Assembly: GCA_011109175.1 (NCBI GenBank)
Contig: RDEW01000014.1
Coordinates: forward strand, 806,001 to 870,000
Source of the DNA: Dicyema japonicum
Taxonomy: Eukaryota > Animalia > Dicyemida
Reading direction: 5' to 3'
Length of the DNA stretch: 64,000 bases
Under the pieces are notes generated by a model that was given only the letters and a program-made list of their open reading frames with translations, had not been told where the DNA came from and did no database searches. Position numbers and translations under genes: made by a program. Every line of letters begins with the position of its first letter. Within the stretch, counting starts at the first letter, position 1. Of this stretch, positions 1 through 64,000 are shown piece by piece.

Positions 1-1489
1 TCCCGAACGTACAGTGGCATGATGACCTCGAGTGATCACAGACTACTAGTGGCACGTCTTATTCTAAAGCGACGCTTTGGAATCTCTGGAGCACTGGCAC
101 CATGTAAGCGGAGAAGGACATTGGCTTTGGAGGCTCTATGTGCTTCCGACAATACCCGTAAAGTACGGCGAGAAAATATCGAAACTGTTGGAAATGTCGA
201 CACGAATATGTCACCCGGGCTGCTATGAAAGAATATTTCTATCAGAGTCAGGCAGGCTGTTGGGATGGTACTGGGAAATCGCCCAATGAGGTTCAAAGGA
301 ACTTTTGACAAAGAAATAGAAGAACTGTCAAAAAACAAAAGGAAACTCCGACTCTTAATCGAGTCGTCAGACTCGACAAGCCAAACTGACTCTCTTAAAA
401 GAGAACGCAACAGAATCAAATACAAAATAATGAGAAGAGTGAGGGAACTAGCCCGGCATATACTGGATAACTTGGCAAAAGACGCCGAACGGTACAAACA
501 TGGTGCAAAAATGTTTGCTGCGGTTAAACAATTATCCCGCAACACCAGACCGGAAAGAATCACAATTCTTGATGATACAGGAAAAGTAATAATCAACGGC
601 CAGGAATCAGTAAATATAATTGCCGCTTTTTACAAAAAAAATTTCAATGAACACTTGGAACCGTTCGAAGGAATTCCAATTCCCAGCGACTTGAATCAAT
701 GCATCACGCATTACGAAGTCATTTCAGCCTTGGGTAAGCTCAAGAATGGAAGAACCCCTGGACAGGACAACGTGAATGTAGAATTATTGAAATACGCGCC
801 AGACAGGGTGGCTGAGTTAAATCTGCACAGTCCTGAACAGAACGTTCAAATGTCACAGTTCATTTGATTCGGGGAATGACACCTTGATCCCAATTCAGAA
901 ACCTGGAAAGGAAAGGGGAAATTTAAACAGTCTACGCCCGATTACACTAATGAATACGATAAGGAAAATACTTTCTCTTGTTGTGCTGGATCGTATTTCA
1001 GGACCTGTAAATAAGTTCCTAAACCCGAGTCAAAGTGGATTCAGACCTGGAAGGTCGACAGCAGATGTAGTATGGAGCCATAGATGGCTGTGTGCAATGT
1101 GCCAGAAACACAAAGAAAAAATCTCAATCCTTGGAATTGACCTATCCCGTGCTTTCGACACTATCAACCGCAAAAAACTGATGCACGTACTGGAAAGTAT
1201 TCTAGACAAGGATGCATCACGTATGATCAAATTTTTACTCTCCAACACATCGCTATCGGTGCTCGTGGGAAATTACAACTCAACAAGAAAAAAAACCGAA
1301 ACCGGCGCACCACAGGGAGACTCGTTATCCCCGGTCCTATTCATAATATACCTGGAGGCAGCTCTAAGACCTCTCCGGGAAAAATACTGTTTCTCTAACG
1401 TGATAGAAGTAATCTATACCGATGATATTGATTTCGTCTGCCTGGAAAAGGATACGCTGGAAACTACACAAAGTATGAAGCATCAATGA
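1..1489 (+). mobile_element. RTE-like non-LTR retrotransposon ORF2 (end of APE endonuclease + RT), frameshifted and truncated
   Basis: SDHRLLVA (APE end), TPGQDNVNVELLKY, LRPITLMN, QSGFRPGRST, IDLSRAFDTI, GAPQGDSLSP, YTDDI across ORFs 19-228, 265-867 and 884-1489. Confidence 0.9.
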
Positions 1490-2870
1490 CCGTATCGCTG
1501 TAATCCAAATCCGGATATCCCCGTCCAGGAAGAATTCATTGATGACAATAATTAATGTATATGCCCCCCATACTGCAGAATATCAGCAAACATGGAGGAA
1601 CTGGACGAATTCTACATGAATCTATCCCTAACAGATATGAACCTCCGCAGATCTACTCTAACATTCATGCATAGTGATTGGACTGCAAATCTTTCCGGAG
1701 ACCCCCTTGTTGATTTCTGTAGCGCAATGGGCCTATATCTGTGTAATACGATACAAGACGACTTGGGTGGACTACCGATACGGTATTAATGGGCAGCCTA
1801 TAACAATTTTCAACCAGATTGTCTACATTCTTTGAAAAAATTTACTAAAGAGATTACTAATGGATTCGAGAAGTTACGAGGGGGACATTACTTGACATGA
1901 CCATAAACTGGTCGTCGCACGGATGAATATAAAAATATATTTTGGCATAATGAACGGAACCAGAAGGTTGCAGCCACGGGTCGCTGACTGGCTAAAGAGA
2001 CTCTAACTAAGAACATCAAAAAAGAACCGAATAGTCAAAAATGGGTCATTATAAGAAGAAAACGGAATAAAATTCTCCACCAAATAAGAAACCGAGCAAA
2101 AGAGTGAGTGAATCAATACTTAAATGACAAAGCACACAAAGTCAGTGACACACAATATGGGAGTCGAATGTTTGCTTCATTCAAACAACTGAAGAGGGGA
2201 TCACCAAGGCCATCTGTCAAAGTATGTGACAAGTTGGGCTGCCTTATGCTGAATGAATTATATAAAAAATCAAATTGGCCACTATTTCATGAGATTATTC
2301 CAAGTTGGCAATTTCAAGTATCAGTCAATTCATTGGAACACGGAAACCACTACCAGTATTACAAAAGAAGTGACCTGTGTATTTAATCGCCTGAAAAATA
2401 CTAATTTAGGAGGGGAACTTACTAACCAATCGACTTTTTTTTGCCTTGGAAAAGGACAGGCTGAGCGAGTTTCGTCCTCCTTACAGACATAAAGGAATCC
2501 GGTTCCGCGACTACGGGTCGCAGCTTCCGTAAGTAGGGGATTAACCGTTGATCCAGAGTGAGAGCCCATCATAGATATAGTTTTCCGATATATTGAGAGA
2601 AAAATTGATGAACATACGAACCAACATATTAAATGAAGACTGTCTGATGCTAGTGGGATTCCTTCTTGCAGGAACAGAGCTAACTCTAAAAGTTGGCATG
2701 AAGCACTCTGAAAAGTTCTTTATTGGCATTGGTACTCCACAAGGAAATTCTCTGTTCCCCGTTTTGTTTGCCGTATATGCAAAATGGAATTTAAAGATCC
2801 ACAAAACAGGCTATGACAAATTGGACGCGCCCCGTCAAGTAATAATGAGTTAAAAAAACTTGGTTCACTG
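1490..2870 (+). mobile_element. Second, more decayed RTE-like LINE copy
   Basis: ELDEFY, GLYLCNT, MFASFKQL and GTPQGNSLFPVLF parallel the copy at 1-1489; many stops. Confidence 0.75.
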
Positions 2871-3330
2871 TTAGGAGACCCTCTCTCGGGAACCGACACA
2901 TTCCCTGTATGTCCGTTTTTTGGGCGATTTTTCATGTTGGATAATGTGCTACCTGACTTTCTCAAACGGGATTGATTTTGTCATAGATGGTCTTGACGGC
3001 TCTAGACTGAATACAATTAATCTTCTCAACGTTTGATCTTGCAAGGTTTGTTGCCCAAGCGGCACACCATAACTTTGGCTCAACAAAGTGTGTATACATG
3101 GAACCTATCGTTTAATTAAAAGTCGTTGATATTTAACCAAGTTCAATTTTCTTACTGACGATTACATTCAACACACGTTTGCTGAAAGTCATCAATGTGT
3201 AAAAAGGTTACTCCAATAATATTAACTCTCTTCAAAAACTGTTGGGGGAATAATTTGGCATTCTTTATTTGATGTAGAGAGAATTCGATGATTTCTCCAT
3301 GGACGTAGACATTGTGTTAGATTCTGAACA
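2870..3330 (-). mobile_element. LINE RT C-terminal fragment
   Basis: Minus strand reads MYTHFVEPKLWCAAWATNLARSNVEKINCIQSR, similar to the WATNLS region of the LINE at 26917-27183. Confidence 0.6.
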
Positions 3331-3339
3331 CATGTTAAG

Positions 3340-3445
3340 TATGTGGCGCAGTCCAACGAGTGCCGGGTAAAGGCCTGATGGTCCCGTATTCGAATCTCGT
3401 TGCTGTACATTCTGGCTGAGGGTTCCACGCATCTACGAGAAATTG
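3340..3445 (+). mobile_element. Diverged tRNA-derived SINE head
   Basis: B-box-like ATTCGAATCTC followed by GCTGTACATTCTGG..GGTTCCACGCATCTACGA, shared with the SINE at 22254-22566. Confidence 0.7.
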
Positions 3446-4160
3446 GATATCGACTTGATTGAAATTACCACCTCAATACGAAAATGCTATAAGTAGTATT
3501 AACGAAATATTACACCTCATGGATACTTACTTCATGGGGGAAGTAATAAATGGTTATACGAAGAAGAACATACTGGCTTGGTTTTTTCCCTTAATTTAGT
3601 TAGTTTTGTCTTTGGTGGGTAATAAAAATTATATGTCTCTATCTACGATTCTCAGAAATTAACCCTTCTTATGGTTTAGATATCCATACTGGTATAGAGT
3701 ATCCCTGGTTACATTACATGTCAGGCTATTTTACGGCCATTTGACATCACTATTCTGAAAAAAACAGATAAAAGATGTAAAATAGTTGAAATAGCCACGT
3801 GGTGCTTCGTGGCTAATTGGTTGAAGTTTCTGTTTTGTTCGTCTGTTCCTCCTCTGTCTTCCTATTAGATTGGCTTCATGTGATTCACCAGTCTAGGTGG
3901 TGCCCAGTGCCAGGCCGGCACGAAAAAGGATCATTTGCTCTCCCCCACTCCACTGGATGGGTTTCCACAACTGCAACTATGGATGTCTTTTACCCTTTAT
4001 GCTGATTCCGGATGGATTCTGTTTCTGTAGAAGTGGAAACTGGATACATTTAATTAGTTGTTTACTTTAACTACTTTCTCGGTGTATCCGTGGTTAATAA
4101 ATAAATAATAAAATAGAAATTGACATAAAACTTTTAAAAAATCCTATTTAATGCTAATGG

Positions 4161-4873
4161 ATCAACAAATGCTCGACAACTTGGAACTATGGCTCTCGAA
4201 GCGGAGACTTGACACATCAGCAGCAAAGTCCTTTGTCACACTGTTTACCACCTACAAGAGACAGCTCTGTATCGAACCAAAAGTATTTATGAAGAACGAA
4301 GCTATCTCTGTTAACAAAACACCGAAGATTCTGGGAGTAACCTTTGATCAGTGACTCACCTTTATCCGGGATGTTGAAAACAGAGTAACTTCTGCTCTGA
4401 AAAAATGAGAATTTTAAAAGTGCTCTCAAAAACACTTAGAGATCAAACTGGGATCCTTGCCACGATTTATAAACAATTTATCCGACAAACGATGACGTAT
4501 GCAAGTCCTTCATGGGCAATGCAAATGTCACGATCTTCCACATTGAAATTATCTGCAATCGAGGAGACTGCAATAAGGTTAATTGGACCAGATCATAATA
4601 TCCAACCTATTGAAAACTTTTTAATTGAACTACAACGGAAACTATTAAAGGAGACTGTTCTACCGAGCTGCCCTCTATTCTATATACTATCGAAATATCT
4701 ACAATCATACAGAAATTTTGAGCCGATGCCATATCCAATGAGAAGAGCTGTTCAGGTTTCTCGACCCCGCCGGACTCGCCCAAATTTTTTTCTGTCTGTG
4801 ATCACTTAGTTAGATGAGAACATTTATTTATTTCTATTTGATCCAGTGATCCTGGTGGTAATAATAATAATAA
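4161..4873 (+). mobile_element. 5'-truncated LINE (family B) 3' end with TSD
   Basis: KILGVTFDQ and YKQFIRQTMTYAS motifs; (TAA)n tail; 13-bp TSD TTAATGCTAATGG at 4148-4160 and 4874-4886; homologous to 21770-23065. Confidence 0.85.
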
Positions 4874-5406
4874 TTAATGCTAATGGGGCCAAGAACAAAG
4901 TCTGACATAATTGTGAAGAAACCGGATGGTAGTGTATTGTTTGAATAGGAGACATTATTAATTTTCTGTGAACAGCATGAAGGCTCATCAATCCCGAAAA
5001 TACATACTGGATGCTGTCTTATAAAAGCTGTCTAAATTTATCTAAAAAATAAATTACCTGAGAAAATATTAATACGTTCACGTGGAAATTGCCTGTTCCA
5101 CTTCTAGGCGTGAAGACTTTCATGCATGGAAATTATTACTAACTTTATGGGCATCTACACAATTTCCTGAGTAACAGACATCCCCTAATTCAAGAAACAA
5201 AGTTTACATCAAACTCATACTTGTACATGAAACAATTCCTTTTGCATACCCATCAATTTTAAGAAATCTTTTATTTTAGACGATCCATATAGTAAAATTA
5301 TTTCAATCTAGGTTAACATTAAGAAGATTTTATTATTGCATTAAGAAGATATCTTGTCTGACAAAATATGCACCAAACCACTTTTTTAATTGAACATGTG
5401 AATCTC

Positions 5407-5651
5407 GGAGTGCGGAAAAAAAGTCAAGCGGATTTCGTTAACGGACTTGACTTTTTTTCCGTTTTGCGCTAAATTTCGAAAATTTATAAGGGAAAAATTT
5501 TCAAAAATGGAAAAAAAGTCAAGTATTGAAAAAATTTTTAAAAATTAAAAGATGCTAGTAGTATCACAAAAATGCGATATAAACTAAAAAAAGACAACTT
5601 GAATTTTTTTCCGCTTGACTTTTTTTCCACTTGACTTTTTTTCCTACAACC
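5407..5651. mobile_element. MITE-like non-autonomous DNA transposon (GG..CC termini, 9-bp TSD; MULE- or Merlin-like)
   Basis: TSD GTGAATCTC at 5398-5406 and 5652-5660; inverted arrays of GGAAAAAAAGTCAAG / CTTGACTTTTTTTCC; second copy at 58376. Confidence 0.85.
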
Positions 5652-6924
5652 GTGAATCTCTGCTAAGACTTTTACGCCCACCATTACTTTTAACAATCTA
5701 GACAACAAGGACTTCAAATTCTATACGATATTACGATTTTGATTGTGCACACTTATTGTGCCTCACATAGAAAACAAAGTGACAATTTTCCTGACATCTC
5801 CTCTCAGCCTTGTTCTCTACTAAAATGATACTTATGACATTACAGCTGGGTTAGAGACCATAAGGGACCGGTCTCCAAGTTAGAAGAGGTAGAAAAATTT
5901 AATTTCTCAAAAAAGTGTTAGAATGAGATTTGTGGATCATTCTAGGTTAGGGACCACAAGGCATGAAATTATACTCATGTGGTTAATGTCAAAAAAATCA
6001 TTAACATTAATTGAAAGTTTAATGACATTTAAATAACCTTGAAACTGTCTATTTTTATTGATAACAAAAATTCAGATCAGGTTCGGGGAATAGCTTTGGT
6101 CTATACCGATTTGGTCAAATCCTTGCTACCTGTCGTTCCTTGAAAGTTAACACGCTTGATCGATTCAAGCTTATGTTCTTGCCCCGGATTGAGTCTGAGT
6201 CTTGCTAACACGGTTGTGCAACAGCGGACCAACAAGTAGGATGATGTTCCGAATAAATTTATTCTAAAACATTGCTTTTATCTTGGGATGACCCTATTAT
6301 CTTTACCAAAATAGTAACATCATCGAAGCAATCATTCAATGTCCACCACACCTGAACTCTCTCGAAAACTGGTTTGTTGTAAACCATCTCTCCCCGTCTC
6401 ATTTGATATTACTTTTCATTTTTTCATATTGACCGTCTGCTGAATTTTCTTCAATACCATTTTCAGAGAAATGTTTCCAAACGTTACTTTGAGTTAAATT
6501 TTAAAAACTAGTAACCATCTCAAAACACGTGGAGGAACAAATGCCTGTCGCAAAAATCAACATACTAAAGCTGTGTCAGACTATTTTCCGGCCTAAGCAG
6601 AGAAGGTCTGAGCATCATATATAAATAATTCATTCTAAGTGCAATTAACTAGGGAAGCCCTTGTTGGCCAATATCCTCTCTCAATTCTATCGACAAATTG
6701 CTAAAAATTCAAAACATTCCGTTCAGAACGACAACCGGATGGACCATCTATTAATCACCTCTGGAAAACAAAACCCTTCCAATTGCCGACTATCTGGGAA
6801 TGAGAGCTATACAATTTCTCCCAAACCTACAATTTTTACCATCTCATGTCACTTTTTTTGAAAGTAATTCTATAACAAAATTCTGCGCCTGCTACAACCC
6901 AAAGGACATTCGGGTTAACCTAGC

Positions 6925-7690
6925 TCATTATTCCACAGGATCACCGGGTTAAAGGAAAGGGAGACCTCAAATAAGTGACCCAGAACCGACAAGGAAGTTG
7001 ACGAGGTCGAGAGGATGGGCATGCTGTATTACCATTTTCATTGTGCACTTAGAGTAGGTTTCATGGTATTTGAACAAGATTTCGTTTAAGATACTGCTTT
7101 AATAATTTTTTTAGGTTCAAAAAGATGTGTTTTGAGATGATTGAACTTCAAATAATTATTCAGATGGTAGGTTTGTTTGGTCTTCATAACTGCTGTGGTT
7201 CCGGTTCTCAACATGTTTAGAGAAGGGGAGTCCTTAGTCGAATATAACTCCGATGATTTTTGGTATGGTGGTGACTGTAATAGTTAAGTCATCAAGGAGA
7301 ACATTTGGCTTGATATTTTATTCTCTTCTAAATGTACCAAAAAGTCGTAAATGATTTTGTGAGATAGACATCAAGACCCAGTTTTCCAAGCCATGTGGTT
7401 AGGGTATTCACCGTTCTTTGCACAACTTGACCGGTGGTTTGATAATCTTTATTTCTGCAGGAAATGACGATGTTGTTTGTGTAAGAGAGTACAGTTTTCT
7501 TACGGTGGTCTTGGAATAAAGATTTGATTTTGATAATTTTTTCAGTCTTGTAAAATCAAAAATATTTACTAGAGTCTACAAGTGTATCTGGCTTAAAGAG
7601 GAAACAAAATATTTTATTTTATTTCTCAGAATGTCGCATCAATAAGGATCCCGAAGAATGAGCGTTCTTTGCAGTTGAGGCTCTTTCTAG
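6925..7690 (-). mobile_element. Decayed LINE 3' portion
   Basis: Minus strand QRTVNTLTTWLGKLGL (RT C-terminal region) and tail motif CCGGTGATCCTGTGGAATAAT near 6930. Confidence 0.6.
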
Positions 7691-7899
7691 TACAATTGAA
7701 AATGCTCTCCACTCTTACTCTCCATCCAATTGGTGGGGTTATTTAGTTGTTGTCCTTCCGCTATTGGTTTCTCGCAAGACTGTGCTTGTGATGGAAGAGG
7801 ATTTTTCTCTACTAACATGAAAAACTGATTCGATCCATTCTGGAAGGCAGTATCCTTTTGACTATTCTGCTTCTCGTGATCATACACGAGAGTCCCGAA

Positions 7900-9375
7900 A
7901 TCGAACGAGGATGGTAGGTTCTTAGCCTCAAGAAGGCGGTTCGCACGAAATTATTTGAAGGAGAAGCTCTTAAAATCTTCAAAAAACCTTAGACATCTTC
8001 CATGTGTGTTGAAAAACATTCACCTCCCTCTCACAATGCGATTCGTTCCATCACATCCAAAAGTTAGCCCCATTTTACCCAAGGGAACACCGACTGTATG
8101 GATAGAATGAGACCATTTGAAAAACATTACTTTTCGTCCGAACCAAATTCTATCGGGAGATCTGCCAAATGCAATCCGTCACGTCCTGTTCTCTGACAAC
8201 CTGATCGCCTTTGAAAAGAAAAAAGGTGAAGTTTGTCCGATCGCTGTTGGTTTTGTCTTTAGGAGACTAGCTGGCAAGATTACCTGCAAGAGATCTATTA
8301 CCATGATTGCACATTTTCTAAGCCCTTCTCAACGTAGACTTGATTACGATTCTGCTGCAAAGAAGCAGCCTATTCAGTACAAATTTTCAAAAGCTCTCAA
8401 AATATTCTTGGACGCGGTGTTCTGAATTAGTTTTGAACTAAACAGGTATAAATAAAATTTATAATTGTGGACTATCCGATGTTGATTTTACTCAAGTCGT
8501 TTGTCCAAGTCAATTTTGTCTTGTATTCCTTGGTTATCCGATGACTTAGAGTGTAATGAGGAAAGTGATGGGCGACAAACATCTACTTGAAGAGTGTACT
8601 TAATCGGATGTTGCATCCTTGATCATCATAACTCTTTGTCCTCCCTAAGAACAGCCTGTCCATTCTTAGAATTTCTTATATCCTTGAATGACCTTAAGTC
8701 ATCTCTCTTGTATTGATTCTGTCTTCCATAAGGCGGTCGAGCATGTTTGTAACGTTCGTTTCGACGACGGCTCTTTGAAACAGGCCACACTGTTTGTCAA
8801 GTTTGGTGGCCTTGGGATTCGATCTTCATTTGATGTTTCTCTGCCGCATACCTCTAGTCTCTTGTGACCTCCGATTCCATGGAAAAGAAGATTCTACGTT
8901 CTTTCCCCTTATTTTCTTCTGACTAGTAAGGAGGTAACCCTATAAAGATTTGGAATCGTTCTTATTCACACATCCTCCCATCCCAGAACATGAGACGGAC
9001 TCTGGAAAGTGTTATTTGCATAATTAATTTTGAAAAAATTCTGGAGTCCTCCAAACAAACTTTGGTGTTTAACGACTTCATTCGAGCCTCACTGCGACTT
9101 AGACTGAATGAGTGCAGATACGGTGAGTGAATTGAGATTTTGAACTACATCCACTCGATTGCAGGAGGAGTGCCGGCAAGACCTCAAGCATTAAACGAAG
9201 TCGTTCGACAGGCTTTGAGAGTGGTTGCTTCCCCTCGGTACTCGAACACGTCGGGATGTGTAGAAAACGTACAGATGGAGTGACAATCCATTCGTTGCTC
9301 GAGAACCCCTTTCAATGGCTGTTCAATCGCTGGGAAGGCCGAGACGGTGAAGCAGTGGAAGTACACTGACCTCCC
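7900..9375 (+). mobile_element. Decayed CRE-clade retrotransposon (RT + RLE remnants)
   Basis: NLIAFEKKKGEVCPIAVGFVFRRLAGK matches NLTGLGKKDGGIRPIAIGNVFRRLSAK of the 23.4-26.4 kb element; HPLDCRRSAGK near 9150. Confidence 0.8.
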
Positions 9376-10041
9376 AAGTGATGTAACTTAATTCTTATAT
9401 TTACATATTTAATCAATATTGATGCTAATTTTAAAATATATTGAATTTGCCTATAAATTAATACACGTGTCGTGAACTTTCAGGATTGCATGTCTCTAAT
9501 AACAGAAGACCTTCAAATCTAAGTGTACTATTAATATAAAAATTAAGCGTATCCCCTGAGTTATTAAAGACTAGAAGAGTAATTTACGTCATGAGGCAAT
9601 GTCATTATGTGTAGCTACATTAGCAATTCAAACTAATTAATGAAAATTCAGAAAAATCGCAATTGCCTCAACAATCAAATTTCTGTCATAAATAATTTCA
9701 ATGGTCATAATTGAAGATTGTGATTGTGACGCAAAACATAAAGTTGTCAATTATAGTGACCTTCAAAAAAGTGAATGATAAACCTGAGATCATCAACAAA
9801 TAATTTTATTGAAGAAAGAAAATAGAGTAACGGGATCATCAACTATATAAACCTATTATCATTGTTTAAATGTAAAAATAATTGTATCATTTTCATAAAA
9901 GTCATCATTCCATAAAAAACATAATAATATTATTTAAAATATTATTTTTGTTTAAAAAATAAATAAAATATTTTTAATAGAATATTTTGAATGCTCTCTC
10001 GACTGTCACAGAACCGGAAGATTAGTTCGAATAATTTAAAA

Positions 10042-11499
10042 ATGAATTTTCTCACTGGAATAATCATTATTTTTACAAATCGCTTTTTAAAGTTGAGATC
10101 CGAATACATAGTTGAACTCATTAGGGATTTACTTAACTTGTATCTCCATTACATGACCTTTGGCTTTGTAAAGGTTTAGTTAATTTATAGATTTCATTTG
10201 CTACTCTGATGTTGAATATTTTATTTTTTGACCTTTTATTTTATCATTATCTTGTCAATCAGTACTTACTCATACTTTGTATTTCCTTGGTTTGGGCAGA
10301 TCTTGTCTTTACTGCCAATAGTAAGTGACCATTTACTTTAGAATTTGCCCTGTGGAAGTCAATTTTAGTCTTTTCTCTTTGCATTCACATTAGTGGGGGT
10401 ATCTCTTCAAAAATCAGTGAATATGTTCTTTGTTCTTCATTTTATCGCATATTGGCCGTTCATTGGTTTAATTTTCATTAAATCATAGTTTTGTCTCAAG
10501 AAGTTTGGAATTAGTGTATCAAACCAAGAAATCTGTTGGCAGGAAACTGAAGAATTTGTTTTACCACTATTCTTATGTTTTTATTAAAGTTTATTATTTT
10601 GTTAATTTCAGACGATTGTTGAGAATGCTGATTTTGTTAGTTTCCTCCAGGAAAATCACACCGATGGTTTGTCCAAAGTTTTACTCAAAGAGGAGATAGT
10701 GAGACTGTTCACTAAGGAGGAATCTCAGTCTAAAGGTCCTATAAAGAAGAGAATAGAATCACGAACCAATATTGCTAAGCATTCTTCAAAGTTTATGAAT
10801 TCCAATAATTTTAGTGAGTCGAGGGAAGAGATTAGGAGATTTTCTCCCAAAAATGGTAACTTGGAGACCCAAATATATTTAATGAACATAAAAATCGTAA
10901 AAATGAAGAATGAAATCAGAAAATTACAATTAGAAAAGACAAACTTATCCTTAATGTATAATTATTATTATTTAAAGGATTTCCAAACTCACATCAGTTG
11001 GACCTCAAATAGTGAGTATTATACAAGTGGTAAAGAACCTTAAAATGCGTATTGAATCGTTTAGGACCGTTATTCCCATCATAATAGTTTGTTGATTCTG
11101 AGAAAGTAAGAATTATATAATAGTTAGTGAAAATATAGGACAATTAAAGCTAAGAATGGCAGAAATGGGTCAGGCTTTGTTTTTTAGAATTAATGAGATT
11201 AAACTACAGGAGGATAAAATTTACAATTTAAATCAACAGATTCTAGTTGGAATTATATTTATGTAGAAAATGAAAGAAAAGACTGAAGAATCTTTAATTT
11301 TAATGAAAACTGTGAAATCTCTGAAAATTAAAGTAAGATATCAGGAGGACTGCCTCCTTTCTGAGGCCAGATTAAAGTTGATGTTTTTTTCCATTGTCGC
11401 CAAATTGAATCAAGAATTGAGAAGTAAAAATGGTTATTATTTCATTTTATTTTAGATATTATCAAAATTTACAGAAAGTCCAGTCACCCATTTTGGTGA
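10042..11499 (+). CDS. Orphan coiled-coil protein, multi-exon (5' boundary uncertain)
   Basis: Exons joined by 21-23 nt GT..AG introns (e.g. gtataattattattatttaaag, gtaagaattatataatagttag, gttggaattatatttatgtag, gttattatttcattttattttag); heptad-like KIVKMKNEIRKLQLEK; ends ..SHPFW* at 11499. Confidence 0.5.
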
Positions 11500-11789
11500 T
11501 ATTAACTATAATATAATTAACAAGAACTTTATTCCCTAATTATTATTCTCCTTTACTTTAGTAGCTTTCATTATTGAGACCACATTCATTTTCATGATGC
11601 AATTTCCTCCTTTTGCTATCAACCGTGGCACGTTGGAAGGAAAGCTATTAAGGTCCCATGTTCGCTTGGTCACAACTAAATATACTTTTCACATTAACCA
11701 TGTGCATATATAATTTCGGATTATTTCTAAACCAATCTCATTTTAACTAAATAAATCTCAGATCGCACACTTTATTTTAGGGAAAGTAC

Positions 11790-12000
11790 GGATGACACAG
11801 TAGAATAAGTTACGGACAAAAATCATGAGGTCCCCGGTTCGAATCTCACTCCTGTACATTCGGTCGAAGGTTCACGAATATACTTGGGTTTGACGATTTA
11901 CTCCGTCATGTCTCATCACTGCTGAACTAGATTGTTTTATGGAAATCACACACAAACTACAAGTCAAGAACACTTGGATATTCCATTAATTAGCATTAAT
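11790..12000 (+). mobile_element. Diverged tRNA-derived SINE copy
   Basis: GGTTCGAATCTC B-box, then GGGTTTGACGA..CCGTCAT..ACTGCTGAACTAGATTGT as in the SINE at 22254. Confidence 0.7.
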
Positions 12001-13019
12001 GTTCTTATCAAAATAAAGTGTGAGTTCTGCCTAAGGTAGGTTTAAGAAATGGAAACATTACCTACTCTGCCGGAAGGGCTGTGTATTTTAATCTCAGATC
12101 AAAGTTAACTTTATCAGATCAATGAGTCAAATTCAAGGACATTATACCCTCATGATTATAAGCCTAAATGTTAAGATAAACACATTTCCGTGTTAATACA
12201 TTACCAATTTAACCATCAAATCTGGTTTGAAGTGGGCCTTCAATTTGCATAATTTATTCTGGTCGCCATTTACACGATTACATCAAACTAACTACTTACA
12301 TGATTCCAACACGCTCCAGTAGAGACCTCATGTTGGCTGTGCTTCTCACTCGACTTTACAAAAGCTCGTAGTTGCACGGGCTCCTGTACAAGCAATTAAT
12401 TAGGATGAAACTGAATTATGTCTCCCAAAAACTGGACTCTCCCCGTATCACTCTCCCTACTACAAAGGTTGAAGCAGGTACGAAATTTAGCATTGAGAGC
12501 TGTAACGGGCTGTTTAAAATCATCTTACACTGGGAGTTGAAATACTGTCTTTGGGTGACCACCTTGAAATGAGGAGTTTCCAATATCTCAGACAATCGCT
12601 TGATCTAAATCACCCAAGCTTCCCATTACTTGAATCGACTAACCACAGACACATATGGAGAACATTCACTGATCTCCAAAGAACACTCTGGAAAATCCAA
12701 CCTCTGACAAAAGCAAAAATCTTGACCAAAAGTATATATGACTTTGTGTCTACGCGTGTCCCCCTCGATGATAACAGAATATTGGGGCGCAGACCATCTG
12801 AGATTAGCGCTTGAGAACTGCCTTCTCCGAGAGCCGTCAGAATGGAACATTCTCGTTTACGATATGGACATCATCCGTCTCGGGCTGGGAAAGAAGTTCG
12901 GGATCTCTTTGCTTGCCTTCGTGAAAGTAATGGATCTCAGGGAGCTTCCTCGGGGCGTTTTTTACGGTTGCCAGTACATGAAACTGGAGTTAATAATTTA
13001 ATTTAAAATAGACTAATAT

Positions 13020-13620
13020 CAATGATGATCGGGTTATGATAAAATTGTAGGTCATTTCTGAGATTCCAACTAATTAACGATGCTATGGAAGGTTAACATA
13101 AAGAGAGATCAAGGGACGTATTTGGATCCTAGGAAGAGTCACACATATTGTGTGTTAGTTGTGATTGTTCAGTATGGCAAGGTGCTTGTGTTCTGAGATG
13201 ACTAGTTTTCCTCTGACGTCTTATGACTGACCCGAATACCATAGTGAATCCTTAGCATTAAGGTAATAATGCTATTGAAGTGAGTAGGAATTGGGACGGT
13301 AGCATGATGAGGGGAATGTTAATATTAATGGGACTATATGGAGTGGACATGACGTTTCTTTGACAAAAAATTGCATGATGTCCATAACAGTCGAGGGTAC
13401 CACCACATCGGCACTTGTTATTAAAGATAGAAAAGGAAATAATAGATCCTGTATTGAAAGACTCTAGGATCTTCTTACCTTCCGCTATTATTCCAACAGC
13501 TGGACATAAAAGGAAGGCTTCATGTGGAAGACATCAACTACTTATAGTTTTAGGATCGTTCGAGACTATACAACCACTCTCCTCTTATTTTTTAGTATTG
13601 AAGAGATAAAAACCATCACA
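13020..13620 (-). mobile_element. LINE APE endonuclease fragment
   Basis: Minus strand HLAILNN..TSLDLSLC..ISWNL..HNPIII. Confidence 0.55.
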
Positions 13621-13709
13621 AATTAGGATAATTCTTTAATGATAAAGGGGAAACTTCATTTCTAAAAATAACTTCCAAAGGAATATAAAAAGTGCATGAA
13701 GAAGACATC

Positions 13710-14165
13710 TTGTGCAAGAGAGACATGTCACCACCTCAACCAAAAAACCTTCGGTTGTACAACTCCTTTATCAAACCAATTCTACTTTATAACGCGGGGA
13801 CCTGGGGCCTAACCACCAAAGAACTGGAAAACCTCAACTCTTTCCACAGAAAACAACTACGACTTACCTTGGGAATCTACTGGCCAAAACGGATGACCAA
13901 CACCGAGCTCTACAGAATTACTCAAACAACACAGATTAGGAATAAAGTTACTTCGGCAAAATGGCAGCTCTTTTGACATATACTCACTTTGCATAGGAAA
14001 AAAACTAAAAACAGCAGAGGATCTAGATGATCTGAGGCGGTTGCGAGAAACAAGGAAGGATGGAAACGACTTACAGCGCGTATCCAGAGATGCATGGCAA
14101 AAGTGGAATCTCAAATTAGATAACTTTTCTGGTTCCGCAAATTGCTAATAATAATAAATAATAAT
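13710..14165 (+). mobile_element. RTE-like LINE 3' end
   Basis: LRLYNSFIKPILLYNAGTWGL..LNSFHRKQLRLTLGIYWP; (TAA)n tail. Confidence 0.85.
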
Positions 14166-14189
14166 AAGAATTATAAGAAATTTTAATGT

Positions 14190-16575
14190 TCGTCATGTGG
14201 TTCACCCTGGTGGCTCCAAATTTGACTCAATTTCACATAAAAAGGGAACATGTACTCCCCCAATCAAAAAAGATTGTCCTTCATGGGCGGCCACCTTTCT
14301 GGTCTTTCCCACTAGACTTGGTGGAAGCCTTTTTGATACTTTCCGGTGACATAAAGTCAAACCCTACCACCAAAAGCACTTTTCCTCATTCAACTAAACA
14401 TAAACAGAGTAAAAAGAAAGATTCTTGAACTTAAGAACAGAACGCGGACATTGTCTAGTTCAAGAACTGTCTCCATCAACTATCAGCCCCGTCTTCCAGG
14501 GTTATAACATTATCCGACGTGACCACCCGTTTGGCCACGGTAGTAGGGTCATCACACTAATCAAGAAGGAAATTGCCTACACTGATACAGAATATGTTCA
14601 CCTTCCCTATCCCGCGGAGTAGAACGCCATGTGAGGTGATCATAATGCAAAGCATCTGGTGTGGTTAAAGAATTAACCGGGAAATACTAAGGGAAACCAA
14701 TTATCGAATCTAGCCTAGTGATTTTAAACAACCTATATTCAATACGAGAACTCCTTACAGAGCAAATGACAGGACGCCTCTCCTGACCTTACGTTTGTTT
14801 CGCGAACATGGCCACACTAACCAATTGGACGGTGATGTACGATATCAGTAGTGACCATATACTTATCATGGTTAAAGAAAAAGTGTCCACTGAAAGAAAA
14901 CCCATATTATACTGACTACAAAAATGTTGACTGGAGTAAGATTCCTGAATAACTTCAATTCCCTTGATAATACAATACTTCAATAGTGCAGCGGGACGTG
15001 AGGATTTTCATTGAAAGAAAACTAATCCGTTTCACGAAGAAGCTTTCCACTGCAACTGATTAATTTACCATGAAATTACTTAAAAAGTCTCCAGAATCAC
15101 TCTTGGGAAACCAGGGAGAGAATTCGTGCCTTGGAAAAAGAAATCAGAAAAATGCCAAAAAGAAACACGAGAGACTTGAATAACCTCATATTCATCCCAA
15201 GCAAACAGAACACTTTCACTATGATGTGGAAAACATTTCGGGACTTTAACTATGAGAGGTCGTACCCTTACGATGACCTGAGGAACAAGAACTTTTAAAG
15301 CAAGATCATTAAATATTATTCCTCCCTGAGTTTTGTGAGTGTCCTTCAATTTTATCCACCAAAAAAATCAAAAATCAACTTATTCCAAGGGGGTCTAGAT
15401 GGAACCACAACAATAGTACTGTAAATGTAGGTCCTTGTGTCATCTTCTGAATTTTCAGCTCTTCTATCCACAAGAACTCTATCCCATCCATATGAAATTA
15501 TCTAATATACGATTAATTTTGAAACCTGGACGGTCAAAGAACTCATCGTCAGATTGATACGTCAGATAAACCTGGACAAAAATTTTAGAAAAGCTAATTT
15601 TTGATCAGATTAAACCTTACCATCCTATTTATCTTTCTAACACGGATTTAAAAAAAGTCATTACACAACAACCCATCTTACATGTTTAACAAAATCCATC
15701 AGAGGGCCTACAATGCAACCCTAGGCATCAAAAGTCTCTAGTATGCTCCATTGACATACAGAAAGCTTTTGACTCCCAAGGAAATTACAAACTTTGTCGC
15801 AAACATTCCAAATAAATTGAAAATCTGGATTGTAAACGTACGGAGAGGATGGTTAGTTGCAGGTTCCACCACATTGCTATTAAATTTCTGCCAAAAAAGG
15901 TCACCAATTTTGTTCACCATCTTTCAGACTGATGTGCCCTCGAATACCAGCAACAACACTCTGGTTCTCGTCTATGCTGACGATATAATCGTCACAAAAG
16001 ACCAGATTGTTCACACTGCGGGTACCCACTTACAAGATTTAATTGACAACCTGAACAGTTGGCTTATGAGGAACCTATTATGCACAACCCATGAAAAGTC
16101 ATGCACAATGATTTTTTACTTCAATAGAAGACTAACTCTGCACTTCTCTTAATCCTTAATGGAGATTTAATCCCTCCACAAACTCCATCAAGTCATAGGG
16201 TATAACTTACAACCCCCTCGTGGCATTCAATAAACATATTAGTAACGTCATATCCTCGTCCCAACGAAGACTAAACTTTGTAAAAACACAAAGGCTAGTT
16301 TAACTCAATGTTAAGCTCACTTTATAATACAACAGGCAATCAGTTATGGTTGGGGACAAACATGTTATCCTCCTAGCCGCTAAAACCAACTTTTTTGAAA
16401 AAAACAAGAGACCTATTGACACCTAACAAATTCCCAAAATTGACGTGTGCATACAGGAAGTGAGTCCTTTCTCGGGATGAACATCGAGCAAAGAAGTCTG
16501 CTTAAGGAGGCTGGGATCATCTGATAGCCACATATTCCCTTTTAATTTGTCAGTAATTCTTGGTTTAAATAAATT
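14190..16575 (+). mobile_element. Decayed APE-RT LINE (family A)
   Basis: GYNIIRRD, SDH, LVYADDII; tail CTTAAGGAGGCTGGGATCA shared with 56080-58105 and 26695-27760. Confidence 0.85.
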
Positions 16576-17154
16576 CAATTCAGAACATTTTCTGTTTAAA
16601 ATTTATTTTGTTTAACTCAAACACACAAAAATGTGTTAAATTCATTGTGATCATCCGGACATTGATGCAAGCTTCTCTACCACGAAAAGTTGGTGTCCAA
16701 ATCCTTCGGACAAAAGCCGGTAGAAAGAATGCATGTTCACAATAGTGATATCTCCAATGTTTGTCGATACTGAGATTCCAATGCATTCCACGGGGCATCT
16801 TGTCTCCCTTTTGATAATAATAATGATTCCCCTTCCGAGAAAGTTTTGTCTCTTGTGAACAGCTATGCCGATGTCATGTTTTTGTAAGAGATTTCCAAGT
16901 TCAATTTCTTTTCCCCTTCATTGATATTCCATTGTATGATAAATGGGGATTTAAACAAAAAGAAATCTTAGACAAATTGGCCACATAGCAACACATGGCG
17001 CCACGTTGCCGAAAAAACCAAAGTTTGGGTAAATTAATATAAATACTTTGAATTGAATATTTAGTATTTAAATAATATAATTATTAATTATTATGGTTAA
17101 TCCACATAAAATAAAATTCAAAAACGTTGAATGTAGTATTAATTTTTTTATGAA

Positions 17155-18171
17155 ATGAAATCGGATCGTAAATTTAATGCTGTGCCAAAAATATTAAACG
17201 GGGGAATAGCTGGAATAATAGGAGTTACGTGTGTGTTTCCTCTTGATTTGATAAAAACAAGATTACAAAACCAAAAAGAAAGTAACCGAATCTACAAAAA
17301 TATGTTATCCGTAAATAATATTGTAGATTTGACTGTGGTCTTAAAACATTCAGAAAGGAAGGATTCCTTGGAATGTATAGAGGTTATGATTATTTATAAT
17401 AATAGGCTCTGCCGTTAATCTTTTGCTGATAACACCAGAGAAGGCCATTAAATTAGTAGGAAACGATTATTTTCGACATTTGTTAGCCTCTGATAATAAG
17501 TTATTTATTCAAAATCAATAAAGTAGACAACTTCCTTTATGGAAAGAAGTAATCTCCGGAGGATTGGCTGGGGGATGTCAGATTATTATTACAACACCAA
17601 TGGAACTCTTAAAAATTCAATTACAGGATGCTGGAAGGTCTGGAGTTGTTCACAAACGGGGAGCCATCCACATTGCCACTGACCTAATTCGTAAAAACGG
17701 AATTTTTGGCATTTATCGTGGATTTGGGGCTACGGCTCTTAGGGATGTCACATTCTCGTGCATTTATTTTCCGTTATTCGCTAATCTGAATTCTATGGGG
17801 ATACCTGAGGGACAAACAACCGCTCCCTTTTACCATTCCTTTGCTTCTGGTCTGTGTTCGGGCTTAATTTCTTCAGTGTTGGTAACTCCCTTTGATGGTT
17901 AGACGTGATTTCCAATATTAGTTGTTAAAACTCGTCTTCAAACCATTAAAGGAAGTGCTGCTGACTCTTTGATAACTTATTCAGGGATATTTAACTGTTT
18001 TAGGTAATATAAATAGTAACTTTAAGACGAATCTTAGTTGATGAAGGAATTCCTGCTTTATTCAAAGGAGGAGCATGCAGAGCTATGGTGATTGCTCCCC
18101 TCTTTGGGATTGCTCAGACTGTTTACTATTTTGGAATTGGAGAGAATATTTGCTATTACTTGAATTTATGA
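17155..18171 (+). CDS. SLC25A22: Mitochondrial glutamate carrier (SLC25A22/SLC25A18 family)
   Basis: [68 protein letters not shown]; clean ORF after removing introns 17304-17326, 17383-17405, 17500-17523, 17898-17921, 18004-18026. Confidence 0.93.
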
Positions 18172-18613
18172 CTTATTTAAATTACAAATTAATTTAAAAT
18201 GTGGTTGTGTGGTTTAGAATATAATGATGGTTTTGAGAGATCTAAAACTTATAAAAAACATTTGGATATTTCCAAAATCAAACTATTTTCACAAACATAT
18301 GAAAATTGTACGACTCCTCTCTAAGTATGGGTAGTACGGATTACTAAAATGTAGACTCTGTCAAAACTGAAAAAAAATATTCAAAGGGGATCGATTCCGT
18401 TAAGTCTAAAAAATTCGAAACCTATAGAGCAGTGAGAATCATGGACAAATCAATTAAACACACCCAACATTGGGCGAAAATGTTGTGGTTGTGACAGCGC
18501 GTTGGAATGGCCATCATCCTCTCTTAGCAACTGAAGCAGTTAACATGATTGATTTTTTGTATAATTGCTTGATTTAACCGAAAAATATTTAAATGAAAAT
18601 TTTATTAAGGAAC

Positions 18614-19230
18614 TTAAAAAATTGAACATGCTTTATTTGAAGAATCTTCCCAAGGTTTTTTAAAGGTTCTAATATTCCGTACAAGATCATAAAAAGACTA
18701 TAAATTAGAGTTATGCGACCTTTTCGACATTGTGTGCTGTTTTGGCTGAAACCTCATAGACTGGAACTTTGAGGGATCTTCCAAGGGCAGTTAATTTAGA
18801 TGATGAAACTTTCTGTCATATTCTAAGTCACATTTATTTCCGACAATAATTATTGGTATTTTCCGTGGAGAATGGTACTCTTTGATTTGGTTATACAAGG
18901 TCAAGACCCAATCGTAGGTGTGGGGTTCCAAAATAGAGTAAACTAGCATGAATCCATTTCCTTTTCTCATGTACATTTCATAAACGCTATAAAACTGTTC
19001 GGTCCCAGCTGTATCAAGGATTTCCAAACTGACTTGTTTACCATCAATAACTACACGTTAAATTTTGTAGAAAACTTTTTGTTTTACAGTATGAATCCTC
19101 GATTGTTGGATCATATTTCATTACAAAAATATCCTGAGTAAATTGCATTGTCTGTCTAAAAATGATGTAAACAAACCAAGGCACTTTTACCTACTCCTCC
19201 ACACCCCATAATGACAATATTATCTTCCAT
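18614..19230 (-). CDS. Rap-like small GTPase (divergent), apparent 1-nt frameshift at ~18811
   Basis: GCGGVGKSAL, YDPTIEDSY, DTAGTEQF (Rap-type Thr61), NKCD, EVSAK, CAAX box CSIF; introns of 25, 25 and 22 nt. Confidence 0.88.
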
Positions 19231-19526
19231 CAAATAATTTTGTAAAATAAATATATAACGTCACTAAACACAGTTAATTAAATAAAATACCGTCAATAAT
19301 AACTAGAAAACATTTTCAACAAATATTGATTTATTATTTCAAGAGGAAACAGCTGTAGTAATCATACAATTTGTAAATTACAAAAATTTATTGTTAATGG
19401 ATATTCCCTAATAAACATAAAATTCACACTAGTTCCCTTATACCCTGTTAATACTGGGATTAATGCATATTCTCCTTACTCTGTTTAACCAGGTTTATAA
19501 TTATACTCTGTTTTAACAAGATTTTT

Positions 19527-19582
19527 ATAGCCTTTTTCACGGAGCCGTGGTATTTATAGCTCCGCATAGGCAAGACACAAGA
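19527..19582 (-). mobile_element. SINE 3' tail fragment
   Basis: GCCTTTTTCACGGAGCC..TATTTATAGCTCCGCATAGGCA matches 22264-22310. Confidence 0.75.
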
Positions 19583-19917
19583 TTAATAATTATAAAATTT
19601 GGTGACTGTAAACTTTAATATGAGTTAAGAATTTTTATTATCGAACAAATCATTCACAATCACCTTAAGACCTGCAAATTTAACGCCATTGCCAAAAATC
19701 CACTGCTTTTCTCTAGTGGTCTTATTTTAATGACGGGAGAATAAGCGTCCAATGTCGTCGACATAACAATCCTTTGTGCGGGCCTGCATGTTAAGGACGT
19801 GATTCTCCCTAGCATTCTACGGATACTAAAAATCTAATTCAGTGTACTCTTCTGGTTCAAATTCAACCAATTTAACATGTTTTAAAATTGTTTTTTTTTA
19901 AATCAAAAAATTTTTTT

Positions 19918-20015
19918 TAACAATTAAACAAATGTCAGTTGAGGAAGCCTGCTACGTGGATTGCGAACGAGTTCCCTCGAAGTATGGCTATTCCTAACAT
20001 ATTAAGTGGGGAAAT
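19918..20015 (-). mobile_element. Very short CRE 3' end
   Basis: IAILRGNSFAIHVAGFLN*; near-identical to 61615-61690. Confidence 0.75.
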
Positions 20016-20264
20016 TGAATGTTCGTTCAATGCTTGGAATAAATTTCTCGTATTTAGACCTGTTTTCCAAATTTGGTTATTTCCTTTATTCCCTCAACCA
20101 CTATCTTTGTCTTATTTAAGACAGGTACCAAAATACTGAGATTATAGGCTTCATGTTCATTTAAAGACGATTTTAATAATTAACTGAACTTCTAGGTTTT
20201 GTCTAATTTGTTTGTTTATTATAAATTTTTTAAATAAACCAATTTTATTTAACACAAAAACTAC

Positions 20265-20790
20265 CAGCTAACAACTGATGGCTGCTCTCATAATTGTAGC
20301 GCATTTCCCCTGACGATTTGTAAGGAAATGCGCTCAATGAGCCAGCTCCTTTCTCTCCTATCATTTTTTCCTGCCGATGAGCGAGCCGATTCTGTTTTGC
20401 AGGACCAGTGACCTGTTTTCTATGATTCCTGACGTTTCCATGGCGACTGGTTCAAAAATGAACTGTCCACCAAGACATGCGTATTTCTTTAACTTTAGGG
20501 TCTCAGCCTTTTCCGAAGCAGAGCCTTTGGAAGGTTGGAAGGAAAGAGGCTATCGACACAGGTGGTGTCTCAGGCAGGGTATTTACCATTTTCCCATGGG
20601 AAGAGAGTGGTTCCGCCCGGTCTTCGGTTGGCTTGAGCAAGTACAAACGGCTCCAATTGGACAGGAAATCCAGCAGCCTCAAGTCCCCAAGCAATAACTC
20701 TGTTGATTCCGGCGTGTCTTGGACTCATTTAAAAGCCCTAGTAGCTCCTCCAGTTGATTCAAATAGCTACCGCGTCAAGTCGATTGGGAT
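20265..20790 (-). mobile_element. CRE retrotransposon RLE 3' fragment
   Basis: KAETLKLKKY..FEPVAMETSG..WLIERISLQIVRGNA. Confidence 0.8.
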
Positions 20791-21769
20791 AACTAATTAA
20801 CGTGATTTATGATTTTTGATTAATTTCAAATCATAAAAATTATAAGAATTAACTCCACTTAAGTCGTCTTTTTTGAGTCCAATAAACTTGCACTTTGTAG
20901 TAGTTTTGATTGAGATGACTTTTAGTTTTCTTAATTGCAAACAACATTCTTGCTTGTCTTCTGTAGATTATTTCAATACTAGTGTCAATTTTCCATGAAC
21001 TGCCCTGTGTGATCAACCAATATTGATGTCTTCCTTCCATACTTTAGACTCTTCGTATTTTGATAGTGTTTGTAGAACTTGTTTGTAATATTGTCTAAGG
21101 TAAAGTACCAAAGGTACTATATTTACTTTAACGTCATGAGTTAATGATAATTTACTCTTCAGCAGATCCTACTTGCGTTACTTGGATTTGTTTTATGACC
21201 CTTTGGAAGTGATCCAAACTTTTGAAATCAACATCTATAAGGATATTACATATAAGTTCAATTTTGACAATCCATTCATTAAAACTTTTTAATCTGAGAA
21301 TTTTTCTCGGCGACGATTAAATCCGATTTGATATCTCTTTTCGCCTGGGAGTGAAGATCTGTGTGTCACATCGGTGCACATGCGGTGAACAGATCGATGT
21401 TTTCGGACTTCATCCAATGCTTACAGGAGAAGCTTCTGAAGTGCATTGAGGCATAAGGTCCTGAACCTTGGTTTTCTAGAACCCGTCGATTAGTGCCAAA
21501 AAGACGGAAAACATCCAGATGGAATGACTATATTTCCGTTCGAAGATGAGAAGCCATTAGTCTGATTTGTCACCTGCACAGACATGCTCTCAACAAACAA
21601 TCTTTACATGAAGGAGACCGAGATTAGATTTCCGTAAGGAACAGAAGTCAGTCAGGTAATTTCCGAGAATTCCGAAGGCTGTTCGAGTGTATCTCCCTCA
21701 TAGTTCTTAAAAGAAAAAGCCGTGTAATAATGGCCACAGCCACATAACTCTCCCTAATTTGTTAGTTAA

Positions 21770-23065
21770 TTATTATTATCTATTACCCCCAGGATCACTG
21801 GGACAAAGAGAAAGAAATAAAAGTTCTCAACTAACTAAGTAATCCCAGACCGACAATGGAGAGGACGAGTCCTGCGGGGTCGAGAATCCTGTACAGCTCT
21901 TCTCATTGGACGTGGCATTGGCTCAAACTTTCTGTATGATTGTAGATATTTCGATAGTGTATGGAACAGAGGGCAGCTCGGTAAACTAGCTGCCTTTAAG
22001 AGTTTCCGTTGTAATTCGATTAAGAAATTTTCAATGGGCTGATTTTGTGTTCTGGTCCAGTTAACCTTATTGCAGTCTCCTCGATTGCGAATAGTCTCAA
22101 TCGTGAAATCTGCATTGCCCACGAAAGACTTGCATACGTCATCGTGGGTAGGATAAATTGTTCATAAACCATGGCAAGGTTCCCAGTTTGGTCTCTAAAT
22201 GTTTTTGAGAGCACTTTTAAAATTCTCATTTTCTTCAGAGCAGAAGTTACTTTTAATAATAATAGCCTTTTCACGAGAGCCATAATATTTATAGCTCCGC
22301 ATAGGCAGGACACACACTTTATTTAAGTAAAGAACAGTTAATTTTTACTAATCGTAGAACCAAGGAATGATCTTCACTTCTTTTTTCTTGTGTGTGGGTC
22401 CTTTCTAGACAATTCAGTTCCGCAGTGAGTATCCACTGATGACGGCGTCACTCGTCAAACCCTTTTAGCATCGTAGATGCGTGGAACCTTCCACCAGGTG
22501 AACAGCAGCGAGAATTGAACCCGTAACCTAAGCCACTTTAGCCCGAGACCTAACCACTATGCCACCCAGAAGTTACTTTGTTCTCAACATTTCGGATAAA
22601 AGAGAATCCCTGATCAAAGGTGACTCCCAGAATCCTCGGTGTTTTGTTAATAGGAATAACCACGTTCTTAATGATTTTTTGTTCGACACAGAGCTGTCTT
22701 TTGTAAGTGGTAAACAACGTGACAGAGGACTTTGTTGCTGATGTGTCGAGCCTCCCCGTCCGGAGCCATAGTTCCAGCTTTTCAAGCATTTTTCGAGCGA
22801 ACTGAGTCGCTGATTGAATGCTTCTCTCCTTGGAGGCAAGAATGATATTGTCGGCATAAGAGAGATTAGGCAGTTTTCATTACAGGTTTGTGGCATGTCG
22901 TTTATGTAGAGATTGAAGAGTTGGGGTGACAATGAGGAGTCTTGAAGTACTTCATTTGGAAAGTAGCGAGATCTTGATTTGATGTTGTTGCAGAGTACTT
23001 GTGCTCGTCTTCCATTTAAGAAGTTTCCAAGCAAAGATTCAAGTTCGGATGGATGTCGGTTAAAT
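21770..23065 (-). mobile_element. 5'-truncated LINE (family B) interrupted by a SINE
   Basis: SSLSPQLFNLYINDMP, RILGVTFDQ, FEPMPRPMRR; homologous to 4161-4873. Confidence 0.85.
22254..22566 (-). mobile_element. Full-length tRNA-derived SINE (~310 bp) with 13-bp TSD
   Basis: A box TGGCATAGTGG, B box GGGTTCAATTC, (TAT)n tail; TSD CAGAAGTTACTTT at 22241-22253 and 22567-22579; empty site visible in the paralogous LINE at ~4385. Confidence 0.9.
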
Positions 23066-23396
23066 ATCTTTTTTTTGTGAGGAGTTAATAAAATATCTGT
23101 TTATTAATTTAATGTAATAATTATAAATTGGATCCGCCTTACTGAGGAGACGCCCAATGCCTGGCCGGCATCAGAGGATCAATCTATTCTTTCCTCGGGG
23201 ACAATGTCTTTTGCTGGAGACAAGTTCTGGAACGCTGAAACGAGTCAGGATCAAGGAGTTAGTTAGATTGGTTACCCTTGGTATTTGGAATAATTTTAAT
23301 TTAATTAATAAATTGATTTTGGAAAATCTCAACTACTTACAAAAAATAAATTTGGACTACAGTTCTCCGGCAGTTTAATTTATTGAACACATAGTT

Positions 23397-26300
23397 ATCC
23401 TGATCAATTGATTGTTGTTGTTGTTGTTGTCGTCGTTAATATATACAGTTCTCTCTCCTATTATCTATTCATGTCTGTTTTTTATGATGTACTACACGAA
23501 GACACCTCATGCAAAGGGTGCAGAGTATCCAATTCTCGCAAGTGCGGGATTCGATGTTCTGTATGTGTTGGTTACTACCACATAGGTTGTGAAAAACTAT
23601 CCAAGAAAATTGCTCGATCACTTCCCTCGTGGTCGTGCCGGTCGTGCCGTCTGGAACTCACTAAAATTGAACCTCATGATCATTTTGTGTCATCATCATC
23701 TGTATCAGACCTTCTGGAAGCCATGTCTCCGGAGGATTTTCTGGTTTTATTATCAAACACGCGACAAAGGAAGATTATCCCTGTCAGGATCCCCAAGGCT
23801 TCCCGGATCTCAATTGCTTCTGCCCTTTCTTCTTGCATTGAGAAAGCTGTGTCCAATGGCTCGAAAAAGGATTGGATGGTTCTTTTCTCTTTCCCTGTCC
23901 TGGCTATGGGGTTAGAGCGTAAGCCTGCCCCATCTTCTCGGAAACCCTCTCTATCCCATGTCCTGAAGAAGCGCGTGAGTGCCTTTATGGATTCATGGGA
24001 GTCCCTGGCTGAAGAATTATTTGTTTCCCAGTTGATTACTTCCCAAAGTCCAATTCCACAATCCAGTATGGCTCCTGAGAGGCTTCGCTCTCGTGTCAGG
24101 AGGAAATTGATGGAGGGCGATCTTACTGCTGCAGTTCGAACTGTTTGTACGGATTCTGACCCGGTGAAAGCCACTCAGGAGACACTCTGTATATTGGGAC
24201 AGAAACATCCTCCTGAACCAGAAGACTTTTGTAAACCTGTTCGTCCAGAACAATCTATGCATGATATTTCCACTTCAGCCATTTACAACGCTCTTTGTTC
24301 TTTCCGAAGAAGTAGCAGTGGAGGAGTTGACGGTCTCAAACCTGGCCATCTGTCAGACTTGGTGTCCCATTCTGTCGGCAGGCCTGGATCGCTACTCTTG
24401 GAGCGAACCCGGGATCTCGTAGCTCGCATGCTTTCCGGAAACGTTTCCGATTTTGGTCGGAATCTCCTCTTTTCGGCGAATCTAACGGGCCTTGGAAAGA
24501 AAGATGGTGGTATTCGCCCCATTGCAATTGGAAACGTATTTCGACGTTTATCCGCAAAAATGGCTTGTCGTTTTGTTATCTCCCGAATTTCAGCCGAATT
24601 TTGTCCTTCGCAGCTTGGTGTCGGAATCAATGGCGGCTGTGAAGCTGGGATCCACGCAGTGAGAGAATTTGCGTCACAATCAGCTGAATTGAATGTTGAG
24701 GACAGAGTTTTATTCAAATTGGACCTCCGGAATGCCTTCAATTCAGTCAGAAGGGACACCGTCCTTGATACCTGTAGGAGGAGGATTCCTCAGATTTATC
24801 CCTTTGTATATCTCGCGTATTCGGATCCATCCCCTCTTGTTTTTGGCAGTGGAATTATTTCGTCCGGATCCGGAGTTCAACAGGGGGACCCACTCGGTCC
24901 TCTTCTATTTTCCTTGTCTATCGACCATATTGCCCAGGACCGTTGCACTCCACTAAACGTCTGGTATCTGGACGATTGTATTCTCGGTGGAAGTCCCGAT
25001 GATATTCTCTCCAAAGTTGCATCGATCAGACGTTTGTGTGGAAAAATCGGTCTGGAATTTAACAATGAAAAGTGCGAAGCAATTAATCTGAATTTGAGTT
25101 CCGATTCATTCTACCTTTTTCATAGAAAACTCTGTGATATCATACCAGGGGTTAGGGAGACTCATATTGATTCTCTCGACTTCCTTGGGTGTGGGATTTT
25201 GGTAAACCGGGTGAGGGAGTTATTGGAAGGCAAGAAGACTAATTTACGTCAATATGCCGACAGGATAAGTTTTTTGGACCGTCATGTCGCCTTTTTTATG
25301 CTGAAGAATTGTCTCCTTCTTCCAAAACTCCTTTTTATTCTACGGGGATCCCCATGTTACGCCGAAAAAGACCTTCTATCGTTAATTGATGTGGATATCC
25401 GGTCAACGATGGGGTCCATTCTTAATGTTTGTTTTGATGATTTCGGATGGTTACAGGCCTCACTCCCTGTAGCCTACGGTGGTTTGGGTCTTTCTCTTCC
25501 TTCGGACGTTGCTTTGGGCGCCTATTTATCTTCGTTCGGCTCGTCAAGGCGTTTAGTGGATACGGTCCTTCACTCTACTTCCGGACTAAACGTACCGCTG
25601 ACGCCGTCGGGAGCCTGGGATGAATGGATGAATTTGTACCTGAATGCTCCGGCAATTGTGATAAGCAAAAGTCCTATTTGTTTTGTGTCTTCGAAAAGAA
25701 GAAAGAGTCCCTTGAAAAGACGGAAGATGTAAGAAGGCTTGCCTGCCTCAAAACAGCCAGTTGTCACTCGACGGGGGCCTGGATGAACGCTTATCCATCT
25801 GCCGAAATTGGAAACCTGTTGGATGATGAGGCTGTGAGAATAGCTACCTCGCTTCGTCTTGGTCTTAAATTGTGTGCCGAAAGAAAATGCCGCTGTGGAC
25901 GTTGGATCGATCCTTTTGGTTATCATCCCTTGTCATGCAAGATGAGTGCGGGTCGTTTCCCCAGGCACTCCTGTCTTAACATGACATTAAAGAATTCCCT
26001 TGCCTCTGCTGGACACCATTGCCTGTTAGAACCTGCTGGTCTTTCCCGAAACGATGGAAAACGCCCTGATGGGATGACGACTTTTCCATTCGCCAACGGA
26101 CGAAACCTGATCTGGGACGCGACGTGTGTTGATACTTATTCCCCGTCTAATTTGGTTGCTTCTGCTTCAGACCCAGGACATGCTTCAAAGCAGGCCGAGG
26201 AACGAAAGAGGAGGAAGTACCAGAGAATTTCGGAGGAGTATCTTTTTGTTCCATTCGCGGTGGAAACGTCAGGAATCCTTGGCCCCCAAGCAGATGAGTT

Positions 26301-26441
26301 GGTTCGTAAGATCGGCTCCATGATTCAAGCTGTGACCAAGGATCCGCGAGAGACTGGTTGGTTCCGAGAACGTATCTCGTTGGCTATTGTTAGGGGAAAT
26401 AGCATGGCCATTCAGATGCCTTAATTTAATTTTTATTAATT
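23397..26441 (+). mobile_element. Near full-length CRE-clade non-LTR retrotransposon: PHD finger + RT + restriction-like endonuclease; one frameshift near 25680
   Basis: C4HC3 pattern (CKGC..CSVC..HIGC..WSCRSC); GIRPIAIG, LDLRNAFN, GVQQGDPLGP, WYLDD; CRCG..HPLSC, RPDG, WDATC, PFAVETSG; 10-bp TSD ACACATAGTT at 23387-23396 and 26442-26451. Confidence 0.92.
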
Positions 26442-26694
26442 ACACATAGTTGGTGAAAGAAAAAGAGATCTGAGAATAAGATAGTGAATCTTCCATAAGA
26501 TTGGTAATATTTGAAACTCTAGGCTTTCATGTGGGTCACCTGATCGTTAAGAAAACAGCCTACATTTATAGCGAATATTCTGATATGAGAGATAGAGTTT
26601 ATATCAAAGATTTCCTACTTGAAGAGTTATTTTCGTTCTGGCCAGGCACGGCTGGAGTGATTTAGGAGTTTCCACCCATTAATCTTATTTTACT

Positions 26695-27760
26695 TATTTA
26701 AAAACCAGGAATTACCGACAAAATAAAATGGAATAGATGACGGTCAGGTGATCCATGTCTCCTTAAGCAGCCGTCTCATCCTTTCTCAGTGTTCCTCCCG
26801 AAAACTGACGTACTTCCTGTATGAATGATATACTTTGGAATTTTAGAGATTTCAATTGAGCTCCCGTTCCTTGAACGGAGTTGACATTATTGGCGAGGAG
26901 AACCTTTGTAGGGCCCTCATGACTGTTTCTTGGGAAACATGATTTTCTTTAGATTCGTATAGGATAGGTTTGTGGCCCATTTTGCACAGCAGTAGTTATG
27001 AATGTGTTGCCTATAAAGGTGGCTTAACGTTGAGCAAAAACAGCCTTTGTAGTATATAAGAAGTGTTTTTACAAAATTTAGTTTTCGTTGGGAAAAGGAA
27101 ATGACGTTGCTAACATGCTTACTGAAAGTCATAAGGGGGTGGTACGTGATCCCCAGTAATTTGATGGAGTTAGTGATTGACATTTATTAAGGGTAAAAAA
27201 ATGTGCCGAGTTCGTTAGTCTTCTGTCTGAAGTGAATACCATTGTGGTAGACTTATCAGGACTTGTGCGGAATAGGTTCATCATAAGCCAACAGCTAAGG
27301 TTGTCCGGCAAATCTTATAAGCGGGTACCCGCTGTGTAAACACACTGGTCTCTTGTTGCCAAGATTATGTCGTGAGCATAAACGAGGACCAGAGTGTTGT
27401 TGCTGCTATAGGAAGGCATATCGGTCATAAAGAGGTTGAAGAGAATGGTTGACAGTGGGGATTCTTGTGGGACCCCATTTGGTAAAAATTTAGCGACAGA
27501 AAATGTGGAATTACTCTTTGTCCGTTGAGGAAGTTTGAAAGCCAAATGTTCAAATTGTTTGGAATGTTAGAGCATAAATCTTCATAGTGAGTAATTTCCT
27601 CTGGAAAAAAAGCCTTCTGTATGTAAATGAAGCACATAAGAGTCTTTTGATTCTGAGGCTTGCAGTGTAGGCCCTCCTTGATGAATTTCGTTAAGGTGAG
27701 TAGTTATAGAGTGACCATTCCTAAAACCATGCTGGAAGGATGCGTCGGAAGGTAAGGTTT
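26695..27760 (-). mobile_element. LINE family A 3' half
   Basis: NGVPQESPLSTILFNLF, YAHDII, KLLGITY; homologous to 57200-58105. Confidence 0.85.
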
Positions 27761-27797
27761 AATTATTATTATTAATTATAAATTAATATTAAATAAA

Positions 27798-29501
27798 ATG
27801 TCTCTAATTAATATTGTTATTGTGGTTGATAACATAAATACAAATATTCGTTAATACATAATGTACTTTCATCATTAATAAACAAAACTGATTATTGTTT
27901 ACATGAATTGTCAGATTGTAGCTTATTAACAGTATAATTACATATTATTAAAGCATCCATGGGAAATTAATTGCAAATTACTTGTTTCTGCTCATAATTC
28001 TCTTAATAATTACAAAAAGATAAAATTATTAATTATTTCGAGGGAGGTGGACGGATTATTTCAATTGGAGACTTCATTTTTGACTTTTTCACTACTAATC
28101 ACTGTTCTGTAGAGGATTATATACAACAATATTCCACAGATAGAGAATTCTATATTCATAAAACTCCTATTCCAAATTCAACTATCAAATATGACTCAGC
28201 AACAGTAAAGATTGATTACAGTGTGAAAACTCTGTCTACTGCCAATAAAAAATGCTCAAAATTCAGAAATTATTGTAGCCAGTGTTAGGAAAGGTGATGG
28301 ACATGCCATGATAATCCTCTGTAAGTAATAGAGTTAATGCTAAAGGCTGATTTATCCCAAAAGAGTTATTTAACACTTTTTACTAGAATACTCAAAGACC
28401 TGGGTATTAGCTGTGACTCAAAAATCGAAGATTCTCCTGGAAATCTTAACTTTTTAATTTACACAAAGAAAGTAGTGTTTTTGTTTACAAATAGAATATT
28501 TCAGATGAATTGAAATTCAGAGATAACTGGACAAATGTGGGGGACTTTTACAATATAAGGGATTCAAATTATTATTTTAAATTTGTTGAGAATAATTCTG
28601 AACTTTGTGCTTTTATTAATCCCGAGTCTCTAAGTAATTTGGATAATTATAATACTATTTTGGTTCACACAGAAACCTGTCCTTCAACTCAAGATGTGAT
28701 TCAAAGGTTATGTGGGGAACTATAATTTTTAGTTTTTCAGATTTGTGTTTACCTGACTGGAATCCTGTTGTGTGGTCAGATATTCAAACTAAAGGAAAAG
28801 GAAGAGGGAAAAACCAATGGATATCTTTGTTTGGGTCTGCTCTATTTTCTTTTGCTTATAAAGCCTCCACAAAGTCCGTGATTGGAAGGAAACCAATTTT
28901 CATGCAATATATTTGTGCTTACTCAGTTGTTGAGGCCATTAAAAGACTTTTACCAGAATTTGTAATTTATTTATATAATTTAAGTCTCTATCTATTAAAT
29001 GGCCAAATGATATTTATTATGAGGGTACAAAACTAGGTGGAGTCCTCGTATCATCTAGTATTAGTAGTAGTCTGTCTACATTCTATTGTGGTTGATTATT
29101 ATGGTTACTTTATAGGAATTGGAGTAAACGTATGTAATGAGACTCCCACTTTGTTTGCAGTCTATTTTGAGATCATTTAATTCGAAAAGGACTGTTAAGT
29201 TTCAGAAGTGGTTATTAATATTCTGAGTGTTTTTCACAAAATAATGGAAATTATTGAAATTGAAGGAATAGGACAGTTTATGTCTTTATATTACCAGAGT
29301 TGGCTTCATGGGTTATTATATGTTTGTGATTATAGAGGATCTACTGTATTTCTCAAGGAAAAGGATTGTTACGTAAAAATTGTTGGTCTTGATGAGGATG
29401 GCTTTTTGGAAGTAGTTAATGAAGAAAGTGGAAATAAATACATTCTCTACCCTGATGGAAATAGTTTTGATATGCTTCACAATATGATCATCCTTAAATA
29501 A
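27798..29501 (+). CDS. HLCS: Holocarboxylase synthetase (biotin-protein ligase), multi-exon, apparent small indels
   Basis: HPWEINCKLLV, ETCPSTQD, QTKGKGRGKNQW, IKWPNDIY, KLGGVL, GIGVNV, GLDEDGFL, PDGNSFDM; tiny introns. Confidence 0.92.
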
Positions 29502-29988
29502 ATTTGTTTCTGTCTTATTAGGATTAATTTCATAACATGGGGGTCATTGATTCTTTAATAACCACCCCAAGGTTAACATTGGTTAACTAAAAGATACGAA
29601 GGTAATAAGTCATTATTAATAAATTCCCCTTGATTTTTAACAAGAAAACCATCCTGAGTTAATCCTTATTATCATTTATACACCTAGTGGACCTGATAGC
29701 TCAGAGTATCCAAAAGTAGATGGAATACTAAAGGCTTTTGGAACAATTCTTTTCGCCTAGTATCTGTAGCCGTAGAGTAAATTGAAGGTGATGAAAACCA
29801 TCCCTCAGTTTTACTCGGATGTCGAGACTGCCACCCACTTCCGGGTTCCAAGACAAAACATGGGGAAGCCAGACATAAACACCGTGATCACTAATTAAAA
29901 AGGGAAATAGAAAAGACAAAACGTAGATTAAAAATACTGGAGTAATTTCAAAATGTTAATAACTGTGGTAAAACCGCAATAAAAATTA

Positions 29989-31190
29989 TTAAATTTCAAA
30001 GGCAGACATAGCACAAAAGGCTTTGGCAAGTAAATCATCAACGACAGTTTCCTCCCAGTCATAAGTAGGTAGATTTTGTAAAAATAGCATAATGGACTAA
30101 AAAATAAATAAAATAACTTGAAAGTCATTATGTTGACTTATATTTGTAGAGAAGTGCCTAAGTAACTCAGCACAAACATAAGCATGAAATGTTGATAATC
30201 TGTCCAGTTCACACTACAATAACAGTAATAATTACCAAATAGGTATCATATAAACGAATACAACAATGTAGAGGCAGTTCTCTCAAAAGAAGATTATTAA
30301 TCCACCTAAAAGCAAACAGAGACAAATCCACATCCAATGATATCAATTTATTATATAATTGTTCTTTCATTAACAATAAATGCAACCATCCGTTCTCTTT
30401 ATTATGTTTTCTATAAGTTTAAGACTTCGGAAAATCCCCGGTTGTTCGGGAGTATAATAATCCTGAATTCCTTCAGTCAATTTTGTCAATGACCAGAACG
30501 TCTCTGCCTCAAAGTCCACATGTGCAGTGGAGTAAACACACAAAAAGGGAACTATGAGGTCATTGATTCCCTGAACATATCCAGATGCTGGATGTCGTAC
30601 TGCCCACAAATACAGTATACGTTCCATAACCTACAGTAAGTCACTAAACAACCTCATGGGCACTTTTTAGTGGTATTTTTGTTCTCGGAATATCTACCAT
30701 TATCTAAAATAGAGAAATATAAAAACCTGATGGTGGATACTCTTGAATTTGTGACGAGTGGAAAATAACGCTCAATCAGTTGCCAATATTCTGCCGTTCG
30801 TAACTCAGCGTCTCTATTTGATGAATTCTACAGTAAATAAGCACATTACAATAAGAAACTGCCACGTGGACACCCTCAATGAAGAAGGAACACCATTCCA
30901 GGACACTGTTCGTAATTCCCTAATAATGTAAAGAAAACTGATACCCAGTGATATATTTTTGGATGACAATAGCTTTAATAGTTTACTAGACTTTTTATTT
31001 TGTTGTTCGTTGATTTGGGATAACTTTTCTGAATTTAAATCTAAAATAATTAAATAAATAACCACGTGAGTGTCGATCCTTGTCAATAATACTGGTTGCT
31101 ATTTCCTATCATTATCTTATTTACAAATTTTGGTGATACCTGCTGAATTTTATGATTTATTAAGAAAATTCTTTTGTTATGGTTGTCCAT
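29989..31190 (-). CDS. TBC1D22: TBC1 domain Rab-GAP, TBC1D22/Gyp1 family (start codon uncertain)
   Basis: LRTVSWNGVP, MERILYLWAVRHPASGYVQGINDL, IQDYYT..QPGI, RLYDTYL, FHAYVCA, DFQSIMLFLQNLPT. Confidence 0.9.
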
Positions 31191-31309
31191 TTATTCATTA
31201 AATACAAAGAATCATGTCGTCACTGTATAATTAGATCAATTAATTTTAAATTTTTATTTTATTAAATTTATAAATTCATTCTTCAATTATTTAATAAAAT
31301 GATAGAAAC

Positions 31310-32930
31310 ATGCAACGTGCGTTCGATTTGGTGGCGTTGTTAAAACTCTCTCGAGTTGGTAAAAATGTTGAAATGAAAAAAGGAGAAGGGTCACTTGTTT
31401 TACCAAATGGTAAGAATATAATTTTTGCCATATCAAAGAGCGTTTTGGCAGCTGACCCAAAAGAATGGGCGAGGCAGGTAGTCCTGCAGGTACGTAGCAG
31501 GCTATCCTGAATGCCCTAGAATGGTTGGCCATACTTGTACTGCTATATCTGTGAGTGAACTCAAGAAAATGGCTGTAGGCAAAGAGGGTACTGGTTTAAA
31601 GGAGCGGGGACCAGATGACCACAACTGTCAAAGAGAGCACGAACACCAGAGCTGTGATACGTTGCAGCGGAATTTTCGATTTCCGGAAGAAATTTTAGGC
31701 GCTAGTGAGACATATTCCTTATTGGAGAACGAACGGGGTTGATAAAATTTATAATTTCTTTATCAAAAGATGCACCTTAAGAGTCTACACAATGTCTCCA
31801 CTGCTCTTAGTTCTCTGTTTGGAGCCATTGAGTCGTACCCTCAATCACCGGTTTGAGCAAATACCAGTTCATTGTGAGGGTGTTTGTTCCAGTACAAATC
31901 ATTTTTTTTATCGATGACCTGCAAACGACTACATAGTGTTGTAGAATTTGAGCCCAAAGAGTATGATGAGATGGGTGTTATGATCTGTGGAGTACTCAGA
32001 GAGAACCATGTCCATGTGCGATTATATTTACCCCGTGATAAATTCGGTCATGAGCTGTGTGGAGTAGTCCAACTAAGTGAGCGTATCCTCATGCGAATGC
32101 ACGACACTTTGATAGTCGGGTCAAGTGTGTCTGCTAGAAGCACGCGATACTAACGACCGAGAAAACACGGACAACTCACCTAGGCACTATCAGACCTTTT
32201 TTTCTGCTAAGTATGGTGTTGATGATGATGGGCTAGTAAATGTGAAGGCGTTAATCGGATTACAATATAATAATTTGATGGAAAAGATCAATTTAAAAAG
32301 CTTTCATAAGGTCCTCTTCAGAGAATTGGATAACTCACACGTCGACCTTAAGTCGTCGACAACATGGCAACATAAGGTGGCTACAATGCGGTGACAAGCG
32401 CTGTACACGTATTGCAAGACCAATATCTTTTGGGGTCGATCACAAACCAAAAACTCCATTGTAAGTCAAAGGAGCATGTCGGTTGATCATTTAACCACTC
32501 GATGCGGATCCATGCTCTGCCACGACTATGTGTGGAGGCATAACGAGGTAGTAAGGAGTCTTCATCTTCTACTATGCAATAAGTATGGTATTCGCCACAC
32601 CAGAAAGTTGCGGACTCATAAGGTGCAATCTGTAGTAGAGAACACCAGGGTCCAAATTTAGATAAACAGTGTTATCTGTACCTCGGTGCTAGTCAAACCA
32701 CAATAAACCGGACATTGTGGTACAGGATAAGGAGTCTGACCAAGTCCTTATCATAGAGGTTGGCATTACGTCTCAAGACCATTTGCAGATTGTGGAGGTG
32801 GAGAAAAAAAGGAAGTATGACCTGCTTGTAAACGAGATGGGCAGGTGATTGGTTGCAAGGTCCTCGTTATTCCAATAGTAATGACGTGGGAACGAATTGC
32901 AACAACTGCGAGTCTATTAAACACGGTACT
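31310..32930 (+). mobile_element. Decayed R4/Dong-like RLE non-LTR retrotransposon
   Basis: SPLLLVLCLEPLSR, VDHLTTRC..YVWRHNEVV, NKPDIVV, IIEVGIT, EKKRKYDLL, VIPIVMTW. Confidence 0.8.
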
Positions 32931-33339
32931 AGATATAGAGGATGCCCCGTGTTAATGTCAGTTAGACAAAAACTGGAAATTCTCATCAGTAAACCGAAAG
33001 CATGACTGATGGAAAGGACCAAAGTCAGATGTAACACGGCAACATCACCGGGAATAAATATGCTCCCAGAATCGAAGCCAACGGCTTAGAGGGATAAAAG
33101 AATAGCCGGCCCCCACGAAATTAACCAATCGGTTTGGCAGAATTGTAGTAACATCCCAGAAAAGATCTCCCAGAATCGGTCTGGTAGACCCGCGGTAACA
33201 TCACTGAAAGTTCTCCAAAGAATTGAAAGATATAATCTCAAGATTGAAGGCGCTTAGTGCTATCCTGTGGGAGTGGATTTAAAAAAGATGGTGGACTTGG
33301 AAATGGAGAGCCCAGACCACCTAAAAAGCATTTGAAGAG

Positions 33340-35940
33340 ATGTCTAGGATAGTGTTGGTGAATGCCTGATCCTATGGAAAAGGCATCGTGATCTGACACT
33401 ACTTGCGACGATCCACCAAGTTGATGTTTTGGCGGTCAACGATACAAATGTGAAGAAGACTTACACACACTTTATGGATGGATACTTACTCGATAAATAT
33501 ACCATGGGAAAACGGTGCTATGGCTGACACGGGAACCTCCCTCTTCTACCGTGATGACTTACTTTCAGAATCCTAACATCGCCTAGGCCTCGCAGTGCGA
33601 ATTCGTGTCCATTGAAGTATGTTGCTGCAAATCATGGATAAATTCCGGGGGTCTATATTCGAAGGACATAAGGAACTGTTCTACAAACATTAACAAATTC
33701 TTTGAGCAAAATATGATGGCTATACTGGTGAGTGACCTAAATCCTAAGAACCTGAGCTACGGGTGCTATAAACCCAATGCAGATGGACGACGACTGAAGA
33801 TCTCGACCGAGAATACTGGTCTTGAAGTCATGACATCGGATAAGCAAAACCAGTTTTCTCACCATGGCGGAGACATGCTTGGAGTGTCCCTTGTATCACC
33901 GCAACTATACGCCTATGTGGAGAGACTAATAACTATGTAGGATATCGACCATATTTCACAAGAACTTGTCTTGAAAATGCAACTGGATATCATCGAAAAT
34001 GTTTTCATTAAATACGACATATCTCACGTAGACAGGAACACTATCGACAATATTTGTCAAAAAACCTTCGTGGATGGATGAAAATACATATGACAAGAGA
34101 TGAAATAGAAACCATGAACCGTGATCTATCAAACTTGATTCTATCGTACAGACTGTATGGAAAGAAAATATTTTCGAACAGAAAGGATCAATACTACACA
34201 TTTAATAATAGATCTAATTCGAGAAAGAAATCGCTTAAGAGAAAAGTTAAGACGCTGTGTTGATTGGATGGACAGAATGGCACTCACAGAAAGAATTAGA
34301 TCGACTAAAAAAGCCATTGAAGAAAGATGGAAGATGACTACGGAATACAAGTGGAGGCTTGAGGCAGCCAAAATTGATGCCAAGAATCATTCTTCTGGAA
34401 AGTCTACAAGAGGCTCACAAGTCGTAAGACAGACGCTAGGGAGATTGTCTTAGATAACCCAGATTGAGGCACGTATTCCATGGAGGATATACCTTAAATA
34501 TTCTAGAATCAACTAGAAAATATTCAGGCATCGATCCAATAACATTAATTCCGAATGACCAGATGGAGGCCTCCTTGGAACTTTCTGACTATTCCCTAGA
34601 TGGTCTCAAAGAAGTTGAGGAAAAAATTACTTTGGATGAGATCAAGATTGCAATTAAAATATGCAAGGCTAATGCTCTGGGATTTGACTTCATCAGCATG
34701 AAAATGTTAAAGGAAGGTCCGAAAGCCTTGCTGCTTGTTCTACAGAATTTGTTAACGCAACGATAAAGTATGGGCATATTCCACAATGGTGGAAGAATTC
34801 GATTGTAAAATGATACTAGAGCCAGGAAAGTCGGGGAGGGACCCTATCAACTATAAGTCGACCAGCCTTGTATGCTATAAATCTAAGATTATTGATTATT
34901 GAACGGATTATCTTAAAGAGGCTGTGTCGGCATATAGAAGAGAGGTCCTTCTCACAGAACAATGGGGATTCCGTCCAGGAAAATCCTGCATTGATTGTAT
35001 ATACATAATGTATGTGTTAAGAGGGATAAGAAGCAAAAGACAGATGACCCTGGTGTGCCTGGATATTTCTAAGGCCTCAGATAGTGTGTGGCATGAAGTC
35101 CTCCTATCAAGGCTGGTGTCAGCGGATATTCCAAGATACCTGTTTGTATGGCTGAGAAATTTCCGAACCGGAAGATTATCTCAAGTGCGTATTCGAGGAT
35201 TCGTTTCCGAAGATATTTCATTTGTGAGAGGCGTCCCGCAGGGCTCTGTCTAACCCCCTTTCTTTTGTTCAACACATTTCTATCAGACTTTCCGATTCCA
35301 CCAGATCGAATTCATAATTAGTTAAATACGCGGATGATATCTTAATAATGGACACGTCTGGGAAGTCAACCCTATCGGAGAGAGGCTCAAGAAATATATT
35401 AATTGTGTTCAAGACTGTTGCGACCGGAGTTGGATGAAAAAATCCACGGAAAAGTCTAACTCCTTGAGAATTAGCCGTATCAAACGACATCATGCCAGCC
35501 ATACGCGCTTGGAGTGCCGATGTTGCAATTGATCATGAAGGCTCATTTCTGGAGGATGTTAAACTAAGAAAGAGAGTGCTACATGCACTTCTTTGTAATC
35601 GGAAATTGTGTCGGCACAGAGACTTTCCTATTCATATTCTCATGAATTATCCTTCCCGGCTTGATATAAAGTTTTGAGTCGTGGTACCTGTCTACAAAGA
35701 AGGATACTATCGTTATTAGAAATAGAAAGAAAGGATGCAATAAAACTGGCTTTAGGGAAAAGGCTACACGACAACCTAAAAGCATGGAGGAGGATGAGAT
35801 ACTTATCCCAATAAGACAGATAGTAAACATGATTCATGGATTTCGTGAGAGAACGCTAGTAATTGAGGAGATGGGGGACGTTTGAAGAGTCCAGGCCATA
35901 AAGGCAGTGATAGCTACCTCTTAGTTTAGTTTATAATAAA
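33340..35940 (+). mobile_element. Decayed APE-RT LINE
   Basis: QWGFRPGKSCID, LDISKASDSVWH, GVPQGSV, YADDIL. Confidence 0.85.
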
Positions 35941-36099
35941 GTTATTTTATGAAGTAAATTTTCGACGTGGTTTACCTTCACGTGGAGAAAATTGTATACC
36001 AGTTCAATCTGGCAACTCAAGGAACCACAATTACTCCCCTGTCAACCTGTTCAACGACCTCTGGGAAATCGAACTGGATGATGAGAGCTATTGTGCGGG

Positions 36100-38610
36100 C
36101 GCATAGCTTTCACTCCCAAATATCGGATTTGCTACTTCTAATCCTCATTGGGAACATCGAACAGAACCTCAAGTCTCACAAAAGAAGGCTTTACACAAAA
36201 ATCACTGAGTTTATTGCCTTTCTCACCACCCACAAAATCGATATTGCCCTCCTACAGGCAACAAAACAATCCAGAAAATCAATTCTTCCTTATTTCAAAG
36301 ACTATTCAATTGTCCTCCGTGACCGACCTAATTCAAGCATGGGAGGTGGTGTACTCACCTTTATACACAAGTCTATTACTTTGTGATACTTCTAATCGAA
36401 CAAACGCTCTGATTGAAGGCGACAATCACACTGAGCCTACTTCCATACTTTTCAAAATAAATCGTGAGAGGAAATTGGAACGACGGAATAATTTCATCAC
36501 CAAAATTGACCACCGGACAAAACTAAAGGATTTCTGCGGGACTATTCAGTCGAGACGAAATATAATGGACACAACCCATGCCACCAGTATTGACAGGAAT
36601 CAAACACCACTTGATTTCGCTCATCAGGCAGATATCACTACGCAAAAGTGAGTCACATCAACATGAACAAATGCTCCATGAAAATTGAAAAACGTTCAAA
36701 CTCTTCAAGGAAAACCGATTGTACACACATCTGATGTTGAGAACCTTATCAAAAACGCAAAAAAACTCGCCTTCCAAAAGGCTTGATGGAATCTTCATTT
36801 AAAGCACCTGGGAAAGCAAAGACTTAAAGCAATCGCAACTATCATTTCTGTCTCCATAAAAACTGCCGTATTCCTACTATAGAAAATCAAAATAATCCAA
36901 TCCTGAAGCCCAAAAAAGATCCTTCGGATACAGGATCATTCAGAGCGATTTCACAACTTTTTGTAGTGTCGAAAATTATTGAAGTTGTTATATTAAAACT
37001 AATATTGGAGTATCTTTTCAGATTCTCAACTTTTCGTCACAATATTTAACATTAACACATCTCTTACTCAGTATATCGCAGATAGGTTCAACAATTACAA
37101 TCATTCAAACGGACTATCCTTGCATCGATTAACCGTTTGATCGAACATCAAGGCGGGTTCTAAATAAAAAATTCTTGCATCTCGAATTTCTCCACGTCTT
37201 CAGAATTGACTAACGAGTTTCCTCTTTAAATGACTTGGTCGGGCTGAAATTATGACTTGTCTATCTCACTCCGATTCCTTCCTAACAGAGTCCTCCGATT
37301 TCACTCCGATTCCTTTTGTCTCTCAAATTTTTGGAGGTTTTTTGGTGCGGTTCTCAAGTTTGATTTCAGACTCTTGCAAAAAAAGCACTGCAAGTTCTGG
37401 GTCCATTTGCAACAACTTGGTTATGTGAATAGGGATTTTCATCTCTACTATATATAAAAAAATAAGTTCCGAAACGCTCTTAACTATGAAAACGATCTCA
37501 GAATTGCACAAGCAAACAAAAAAACCACGTTTCGAAGAATTAAGTAAAACTAGAAGGCAGCAAAGTCTCAAGGAACCTAACTAATTTTGTCGAATAAAAT
37601 TCGAATTATGTTAGATTTAAAATCGGGATTGCGAGGTTGGTTTTTTAAATTTTTGTGGTGCGAACTCAAAACGAATCGGGAGGCGCTGCTCGAAAGACAA
37701 TGACTCTAACGTATCAACGAGGGATTTACAGAACCACTTGAACTCTTTTGAAGAGTGGCTTGTAGCAAATCACCTATCCCCATCTCCGTTAAATTCACCT
37801 TTACTGTATTCACGTCCAACCGTCGCCAACTAAATTCTCACCAAATTCCTGTTACTGAAACATTACAAAATACTTGGAGTCATATTCGACAAACTATGAC
37901 TTTCTCAAAACACGTGAAGGCAAAATGTATAAAGCCTCTCACAAAATCAATATATTGAAAGTTGTGTAAGGTCATTTCTTCGGCTAAAGCAAAGAAGGCT
38001 TAACCATCATAAACAAGTTGAAGCCACAATTAACTATACAAGTCCTGTTGGTCAACTACTTCAATTCTATCGACGAACTACAAAATTCAAAACATCCTGC
38101 TCAGAACAATTACTGAATGTCTCAAATCAATTCCTATCTTCACTGAGAATCATAAATTTTTTCCCATTGGAGACCATGTGGAAATGAGAGTTCCTCTCCC
38201 AAGTATACAGCCTAGATCATCCCTGTCACTCTCTATGCAATGACCGGAGACGTTTGAAGCAGATACACGATTTTGTTTCTATGATAATTATCCAAAGACT
38301 CGATGACAATAAAATACTCCATCCTTCAATCGACCAATCAGAATCCCTTCATCCGAGGGACATCCGGGTAAACCTATCTCGTCTACGATGTGGGCACCAC
38401 CCCCTATCTACCGATGTACGTTAACTGGATTATATCTTCAATTCTTTTGCAACCTCAGCGAGTTGACAGCAAATCACCTTTTAATGCCCTGAATTAGTAC
38501 ACTGTTCGTCTACAATGGCAAAGTTAAACGATCTATGGGAGCGACCAGCATTTGCATCGTCCTACTTAATAGCCCTTGGTCTCCTACGAGTTAGTGAGGG
38601 TTATTTAACT
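36100..38610 (+). mobile_element. Decayed APE-RT LINE with C-terminal RLRCGH motif
   Basis: IDIALLQ, RDRPNSSMGGGVL, ILKPKKDP..FRAIS, RVNLSRLRCGHH. Confidence 0.8.
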
Positions 38611-38619
38611 AACTACAGA

Positions 38620-39135
38620 TGTAGACCATCTGAAAATCTCGTATTCTTCCAATGAAATATCACTTATGCATGCGAAATCTACCCCCCCCCCTCAACGATT
38701 TAAAGAATCCTATGCATCTTTGCACATATGCCTCTGTTGCGTGGAGATTCGCGTATTCAGGGCACTATCAAAAACTAAACTTACTGCAAAGGAAAACAAT
38801 ACGTATGCTGGGACCACAATGTGGAACAAAAATACCTCCCTGCTGACGGAATCTACAACTCGAAGATATAGTTCAGAATTTCTTCGCATTTGCGAGGAAG
38901 ATGGACACCCACTAAGTTTCTCACTGTTCTACGCAAAAGAAAATCGGTTGGCTAAAAAATTTCCTTCCCAATCGGCTTCCTCTGCAAGGATCAAAGAAGG
39001 AATTTCCGTTCGACAGTGGAAACAATGGAGACGCACAGTCTTCGGATGGCACGTTTGGTTGCGGGAACTGAAATCGCCTAACTAGTTGACTTTACTTTTG
39101 TCTTTCTTTCTCGGTGATCCCGGGGTTAATAAATA
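38620..39135 (+). mobile_element. LINE 3' end fragment
   Basis: YASVAW..KLNLLQRKTIR; tail CTCGGTGATCCCGGGGTTAATAAA. Confidence 0.7.
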
Positions 39136-40413
39136 AATATGCATCTTTGCAAAAACCTAACCGAAACAAGAAAGAAATATCGTTTCTATGGTCACAAACA
39201 GCATCCAGATTATAAAGAAAATTCCTCCTCCATCTCAAAAAAGTCTATGATGAATATAATCTATGAGTTCGTATCAACTAGGTGCATATGTTGCCTAAAA
39301 GAAAACAAGATGCCGGATTTCATATTATTTATCAATCTTTTCCGAACCATGAACCACCAATGAGTATAAAAGATATATGGGAGCGCCCAGCACTTTTAGG
39401 TAGACGATTGATGGAAGCCGACCTGCTAAATGTTAATGAGGTCTGAGTAACTTAAAAATTTACGAAGAACTACTGCATTGATGTTTTGCTGTTACGAAAG
39501 TCAAAACTCTTGATTGGTAACGCAACATCAAAGGTTCCGTGTATACTTGGTGATCTGTCATGACATGGAAAACTTGGTGATTTCCTGACCAACATACGAA
39601 ATGAGATTTCTACATCAGCAACTATTCCTGCAACCAGATTCCAAATTGTGGTGCACTTGAACTTCTAACTCCGTCTTCGTCAACTCTCGTCCACATTGGT
39701 CGACAAATATCTCCTTTCTATAAGCTTTTGTTTTTACCCTGCCCCCAAAATTTCATCCCTTATATTTCTCAAGGATGTGCTTATTTGGGAAGACTTAAAA
39801 CACCCCCTCTGGCTGACAGGTCCGGCTCATGATAAGAAAGGCTGATTGTGGATCTACACAGTCTCCGAATTTTGAACTATTCGAGTTTCCACAAAAGAAC
39901 CACAACTTAACATGGTGTGATTTCTAAATGCTACAAAATTATTAGGCTTATGAATTGATAAGAATATACATAAATCTGTCGCGGTTAGAGAAACAGAGAA
40001 CATGTTGGTCAAGTACATACATGGAGTCAAAACTTTGTGAAAAGAATTTTTTCTGTATATGATCGGTTATTGGAGTATGATGAGGACATGACTATTAATC
40101 TGAACGAGAAAATAGTGGTGGATGTGAAATGGCTGTAGCCCTTCCTCAGAAATAAGAATCTGAGAATACATCTATTTTTAATAAAACTAATCTTCAAAGT
40201 TGTTATTTACTGAATTCCTTTTGATAACTACTTTATTAATTTCGAGACCAAAAAGAAAGAATATTCCAACTAATTAAGTGGCCCATATTTCTAAGAATCT
40301 ATTTTTCATATACCGTTTCCTGAAAAATAGTTAATTGCAGATAATTTAATTTATAATTAAAAAATATTTATTTGTTTAAAAACAATAAAATTTTAAATAA
40401 GATAATAATTCTT

Positions 40414-43400
40414 ATGTCGTTGGTTCGGTTGTTTTCATCAATTGAGGATGAGCTATCTACAATAAAGTCAATATTTAGTAATACAACGTTGTCATATATT
40501 CACGATGAGGTGATTAATATGTTTTACTGGTAGACAACCGAAATAGAAGTTGAGTTAAAATGTGATGAGAGGATAGAGTATGAAGATCGTTATGTAATAT
40601 TAAAACTAGCAATAAACAAAAAGTACCCAGATATGTAATTATTAAGTAATATTATAGAAAACCACATTATCAAGTAATAGATAGTTGTGGAATAGAATTA
40701 ACATCAATATATAATATTATTAATAAATTATTTGATAAAAAAGACAAAAGTTATGTTATTTTTGATGCTCTCTGTTGTATTCACCAACTATTATTTCCAT
40801 CATCTTATTTGACAGATACGTTTCATGAATTATCACACAATGAGGGTAAATGCTCTGAAGTAATCTTAAACTAATTTGTAGTCTTCAAATTGTAACACTA
40901 ATGAAGACAGTGAAGTTGGTGAATCAAGTCAGATAATATCCATTGAAAGATCACAACAACGATTGACAACAAATATTGATGACGTTTCCCTTGATACCTG
41001 TGATCGTTGTAAAGTTTCTACTCTAAAAAACCTTATCCCTGAAGGTGGTATTATTAAATTCAAACGTCGTCGATTCTTACTCGGTCCTTGTTTAGGTGAT
41101 AATATATATAATAAAAGGTCACAATGACCGTGGAGCTGGTAATCGTGTATTAATAGAGGATAAACCAGGTAAGAAACTCTATGTTGTGACTGATTGGAAT
41201 ATTTGTCTTCCTAATCCAGATACTCCATTTGGATTACAAGTCAAACAAGTATTTATTATTAATATTAAAGCGTATATTAAATTGTGTAAAGGAGGCTAAA
41301 CGTGTTAGAAGTCTTTGTCATAATAATATTATTAACTTTATTTCATATCGTCATCTTAAAATTAGTAATAAATTGGTTAATTTTCAGGTATTATCATTAT
41401 TATTATTAGATTCTTCGACCATTTGTGACTGGGCTTAATTTAAGACAATTTTTACAAATTAATCAGGCTCCCGCTAATTTGGAGTTTATTCGTCAATGTG
41501 CATCCGAAATACTACCAGCCATCGCATTTTTACATCAAAATGGCACTGCGCATGGATTTATCAGAGTTTATGTTTTGTTTACTCCAGTCGAGCAGTATCT
41601 TTATTTCTACTTATTCTATCTTCCTTTTGGGGGATGCTTTTTTTGATAAACGAATGGAAGAAATTTATGACATTTGCATACATCCGAGTGAGGCTGTTTC
41701 ACCTGAATTTGAACTTTCAGTAATTCAGTGGAGTGATATTTACAGATTTGTATTATTTATATTTATTGAAGGGACTTATTCTTTTATGTCTTTCGTTAGG
41801 CAATGTTACTGAATTTACTGAAAATCCTGAAATCCCTGTATATCTTCCTATTATATTAAGAGATATGCTTACGAGGTTATTTAGTTTATTCATATTAGAT
41901 TCTTATCCCCCAAAGTTGAAGAAAGATGGACAATTGAGCAGTTACTGAAACATCCTTTTGTGCAGAGAGACCATGAAGACATGTCTTATTACAAGGAGGG
42001 TAATTATATTAATTATAAGAAAACTATAATTTGGAAGATTTAGAAAAATTATCAAAGGATAGTCGATTAATGAGTGACTTTAGTGACCATGTTTTACTTG
42101 GTAAGGGTGGATTTGGTCAAGTAGTGAAGGTTAATTGGTTGGTTTTAAACGAAGGCTAAACAAAAGTTGGATGGAATAGTATATGCTATAAAATGGGTGG
42201 ATTTGAGTAGTAAAAGTCGAAAGGTTATCGAACGCATCCTTAGAGAAGTACTTTTACTATCAAAACTAAATAATGAAAATATTGTTAGGTATTTATTTTA
42301 TTTATTAAGATATTATAATTCTTGGGTTGAAGGAATTAATAATTTGGATTTATGTTTGCAATCCGATGACAAGGATACAACTGGTGATGACTTTGGAGGA
42401 TCTGAGGAAGAAGATGATTCAGAAGTAGAAAGTGAGGGAAATTCAGAAAATGAAGCAAGTGAAGGAAATGAAGAAAGCGAAAGATTTATAAGATTCAAGG
42501 GAATAGACAGTAGTAGTGAGGAAGTAGAGGATAAAGAAGTAAATAAATCAAGCAGTCCTTCAGTAAGATTTGAAGGTGGATCAGAGCAAGAAATTATAGC
42601 CAGTGGAGTAAAACTGAAATTCCAAAAGAAAAAGAGAAATCAAATGAAATAAAAAAGTTTTTATTTATCCAGGTATTATTATTATTTGATTTGTTGATGG
42701 AATGCTGTGAACGCAGTACATTGAAGAGTTTAATAAAATCTGATATATATAAAAGTATGGATATTGTTTGGCAATTATTCAGGTCAATTCTTAATGGATT
42801 AGATTATTTGCACGACAATGTTTATATATTATTTTATTATTAGAGAATCATTCATAGAGATTTGAAACCAGAAAATATATTCCTTGATATTAATATGAAG
42901 GTTAAAATTGGTGATTTTGGATTGGCTATATTAGGGGATCGTAGTGTTTTATCAGTATTATTTTATTATTACAAGGTTGATCAAATTAATCCTTATATTC
43001 CCCCTCAGGAATATGGAAAGAAAAAACCATCAGGTACTGTGGGGACAATGTTATATATTGCCCCTGAAATGATGAGTAAATCACAATACTCACAGGTCGT
43101 TCATATTATTATGTAGAAAGTGGATATGTATAGTCTTGGATTGATTTTGTTTGAAATGTGCTATCACTCTATGACAACGTCATCTGAACGTGTTAATGTC
43201 TTTAGAAGTTTACGTAGTCCTGAAATTGAATTTCCTATTGATTTTACGGGTAATGAAGACGACGCACATGTTTGTTATTTATTAATATTAGTATAAAGTT
43301 ATAAAGTCTCTATTAAATCATGATCCATCACAAAGACCTACAGCCTCAGATCTGTTATACTCAGGATTAATTCCTGCTCCTTTAATACCAGAATCACAAG

Positions 43401-45664
43401 CATTTGAAATGATAAAGACAGCTGTTAATATTTATGAGAATACATCAAGTGATCTAAGGAATGTATTATTCGATATGAAGAGGGAGTATACATTGGATGA
43501 TTTGGGCAACTATTTTTATATAACAGATAATATTAATGTTTGTTTTATTTATATTATAGTCTACCATGGGTTATAATTTTGATTCTGAATTGAGATGGTT
43601 CCTCATCAAGAGAATAATAGGAATATTCAGACTACATAATGCTGTTGAAGTAAAGACTGCCTTAATGATGCCAACTTTTAATAATGAAATATATCAAATT
43701 AACAAACCTATTACTCTTATGGACAGAATGGGCACTGTCATTACACTTCCAACTAATTTACGATTATCATTTGCTAGATATGTGGCGCAGAGGAGAGTCA
43801 CTTGTATGAGACGGTTTTCTGTGGATTCCGTGTTTGTTTATCCTAATGAGAGTAATCATCCCAAACAATTAACCGAGTGTGGATTTGATATAGTATCTAC
43901 TATTCCTAGTCCTTTTTATGATGCTGAAATGCTTATAATTAATCAACAAAATAGTACTTTCGTGTGGTTTGGGAGGTGATTCACCTGGAATTGATAATCA
44001 CATATTCAAAATTAATCATGCTAATATTTTGACTGGCATTTTAAATTATTTTAAAATTCCCGCGACCAACATTCTTCAACAATCCGTATTATCTCTGAAG
44101 GACTGGATATTAGTGGTGTGAGTGATAAACCCTCTTTAATAAACCCCCAACCACTGCCAGTAATATACTCACTGTCTGATGATGCCAAAAATCAACTATG
44201 TGATGTGTTTTCTAAGGAATTTAATGAATTATCAGAGCAGAATCATACTTTAAACAAATAATAACATCTAAGCGAGTATTTATAATTTATAATAATAGGC
44301 ATTCAAAATTATACAAGAAGGTATAGAAAATTTAAATGAAATTATTAAATTAGCAGAATATATGGGTTTTACTTCAAAAGTAATAATATATTTAAATTTA
44401 GATAATATTAAGCATGACAATGTCATTAAATTTAAATATATATTCTGGAATTATGTTTGAATTGATTATTCGACGGAATGATTTAACGATACCTAAAAAT
44501 ACTGTAAATTCAGTAACCTGCTCATTTGGAGGAAGATATGATGGATCAGTTTATTATTTATTTAAAATAAGATTGATTCATTTCTAAATATGGAAACAAA
44601 TGGAGACAAATTGTGTTGCACAAAGTTATGTGCTGTGGGTTTTGGATTTATTATCGACTCTGTGGGTGAATTGGTCCATAAATCGAGAATAAATTCGGTT
44701 AATATTAATTATAATGATAGAAGGGAACAACTACATTTAATTGGTCATCCCCTCAATGGGTGACGTATTAGTAACTCATCCTTTCGGTTTTGGGGGGTCA
44801 TTTGATCAAAAGATTTGTAGCATTCTCTGTCGCTTATGGCAACAAAAAGTGTGTGCAAGCTATTTAACATGTGATTTGGTTAATATTAATATTATTATAG
44901 GGAAATGACGAATTGGTTAATCTTTGTATTGAACTCAAAATAGCTTATCTTTTAATAGTAAAGGATGGGGAAATGAATAATTGTACTGTAAATATAATAT
45001 TATTTATTTTGTAGATTAGAAATTGTTATCCATCATTATCTAATGTTAAACGAATTGACCTCAATCAGGCTATTAAAATGGTTTCATCATATAGAAGTAA
45101 AATTAGGTTTTATTTATTCTAATAGTAGGGAAAATCATTGTCATTCTCCATTTGAGACTACTCTTTCTGTTTTGCCTCCATTGACTGAATCTTCTGTTTT
45201 ATTCTATATTATTAGTAGATTAAAACTGTTTATCAATTACCACCGTTTAAGGTTATATACTTTGAAATGGATACTGATATACATCCAAATGAACCTCATT
45301 CAGAACAGTCAATTAGACAGGCACTTAAAGGAACTATTTCTAAACTCAATTCCTCCCAACGTGGATATATTATTGTCGTTGACTCCTTAGATAAGGAACA
45401 ACTTAGAAAATTTCACTATCTTTTAGAAGGGGTTATTTCTCTATCTTATCATAGGTACGACCTAATGATGATCATAAAGGTGCAATGTCTCACTTGACTA
45501 GTTCAATGTATACTTATAGTTCAATATATAGGAATGAAAAAATGACTCGATATATTGGGAGACTGGCTGATACTATTCAAATCTTTAGAAAAGAGGATGC
45601 ATGCCCCTTTGTGTTTTTATATTCCTATAAATTTTTATATTTCGTTACATTTTTCGCTTTGTAA
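40414..45664 (+). CDS. EIF2AK4: eIF2-alpha kinase GCN2 (RWD, pseudokinase, kinase, HisRS-like, C-terminal domains), many tiny introns
   Basis: LGKGGFGQVVK, REVLLLSKL, YYNSWVE, acidic insert, LFIQME, HRDLKPENIFLD, KIGDFGLA, GTMLYIAPE, KVDMYSLG, LPTNLRLSFARYVA, HPKQLTECGFDIV, GGRYD. Confidence 0.95.
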
Positions 45665-45775
45665 TATTTTTTTTGTTTAGTGGGTTCTATTATTTTTACT
45701 AAGCCTTAATTATTCACAAGCAATTCACCATGATGTTACTCCTTATAACTAAGCTCCAGAAATACAAAAGACCCA

Positions 45776-45877
45776 AAACTCTGCCCTAATAACATTTAAC
45801 AGGACTAACTCTGTCATTAGGGATAGAAACATTTAGTTAATATAACTGCGTCAAACTCTGCCCTAATAACATTTAAC
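45776..45877. repeat. 25-bp exact direct repeat flanking 52 bp
   Basis: AAACTCTGCCCTAATAACATTTAAC at 45776-45800 and 45853-45877. Confidence 0.85.
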
Positions 45878-46654
45878 CTACCAACTAACCACCTACATTG
45901 GGAATCAAGGACCATTTTATGGTATTTTTAATTCCTTCACAATTTTAAAAGACCGGAGTATCTGGCCATGGCCTTTGGTTTCCAAAAAATAAATAAAGAT
46001 AATACCAACTTTCGTGATAAAGTTTGGATTTTTAAAGCGCCTCAAAATGATCCATGATTTGGTTTTTACTAATTCCATCAAAATCATTGATATCTTGAAC
46101 AAAGTTGAACTATTGGTTTCGTCACTATGCCTTCTAGACGACTACAAGATTTCTTGTTGCCCAGGTCCAGCTTCGATTTCTGCGCTACACCAAATACATT
46201 TTATTGATCTTTGTGAGAGTCTGCTATGGCTGTTATTTTTTTGTTAGCTGCTGGTTTTTTTTCACTTGAAGGGACTGGGGGTAAATAAATAATGCTTAAT
46301 TTTCAAACTGATCCGTCAAGCCATAAATAACGATACTCAATTAGTTAAATAACCCTCACTCACTTGTAGATTACCACCAGCTATTAAGTGGGACTCAGCA
46401 AATGCCAGTCGTTCCCATAGATCGTTTAACTTTGGCCTTGTAGACGAACAGTGTACTAATTCAGGGCATTAAAAGGTGATTTGCTGTCAACTCGGTGAGG
46501 TTGCAAAAGAGATGTTTTTACTTCATTCAGTTTACGTACAACGGTAAAGAGGAGTGGTGGGAAACTCAAATATTGCTATTAATTCTTATAGTCAAGAAGA
46601 TATTCTTAAATTGTATTTTATCAAATAAATTATATATTAAATTAAAATATTTAA

Positions 46655-47904
46655 ATGAGAGGATTGTTTAATTGGAGACACATTAAAGTACCAATATTAA
46701 GGAATCTTGTAAATAACAACACTGATTTTATTACTGAGAATTCTCGATATATTGAAAGAATCATTACTGAGAAAGAACTCCAGACTAAACTAACAGGACG
46801 TTCCTTACGTGTAAAATACGGAATTGACATCACGGGATCATTTCTTCATTTGGGTCATGCTGTTAATTTGTGGTTATTAAGAGATCTACAAGAAAGAGGA
46901 CACGTGGTAGACTTAATTCTTGGTGATTTTACTACACTTGTTGGAGACCCTACAGATAAACTGTCTCCTCGTATCAAAAATGAAGAACTTGAAGAGAAGA
47001 TGACTTCCTATGTCAAACAGGTATCGAGGATCCTTTTAACCTCTGCGAAAAGTCTTCGGGTTTTCCGAAACAGTGAGTGGTATTCCAAAATGTCAACAGT
47101 TGATTTTTTAAACTGACTGGTATGATGACACATTCAAGACTTATTGAACGTGAAATGTTTAAAAGGAGAATAGAACGAGGACAAAGCATAACTATGAGTG
47201 AAATGCTTTACCCTCTCCTTCAAGGATATGATTCTGTTGTTTTAAAGAGTGATCTTACTGTTGTTGGATCTGATCAACATTACAACGAAGATGTTGGTCG
47301 TTATTTACAAGTAAAGCATGGCCAATCACCTCAAAGCATAATACTAACTCCAATTACAGCAGGATTGGGGACATTACAAGCAAAACAAAGCAAATCAATG
47401 GGAAATTATATTGCATTAGATCTTAATTCTACTGATATGTTCGCCATGGTTATGCGTCTTGATGATAAAAATATAATTGATTATTTTAATGTTTATACGA
47501 CCATGCCATTATCTGACATACAACACATTCAACAGGAAATCAATGCTGGAGGGAATCCTAGAGATGCTAAATTAAACCTCGCTAAGGCCATCACTTCTAG
47601 ATATTACTCCGATTCTGTCGCTTTGGAAGAATATAACAACTTTGTTGATACTTTCTCTCACAGGAATATGAAATCTAAAGAGTGTACAATTTCGAATGAG
47701 ATGAGTCTAGAGGATTTTGCTATGGAAAAATTGGAGCATTCGTATGGTAAGAAGGTAATCCATGTGATTGCTGGTGCTGGGGGAGTTAGAGTTAATGATG
47801 AAAAAATATATAATTTAAGTAAAGTTGTAGTTCGTGATGGTGATTTTGTTAAAATTGGTAAAAAGAATTTATATTACATTAAAATATTAAATAATAAAGT
47901 TTGA
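46655..47904 (+). CDS. tyrS: Intronless bacterial type-2 (TyrZ-like) tyrosyl-tRNA synthetase with putative mitochondrial presequence; 1-nt frameshift at ~47112
   Basis: LRVKYGIDITGSFLHLGH (HIGH), GDFTTLVGDP, RNSEWY, YPLLQGYDSV, GSDQ, KQSKSMGNYI (KMSKS), NPRDAKLNLA, S4-like GGVRVNDEKI..VKIGKK. Confidence 0.93.
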
Positions 47905-47917
47905 ATTAATAATTGTT

Positions 47918-48073
47918 ATGTTGTCTGGATTGGTAGTAGTATTTAATATGATTAGATAACATTATCTATTGGAGTATATGCGGGAATATTACTACAACAA
48001 CACTATCAAGTATTATTTACTTAATTATTAGTTTAATAATATTCCGTCCAAATATTCAAGTCAATCAAATTAA
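47918..48073 (+). CDS. STMP1: Short transmembrane mitochondrial protein 1 (DUF4535-type micropeptide); 3' end may be affected by an indel
   Basis: MLSGL|ITLSIGVYAGILLQQHYQ|FNNIP after removing introns 47933-47955 and 48010-48031; resembles the STMP1 G.Y.G.YL.QNY.IP pattern. Confidence 0.72.
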
Positions 48074-48954
48074 GGAATTTGTTGATGCTCTTTACCATTT
48101 TATTACTAATTTACTCTCTCAATATTGATTTATAATTCCTTTGAGATTTGTATTATTTTATTTACACTTGTTGGGTATAAGTTGTTCATGGTGGAACACT
48201 GGGTAATTCTCTTCTCAGACGTGTAGTCCATATAACATTCGTTCACTCAAAAATTCTTCAATTATCCATAAAACAGGAGAGCCTGATGCAACGCACTGTC
48301 AAATTGATCACTCATCCTTGTTTATGTCGAGATACCACCTCAGAGTTTAGATAGAAAAGGCAGTAACCACAAGGTCGATCAAAATGAAAACCAAATGGCT
48401 TTTCTTTGGTTTTTAGGCTTCACAAGCAAAAATTTCTAATATCAGAGAATGTAACTAAATTTAAAGTTTACTTCAAGTTTTGGAGAGCTTAAATAGACAC
48501 TTAACAGTGGTCCTGATGTTTGTTATTGCATTTTCATACAGCAGTGTTCTTTTTTCGTGATTAGATGATACAGCAGTATATACTTCGCAGAGAGTTATGA
48601 GTGAGATCTAGAGTCCCCAACTTCTGGATCCTGGTAATCTACGCAGTGCCTCATCACAAAGTATATTTCACTTATTTCTTAAAAAAAGGCTTGCCAAAAT
48701 GTTCCAAAGAGATTTGTCCACTTGATGACGTTGGTAGTGAGTATGATGGTCAATTAATCCAACAGAGATAAAATTATAGTAGTGATTCCAATGTTGAAAT
48801 CGATGATAATATTCTTTCAGTCATTAGGTTTATTCTGTGAGGTCACTCCCCATGTCGCTCAGAATTACCGGAAATTCCACTAATATCAGAAGTAACACGA
48901 AACAAGGACAACTCCGAGTTTGTCACCATTAATCGAAATGTTTTGTCTCATTAT

Positions 48955-49672
48955 TAGGGCAGAAAAATAAAGTCAACGCCGAAAAACTAGAAAATTTATG
49001 CCAGAAGCAGCTTGACAGAATTAAGCTATTTTTGAGGTTTTACTTTCATTTATTATAGATCTGAAAAAAAAATTTTTTTGATTGACGAAACTGATATCCT
49101 GGGACAGAAATATGACAATGCACTTATTGGAAGAATTTCTGATCCCAAGAAAATATTTTTAATATCTTGTCCCCCATTGTCTTCTGTGGCTAACTCTTCG
49201 ATTATCTGTCAGATAATTGACAATGTTCTAAGGGATTTTGCGATAGATCGCTGTTGAACATATTCAGAAATTGCATTTCCGGGACGATTTATGTGGAATC
49301 GGGAAGTACTGGAATCAAAATTAATTGTCAATTAAGTGCTTTCTATCACAAAAGTGGAAAAACAACATATTTCTCCATATGTATACAAGTATCTGTAAAA
49401 GTGTCCTTCTACATCATTATCTGTGAGAGATTTTTTCTATATTGAAAAAATTACTATCTAAAGACCGAAATTTCAAACCCGAAAAAGTTTTGAATTACAT
49501 TATTCTGTATTTTAATAATGATTTTGATTAGTTTTTTTATATTAAAAAATTTTTTGTGGATAAATTTATCATAAAGTCAAAAAAGGTCAAAATTTTGAAA
49601 TTTTAAAGTCAATAAAGTCAATTTTTTAGGTCAAAATTTCCTATTTATAAAGTCAAAATGAAAAACGCCCTA
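48955..49672 (+). mobile_element. Internally deleted hAT-type DNA transposon
   Basis: Termini TAGGGC..GCCCTA; 8-bp TSD CTCATTAT/GTCATTAT (7/8 match); subterminal AAAGTCAA repeats; transposase remnant IDETDILGQKY.NALIGRI..ICQIIDNVL. Confidence 0.78.
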
Positions 49673-49699
49673 GTCATTATAGATGAAGAACTCAAGTCC

Positions 49700-51100
49700 A
49701 ATATTATCAGAGTCTTTAAATGAGCTCTATCATGATTGGTCTTCCTACACCAAAGTTGATTAGTTTAGGTTTCCCGTGAAGATAGCATCACAATTCACTG
49801 AAAAGCATACAACCTCATCTGCATAAGTATTCAGGAACTTCAATTAAAGGCCGCAGACAAAGATCCGTAGAATGTCCCAGCACCAGAACCTAGTCAATTT
49901 CATGTCCAATGAGTTTTATCCATTGGAGTTTAGTAATATTCGTCTCCATAATAATGAACCTGTGGTATCCGTTATTATTCATCCTCATGTAAATTCTGGG
50001 AGACAATCTATCCTGTTCTTGTCCAGTTTCCACTGTCTAGCACTACCGTCCCATACCCTTTTGAAATTCATGCAAGTTGGGTTCATCAAAATCTTTTTTA
50101 TAGGGGATACACAACAGTTCACACCATGTTCGGTAAGCCACAGTTGGTGTAAACTTTCTTATCGGTTTTATTCTATTCCTCAAGTCACGGGGACCTGCAC
50201 AAAAAAGGAAAATGCCAAAGGGAGATTCTTAAAAGTGATTTATCTTCTAAATTTCGGAATTCCAAACGAAAAAACACGTCTTTTTGTAGGATAAACGTGC
50301 ATTTTTTACCCAGTCTATCTGAAAGAGCGTCAATGGTTCGAATCATGGATTCTTTAGGGTTCAGAATAGTTAGGTCGATGATGAGATTGTCGCAGGATGA
50401 TTGGTTAAGGAAGTTCCTGCTTAAAAAAGAATTGATATCCAGTGACTTGGACTCATCGAGATCCCTAAATAACAATAGAGTTATGTGGAAGAGACTGACA
50501 TTCCAAATTTTTTCTTTTGCTTCATATGCTATAAGTACTATGGCTCTTGTGGAATTGTTTAATAATGTGGATTTATTTACCTCCTCCCAATGTTTTCGAT
50601 TAAAGGAAACTGGTGGTTAACAGGAAAATAACCATCAAGAGCGGACGCTCCAGATATTTATTAAGCATGGCGCAGAATTCATAGGTGAACCTAGGCGAAA
50701 GAAGAAATATTCCATTCTGTGGTTGTCTAGAAGGCATAGCGACAAAACCGATTGTCTATTTTTTGTAAAGCCGCATGATAACCGCAGCAAAGGCGTGCCA
50801 ATTTAAAGAAACTTGCCGGGCTAAAATCTTCCATCTATGTTGTAAAAATCCTATAAGCTTGTTAGTACCAAGGCTTTTGATGTTATTAATAGAAACCTAG
50901 TCGTGGATCGTTTTGAGGCTCTACTGATTAAGTTCAGTCTTCGGAATGGTTTGAAGAATTCGAACTTTATCACCAGGGGTAGTTATGATTCTTTTTTTGT
51001 AGAAAGCCAAGGTCCGACGTTTCATATTTGTGAATGGACTGTAGACCGAACATAATGAAATGGTCCCTGATTTGGAGAATTTGTGATTCTTACTGTAAGT
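49700..51100 (-). mobile_element. Probable decayed LINE 5' region (ORF1 zinc-knuckle remnant)
   Basis: Fragmented minus-strand ORF with a CGLP.H knuckle-like remnant near 50140; weak. Confidence 0.35.
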
Positions 51101-51281
51101 AGTCAGTTGGAGGGGGTCTTTAGAGAGTTGGTAGTTGTTTTTACGACAGAGTTTTGAGTCTTGTAGTTTTATCGATATCGATAAACAGGAACTCCATGAA
51201 GGAACTCTAATAAATTGCCCATAAATAGTTGTTGATCTTTTGTAGCCACCATGCGTAGGTTATGTATTTAGTGAAACTTAT

Positions 51282-52038
51282 TATTAGCACTTTCATGAGA
51301 GCACGTGCAGCAAAAAATGCAAGAGAAAGAGTTAGCCTGTTCCAGGCTTTTCTGTTCTTAGTCAGATTCCTCAGTGTGTCCAGGTCATAAGCAGATGCCA
51401 ATGTTTTCTTTGTGCCTTTCACCGCCTTGTAAAACGACCGGGATGGTTGCTCTTGGTTTCCATAAAAGCGTTTTACATGGGAGGAGTAGTAATCTTCCAT
51501 TGCAATATTCGGGGGGGGGGATGTTGGGTCCAACCTCAGGACGTATCAAATAGTCTCCAACGAGAGCTTATGATCTCGAGGCTAATTGGTGTACAGTCAC
51601 ACATTTTGTACAGTCCTTTCCGCGAGATCTTGGATGGCCAGGACATTCCAGTTATGTTTCTTAGATGATTCCTGTAAAACGTGTCTAGCCTCTCCAATTA
51701 CTCTTTTGAGGTGGCCCAGGTCTCAGTGTTGTATAAAAGGATTGGTTTAATTAAGGTGTCGTATAACACTATCCTTTGTTTTATGTCATTCCTTTTCCGT
51801 TTTAGCCATAGTTTTTCAGCCTGTGTAATGCCGCGTTTGCCGTAGTTTTTCTTCATATGATATCTTCACTATCTCCTAATAGGGAGCCAAGTTTCTTTGT
51901 GTGTCTCCATTTCTCTTCTTGTGAGTTATTCATTCGTATTATTTCCGTCCGTTCTGTTTTTTCTCTGTTCACGATGAGAAACCATTTCCCAAGTATAGAA
52001 TTTGATAATATAATTGGTCGTAAGTTTTCAACCGGTCC
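51282..52038 (-). mobile_element. 5'-truncated RTE-like LINE
   Basis: KKLGSLLGD, LYNTETW, YDLDTLRNLTKNRKAW; bounded by TAGTGAAAC repeats. Confidence 0.85.
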
Positions 52039-52051
52039 TAGTGAAACATAT

Positions 52052-52504
52052 TATTAATAAACACGTCGCAAAACAACGTTAGTAAAGTTATCTCGCTTGT
52101 GCCACCCTCTCCTGGATGCGTTTTGTTAATCGCTCTGTTCCTCGATAGGTACCTCAGGTGCTCAAGATCATCTGCCGACGTAAACCCTTTCCCAATCGAA
52201 GTTACATCTTGATGTAGAAAGTTTGCTAGAGTAATTCGTGGTCTTCCCCGGAAGTCGATCCCGGATGAGGAGCAGAGCGGTGTTCCATCGCGAGATTAAC
52301 GGGAGTATTCCTTTCCATTCTTAAGATGTGACCAAATAAGCCCCATCTGTTACTTCTTATTTCACCGTCAAATGGGTGGATGTTGTAATGGAAATAGAGG
52401 TATTTGTTTGAGGTGTGCTTTGGCCAGAAAATTCTAAGAATGTATCTGAACTGCATTCTATGAAAGGAGTTCAGATTTTCCATTTCAGGCGTTGTAAGTG
52501 CCCG
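52052..52504 (-). mobile_element. Second 5'-truncated RTE-like LINE (different subfamily)
   Basis: LNSFHRMQFRYILRIFWP..RWGLFGHILRM; bounded by TAGTGAAAC repeats. Confidence 0.85.
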
Positions 52505-52597
52505 TAGTGAAACTTATACCTAAAAGAATAGTTTTAAAAGTTTTATTTTGTGATAATAAAATATTAATTTAAATAATAATAATTTGTTTGATTGTTA

Positions 52598-54184
52598 ATG
52601 TTACGTTTAACAACCTGTTCAGTTGTTTTATAATATTAAATAATAGAAAAATTGACATCAAGATTGTTTAATAGTTCTAATTATGTTCAAACAGTGAGGA
52701 AATTAGATACTACAAATACTACAACATTAAAAAATGGAGTTAGAGTGGTCACACAACCAAATGATGAACTTAATTCGTCAATTGGAGTCTTCTTTGATGT
52801 CGGGTCTGTTAATGAAACTCCAAAGTTGAATGGAATCAACAATTTTGGCAAATACAGCATTTAGGGTTGTGTATATGTATATATATTAGGGGACATTTAA
52901 GAGAAGTGGAGAAGAAATCCGGAAAGAGATTGAAGGAATGGGTGGTGTAATGGATTCCCTAATATCACGAGAAATGTCAGGATATGTAATAAATTGTTCA
53001 ACTAAGGACAGTAGAAAGGGTTAATAACATATAATAGCATATAGCCTTGGAAATATTATCAGATATTGTCCTTAATGCTAAATTTGAGCCATGTGATGTA
53101 GAAGATGCTCGTAGTGATCTCCTGGTCAATCTAAAAGTGATAATTTTGTTAAACTCTAGAATATTGAATATAATAAGGTTGTCATGGATTATCTTCACCT
53201 GAGTGCATTCCAGGGTACTCCCTTAGGACAATCAATATATGGTCCCACTGACAACATTATGTTATATTTATGATAATTTTAGTAATTTGGATAGACATTC
53301 ATTACTGGATTATTACAAAGAATAATTATAAGGCCACCAGGATGGTTGTTGTAACTTGTGGTGGTAATTTTGATTCTGATCAACTTGTCTTGGAGACTGA
53401 AAGACTATTTGGTACAATGGACTCTACTTATGGACATTCTGTACCAAATATAAAGGAATATTATCGTTATACTGGATCCGATGTTTTATTATTCATTATT
53501 AAGATTAAATTTAGAGACGATGATATGGATTACGCCCACGTGGCATTGGCTGTTCAAGGACCTGCATATTCATCAAACGAAAGACTTGTTCTTGATGTGG
53601 CAAACTCCCTTACTGGGCCATGGAATTTAGGTGAAAGTCTTGGAGGATCTAACGTGGCTTCTCCTTTAATCAGAAAAATAGTAGAAAATGGATTAGGTAA
53701 ATATATTAAACCGTTTAATGAGTCATATAAAACTACAGGATTATGGTTATTATTAATTATTACATTAGGGGTGTTTATTTTGTGTCCCCCAGAATGAAAG
53801 TATATGATTTGGTGACATCAATTCAACAAGAGTGGATGAGACAGGCCACCAATGTTGGTAACTTTGAGATTGAACGTGCCCGATCAGCCTTGAGGAATCG
53901 TTTATTACGAAAAAGGATTAGTATTGAGGATTTGGCTCGGTTTGTTGTATTGCTAATTGAAGTGATGTGTTTTATTATGGTCGTGTTGTGCCTGTGCATG
54001 AGATTGAAGGTAAGATAGAATCTATTAGCAGTACTATGGTGAGGGATACTGTCCATAAATATGTTTATGACAAATGTCCAGTTTTATCTGCTGTGGGTTG
54101 TAATTAATGTAATAAATAGGACCAACCGAGACTATAGCTAACTATAATAATATAAGATCTCAAATGTACTGGTTCAGAATGTAA
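52598..54184 (+). CDS. UQCRC1: Cytochrome bc1 core protein 1 / MPP-beta family protein (M16), Zn motif degenerate
   Basis: Presequence MLRLTTCS.., TTLKNGVRVVT, VFFDVGSVNE, YKATRMVV, RYTGSD, AHVALAVQG, YKTTGLWG, EDLAR, GPTE, MYWFR*; tiny introns. Confidence 0.85.
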
Positions 54185-54264
54185 TGACTAACTATTAACT
54201 AATATTTTAATGGGTCATCACTTTGTGGGAAATTAATTATAATTAGTTAAGCCAACATAATTAG

Positions 54265-54992
54265 TTAACAGCATTTACTTGAATTGTCCCCCTTCTTGTT
54301 AAGGGTCACTGGTTGGGATTCTTTAATACCAGAATTACTATTATCCATATCCAAATTAGTACTTTTCTTTTTAGATCTCTAACATTTACGTAATACTATA
54401 CCTTTGAGCACAAGAGTGAATGATTCCTCAACATTTGTCTGATCCAATGCTGATGTCTCGATAAAAAATAAATTATTATCTTCAGCAAACTTTCTGGCAT
54501 CTTCTGTAGACACTGCTCGTAAGTGTTGAAGGTCAGATTTATTCCCTACTAGTTGTACAACAGCTGTAGGGTCCACGTGGTCATTCAATTCCCTAAGCCA
54601 TTTCTGACAATTATCAAAGGTAGCCTGTTTAGAAATATCATAAACCAGCATAACACCAGCAGCCCCTCTATAATAACTAGGACTAACTCAATAATATACG
54701 CGCTTGTTATGGCTTTATATCGTTCTTGTCCTGCAGTGTCCCACACTTGTGCCTTTATTTTGATTTTTGATTGTATTTCCACAGTTCTCATGGTAATAAC
54801 GAAACAACCTTGTAGCAAACTCCACTCCAATTGTGTTTTTCGATTCTAGGTTAAATGAATTCCTGGTAAATCTTGTTAGAAGATTACTTTTTCCAACTGA
54901 AGAGTCACCAATTAAAACAACTAGTAAGGTTAATAAATAATAATTAAAAAATTATTATAATTACTCTTATAAATAAAGTCATAATTATCCAT
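54265..54992 (-). CDS. RAB11: Rab11 family GTPase, apparent indel at ~54372
   Basis: [74 protein letters not shown]-terminal CC. Confidence 0.93.
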
Positions 54993-55354
54993 AAAGTAAG
55001 CTTATAGATATTATATGTATTTAAATTTTTATTATTTAATTATTAATAAGTTATTATTTTTAACATTATCTTATTAAAAATTTAATATAATTTTTGATAA
55101 GGTCGAAATATGATGAAAAACAGACATTTGAATCTTTTTGACAATTAAACTTAATAGTTAAAAACAATATAATTTTGAGAGGTTAATCTTACTTGGCTTA
55201 ATTTAATCTTTATGGTTTTTTTAATCCAAAGACTTTTTGACTATGAAAACTAAGTTTGATTGACCAAAAATAATGCTAAAGTGACAATTTTTGTCATTAT
55301 TTTAATTGCATATACTTAAGTAAGTTGCTCTATTAATACTAACTTTTGAAAATT

Positions 55355-55568
55355 AACCACCATTAAAGCTATAATAATTGACAAAAATGGAGTTGACAGT
55401 ATAAAGTCGCTGATAGTGAATATATTTAACCACCATTAAGGCTATAATAATTGACAAAAATGGAATTGACAGTATAAAGTCGCTGATAGTGGAATATATT
55501 AACCACTTAAGGCTATAATATTACAAAATGGAATTGACAGTATAAAGTCGCTGATAATGAATATATTT
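55355..55568. repeat. Tandem repeat, 73-bp unit x ~3
   Basis: Units start at 55355, 55428 and 55501 (AACCACCATTAA..TTGACAGTATAAAGTCGCTGATA..). Confidence 0.9.
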
Positions 55569-56079
55569 GTCAATACGGGCAACACTTTTTGTATATTATT
55601 ACTTCATATTGCATGTAGAGTGCATGTAAAAAAACATTCAATCAACTCCTGCTATTCTATACGAAGGGTGAGAGTTAAAAAAAGCCACAAAAATCGGATG
55701 TTTCTTAAGAATGGACATCAAAATATTTTGTAACCACATTTTCAAAATGAGGCACGAAACACACGTGCATTTCAAAAATCACCCCATGAATCTGTTGAAC
55801 GGAATAATGTTTGATTTTAATTTGACAGACATAAAGACACTTCAAAACATAATAAATCAATTTTGTGGTTTATGGTAAGTTATCGAGAGACATAACTATT
55901 ATCGAGATGGGAATTACTAAGTTGTTTGCTAATAGTGGACAAGAAGCGGAAGTACGCCTTTTTCTCAATAGTTGTCGTCCACGAATTTTCCAAAACCGAA
56001 CCATTCGCTGAGTTCTTTTATCTCATAGTGAATTTAAAAGCATGATAACTTTTTACTGAAAATAGATCATAACCTAATT

Positions 56080-58105
56080 GTTCATCCAAATCGATGGAAA
56101 TCACGATAGATTAATTCACGCGTCATGTGATTCCCCGTTTCTGGTGCCGCAAGTTGTGAAATTTACTTCACAAACAAAAAGTACCCTTTACCATTTCCAA
56201 TCAAAGAAGATTGTCCTTCTTGGACAGCCCCTATTGGTCTGCCTCACCCAACTTGATCGAAGCCCTGCTGATTATCTCCGGAGATATAAACCCAAATCCT
56301 GTTGTTTTCTTACAACTAAACATTAACGGAATAAGGGGGAAGGTCCTGGAGATCAGAGACCTCCTGAAATAAACAGGACACAGAAATTTGCCTACTTCAA
56401 GAAACAATACTGTCTTCCTCCACACACCCCAGTCTCCCCAGGCTACAACATTATTCGACGTGACTGCCCTTCTGGCCGCGGAGGTGGAATCATCACACTT
56501 ATCAAGAAGGAAATCCCTTTCATTGAAAAAGTACACCTCACTTCTCCCTCCCGTTGAATACATCACAATTTCAATTACAACCAACATTGGATACCTCACT
56601 ATATTGAACATGTATGTACCTCCTTCCAATTCGTGCCCCTAAAGGATTCAGTTTCTCACTGCCAAGTGTCTACCAATCCAATAACTTGTTATTATGTGGA
56701 GACCTGAACGCGAAGCATCCAATGTGGTTCAAAATCCAGTTGGAAAACGCCAGAGGAATCCACTTACTATTGAAGCTGAATCATCATGTGTAAACAACCC
56801 TATATTCAATTCAAGAATCCCATAGAGCAAACGACAGGACGTCCTCCTTGCCTCCCCAAAAATTGCCGCTCTAATCAATTGGTCAGTGTCATACGAAACT
56901 ACCAGTGACCATAACCCCATCATCATTACTTTCAAAGGAAGAGTGCCCAGATGGTATCCCTACTATACTTTTGAAGAAGATAGCCGCACATCATCTTGGC
57001 CCTCACCCGAATTTATAATCTCTCCAAAAAAATTCCATTCCTACTTTATGGAAATTATCCCATATTCGGCCTATCGTAAAACCTGGACGGCCGAAGGACT
57101 CACCAGCTTCATACAGACCAATATCTATTCTGTGTGCCTCTTCAAAAATTCTGGAAAAGCTCATTCTTGATCAGATTAAACCTTACCTCCCGAACGTATT
57201 CTTCCAACATGGTTTTAAGAAGACTCACTCCACAACTACTCACCTTGCTTGACGAAATTCATCAAGGAAGGCCAAAAGACCATTATGTGTTTCATTGTCA
57301 TACAGAAGGATTTTGACTCGATTCTGAGGAAATTACTCACTAAGAAGATTTATGGCTATAACATTCAGAACAATTTGAAAATTTGCAAACTTCCTCACGG
57401 ACGAAGAGTAATTTCACATTCCATATATTCTTTCACTAAATTTCTACCGAATGGGGTCCCGCAAGGATCCCCTCTCTCACCCATTCTCTTCAACCTCTTT
57501 ATGAGCGACATGCCTTCCCACAACAGCGACGATACTCTGTTCCTCGCTTATGCTGACGACATAATCCTGGCAACAAGAGACCAGTGTATCCACACAGCGG
57601 GTACCCGTTTATAAGAGTTACTGGACAACCTGAACTGTTGGATTACGAGGAACCTATTACAAAAGTCCTGAAAAGTAGAGCTCAATGATTTTTACTCTAA
57701 TAGAAAACTGACAAACTCGGCACCTTTATTGACTCTTGATGGAATATCAATTTTCTCCACAAACTCAATCAAAATACTGGTGATCACACATGACCCCCTT
57801 ATGACCTTCAGCAAACACCTAACCTATTCTATACCAAAATAAACACCTTCCAATAAATAGTAACGAGGGCCCTACAAAGGTTCTCCTCGCCACTAAAGCC
57901 AACCCCGTTCGAGGAACTTGTGAGGAGAACGGAAGTCCCGCTGAAACCTCAAAATTTTCGAAAAGTGATTCATCCATGCAGGAAGTGTGCCGGCTCTCCG
58001 GAGGAACACCGAGAAAGGATGAGATGAATGCTTAAGGAGGCTGGGATCACCTGACTGCCTTACTCTCTTTTATTTTGTCGGTGATTCTTGATTTTACATA
58101 AAAAA
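56080..58105 (+). mobile_element. Decayed APE-RT LINE (family A)
   Basis: FLQLNINGI, LNMYVPP, CGDLNAKHPMW, SDHNPI, NGVPQGSPLSP, YADDII. Confidence 0.88.
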
Positions 58106-58375
58106 TGTAAATCATAATCCTTCTCTATTCATCCAACTCACCCTTATTCCTCCTTTCCACATCAGAGTCAGGCGTCTATCTTCTACCCGCATCTAATGGC
58201 ATACCTCACATTAGTTCCCTGACTAGAGTCTTAAAGGAAGTAGGGTCTTTCATTACGCAAAAAACTTCTTTAGAGTTCTATTAACTATGGAGTGAAAGTT
58301 TGCTGAGTTCGTTCTCCATTCGTAACTACAAAGTTGGATTTTCTTTGGGAATAGCATTTTCCCACATGTTTTATG

Positions 58376-58524
58376 GGAGTGCGGAAAAAAGTCAAGTATT
58401 GAAAAAAATTTTAAAAATTAAAAGATGCTAGTAGTATCACAAAAATGCGATATAAACTAAAAAAAGACAACTTGACTTTTTTTCCGCTTGATTTTTTTTC
58501 CACTTGACTTTTTTTCCTACAACC
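58376..58524. mobile_element. MITE, internally deleted copy of the 5407-5651 element
   Basis: Same termini GGAGTGCGG..CCTACAACC; TSD GTTTTATG at 58368-58375 and 58525-58532. Confidence 0.88.
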
Positions 58525-58539
58525 GTTTTATGATAGTCA

Positions 58540-58691
58540 TTATTATTGTCCCAGAACCATTTGGTTAAAAGAGAAAAAATCTATTCCAGACCGACAAGGG
58601 AGAGTACGAGTCCGGCGGGGTCGAGAATCCTGTACAGCTCTTCTCATTGGACATGGCTTCGGCTCAAACTTTTTAAATGTTTGTAAATATT
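58540..58691 (-). mobile_element. LINE family B 3' end, split from its remainder (61970 onward) by the Ginger insertion
   Basis: FEPKPCPMRRAVQDSRPRRTR matches 21835-21950. Confidence 0.85.
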
Positions 58692-59033
58692 TGTCGCACG
58701 CACAACGCACAACCATGGACAACGCAAAACAAATCATGTCAATGTCATATGTCAAAAGCACTATATAAAATGTCATGAGGAATATGAAATAATCGAACGC
58801 ATTATTAAAGACAAGGTATTTTCAAGTACCAATAGGTACAATAAATTTCGTTACCAACAGGCATAATAAATTTCGTCTTGTACAAAAATCAAGAAATTTC
58901 ATGATGATCAACGACAAAATGTATCTGAAAGATCAGAATGGAAATCACAAGCTTGTTATTTGTATGGACAATAACAATGAGATGGATGTTTTAACCTCAG
59001 CACTCCATAACCAGGCTCATCTTGGAATGAATA

Positions 59034-59345
59034 GTAATAATAATAATAAAGCCTTTTCACGAGAGCCATAGTATTTATAGCTCCGCATAAGCAGGACACA
59101 CACTTTATTTAAGTAAAGAACAGTTAATTTTAACTAATCGTAGAACCAAGGAATGATCTTCACTTCTTTTTTTTCTTTTTCTTGTGTGAGTGTCCTTTCT
59201 AGACAATCCAGTTCCGCAGTGATTATCCACTGATGACGGCGTCACTCGTCAAACCCTTTCTGCATCGTAGATGCGTGGAACCTTCCACCAGGTGAACAGC
59301 AGCTAGATTCGAACCCGTGGCCTAAGCCACTTAAGCCCGACACCA
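59034..59345 (-). mobile_element. tRNA-derived SINE inserted in the Ginger integrase
   Basis: Highly similar to 22254-22566; TSD AATGAATA at 59026-59033 and 59346-59353. Confidence 0.9.
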
Positions 59346-60544
59346 AATGAATAAAATGGAGAATTTCTGCAATAAACACTACTTCCACATTAAAAAAAGT
59401 GTTATCCGCAGAGTAATTAATTCCTGTGAAATCTGTAAGTTTTCTCCTTTAAAAGTTTGTTTTTTGGTAATACTTTAATAGCATATCGCGTTAAAACCAA
59501 ATGAAAGGTTTCAAATAGATCTTATTGATCTGAAAAGATTTTATTCTGTCAACGATGAATACAAATGGATGCTCACTGAATTGATGTATTTTCAAAGTTT
59601 GCCATAACAAAAAAATTAAAAACAAATCTGGTTTTAAAGTAAGATGCTTAAAATCATATATTTAATTTAGGTTTCAATGGAATCAAAGACCACATTCTAT
59701 GAATATGGGCCTTTAATGAATTTACAATCAGAAAATGGTACAGAATTTAAAAATTCTGATATTCAAGCACTTACTAATGAATTTAATACTAAACAAGTTC
59801 ACGGAAGACCAAAACATCCTCGATCTCAAGGTATTCAGTTGTTTGTATATATTTTAAGGTATTATAGAACGATTCAATCAAACCATCACACGGATTCTGT
59901 CGAAAATGATGGCAAAAAACGCTGAAAAATTTTGGATTCAAAATTGTTAATATGTTCATAACCAAAATCACTTTTGAGATGTATAGAGGCATTCCTGGTT
60001 TTAAAAATGTTACAGTAAATGATGGTTGGCTTAATTTTTATATTTTTGACATAGATTTGGAGAATGATATTTGCGACGAGACAGTAAATGCTGATGTCGT
60101 AAGAAAAAACAAATAATGAAGCAACAAAATCTGTTTGTGAAATAGGTTACAAAAAATGATTTTAAAATTAGAAAACTTTCAACTTAAGTTCAAAACCAAA
60201 TTTGAATTCATCCTATTTTAAGAGGATGAACAAAAAGATCAATGTTCATCATGGTAAATACACGTTTTCTATAAGGGATCAAGTTTTTAAATAATTAAAT
60301 GTAGGTTCGAGTTTTAAAAGATTATGGAACTAATCCTTCTCTAAGGCTGAATAAATTTGAGAGTCCATACAGTGAGAATGTATAAGTCTTAAGTTTATTA
60401 TCAAACAATCGTGTTGAGGTTAGAATGTAAAAAAATATTTTTGTTGAAACTGGTGAAAAAAAATTATTCCAATGCACATGGTCAAGAAAATATAATTAAT
60501 TTTGATGTAATAATTTTTTTATTAAAAATGATAAGGACAAAACA

Positions 60545-61560
60545 TTAGTTAGCTGCCGCCCTCACTGCGTGGCTGTTCCCTCTGAATTGCAAGCGAAATT
60601 CACTCAAACAGCCACCGGCGTTCGCGGAGATCTCCAGTGCATGAAATGATTCGGTTTCCAAAACGTCCGAAAAAACTCTAGTGTAGAAAAGAAATAGGAT
60701 CCGGAAGTCTCCATAGCAAGGGGAACAAATTGGACATTATCGGGAAGATCGCCGTATTTTTCGAGTTTGGCCTTCTCCGCCTTGACGGCTGCAGAGCAGG
60801 CCCTTGAAGCGCACTCGTGAAGATTGTTCAGGGCGAACGTGTCTGTACATTTCACGTCCAAAACAAGTGGTTTCCCGGCCTCAAAGGGAAATACCGTCCG
60901 GTCGTTTCCCGTCACTTCTGCATAACCCGACCGGTTCTAGAATGGCCGAGTATCTAGCAGCATGCATAGCCACTTGACAATCTCATTTAGAGCCTTGTGC
61001 CTTGGATATCTACCAGCGCTCCTCTTGCAGGCGAGAGTAGAGAGATATTTACTTTTAACGCATTCATTATCCAGAAAGGTCCCCAGAGCTCCATTTTGGA
61101 TGGCGCTTAACCAAGCTCTGCTCTCGGAGAAAGCCCCGAAAGCAAACAAGCGCGTCGGTGCTGAGTGGCTGATTCCAGTAGGAGTCTAAATGATTTCCTG
61201 CACAATAAATTGTCCAGGTTTCGCTGGCAGTCTTGTGAAGGAGGCAGGGGAGGTTGGTGGCATTCCAGACTTCTCGTGCGTGGATTAAGTTCTTGGTCAA
61301 TTGAGAATTCGGGGTAGGAGAGTGTAGAATCCTCCTGACCAAAGGTTCACAGGCCGTGAGTGAAGACAGATGCAAGAAGTGAGACATCCAAAGTACGACG
61401 GATTTCAAGACCCCTAAATCTAACTGGGAGTGTAACTTGCTTCCATGTAGCATCGTCGAATTTGACATTAAATATTTGCTCCGTCGAGCTGAGGAAAAAC
61501 AAATTAAAGTGCTCAAGCTGCTCCAGTTGGGAATTGTACGGGGCTGTCCTGAGTAAATAG
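60545..61560 (-). mobile_element. CRE retrotransposon 3' fragment nested in Ginger
   Basis: ACKRSAGRYPRH, FPFEAGKPLVLDVKC, AEKAKLEKY, FVPLAMETSG. Confidence 0.85.
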
Positions 61561-61614
61561 GCGATTCTCTAATGTTAAGACTTTGTAATAAAATTAACTC
61601 TAGATTATCTTATT

Positions 61615-61855
61615 AACAATTAAACAAATGTCAGTTGAGGAAGCCTGATGCGTGGATTGCGAACGAGTTCCCTCGGAGTAAGTCTATTCCAATCTTTGTC
61701 TTAGCAATAACCCTTCTCGTGTGATCCCTTTCTTTCAGGCAAGCAATCCTCCGAGTTCTCGTAAGAACTCAGCCGTCATTGGACCAACGGCTCCCGATGA
61801 TTCGGTCGCAACAGGAGTAAATCGGGTAGCGATCCCCGAGGCAAGAAGATTTCTT
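61615..61855 (-). mobile_element. Short CRE 3' fragment with 12-bp TSD nested in Ginger
   Basis: FTPVATESSGAVG..RGNSFAI; TSD GATTATCTTATT at 61603-61614 and 61856-61867. Confidence 0.82.
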
Positions 61856-61969
61856 GATTATCTTATTTCAGTAATTAATCGTGACATTGATTGACATGAT
61901 TTTGACACATGACATTGATTGACACGTGATTTGTCGCGTTGTACATAGTTGCTCACAGTGCGCGTGACA

Positions 61970-63700
61970 TATTTCGATAGTGTATGAAACAGGGGGCAGC
62001 TTGGTAGACTAAGAATATTAGTTGTGATTCAATTATAAGATTTTTATGGGTTGGATTTTTTGTTCTGGTCCAATCAACTTTCCTGGATTGCGGATAGTTT
62101 CAATGAGGACCGTGAAATTTGAATTGCCAACGAAAGAGTTCCATACGTCATCGGATAAATTTTTTTTTCAGATTCGAATATTTCATTTAGTAAAGAAAGA
62201 GAGTAAATGGTCATATAGCGGCTGCTCTGACTCGGATAAATTATTCATAATCAGGTTTTCGAATATGCTTGATTAGGGACTTGTTCCATATTTCAGGGAT
62301 TGTGTTGATGGATAGGTTAAGATGTAGGCTAATAGTTCCAGGACTTAATGACTCAGGTGATTTAGTTCACATGTGGCTATGTTGTCTGGTCCTCTGAGTT
62401 GTTGACCTTGGCCTGTGGACATCCTGACTAGTAAAAAGAATCCAGTCATTGGAGTGTTTCGTGTTCAATCTTTTTCAGGAATACTTGGTGTTCTTTTGCA
62501 AACTCTTGGGTGGATGCAGAATTCGTCTTTTGTCTCTGAGAAGGAGATTCTGACGTTCTTGATCCATTTACAGACTCTCTGCATTTGGAAGCTCCTGCAA
62601 AGAGCCTTCGATAGTCTCGTCCATCTACTCTCATTTTATGTCTTGATGTTCTTGTTGATCTCTCTATTCAGTCCTCGTATTTTTCTGATGTTCTCTTCTG
62701 TTGGTAATTTCACCCTCTTTATATTATTTCGTCCTCTGATCAAACGGTTCGTCGTTGTATCGAAACGTTTTGATGACGCAGGTTGCCTGCCCATTGGAAT
62801 ATACTACCTTCTCGCAGCGCTTGAATAATTTCACTAATTGTTCGGAAATAGGAGTGGAAGAATTCAAGAGTCCAATGCAAATATCGACGTACTCATTGAA
62901 TCCTCTCCAGTTCGCAAGGCTGTAATTAATTATCGTCGGAGATTGTCCTCTCATCCGTAATCTATTTTTGACAAATATTGGATTGTGGTCACTCCTGGTG
63001 GCATATCACGGGCCAGTCAATAAGGGGCCAGGGATGGAGATGACAGTGAGATATCAATGGATGAGGGTTTATCGTTACGTCAAGAAGGTTTTCTTGTATG
63101 GAGAACCCGATCGTTTAGTATGTAGTGGTCCTCAAATAGCATCTTCCCCTTTTTTCATGGGCTTGTCCTACAATGGATGCTTCGCATTGATGTCACCACA
63201 GATAATCACATCCTTCAGAGAATCTGGGAACGGGAGGAGCAAGAACTTAAAGGCGGGAGATATGCGTTGACTAATGTAGTGAAAGTCTGGGGAATCGGAT
63301 TTAGACTGCCACAAGTTCGAGATTTCCACAGTCATGGAGCATAGTGTAGACATTGTCAGTGATATCCTCGCATGGAATTCCGTTACGAATGACAGAATGC
63401 CTCCAACATGTTTCCCACGTCTGTCGCGACGAATAACTGTGAATCCCAGGAATCTTGGTGTTCCATTGCTGATGGAAAGTTTGGATTCTGGAGTAATATG
63501 TCGATGAGGTTTTTCTCCAAATAGGTTCAAGTATTTTACTCTTGATTCCATTCACATTCAGTTGAACTATCCTAGATAGTCCAGGTTTGGTTCGACATCT
63601 CCACATCGGCATATGTCTTCCTTGTTGGTCCGTCTCATAAGGATAAGGAAAGTGTAGTTCCTCTTCCTTCCAAATGCCGTCGTCGGCGAGCACACGACAT
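61970..63700 (-). mobile_element. Decayed APE-LINE remainder (family B-related)
   Basis: VQLNVNGIKSK, IRRDR..GG, CGDINAKHPL, SDHNPI, ANWRGF; 61970-62150 continues the family B 3' sequence. Confidence 0.8.
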
Positions 63701-64000
63701 TATCATAACGTTAAAATTCAATAAGCTATAAATCTTTAATTAAATTGATTGATTTACAAATTTAATATTTCCATGGAGAAATAGTCAATATTATTTAGAA
63801 TCCAAGGGTCACAAAAAAAGATAAAATATCGTGATCCCAGTTCCTACAATCTTACATTTGTGGGCATCCGTTGAAAGTTAACGTTGTCGTGGTGCCATAT
63901 GGCTTGCCTGAAAAGGTGTCACTCAATCCAAAAAGGATGTTAAAGCCTTAGCTCATTTGGTGGTCGATGTAGTTCCCATATTAAAATAGTCAAAAATAAA

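Follow-up and report, generated by a model that had tools for sequence, protein, structure and literature searches.

A stretch of 64,000 nucleotides from the genome of the dicyemid Dicyema japonicum (hereafter the window) carries, on its forward strand at 46655–47904, a tyrosyl-tRNA synthetase (TyrRS) gene of bacterial appearance. Does this gene belong to the animal, and what might it do there? Our analysis makes it likely that the gene is a dicyemid nuclear, horizontally acquired, and functional type 2 TyrRS gene, whose product would be imported into mitochondria and would replace the type 1 enzyme YARS2. To our knowledge, bacterial genes that have turned essential in animal cells are rare, and the well-supported cases are few.

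A reading frame broken by an assembly error

The first-pass annotation had taken 46655–47904 as one reading frame and missed an assembly frameshift. The 1250-nt span is split by a TGA at 47114–47116, which closes ORF A (46655–47116), and coding continues in the –1 frame as ORF B (47104–47904). The PF00579 profile runs contiguously over the break, with positions 4–104 on ORF A and 105–287 on ORF B; hence the coding sequence has lost nothing, and the break comes down to a 1-nt shift within the T-run at 47104–47109. We compared the region with contigs of four public sequencing runs from three studies (X1, X2, X5, and X6; among them a run of the same sample set and one of a related organism, organism B). 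An extra T behind 47103 was present at 100% of contig depth in all four runs, and the frameshift is therefore an error of the assembly, not a feature of the organism. With seven T at 47104 instead of six, the site reads D-F-F-K-L-T-G-M, and the corrected ORF is 1251 nt long and encodes 416 amino acids. A homologue on a contig labeled Octopus sinensis (L008) also reads through at this site without interruption. Homopolymer errors are to be expected here, since the Dicyema assembly combined PacBio RS II and Illumina data (PMC6736024). A tiny intron at the break was considered as well; all GT..AG candidates between ~47021 and 47138, tried by hand, ran into a stop or left the frame broken, and the contiguous profile together with the reads carrying the extra T led us to dismiss it.

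The restored coding sequence consists of part 1 (amino acids 1–151, 46655–47107) and part 2 (amino acids 153–416 and the stop codon TGA at 47902–47904; 47110–47904). Part 1 comprises an N-terminus of presequence-like composition (amino acids 1–23, 46655–46723), the tyrosine-binding KYGIDITG, the HIGH motif in the form HLGH (46847–46858), and the type 2 signature GDFTTLVGDPT (46922–46954). Part 2 contains YPLLQGYDS (47209–47235), GSDQ (47266–47277), KQSKS as a form of KMSKS (47383–47397), a helical domain for anticodon binding, and, at the C-terminal end (about 47680–47901), a divergent S4-like domain recognized by alignment and model. All four motifs quoted previously (LRVKYGIDITG..HLGH, YPLLQGYDS, KQSKSMGNYI, and the C-terminal tail GGVRVN...IGKKN) were recovered. 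Bacterial homologues align collinearly along the whole coding stretch, which has no intron, as had been stated. HLGH, KQSKS, KYGIDIT, GDPT, YPLLQGYDS, and GSDQ are all kept, as are 28 of the 28 invariant columns of a bacterial alignment (A1), including every invariant catalytic residue; judged from its sequence, the enzyme appears to be catalytically intact.

Might the frameshift at 47104–47116 nevertheless be real in the animals, and the gene a decaying relic of a transfer? We regard this as very improbable. The frameshift is present in the window, and the L008 homologue has a 1-nt frameshift of its own (near L008 14003–14010), but the latter falls elsewhere in the gene and comes from the long-read assembly of a different organism, and the former is countered by the extra T in the runs of three studies and by the errors expected of this type of assembly. 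The gene is also under purifying selection. Codons changed in the differences listed for organism B were synonymous in 21 cases and non-synonymous in 7, with substitutions mostly at third positions in both frames, and comparison with the L008 homologue gave a pN of 0.29, far below a pS of 0.82 (saturated). The preserved catalytic residues and the transcription of the gene, described below, likewise speak against decay. L008 shows microsynteny with the window and has introns of 30–45 nt; despite its Octopus sinensis label, the contig is probably that of a dicyemid parasite.

Affinity to bacterial type 2 TyrRS

Family and PDB searches were run on the two pieces separately, and the pieces were joined with an X at the break for scripted computations. 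Family profiles and signature motifs both place the protein among the class Ic TyrRS enzymes. The two pieces reached 65.4 and 86 bits with PF00579, for which the cut-off is 21.1, and 92.1 and 131.1 bits with TIGR00234 (tyrS), for which it is 113.8, such that the longer piece passed alone and the pair lay far above the cut-off, covering positions 10–404 of the 406 in the profile. In phmmer searches against the PDB, the Thermus enzyme (1h3e) scored 100.7 and 75.7 bits on the two pieces, and human mitochondrial TyrRS, i.e. YARS2 (2pid), 33.8 and 30.5 bits. More generally, type 2 entries in the PDB reached 100–110 bits against the longer piece and type 1 entries about 31–34 bits; no particular affinity to type 1 or to YARS2 was thus found.

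With the query kept out of its construction, a type 2 HMM gave the dicyemid protein 457 bits, versus 121 bits for a type 1 HMM. The order is reversed for human YARS2 (2PID; 334 bits with type 1, 147 bits with type 2) and for two fungal mitochondrial TyrRSs (300 and 273 bits with type 1, 137 and 134 bits with type 2; the first value of each pair is that of Neurospora CYT-18, 1Y42). YARS2 and CYT-18 have the same presumed job as the dicyemid protein, namely that of an imported, nuclear-encoded, bacterial-like class Ic enzyme for mitochondrial tRNA-Tyr. A grouping with eukaryotic YARS2 was not seen in this indirect comparison, which consists of two-way profile tests on PDB sequences, the trees being free of any eukaryotic YARS2 sequence. 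An AF2 model of the protein (pLDDT 86.6) was also submitted to a fold search (Foldseek), in which the top six matches were Thermus TyrRS, the best of them TyrRS-tRNA complexes (TMq 0.68), and 2pid ranked 46th. Profiles, PDB matches, fold search, and two trees agree, in line with the earlier proposal, in identifying the predicted protein as a bacterial type 2 (Thermus/TyrZ-like) TyrRS, neither YARS1 nor an orthologue of YARS2.

The domain order is like that of Thermus thermophilus TyrRS (1H3E) and Helicobacter pylori TyrRS (6BYQ), with a Rossmann catalytic domain, a helical domain, and an S4-like C-terminal domain, and the protein shares HLGH, GDFTTxxGDPT, YPLLQGYDS, GSDQ, and the invariant residues with bacterial type 2 enzymes. 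Unlike theirs, the dicyemid gene is an animal nuclear gene with host-like, AT-rich codons and an acid-free, basic N-terminal extension, and its C-terminal domain is unmatched by the Pfam S4 and SYY_C-terminal models. The S4-like tail claimed by the first-pass annotation gave mixed results. The domain aligns over its full length with the bacterial one and is modeled confidently as two helices plus a beta-sheet (pLDDT 84–91); by contrast, neither Pfam S4 nor PF22421 matched it even at E ≤ 10, while bacterial P0003 scored 44.5 and 26.2 bits. In both dicyemids the domain has moved beyond Pfam recognition, yet it is conserved between them.

In a tree rooted on type 1, the split between type 1 and type 2 received 100/100 support. 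A careful IQ-TREE analysis united the dicyemid pair (window and L008) with 100/100 support and placed it three supported nodes deep within bacterial type 2 (100/100, 97/87, and 99/91). An AU test, with the group chosen after inspection of the tree, rejected a position of the dicyemids outside bacterial type 2 (p = 0.0007). KQSKS is shared with the sister clade, where it occurs in 21 of 21 bacteria, compared to 1 of 27 other rows; it is a natural variant, common to 24 bacterial rows. The bacterial origin asserted earlier, more precisely a horizontal acquisition from a bacterium of the KQSKS-bearing type 2 subclade, is thus well supported, and the acquisition dates to a common ancestor of three or more dicyemid lineages. 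With 1.3–1.4 changes per site, the stem branch of the dicyemids is a long one, which leaves the exact sister group and the donor unsure. An exhaustive search for relatives found none above 42% identity, and the nearest named bacteria, at ~40–44%, are spread over several phyla (a Francisellaceae MAG, Sungbacteria, Niyogibacteria, and Saccharibacteria of the CPR, Bdellovibrionota, Ktedonobacter, and Fibrobacterota); no single donor can be named from this search.

By another route, the gene might descend vertically from an old type 2 TyrRS of eukaryotic organelles, or might have been obtained from another eukaryote. According to Huang and Gogarten (2008; PMC2530860), plants obtained their organellar (plastid/mitochondrial) TyrRS from chlamydia-like bacteria, hence such genes do circulate in eukaryotes. 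Like the dicyemid gene, the plant gene came horizontally from a non-organellar bacterium. However, the plant transfer is ancient, lies at the base of plants, and serves plastids too, whereas the dicyemid transfer falls within a bilaterian lineage, and the donor subclades would differ. Several observations make the eukaryotic route improbable: the only eukaryote-labeled relative among the top matches is the dicyemid-like L008; the top matches that we inspected lie in bacterial gene contexts; the tree puts the dicyemid pair well inside a bacterial clade with which it has KQSKS in common; human and fungal mitochondrial TyrRSs are type 1; and the gene is intron-free, where the mean for this genome is 6.2 introns per gene (PMC6736024). 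We retain a direct acquisition from a bacterium as the preferred reading.

Genomic setting and expression

Two features of the gene, its lack of introns and the bacterial identity of its nearest relatives, would suit bacterial contamination or a chimeric assembly join outside the animal genome. The setting of the gene argues against this. Upstream on the same strand lies the 3' part of a multi-exon GCN2-like gene (42844–45660, traced in six-frame segments), which encodes a protein kinase domain (HRDLKPEN, DFG) and has its later exons in changing frames. Between the two genes, about 145 nt 5' of the TyrRS start codon, we found a dispersed, SINE-like host repeat of ~170 nt (46341–46510), as judged by its copies genome-wide and by contig depth. 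At least 251 candidate copies, 75–89% identical, lie on many contigs of the same genome, and contig depth was 3000–8800 over the repeat compared to about 370 over the TyrRS gene. An interspersed host repeat this close to the gene indicates that the flank is host DNA.

Downstream, a 28-nt GT..AG intron (48661–48688, forward strand) is present in the window and absent from the X5 contig, which indicates that X5 derives from RNA and that the downstream neighbor is a spliced eukaryotic gene. Both neighbors are therefore spliced, as had been noted. Two further candidates did not hold up: a 20-nt stretch missing at ~48341 in the X5 contig lacks GT..AG ends in every equivalent register and was rejected as an intron, and a joint between 47898 and 48008, which has GT..TC ends and a side of 20 nt and was seen in a single contig of X2, was taken as noise.

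Independent contigs join the TyrRS gene to this downstream spliced gene: record 8 of X1 spans 46600–48900, and records 15 and 16 of X2 overlap across the same region. On the upstream side, no short-read contig crosses the repeat that separates the GCN2-like gene from the TyrRS gene. A chimeric join is thus countered independently downstream, while the upstream join is interrupted by the repeat. Read depth over the TyrRS gene equals that of its flanks, the composition of the gene (GC 34%, GC3 26%) is host-like, no bacterium is more than 44% identical to it, and its homologue sits in the partly syntenic, tiny-intron DNA of L008. Against this background, we consider contamination or a chimera to be the least credible of the readings, with hardly any probability left to it. 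The earlier claim of a real integration is upheld by the downstream join, the upstream repeat, and the host-like GC3.

The TyrRS gene is transcribed, as judged from run X5, which is indexed as 'DNA?' and whose RNA nature we infer from the one canonical intron missing in its contig and from its coverage pattern. X5 covers 46666–47796 within the ORF and leaves the intergenic flanks uncovered. The gene is accordingly not a silent copy beside an intact YARS2, an outcome that was looked for and not seen. The linkage to host genes across independent runs, the host-like base composition, the expression, the signs of selection, and the homologues in organism B and L008 collectively mark a horizontally acquired gene that became fixed in an animal genome.

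An apparently missing YARS2 and a putative mitochondrial role

If the gene is functional, which tRNA does the enzyme charge? Other PF00579 loci in the genome encode a cytosolic TyrRS with an EMAPII-like tail (on contig C79), a cytosolic TrpRS, and a bacterial-type TrpRS. Searches of the genome with PF00579, TIGR00234, and the type 1 profile revealed no second bacterial-type TyrRS and no canonical YARS2, consistent with the absence suggested by the first-pass annotation. The assembly is ~76–77% complete by BUSCO and CEGMA according to its authors (PMC6736024), and a canonical YARS2 could be hidden in a gap.

The N-terminus offers further evidence. In the window protein, acidic residues begin at position 24, as the claim of an acid-free extension implied, and in L008 at position 29, compared to a median of 6 in bacteria; N-terminal extensions that are acid-free and basic occur in both dicyemids and in 3 of 83 bacterial homologues. 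The mitochondrial minicircle genome of Dicyema sp. encodes trnY (PMC6543705), and we found no other enzyme fit to charge its product.

TyrRS enzymes recognize bacterial-type tRNA-Tyr by rules that differ from those for the eukaryotic type: cytosolic-type TyrRS cannot take over a bacterial-type tRNA-Tyr, and bacterial-type TyrRS normally does not charge eukaryotic cytosolic tRNA-Tyr. This difference may explain why a bacterial rather than the cytosolic enzyme would be found in the role. The presequence-like N-terminus, the status of the protein as the sole bacterial-type TyrRS, the published trnY, and the known inability of cytosolic TyrRS together suggest that the enzyme serves the mitochondrion and charges mitochondrial tRNA-Tyr. 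Most likely, it replaces the usual animal mitochondrial enzyme.

A less likely reading, to which we give modest but real weight, is that the gene was acquired horizontally and is functional outside mitochondrial translation, either as a cytosolic or moonlighting paralogue or by charging an imported tRNA, with mitochondrial tyrosine charging done otherwise or unneeded. The hydrophobic moment of the N-terminus did not rise above that of shuffled controls, so amphipathicity is not significant, and the tRNA-binding C-terminal domain has diverged beyond Pfam recognition; both would suit such a role. However, a separate cytosolic TyrRS exists on C79, bacterial-type enzymes normally spare cytosolic tRNA-Tyr, the acid-free N-terminus is kept in both dicyemids and rare in bacteria, and trnY would be left with no other fit enzyme. 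We therefore continue to favor mitochondrial import.

In the scenario that we propose, an ancestral dicyemid took a TyrRS gene from a bacterium of the KQSKS subclade of type 2. The gene then shifted to the base composition of the host while staying intron-free, and it is transcribed and under purifying selection. The acid-free, basic N-terminal 23–28 residues would direct import into mitochondria, and the imported enzyme would charge the mitochondrially encoded tRNA-Tyr in place of YARS2. In Thermus, tRNA-Tyr has a long variable arm to which the S4-like domain at the C-terminus of the enzyme binds, and the divergence of this domain in dicyemids may mean a re-fitting to a mitochondrial tRNA-Tyr without such an arm.

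Non-bilaterian animals offer a partial parallel, in that mitochondrial aminoacyl-tRNA synthetases were lost alongside mitochondrial tRNA genes (Pett and Lavrov, 2015; PMC4558845; the text mentions neither 'horizontal' nor TyrRS). There, too, the nuclear set of mitochondrial synthetases was remodeled in the presence of an unusual mitochondrial genome; the enzymes were lost and cytosolic ones stepped in, whereas in dicyemids the role seems to have passed to a foreign enzyme, a bacterial one. In the published literature that we searched, there was no report of this TyrRS gene or of horizontal transfer in dicyemids. On balance, we lean toward the view that this would be the first documented replacement of YARS2 in a bilaterian by a bacterial enzyme of the other subfamily, with a C-terminal domain remodeled to a reduced tRNA-Tyr.

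The suggestion that the enzyme might be a drug target has little basis because dicyemids are parasites of cephalopod kidneys, with no medical or clear economic concern. The published assembly carries a warning, in that homopolymer errors break real genes, and the TyrRS gene itself provides a clean marker for dicyemid phylogeny. A central enzyme of protein synthesis has apparently been exchanged for a foreign one, which would be unusual for an animal, and the case is relevant to the question of how readily synthetases and tRNAs can change partners. If true, it would amount to a natural experiment on which organellar synthetases are replaceable by cytosolic ones and which are not.

Reading frame of the TyrRS gene

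From sequence, the tyrosyl-tRNA synthetase (TyrRS) gene at 46655–47904 on the forward strand had been read as one open frame. All motifs quoted in that first-pass annotation were found in the gene; the frame itself is in fact broken in two. ORF A (46655–47116, forward strand, 153 aa) stops at a TGA, while ORF B (47104–47904, forward strand) is open in the –1 frame relative to ORF A. In the Pfam alignment, PF00579 profile positions 4–104 fall on ORF A and 105–287 on ORF B, and TIGR00234 positions 10–139 and 143–404 are divided in the same way. Since the profiles are continuous over the break with no residues missing, we placed the defect at a single-base shift in the six-T run at 47104–47109. 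A frame-repairing micro-intron was also considered, and was rejected because none that mends the frame was found on inspection.

Contigs from four public sequencing runs were placed on 45600–48900: X1 and X2 (one sample), X5 (another study), and X6 (a related organism, organism B, about 92% identical). Each of the four has one T more than the assembly, inserted after 47103 and present throughout the contig depth (100%). The resulting seven-T reading, ...TVDFFKLTGMMTH..., agrees with bacterial homologues and with a second dicyemid copy on contig L008. Because the extra T recurs in four runs, the frame break is an assembly error, of a type expected from the mix of sequencing platforms: the assembly (67.5 Mb, 377 scaffolds, GC 36.7%; the window has 36.8%) merged PacBio RS II with Illumina data (PMC6736024). 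The corrected TyrRS ORF is 1251 nt long and encodes 416 aa. Same-organism read contigs showed more small indels relative to the assembly (45734, +9 nt; 45819, +1; 46037, –2; 48044, +2; 48549, +1). These may be residual assembly errors or heterozygous alleles, and other gene models may be broken as well.

Type 2 identity and bacterial ancestry

The proposal that the protein fits bacterial type 2 (Thermus/TyrZ-like) rather than type 1 YARS2, the animal mitochondrial TyrRS, was borne out by PDB scores, profiles, a fold search and trees. In a PDB sequence search, the two pieces scored 100.7 and 75.7 bits against Thermus thermophilus TyrRS (1h3e; 6bqy and 6byq were similar), only 33.8 and 30.5 bits against human YARS2 (2pid), and about 31–44 bits against E. 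coli and Bacillus type 1 TyrRS. A type 2 HMM constructed without the query gave the dicyemid TyrRS 457 bits versus 121 bits for the type 1 HMM. In the reverse test, human YARS2 scored 334 bits with the type 1 profile versus 147 bits with the type 2 profile, and fungal mitochondrial TyrRS scored 300/273 versus 137/134 bits. When the second piece was modelled with AlphaFold (mean pLDDT 86.6), the fold search put Thermus TyrRS-tRNA complexes on top (TMq 0.68), with 2pid at rank 46. The dicyemid protein is a member of the bacterial type 2 family and not an orthologue of YARS2. It retains every residue that is invariant across an alignment of 36 type 2 sequences, with HIGH as HLGH, KMSKS as KQSKS and the tyrosine-pocket residues kept; judged by these residues, the enzyme looks catalytically competent.

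Behind one eukaryote-labelled protein (P0001), the best database matches are bacterial, at 41–44% identity, and no relative closer than 42% turned up when 1.84 billion representatives were searched exhaustively with HMMER. The top-match contigs that we inspected have bacterial gene surroundings (dnaA-dnaN-ruvABC; LysR with integrases; pseudouridine synthase). The best representative match, P0137 (762 aa; L127 6001–8289, a Logan SRR24524899 contig), joins a type 2 TyrRS to an acetyltransferase-like C-terminal part; its neighbours are phage-type integrases and a DNA methylase, so this TyrRS copy lies on a bacterial mobile element. In P0153 and like proteins, an N-terminal B3_4 domain is joined to a type 2 TyrRS.

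Two trees, phylogeny being a check proposed in the first-pass annotation, agree in nesting the window and L008 proteins in bacterial type 2. In a quick tree (85 rows, type 1 as outgroup), the pair forms a clade on a long stem within a strongly supported type 2 subclade distant from type 1. In a careful tree (52 rows, LG+C20+F+G4), the pair is supported at 100/100 and the enclosing bacterial clades at 100/100, 97/87 and 99/91. A discrete character concurs with this placement: KQSKS occurs in 21/21 sister-group bacteria and the next two rows outward, and in 1 of the 27 other rows. Holding bacterial type 2 together to the exclusion of dicyemids, a group set after the tree was known, was rejected by an AU test (delta lnL 38.2, p 0.0007). 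Named relatives in the subclade span CPR groups, Bdellovibrionota, a Francisellaceae MAG, Ktedonobacter and Fibrobacterota, and no single phylum among them is singled out as the donor. Very probably, then, dicyemids acquired a functional type 2 TyrRS horizontally.

Integration, expression and a dicyemid-like contig from octopus

That the gene is truly integrated, as first proposed, is upheld by a host repeat, spliced neighbours, host-like composition (GC 34%, GC3 26%) and a downstream join in independent contigs. Upstream, the gene adjoins a multi-exon GCN2-like kinase gene; a dispersed repeat of about 170 nt (46341–46510) ends 145 nt before the TyrRS start, and short-read contigs are broken there. 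At least 251 candidate copies of it (75–89% identical) are spread through the genome, one of them 7.8 kb off on the same contig (89%). DNA-run contig depth over it is 10–25 times that of the flanks, with a wider high-depth zone at 46155–46598, and it looks like a SINE-like element. Downstream, X1 and X2 DNA contigs run unbroken from 46600 to beyond 48900 and connect TyrRS to a spliced gene, whose 28-nt GT..AG intron (48661–48688) is missing from an X5 contig. Genes of D. japonicum, a dicyemid that parasitises octopus kidneys, average 6.2 introns, with a mean length of 38 bp (PMC6736024). In the same downstream gene, a 20-nt stretch at about 48341–48363 is missing from an RNA-derived X5 contig and has GT..AG ends in no equivalent register; the stretch represents either a polymorphic deletion or a micro-intron of non-canonical type.

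X5 covers TyrRS at 46666–47796 (depth 17), shows the neighbour spliced and skips the intergenic flanks; hence TyrRS is transcribed and unspliced. The reported lack of introns thus stands, and the L008 copy is also intron-free. From the 3' end of TyrRS onward, X5 has no coverage at 47820–48041 and a contig at 48044–48201.

The only eukaryote-labelled relative, P0001, is named 'Octopus sinensis tyrosine--tRNA ligase-like' and lies on L008 (GCA_006345805.1, VCDQ01002185.1, 552 kb). L008 (8977–23270) has several genes in common with the window in local order, with exon gaps of about 30–45 nt. The octopus assembly therefore probably includes DNA of a parasite here, most likely of a dicyemid inside the sequenced animal. 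Its TyrRS copy is 57% identical to that of the window and open at the window's break site, and has its own 1-nt shift at YPLL/QGYDS. The NCBI model joins ribosomal protein L12 (uL11) exons to TyrRS and omits 33 codons around this frameshift. Since the window, organism B and L008 all have a copy, the gene goes back to an ancestor shared by at least three dicyemid lineages. For organism B, 28 codons are listed as changed; 21 of the changes are synonymous and 7 non-synonymous, and they lie in both apparent frames. Between the window and L008 copies, pN is 0.29 and pS 0.82 (saturated), which points to long-term purifying selection.

A putative mitochondrial role

The acid-free N-terminal extension noted earlier was confirmed: both dicyemid proteins open with a basic, acid-free stretch, and D/E first occurs at position 24 (window TyrRS) or 29 (L008 TyrRS). 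Among 83 bacterial homologues, the median position is 6, and only three reach 24 or beyond. This composition fits a mitochondrial presequence; the hydrophobic moment of the N-terminus is not above that of shuffles. In Thermus TyrRS, the C-terminal S4-like domain touches the long variable arm of tRNA-Tyr. The dicyemid domain is alignable with the bacterial one in both copies, folds in the second-piece model and is conserved between window and L008; however, its basic 'SKSEARRLI' helix signature is gone and, unlike bacterial relatives, it has no Pfam S4 or PF22421 match. This divergence may reflect adaptation to a mitochondrial tRNA-Tyr without a long arm.

By the identity rules of TyrRS (the N1-N72 pair), the eukaryotic cytosolic enzyme is a poor stand-in for a bacterial-type one. 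Zverkov et al. reported trnY among the tRNA genes on Dicyema sp. mitochondrial minicircles, so an enzyme charging mitochondrial tRNA-Tyr is needed; trnW is missing from their list, as are trnD, trnF and trnT (PMC6543705). The dicyemid type 2 TyrRS would be imported into mitochondria and charge this tRNA.

A PF00579 search of the genome contigs yielded four loci, classed by translation: the window TyrRS (C46), a cytosolic TyrRS with an EMAPII-like tail (C79), a cytosolic TrpRS (C1) and a bacterial-type TrpRS (L001; C313:422954–423868, reverse strand; HVGN, KMSKSD). This last, mitochondrial-type gene has tiny introns and looks intact. No further bacterial-type TyrRS was found in the genome by TIGR00234 (E ≤ 1) or the type 1 profile. 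The proposed search for a canonical YARS2 thus found none by any of the three profiles, and YARS2 is likely absent from the dicyemid genome, the assembly being about 76–77% complete by its authors' measures (PMC6736024). We consider it likely that the type 2 enzyme is the mitochondrial TyrRS, having taken the place of YARS2, and quite likely that the joint claim, horizontal acquisition together with a mitochondrial role replacing YARS2, holds.

Plant organellar TyrRS is likewise of foreign bacterial origin (PMC2530860), and the mitochondrial synthetase set has likewise been remodelled in non-bilaterian animals (PMC4558845). In our literature search, no animal turned up for which horizontal acquisition of a mitochondrial aminoacyl-tRNA synthetase had been reported, and the two dicyemid genome papers mention neither this gene nor horizontal transfer. 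The suggestion of a possible drug target should be dropped. The gene is a new member of an established enzyme family, in a host where it would not be expected, and its relevance is to synthetase evolution, to mitochondria and to gene transfer into animals.
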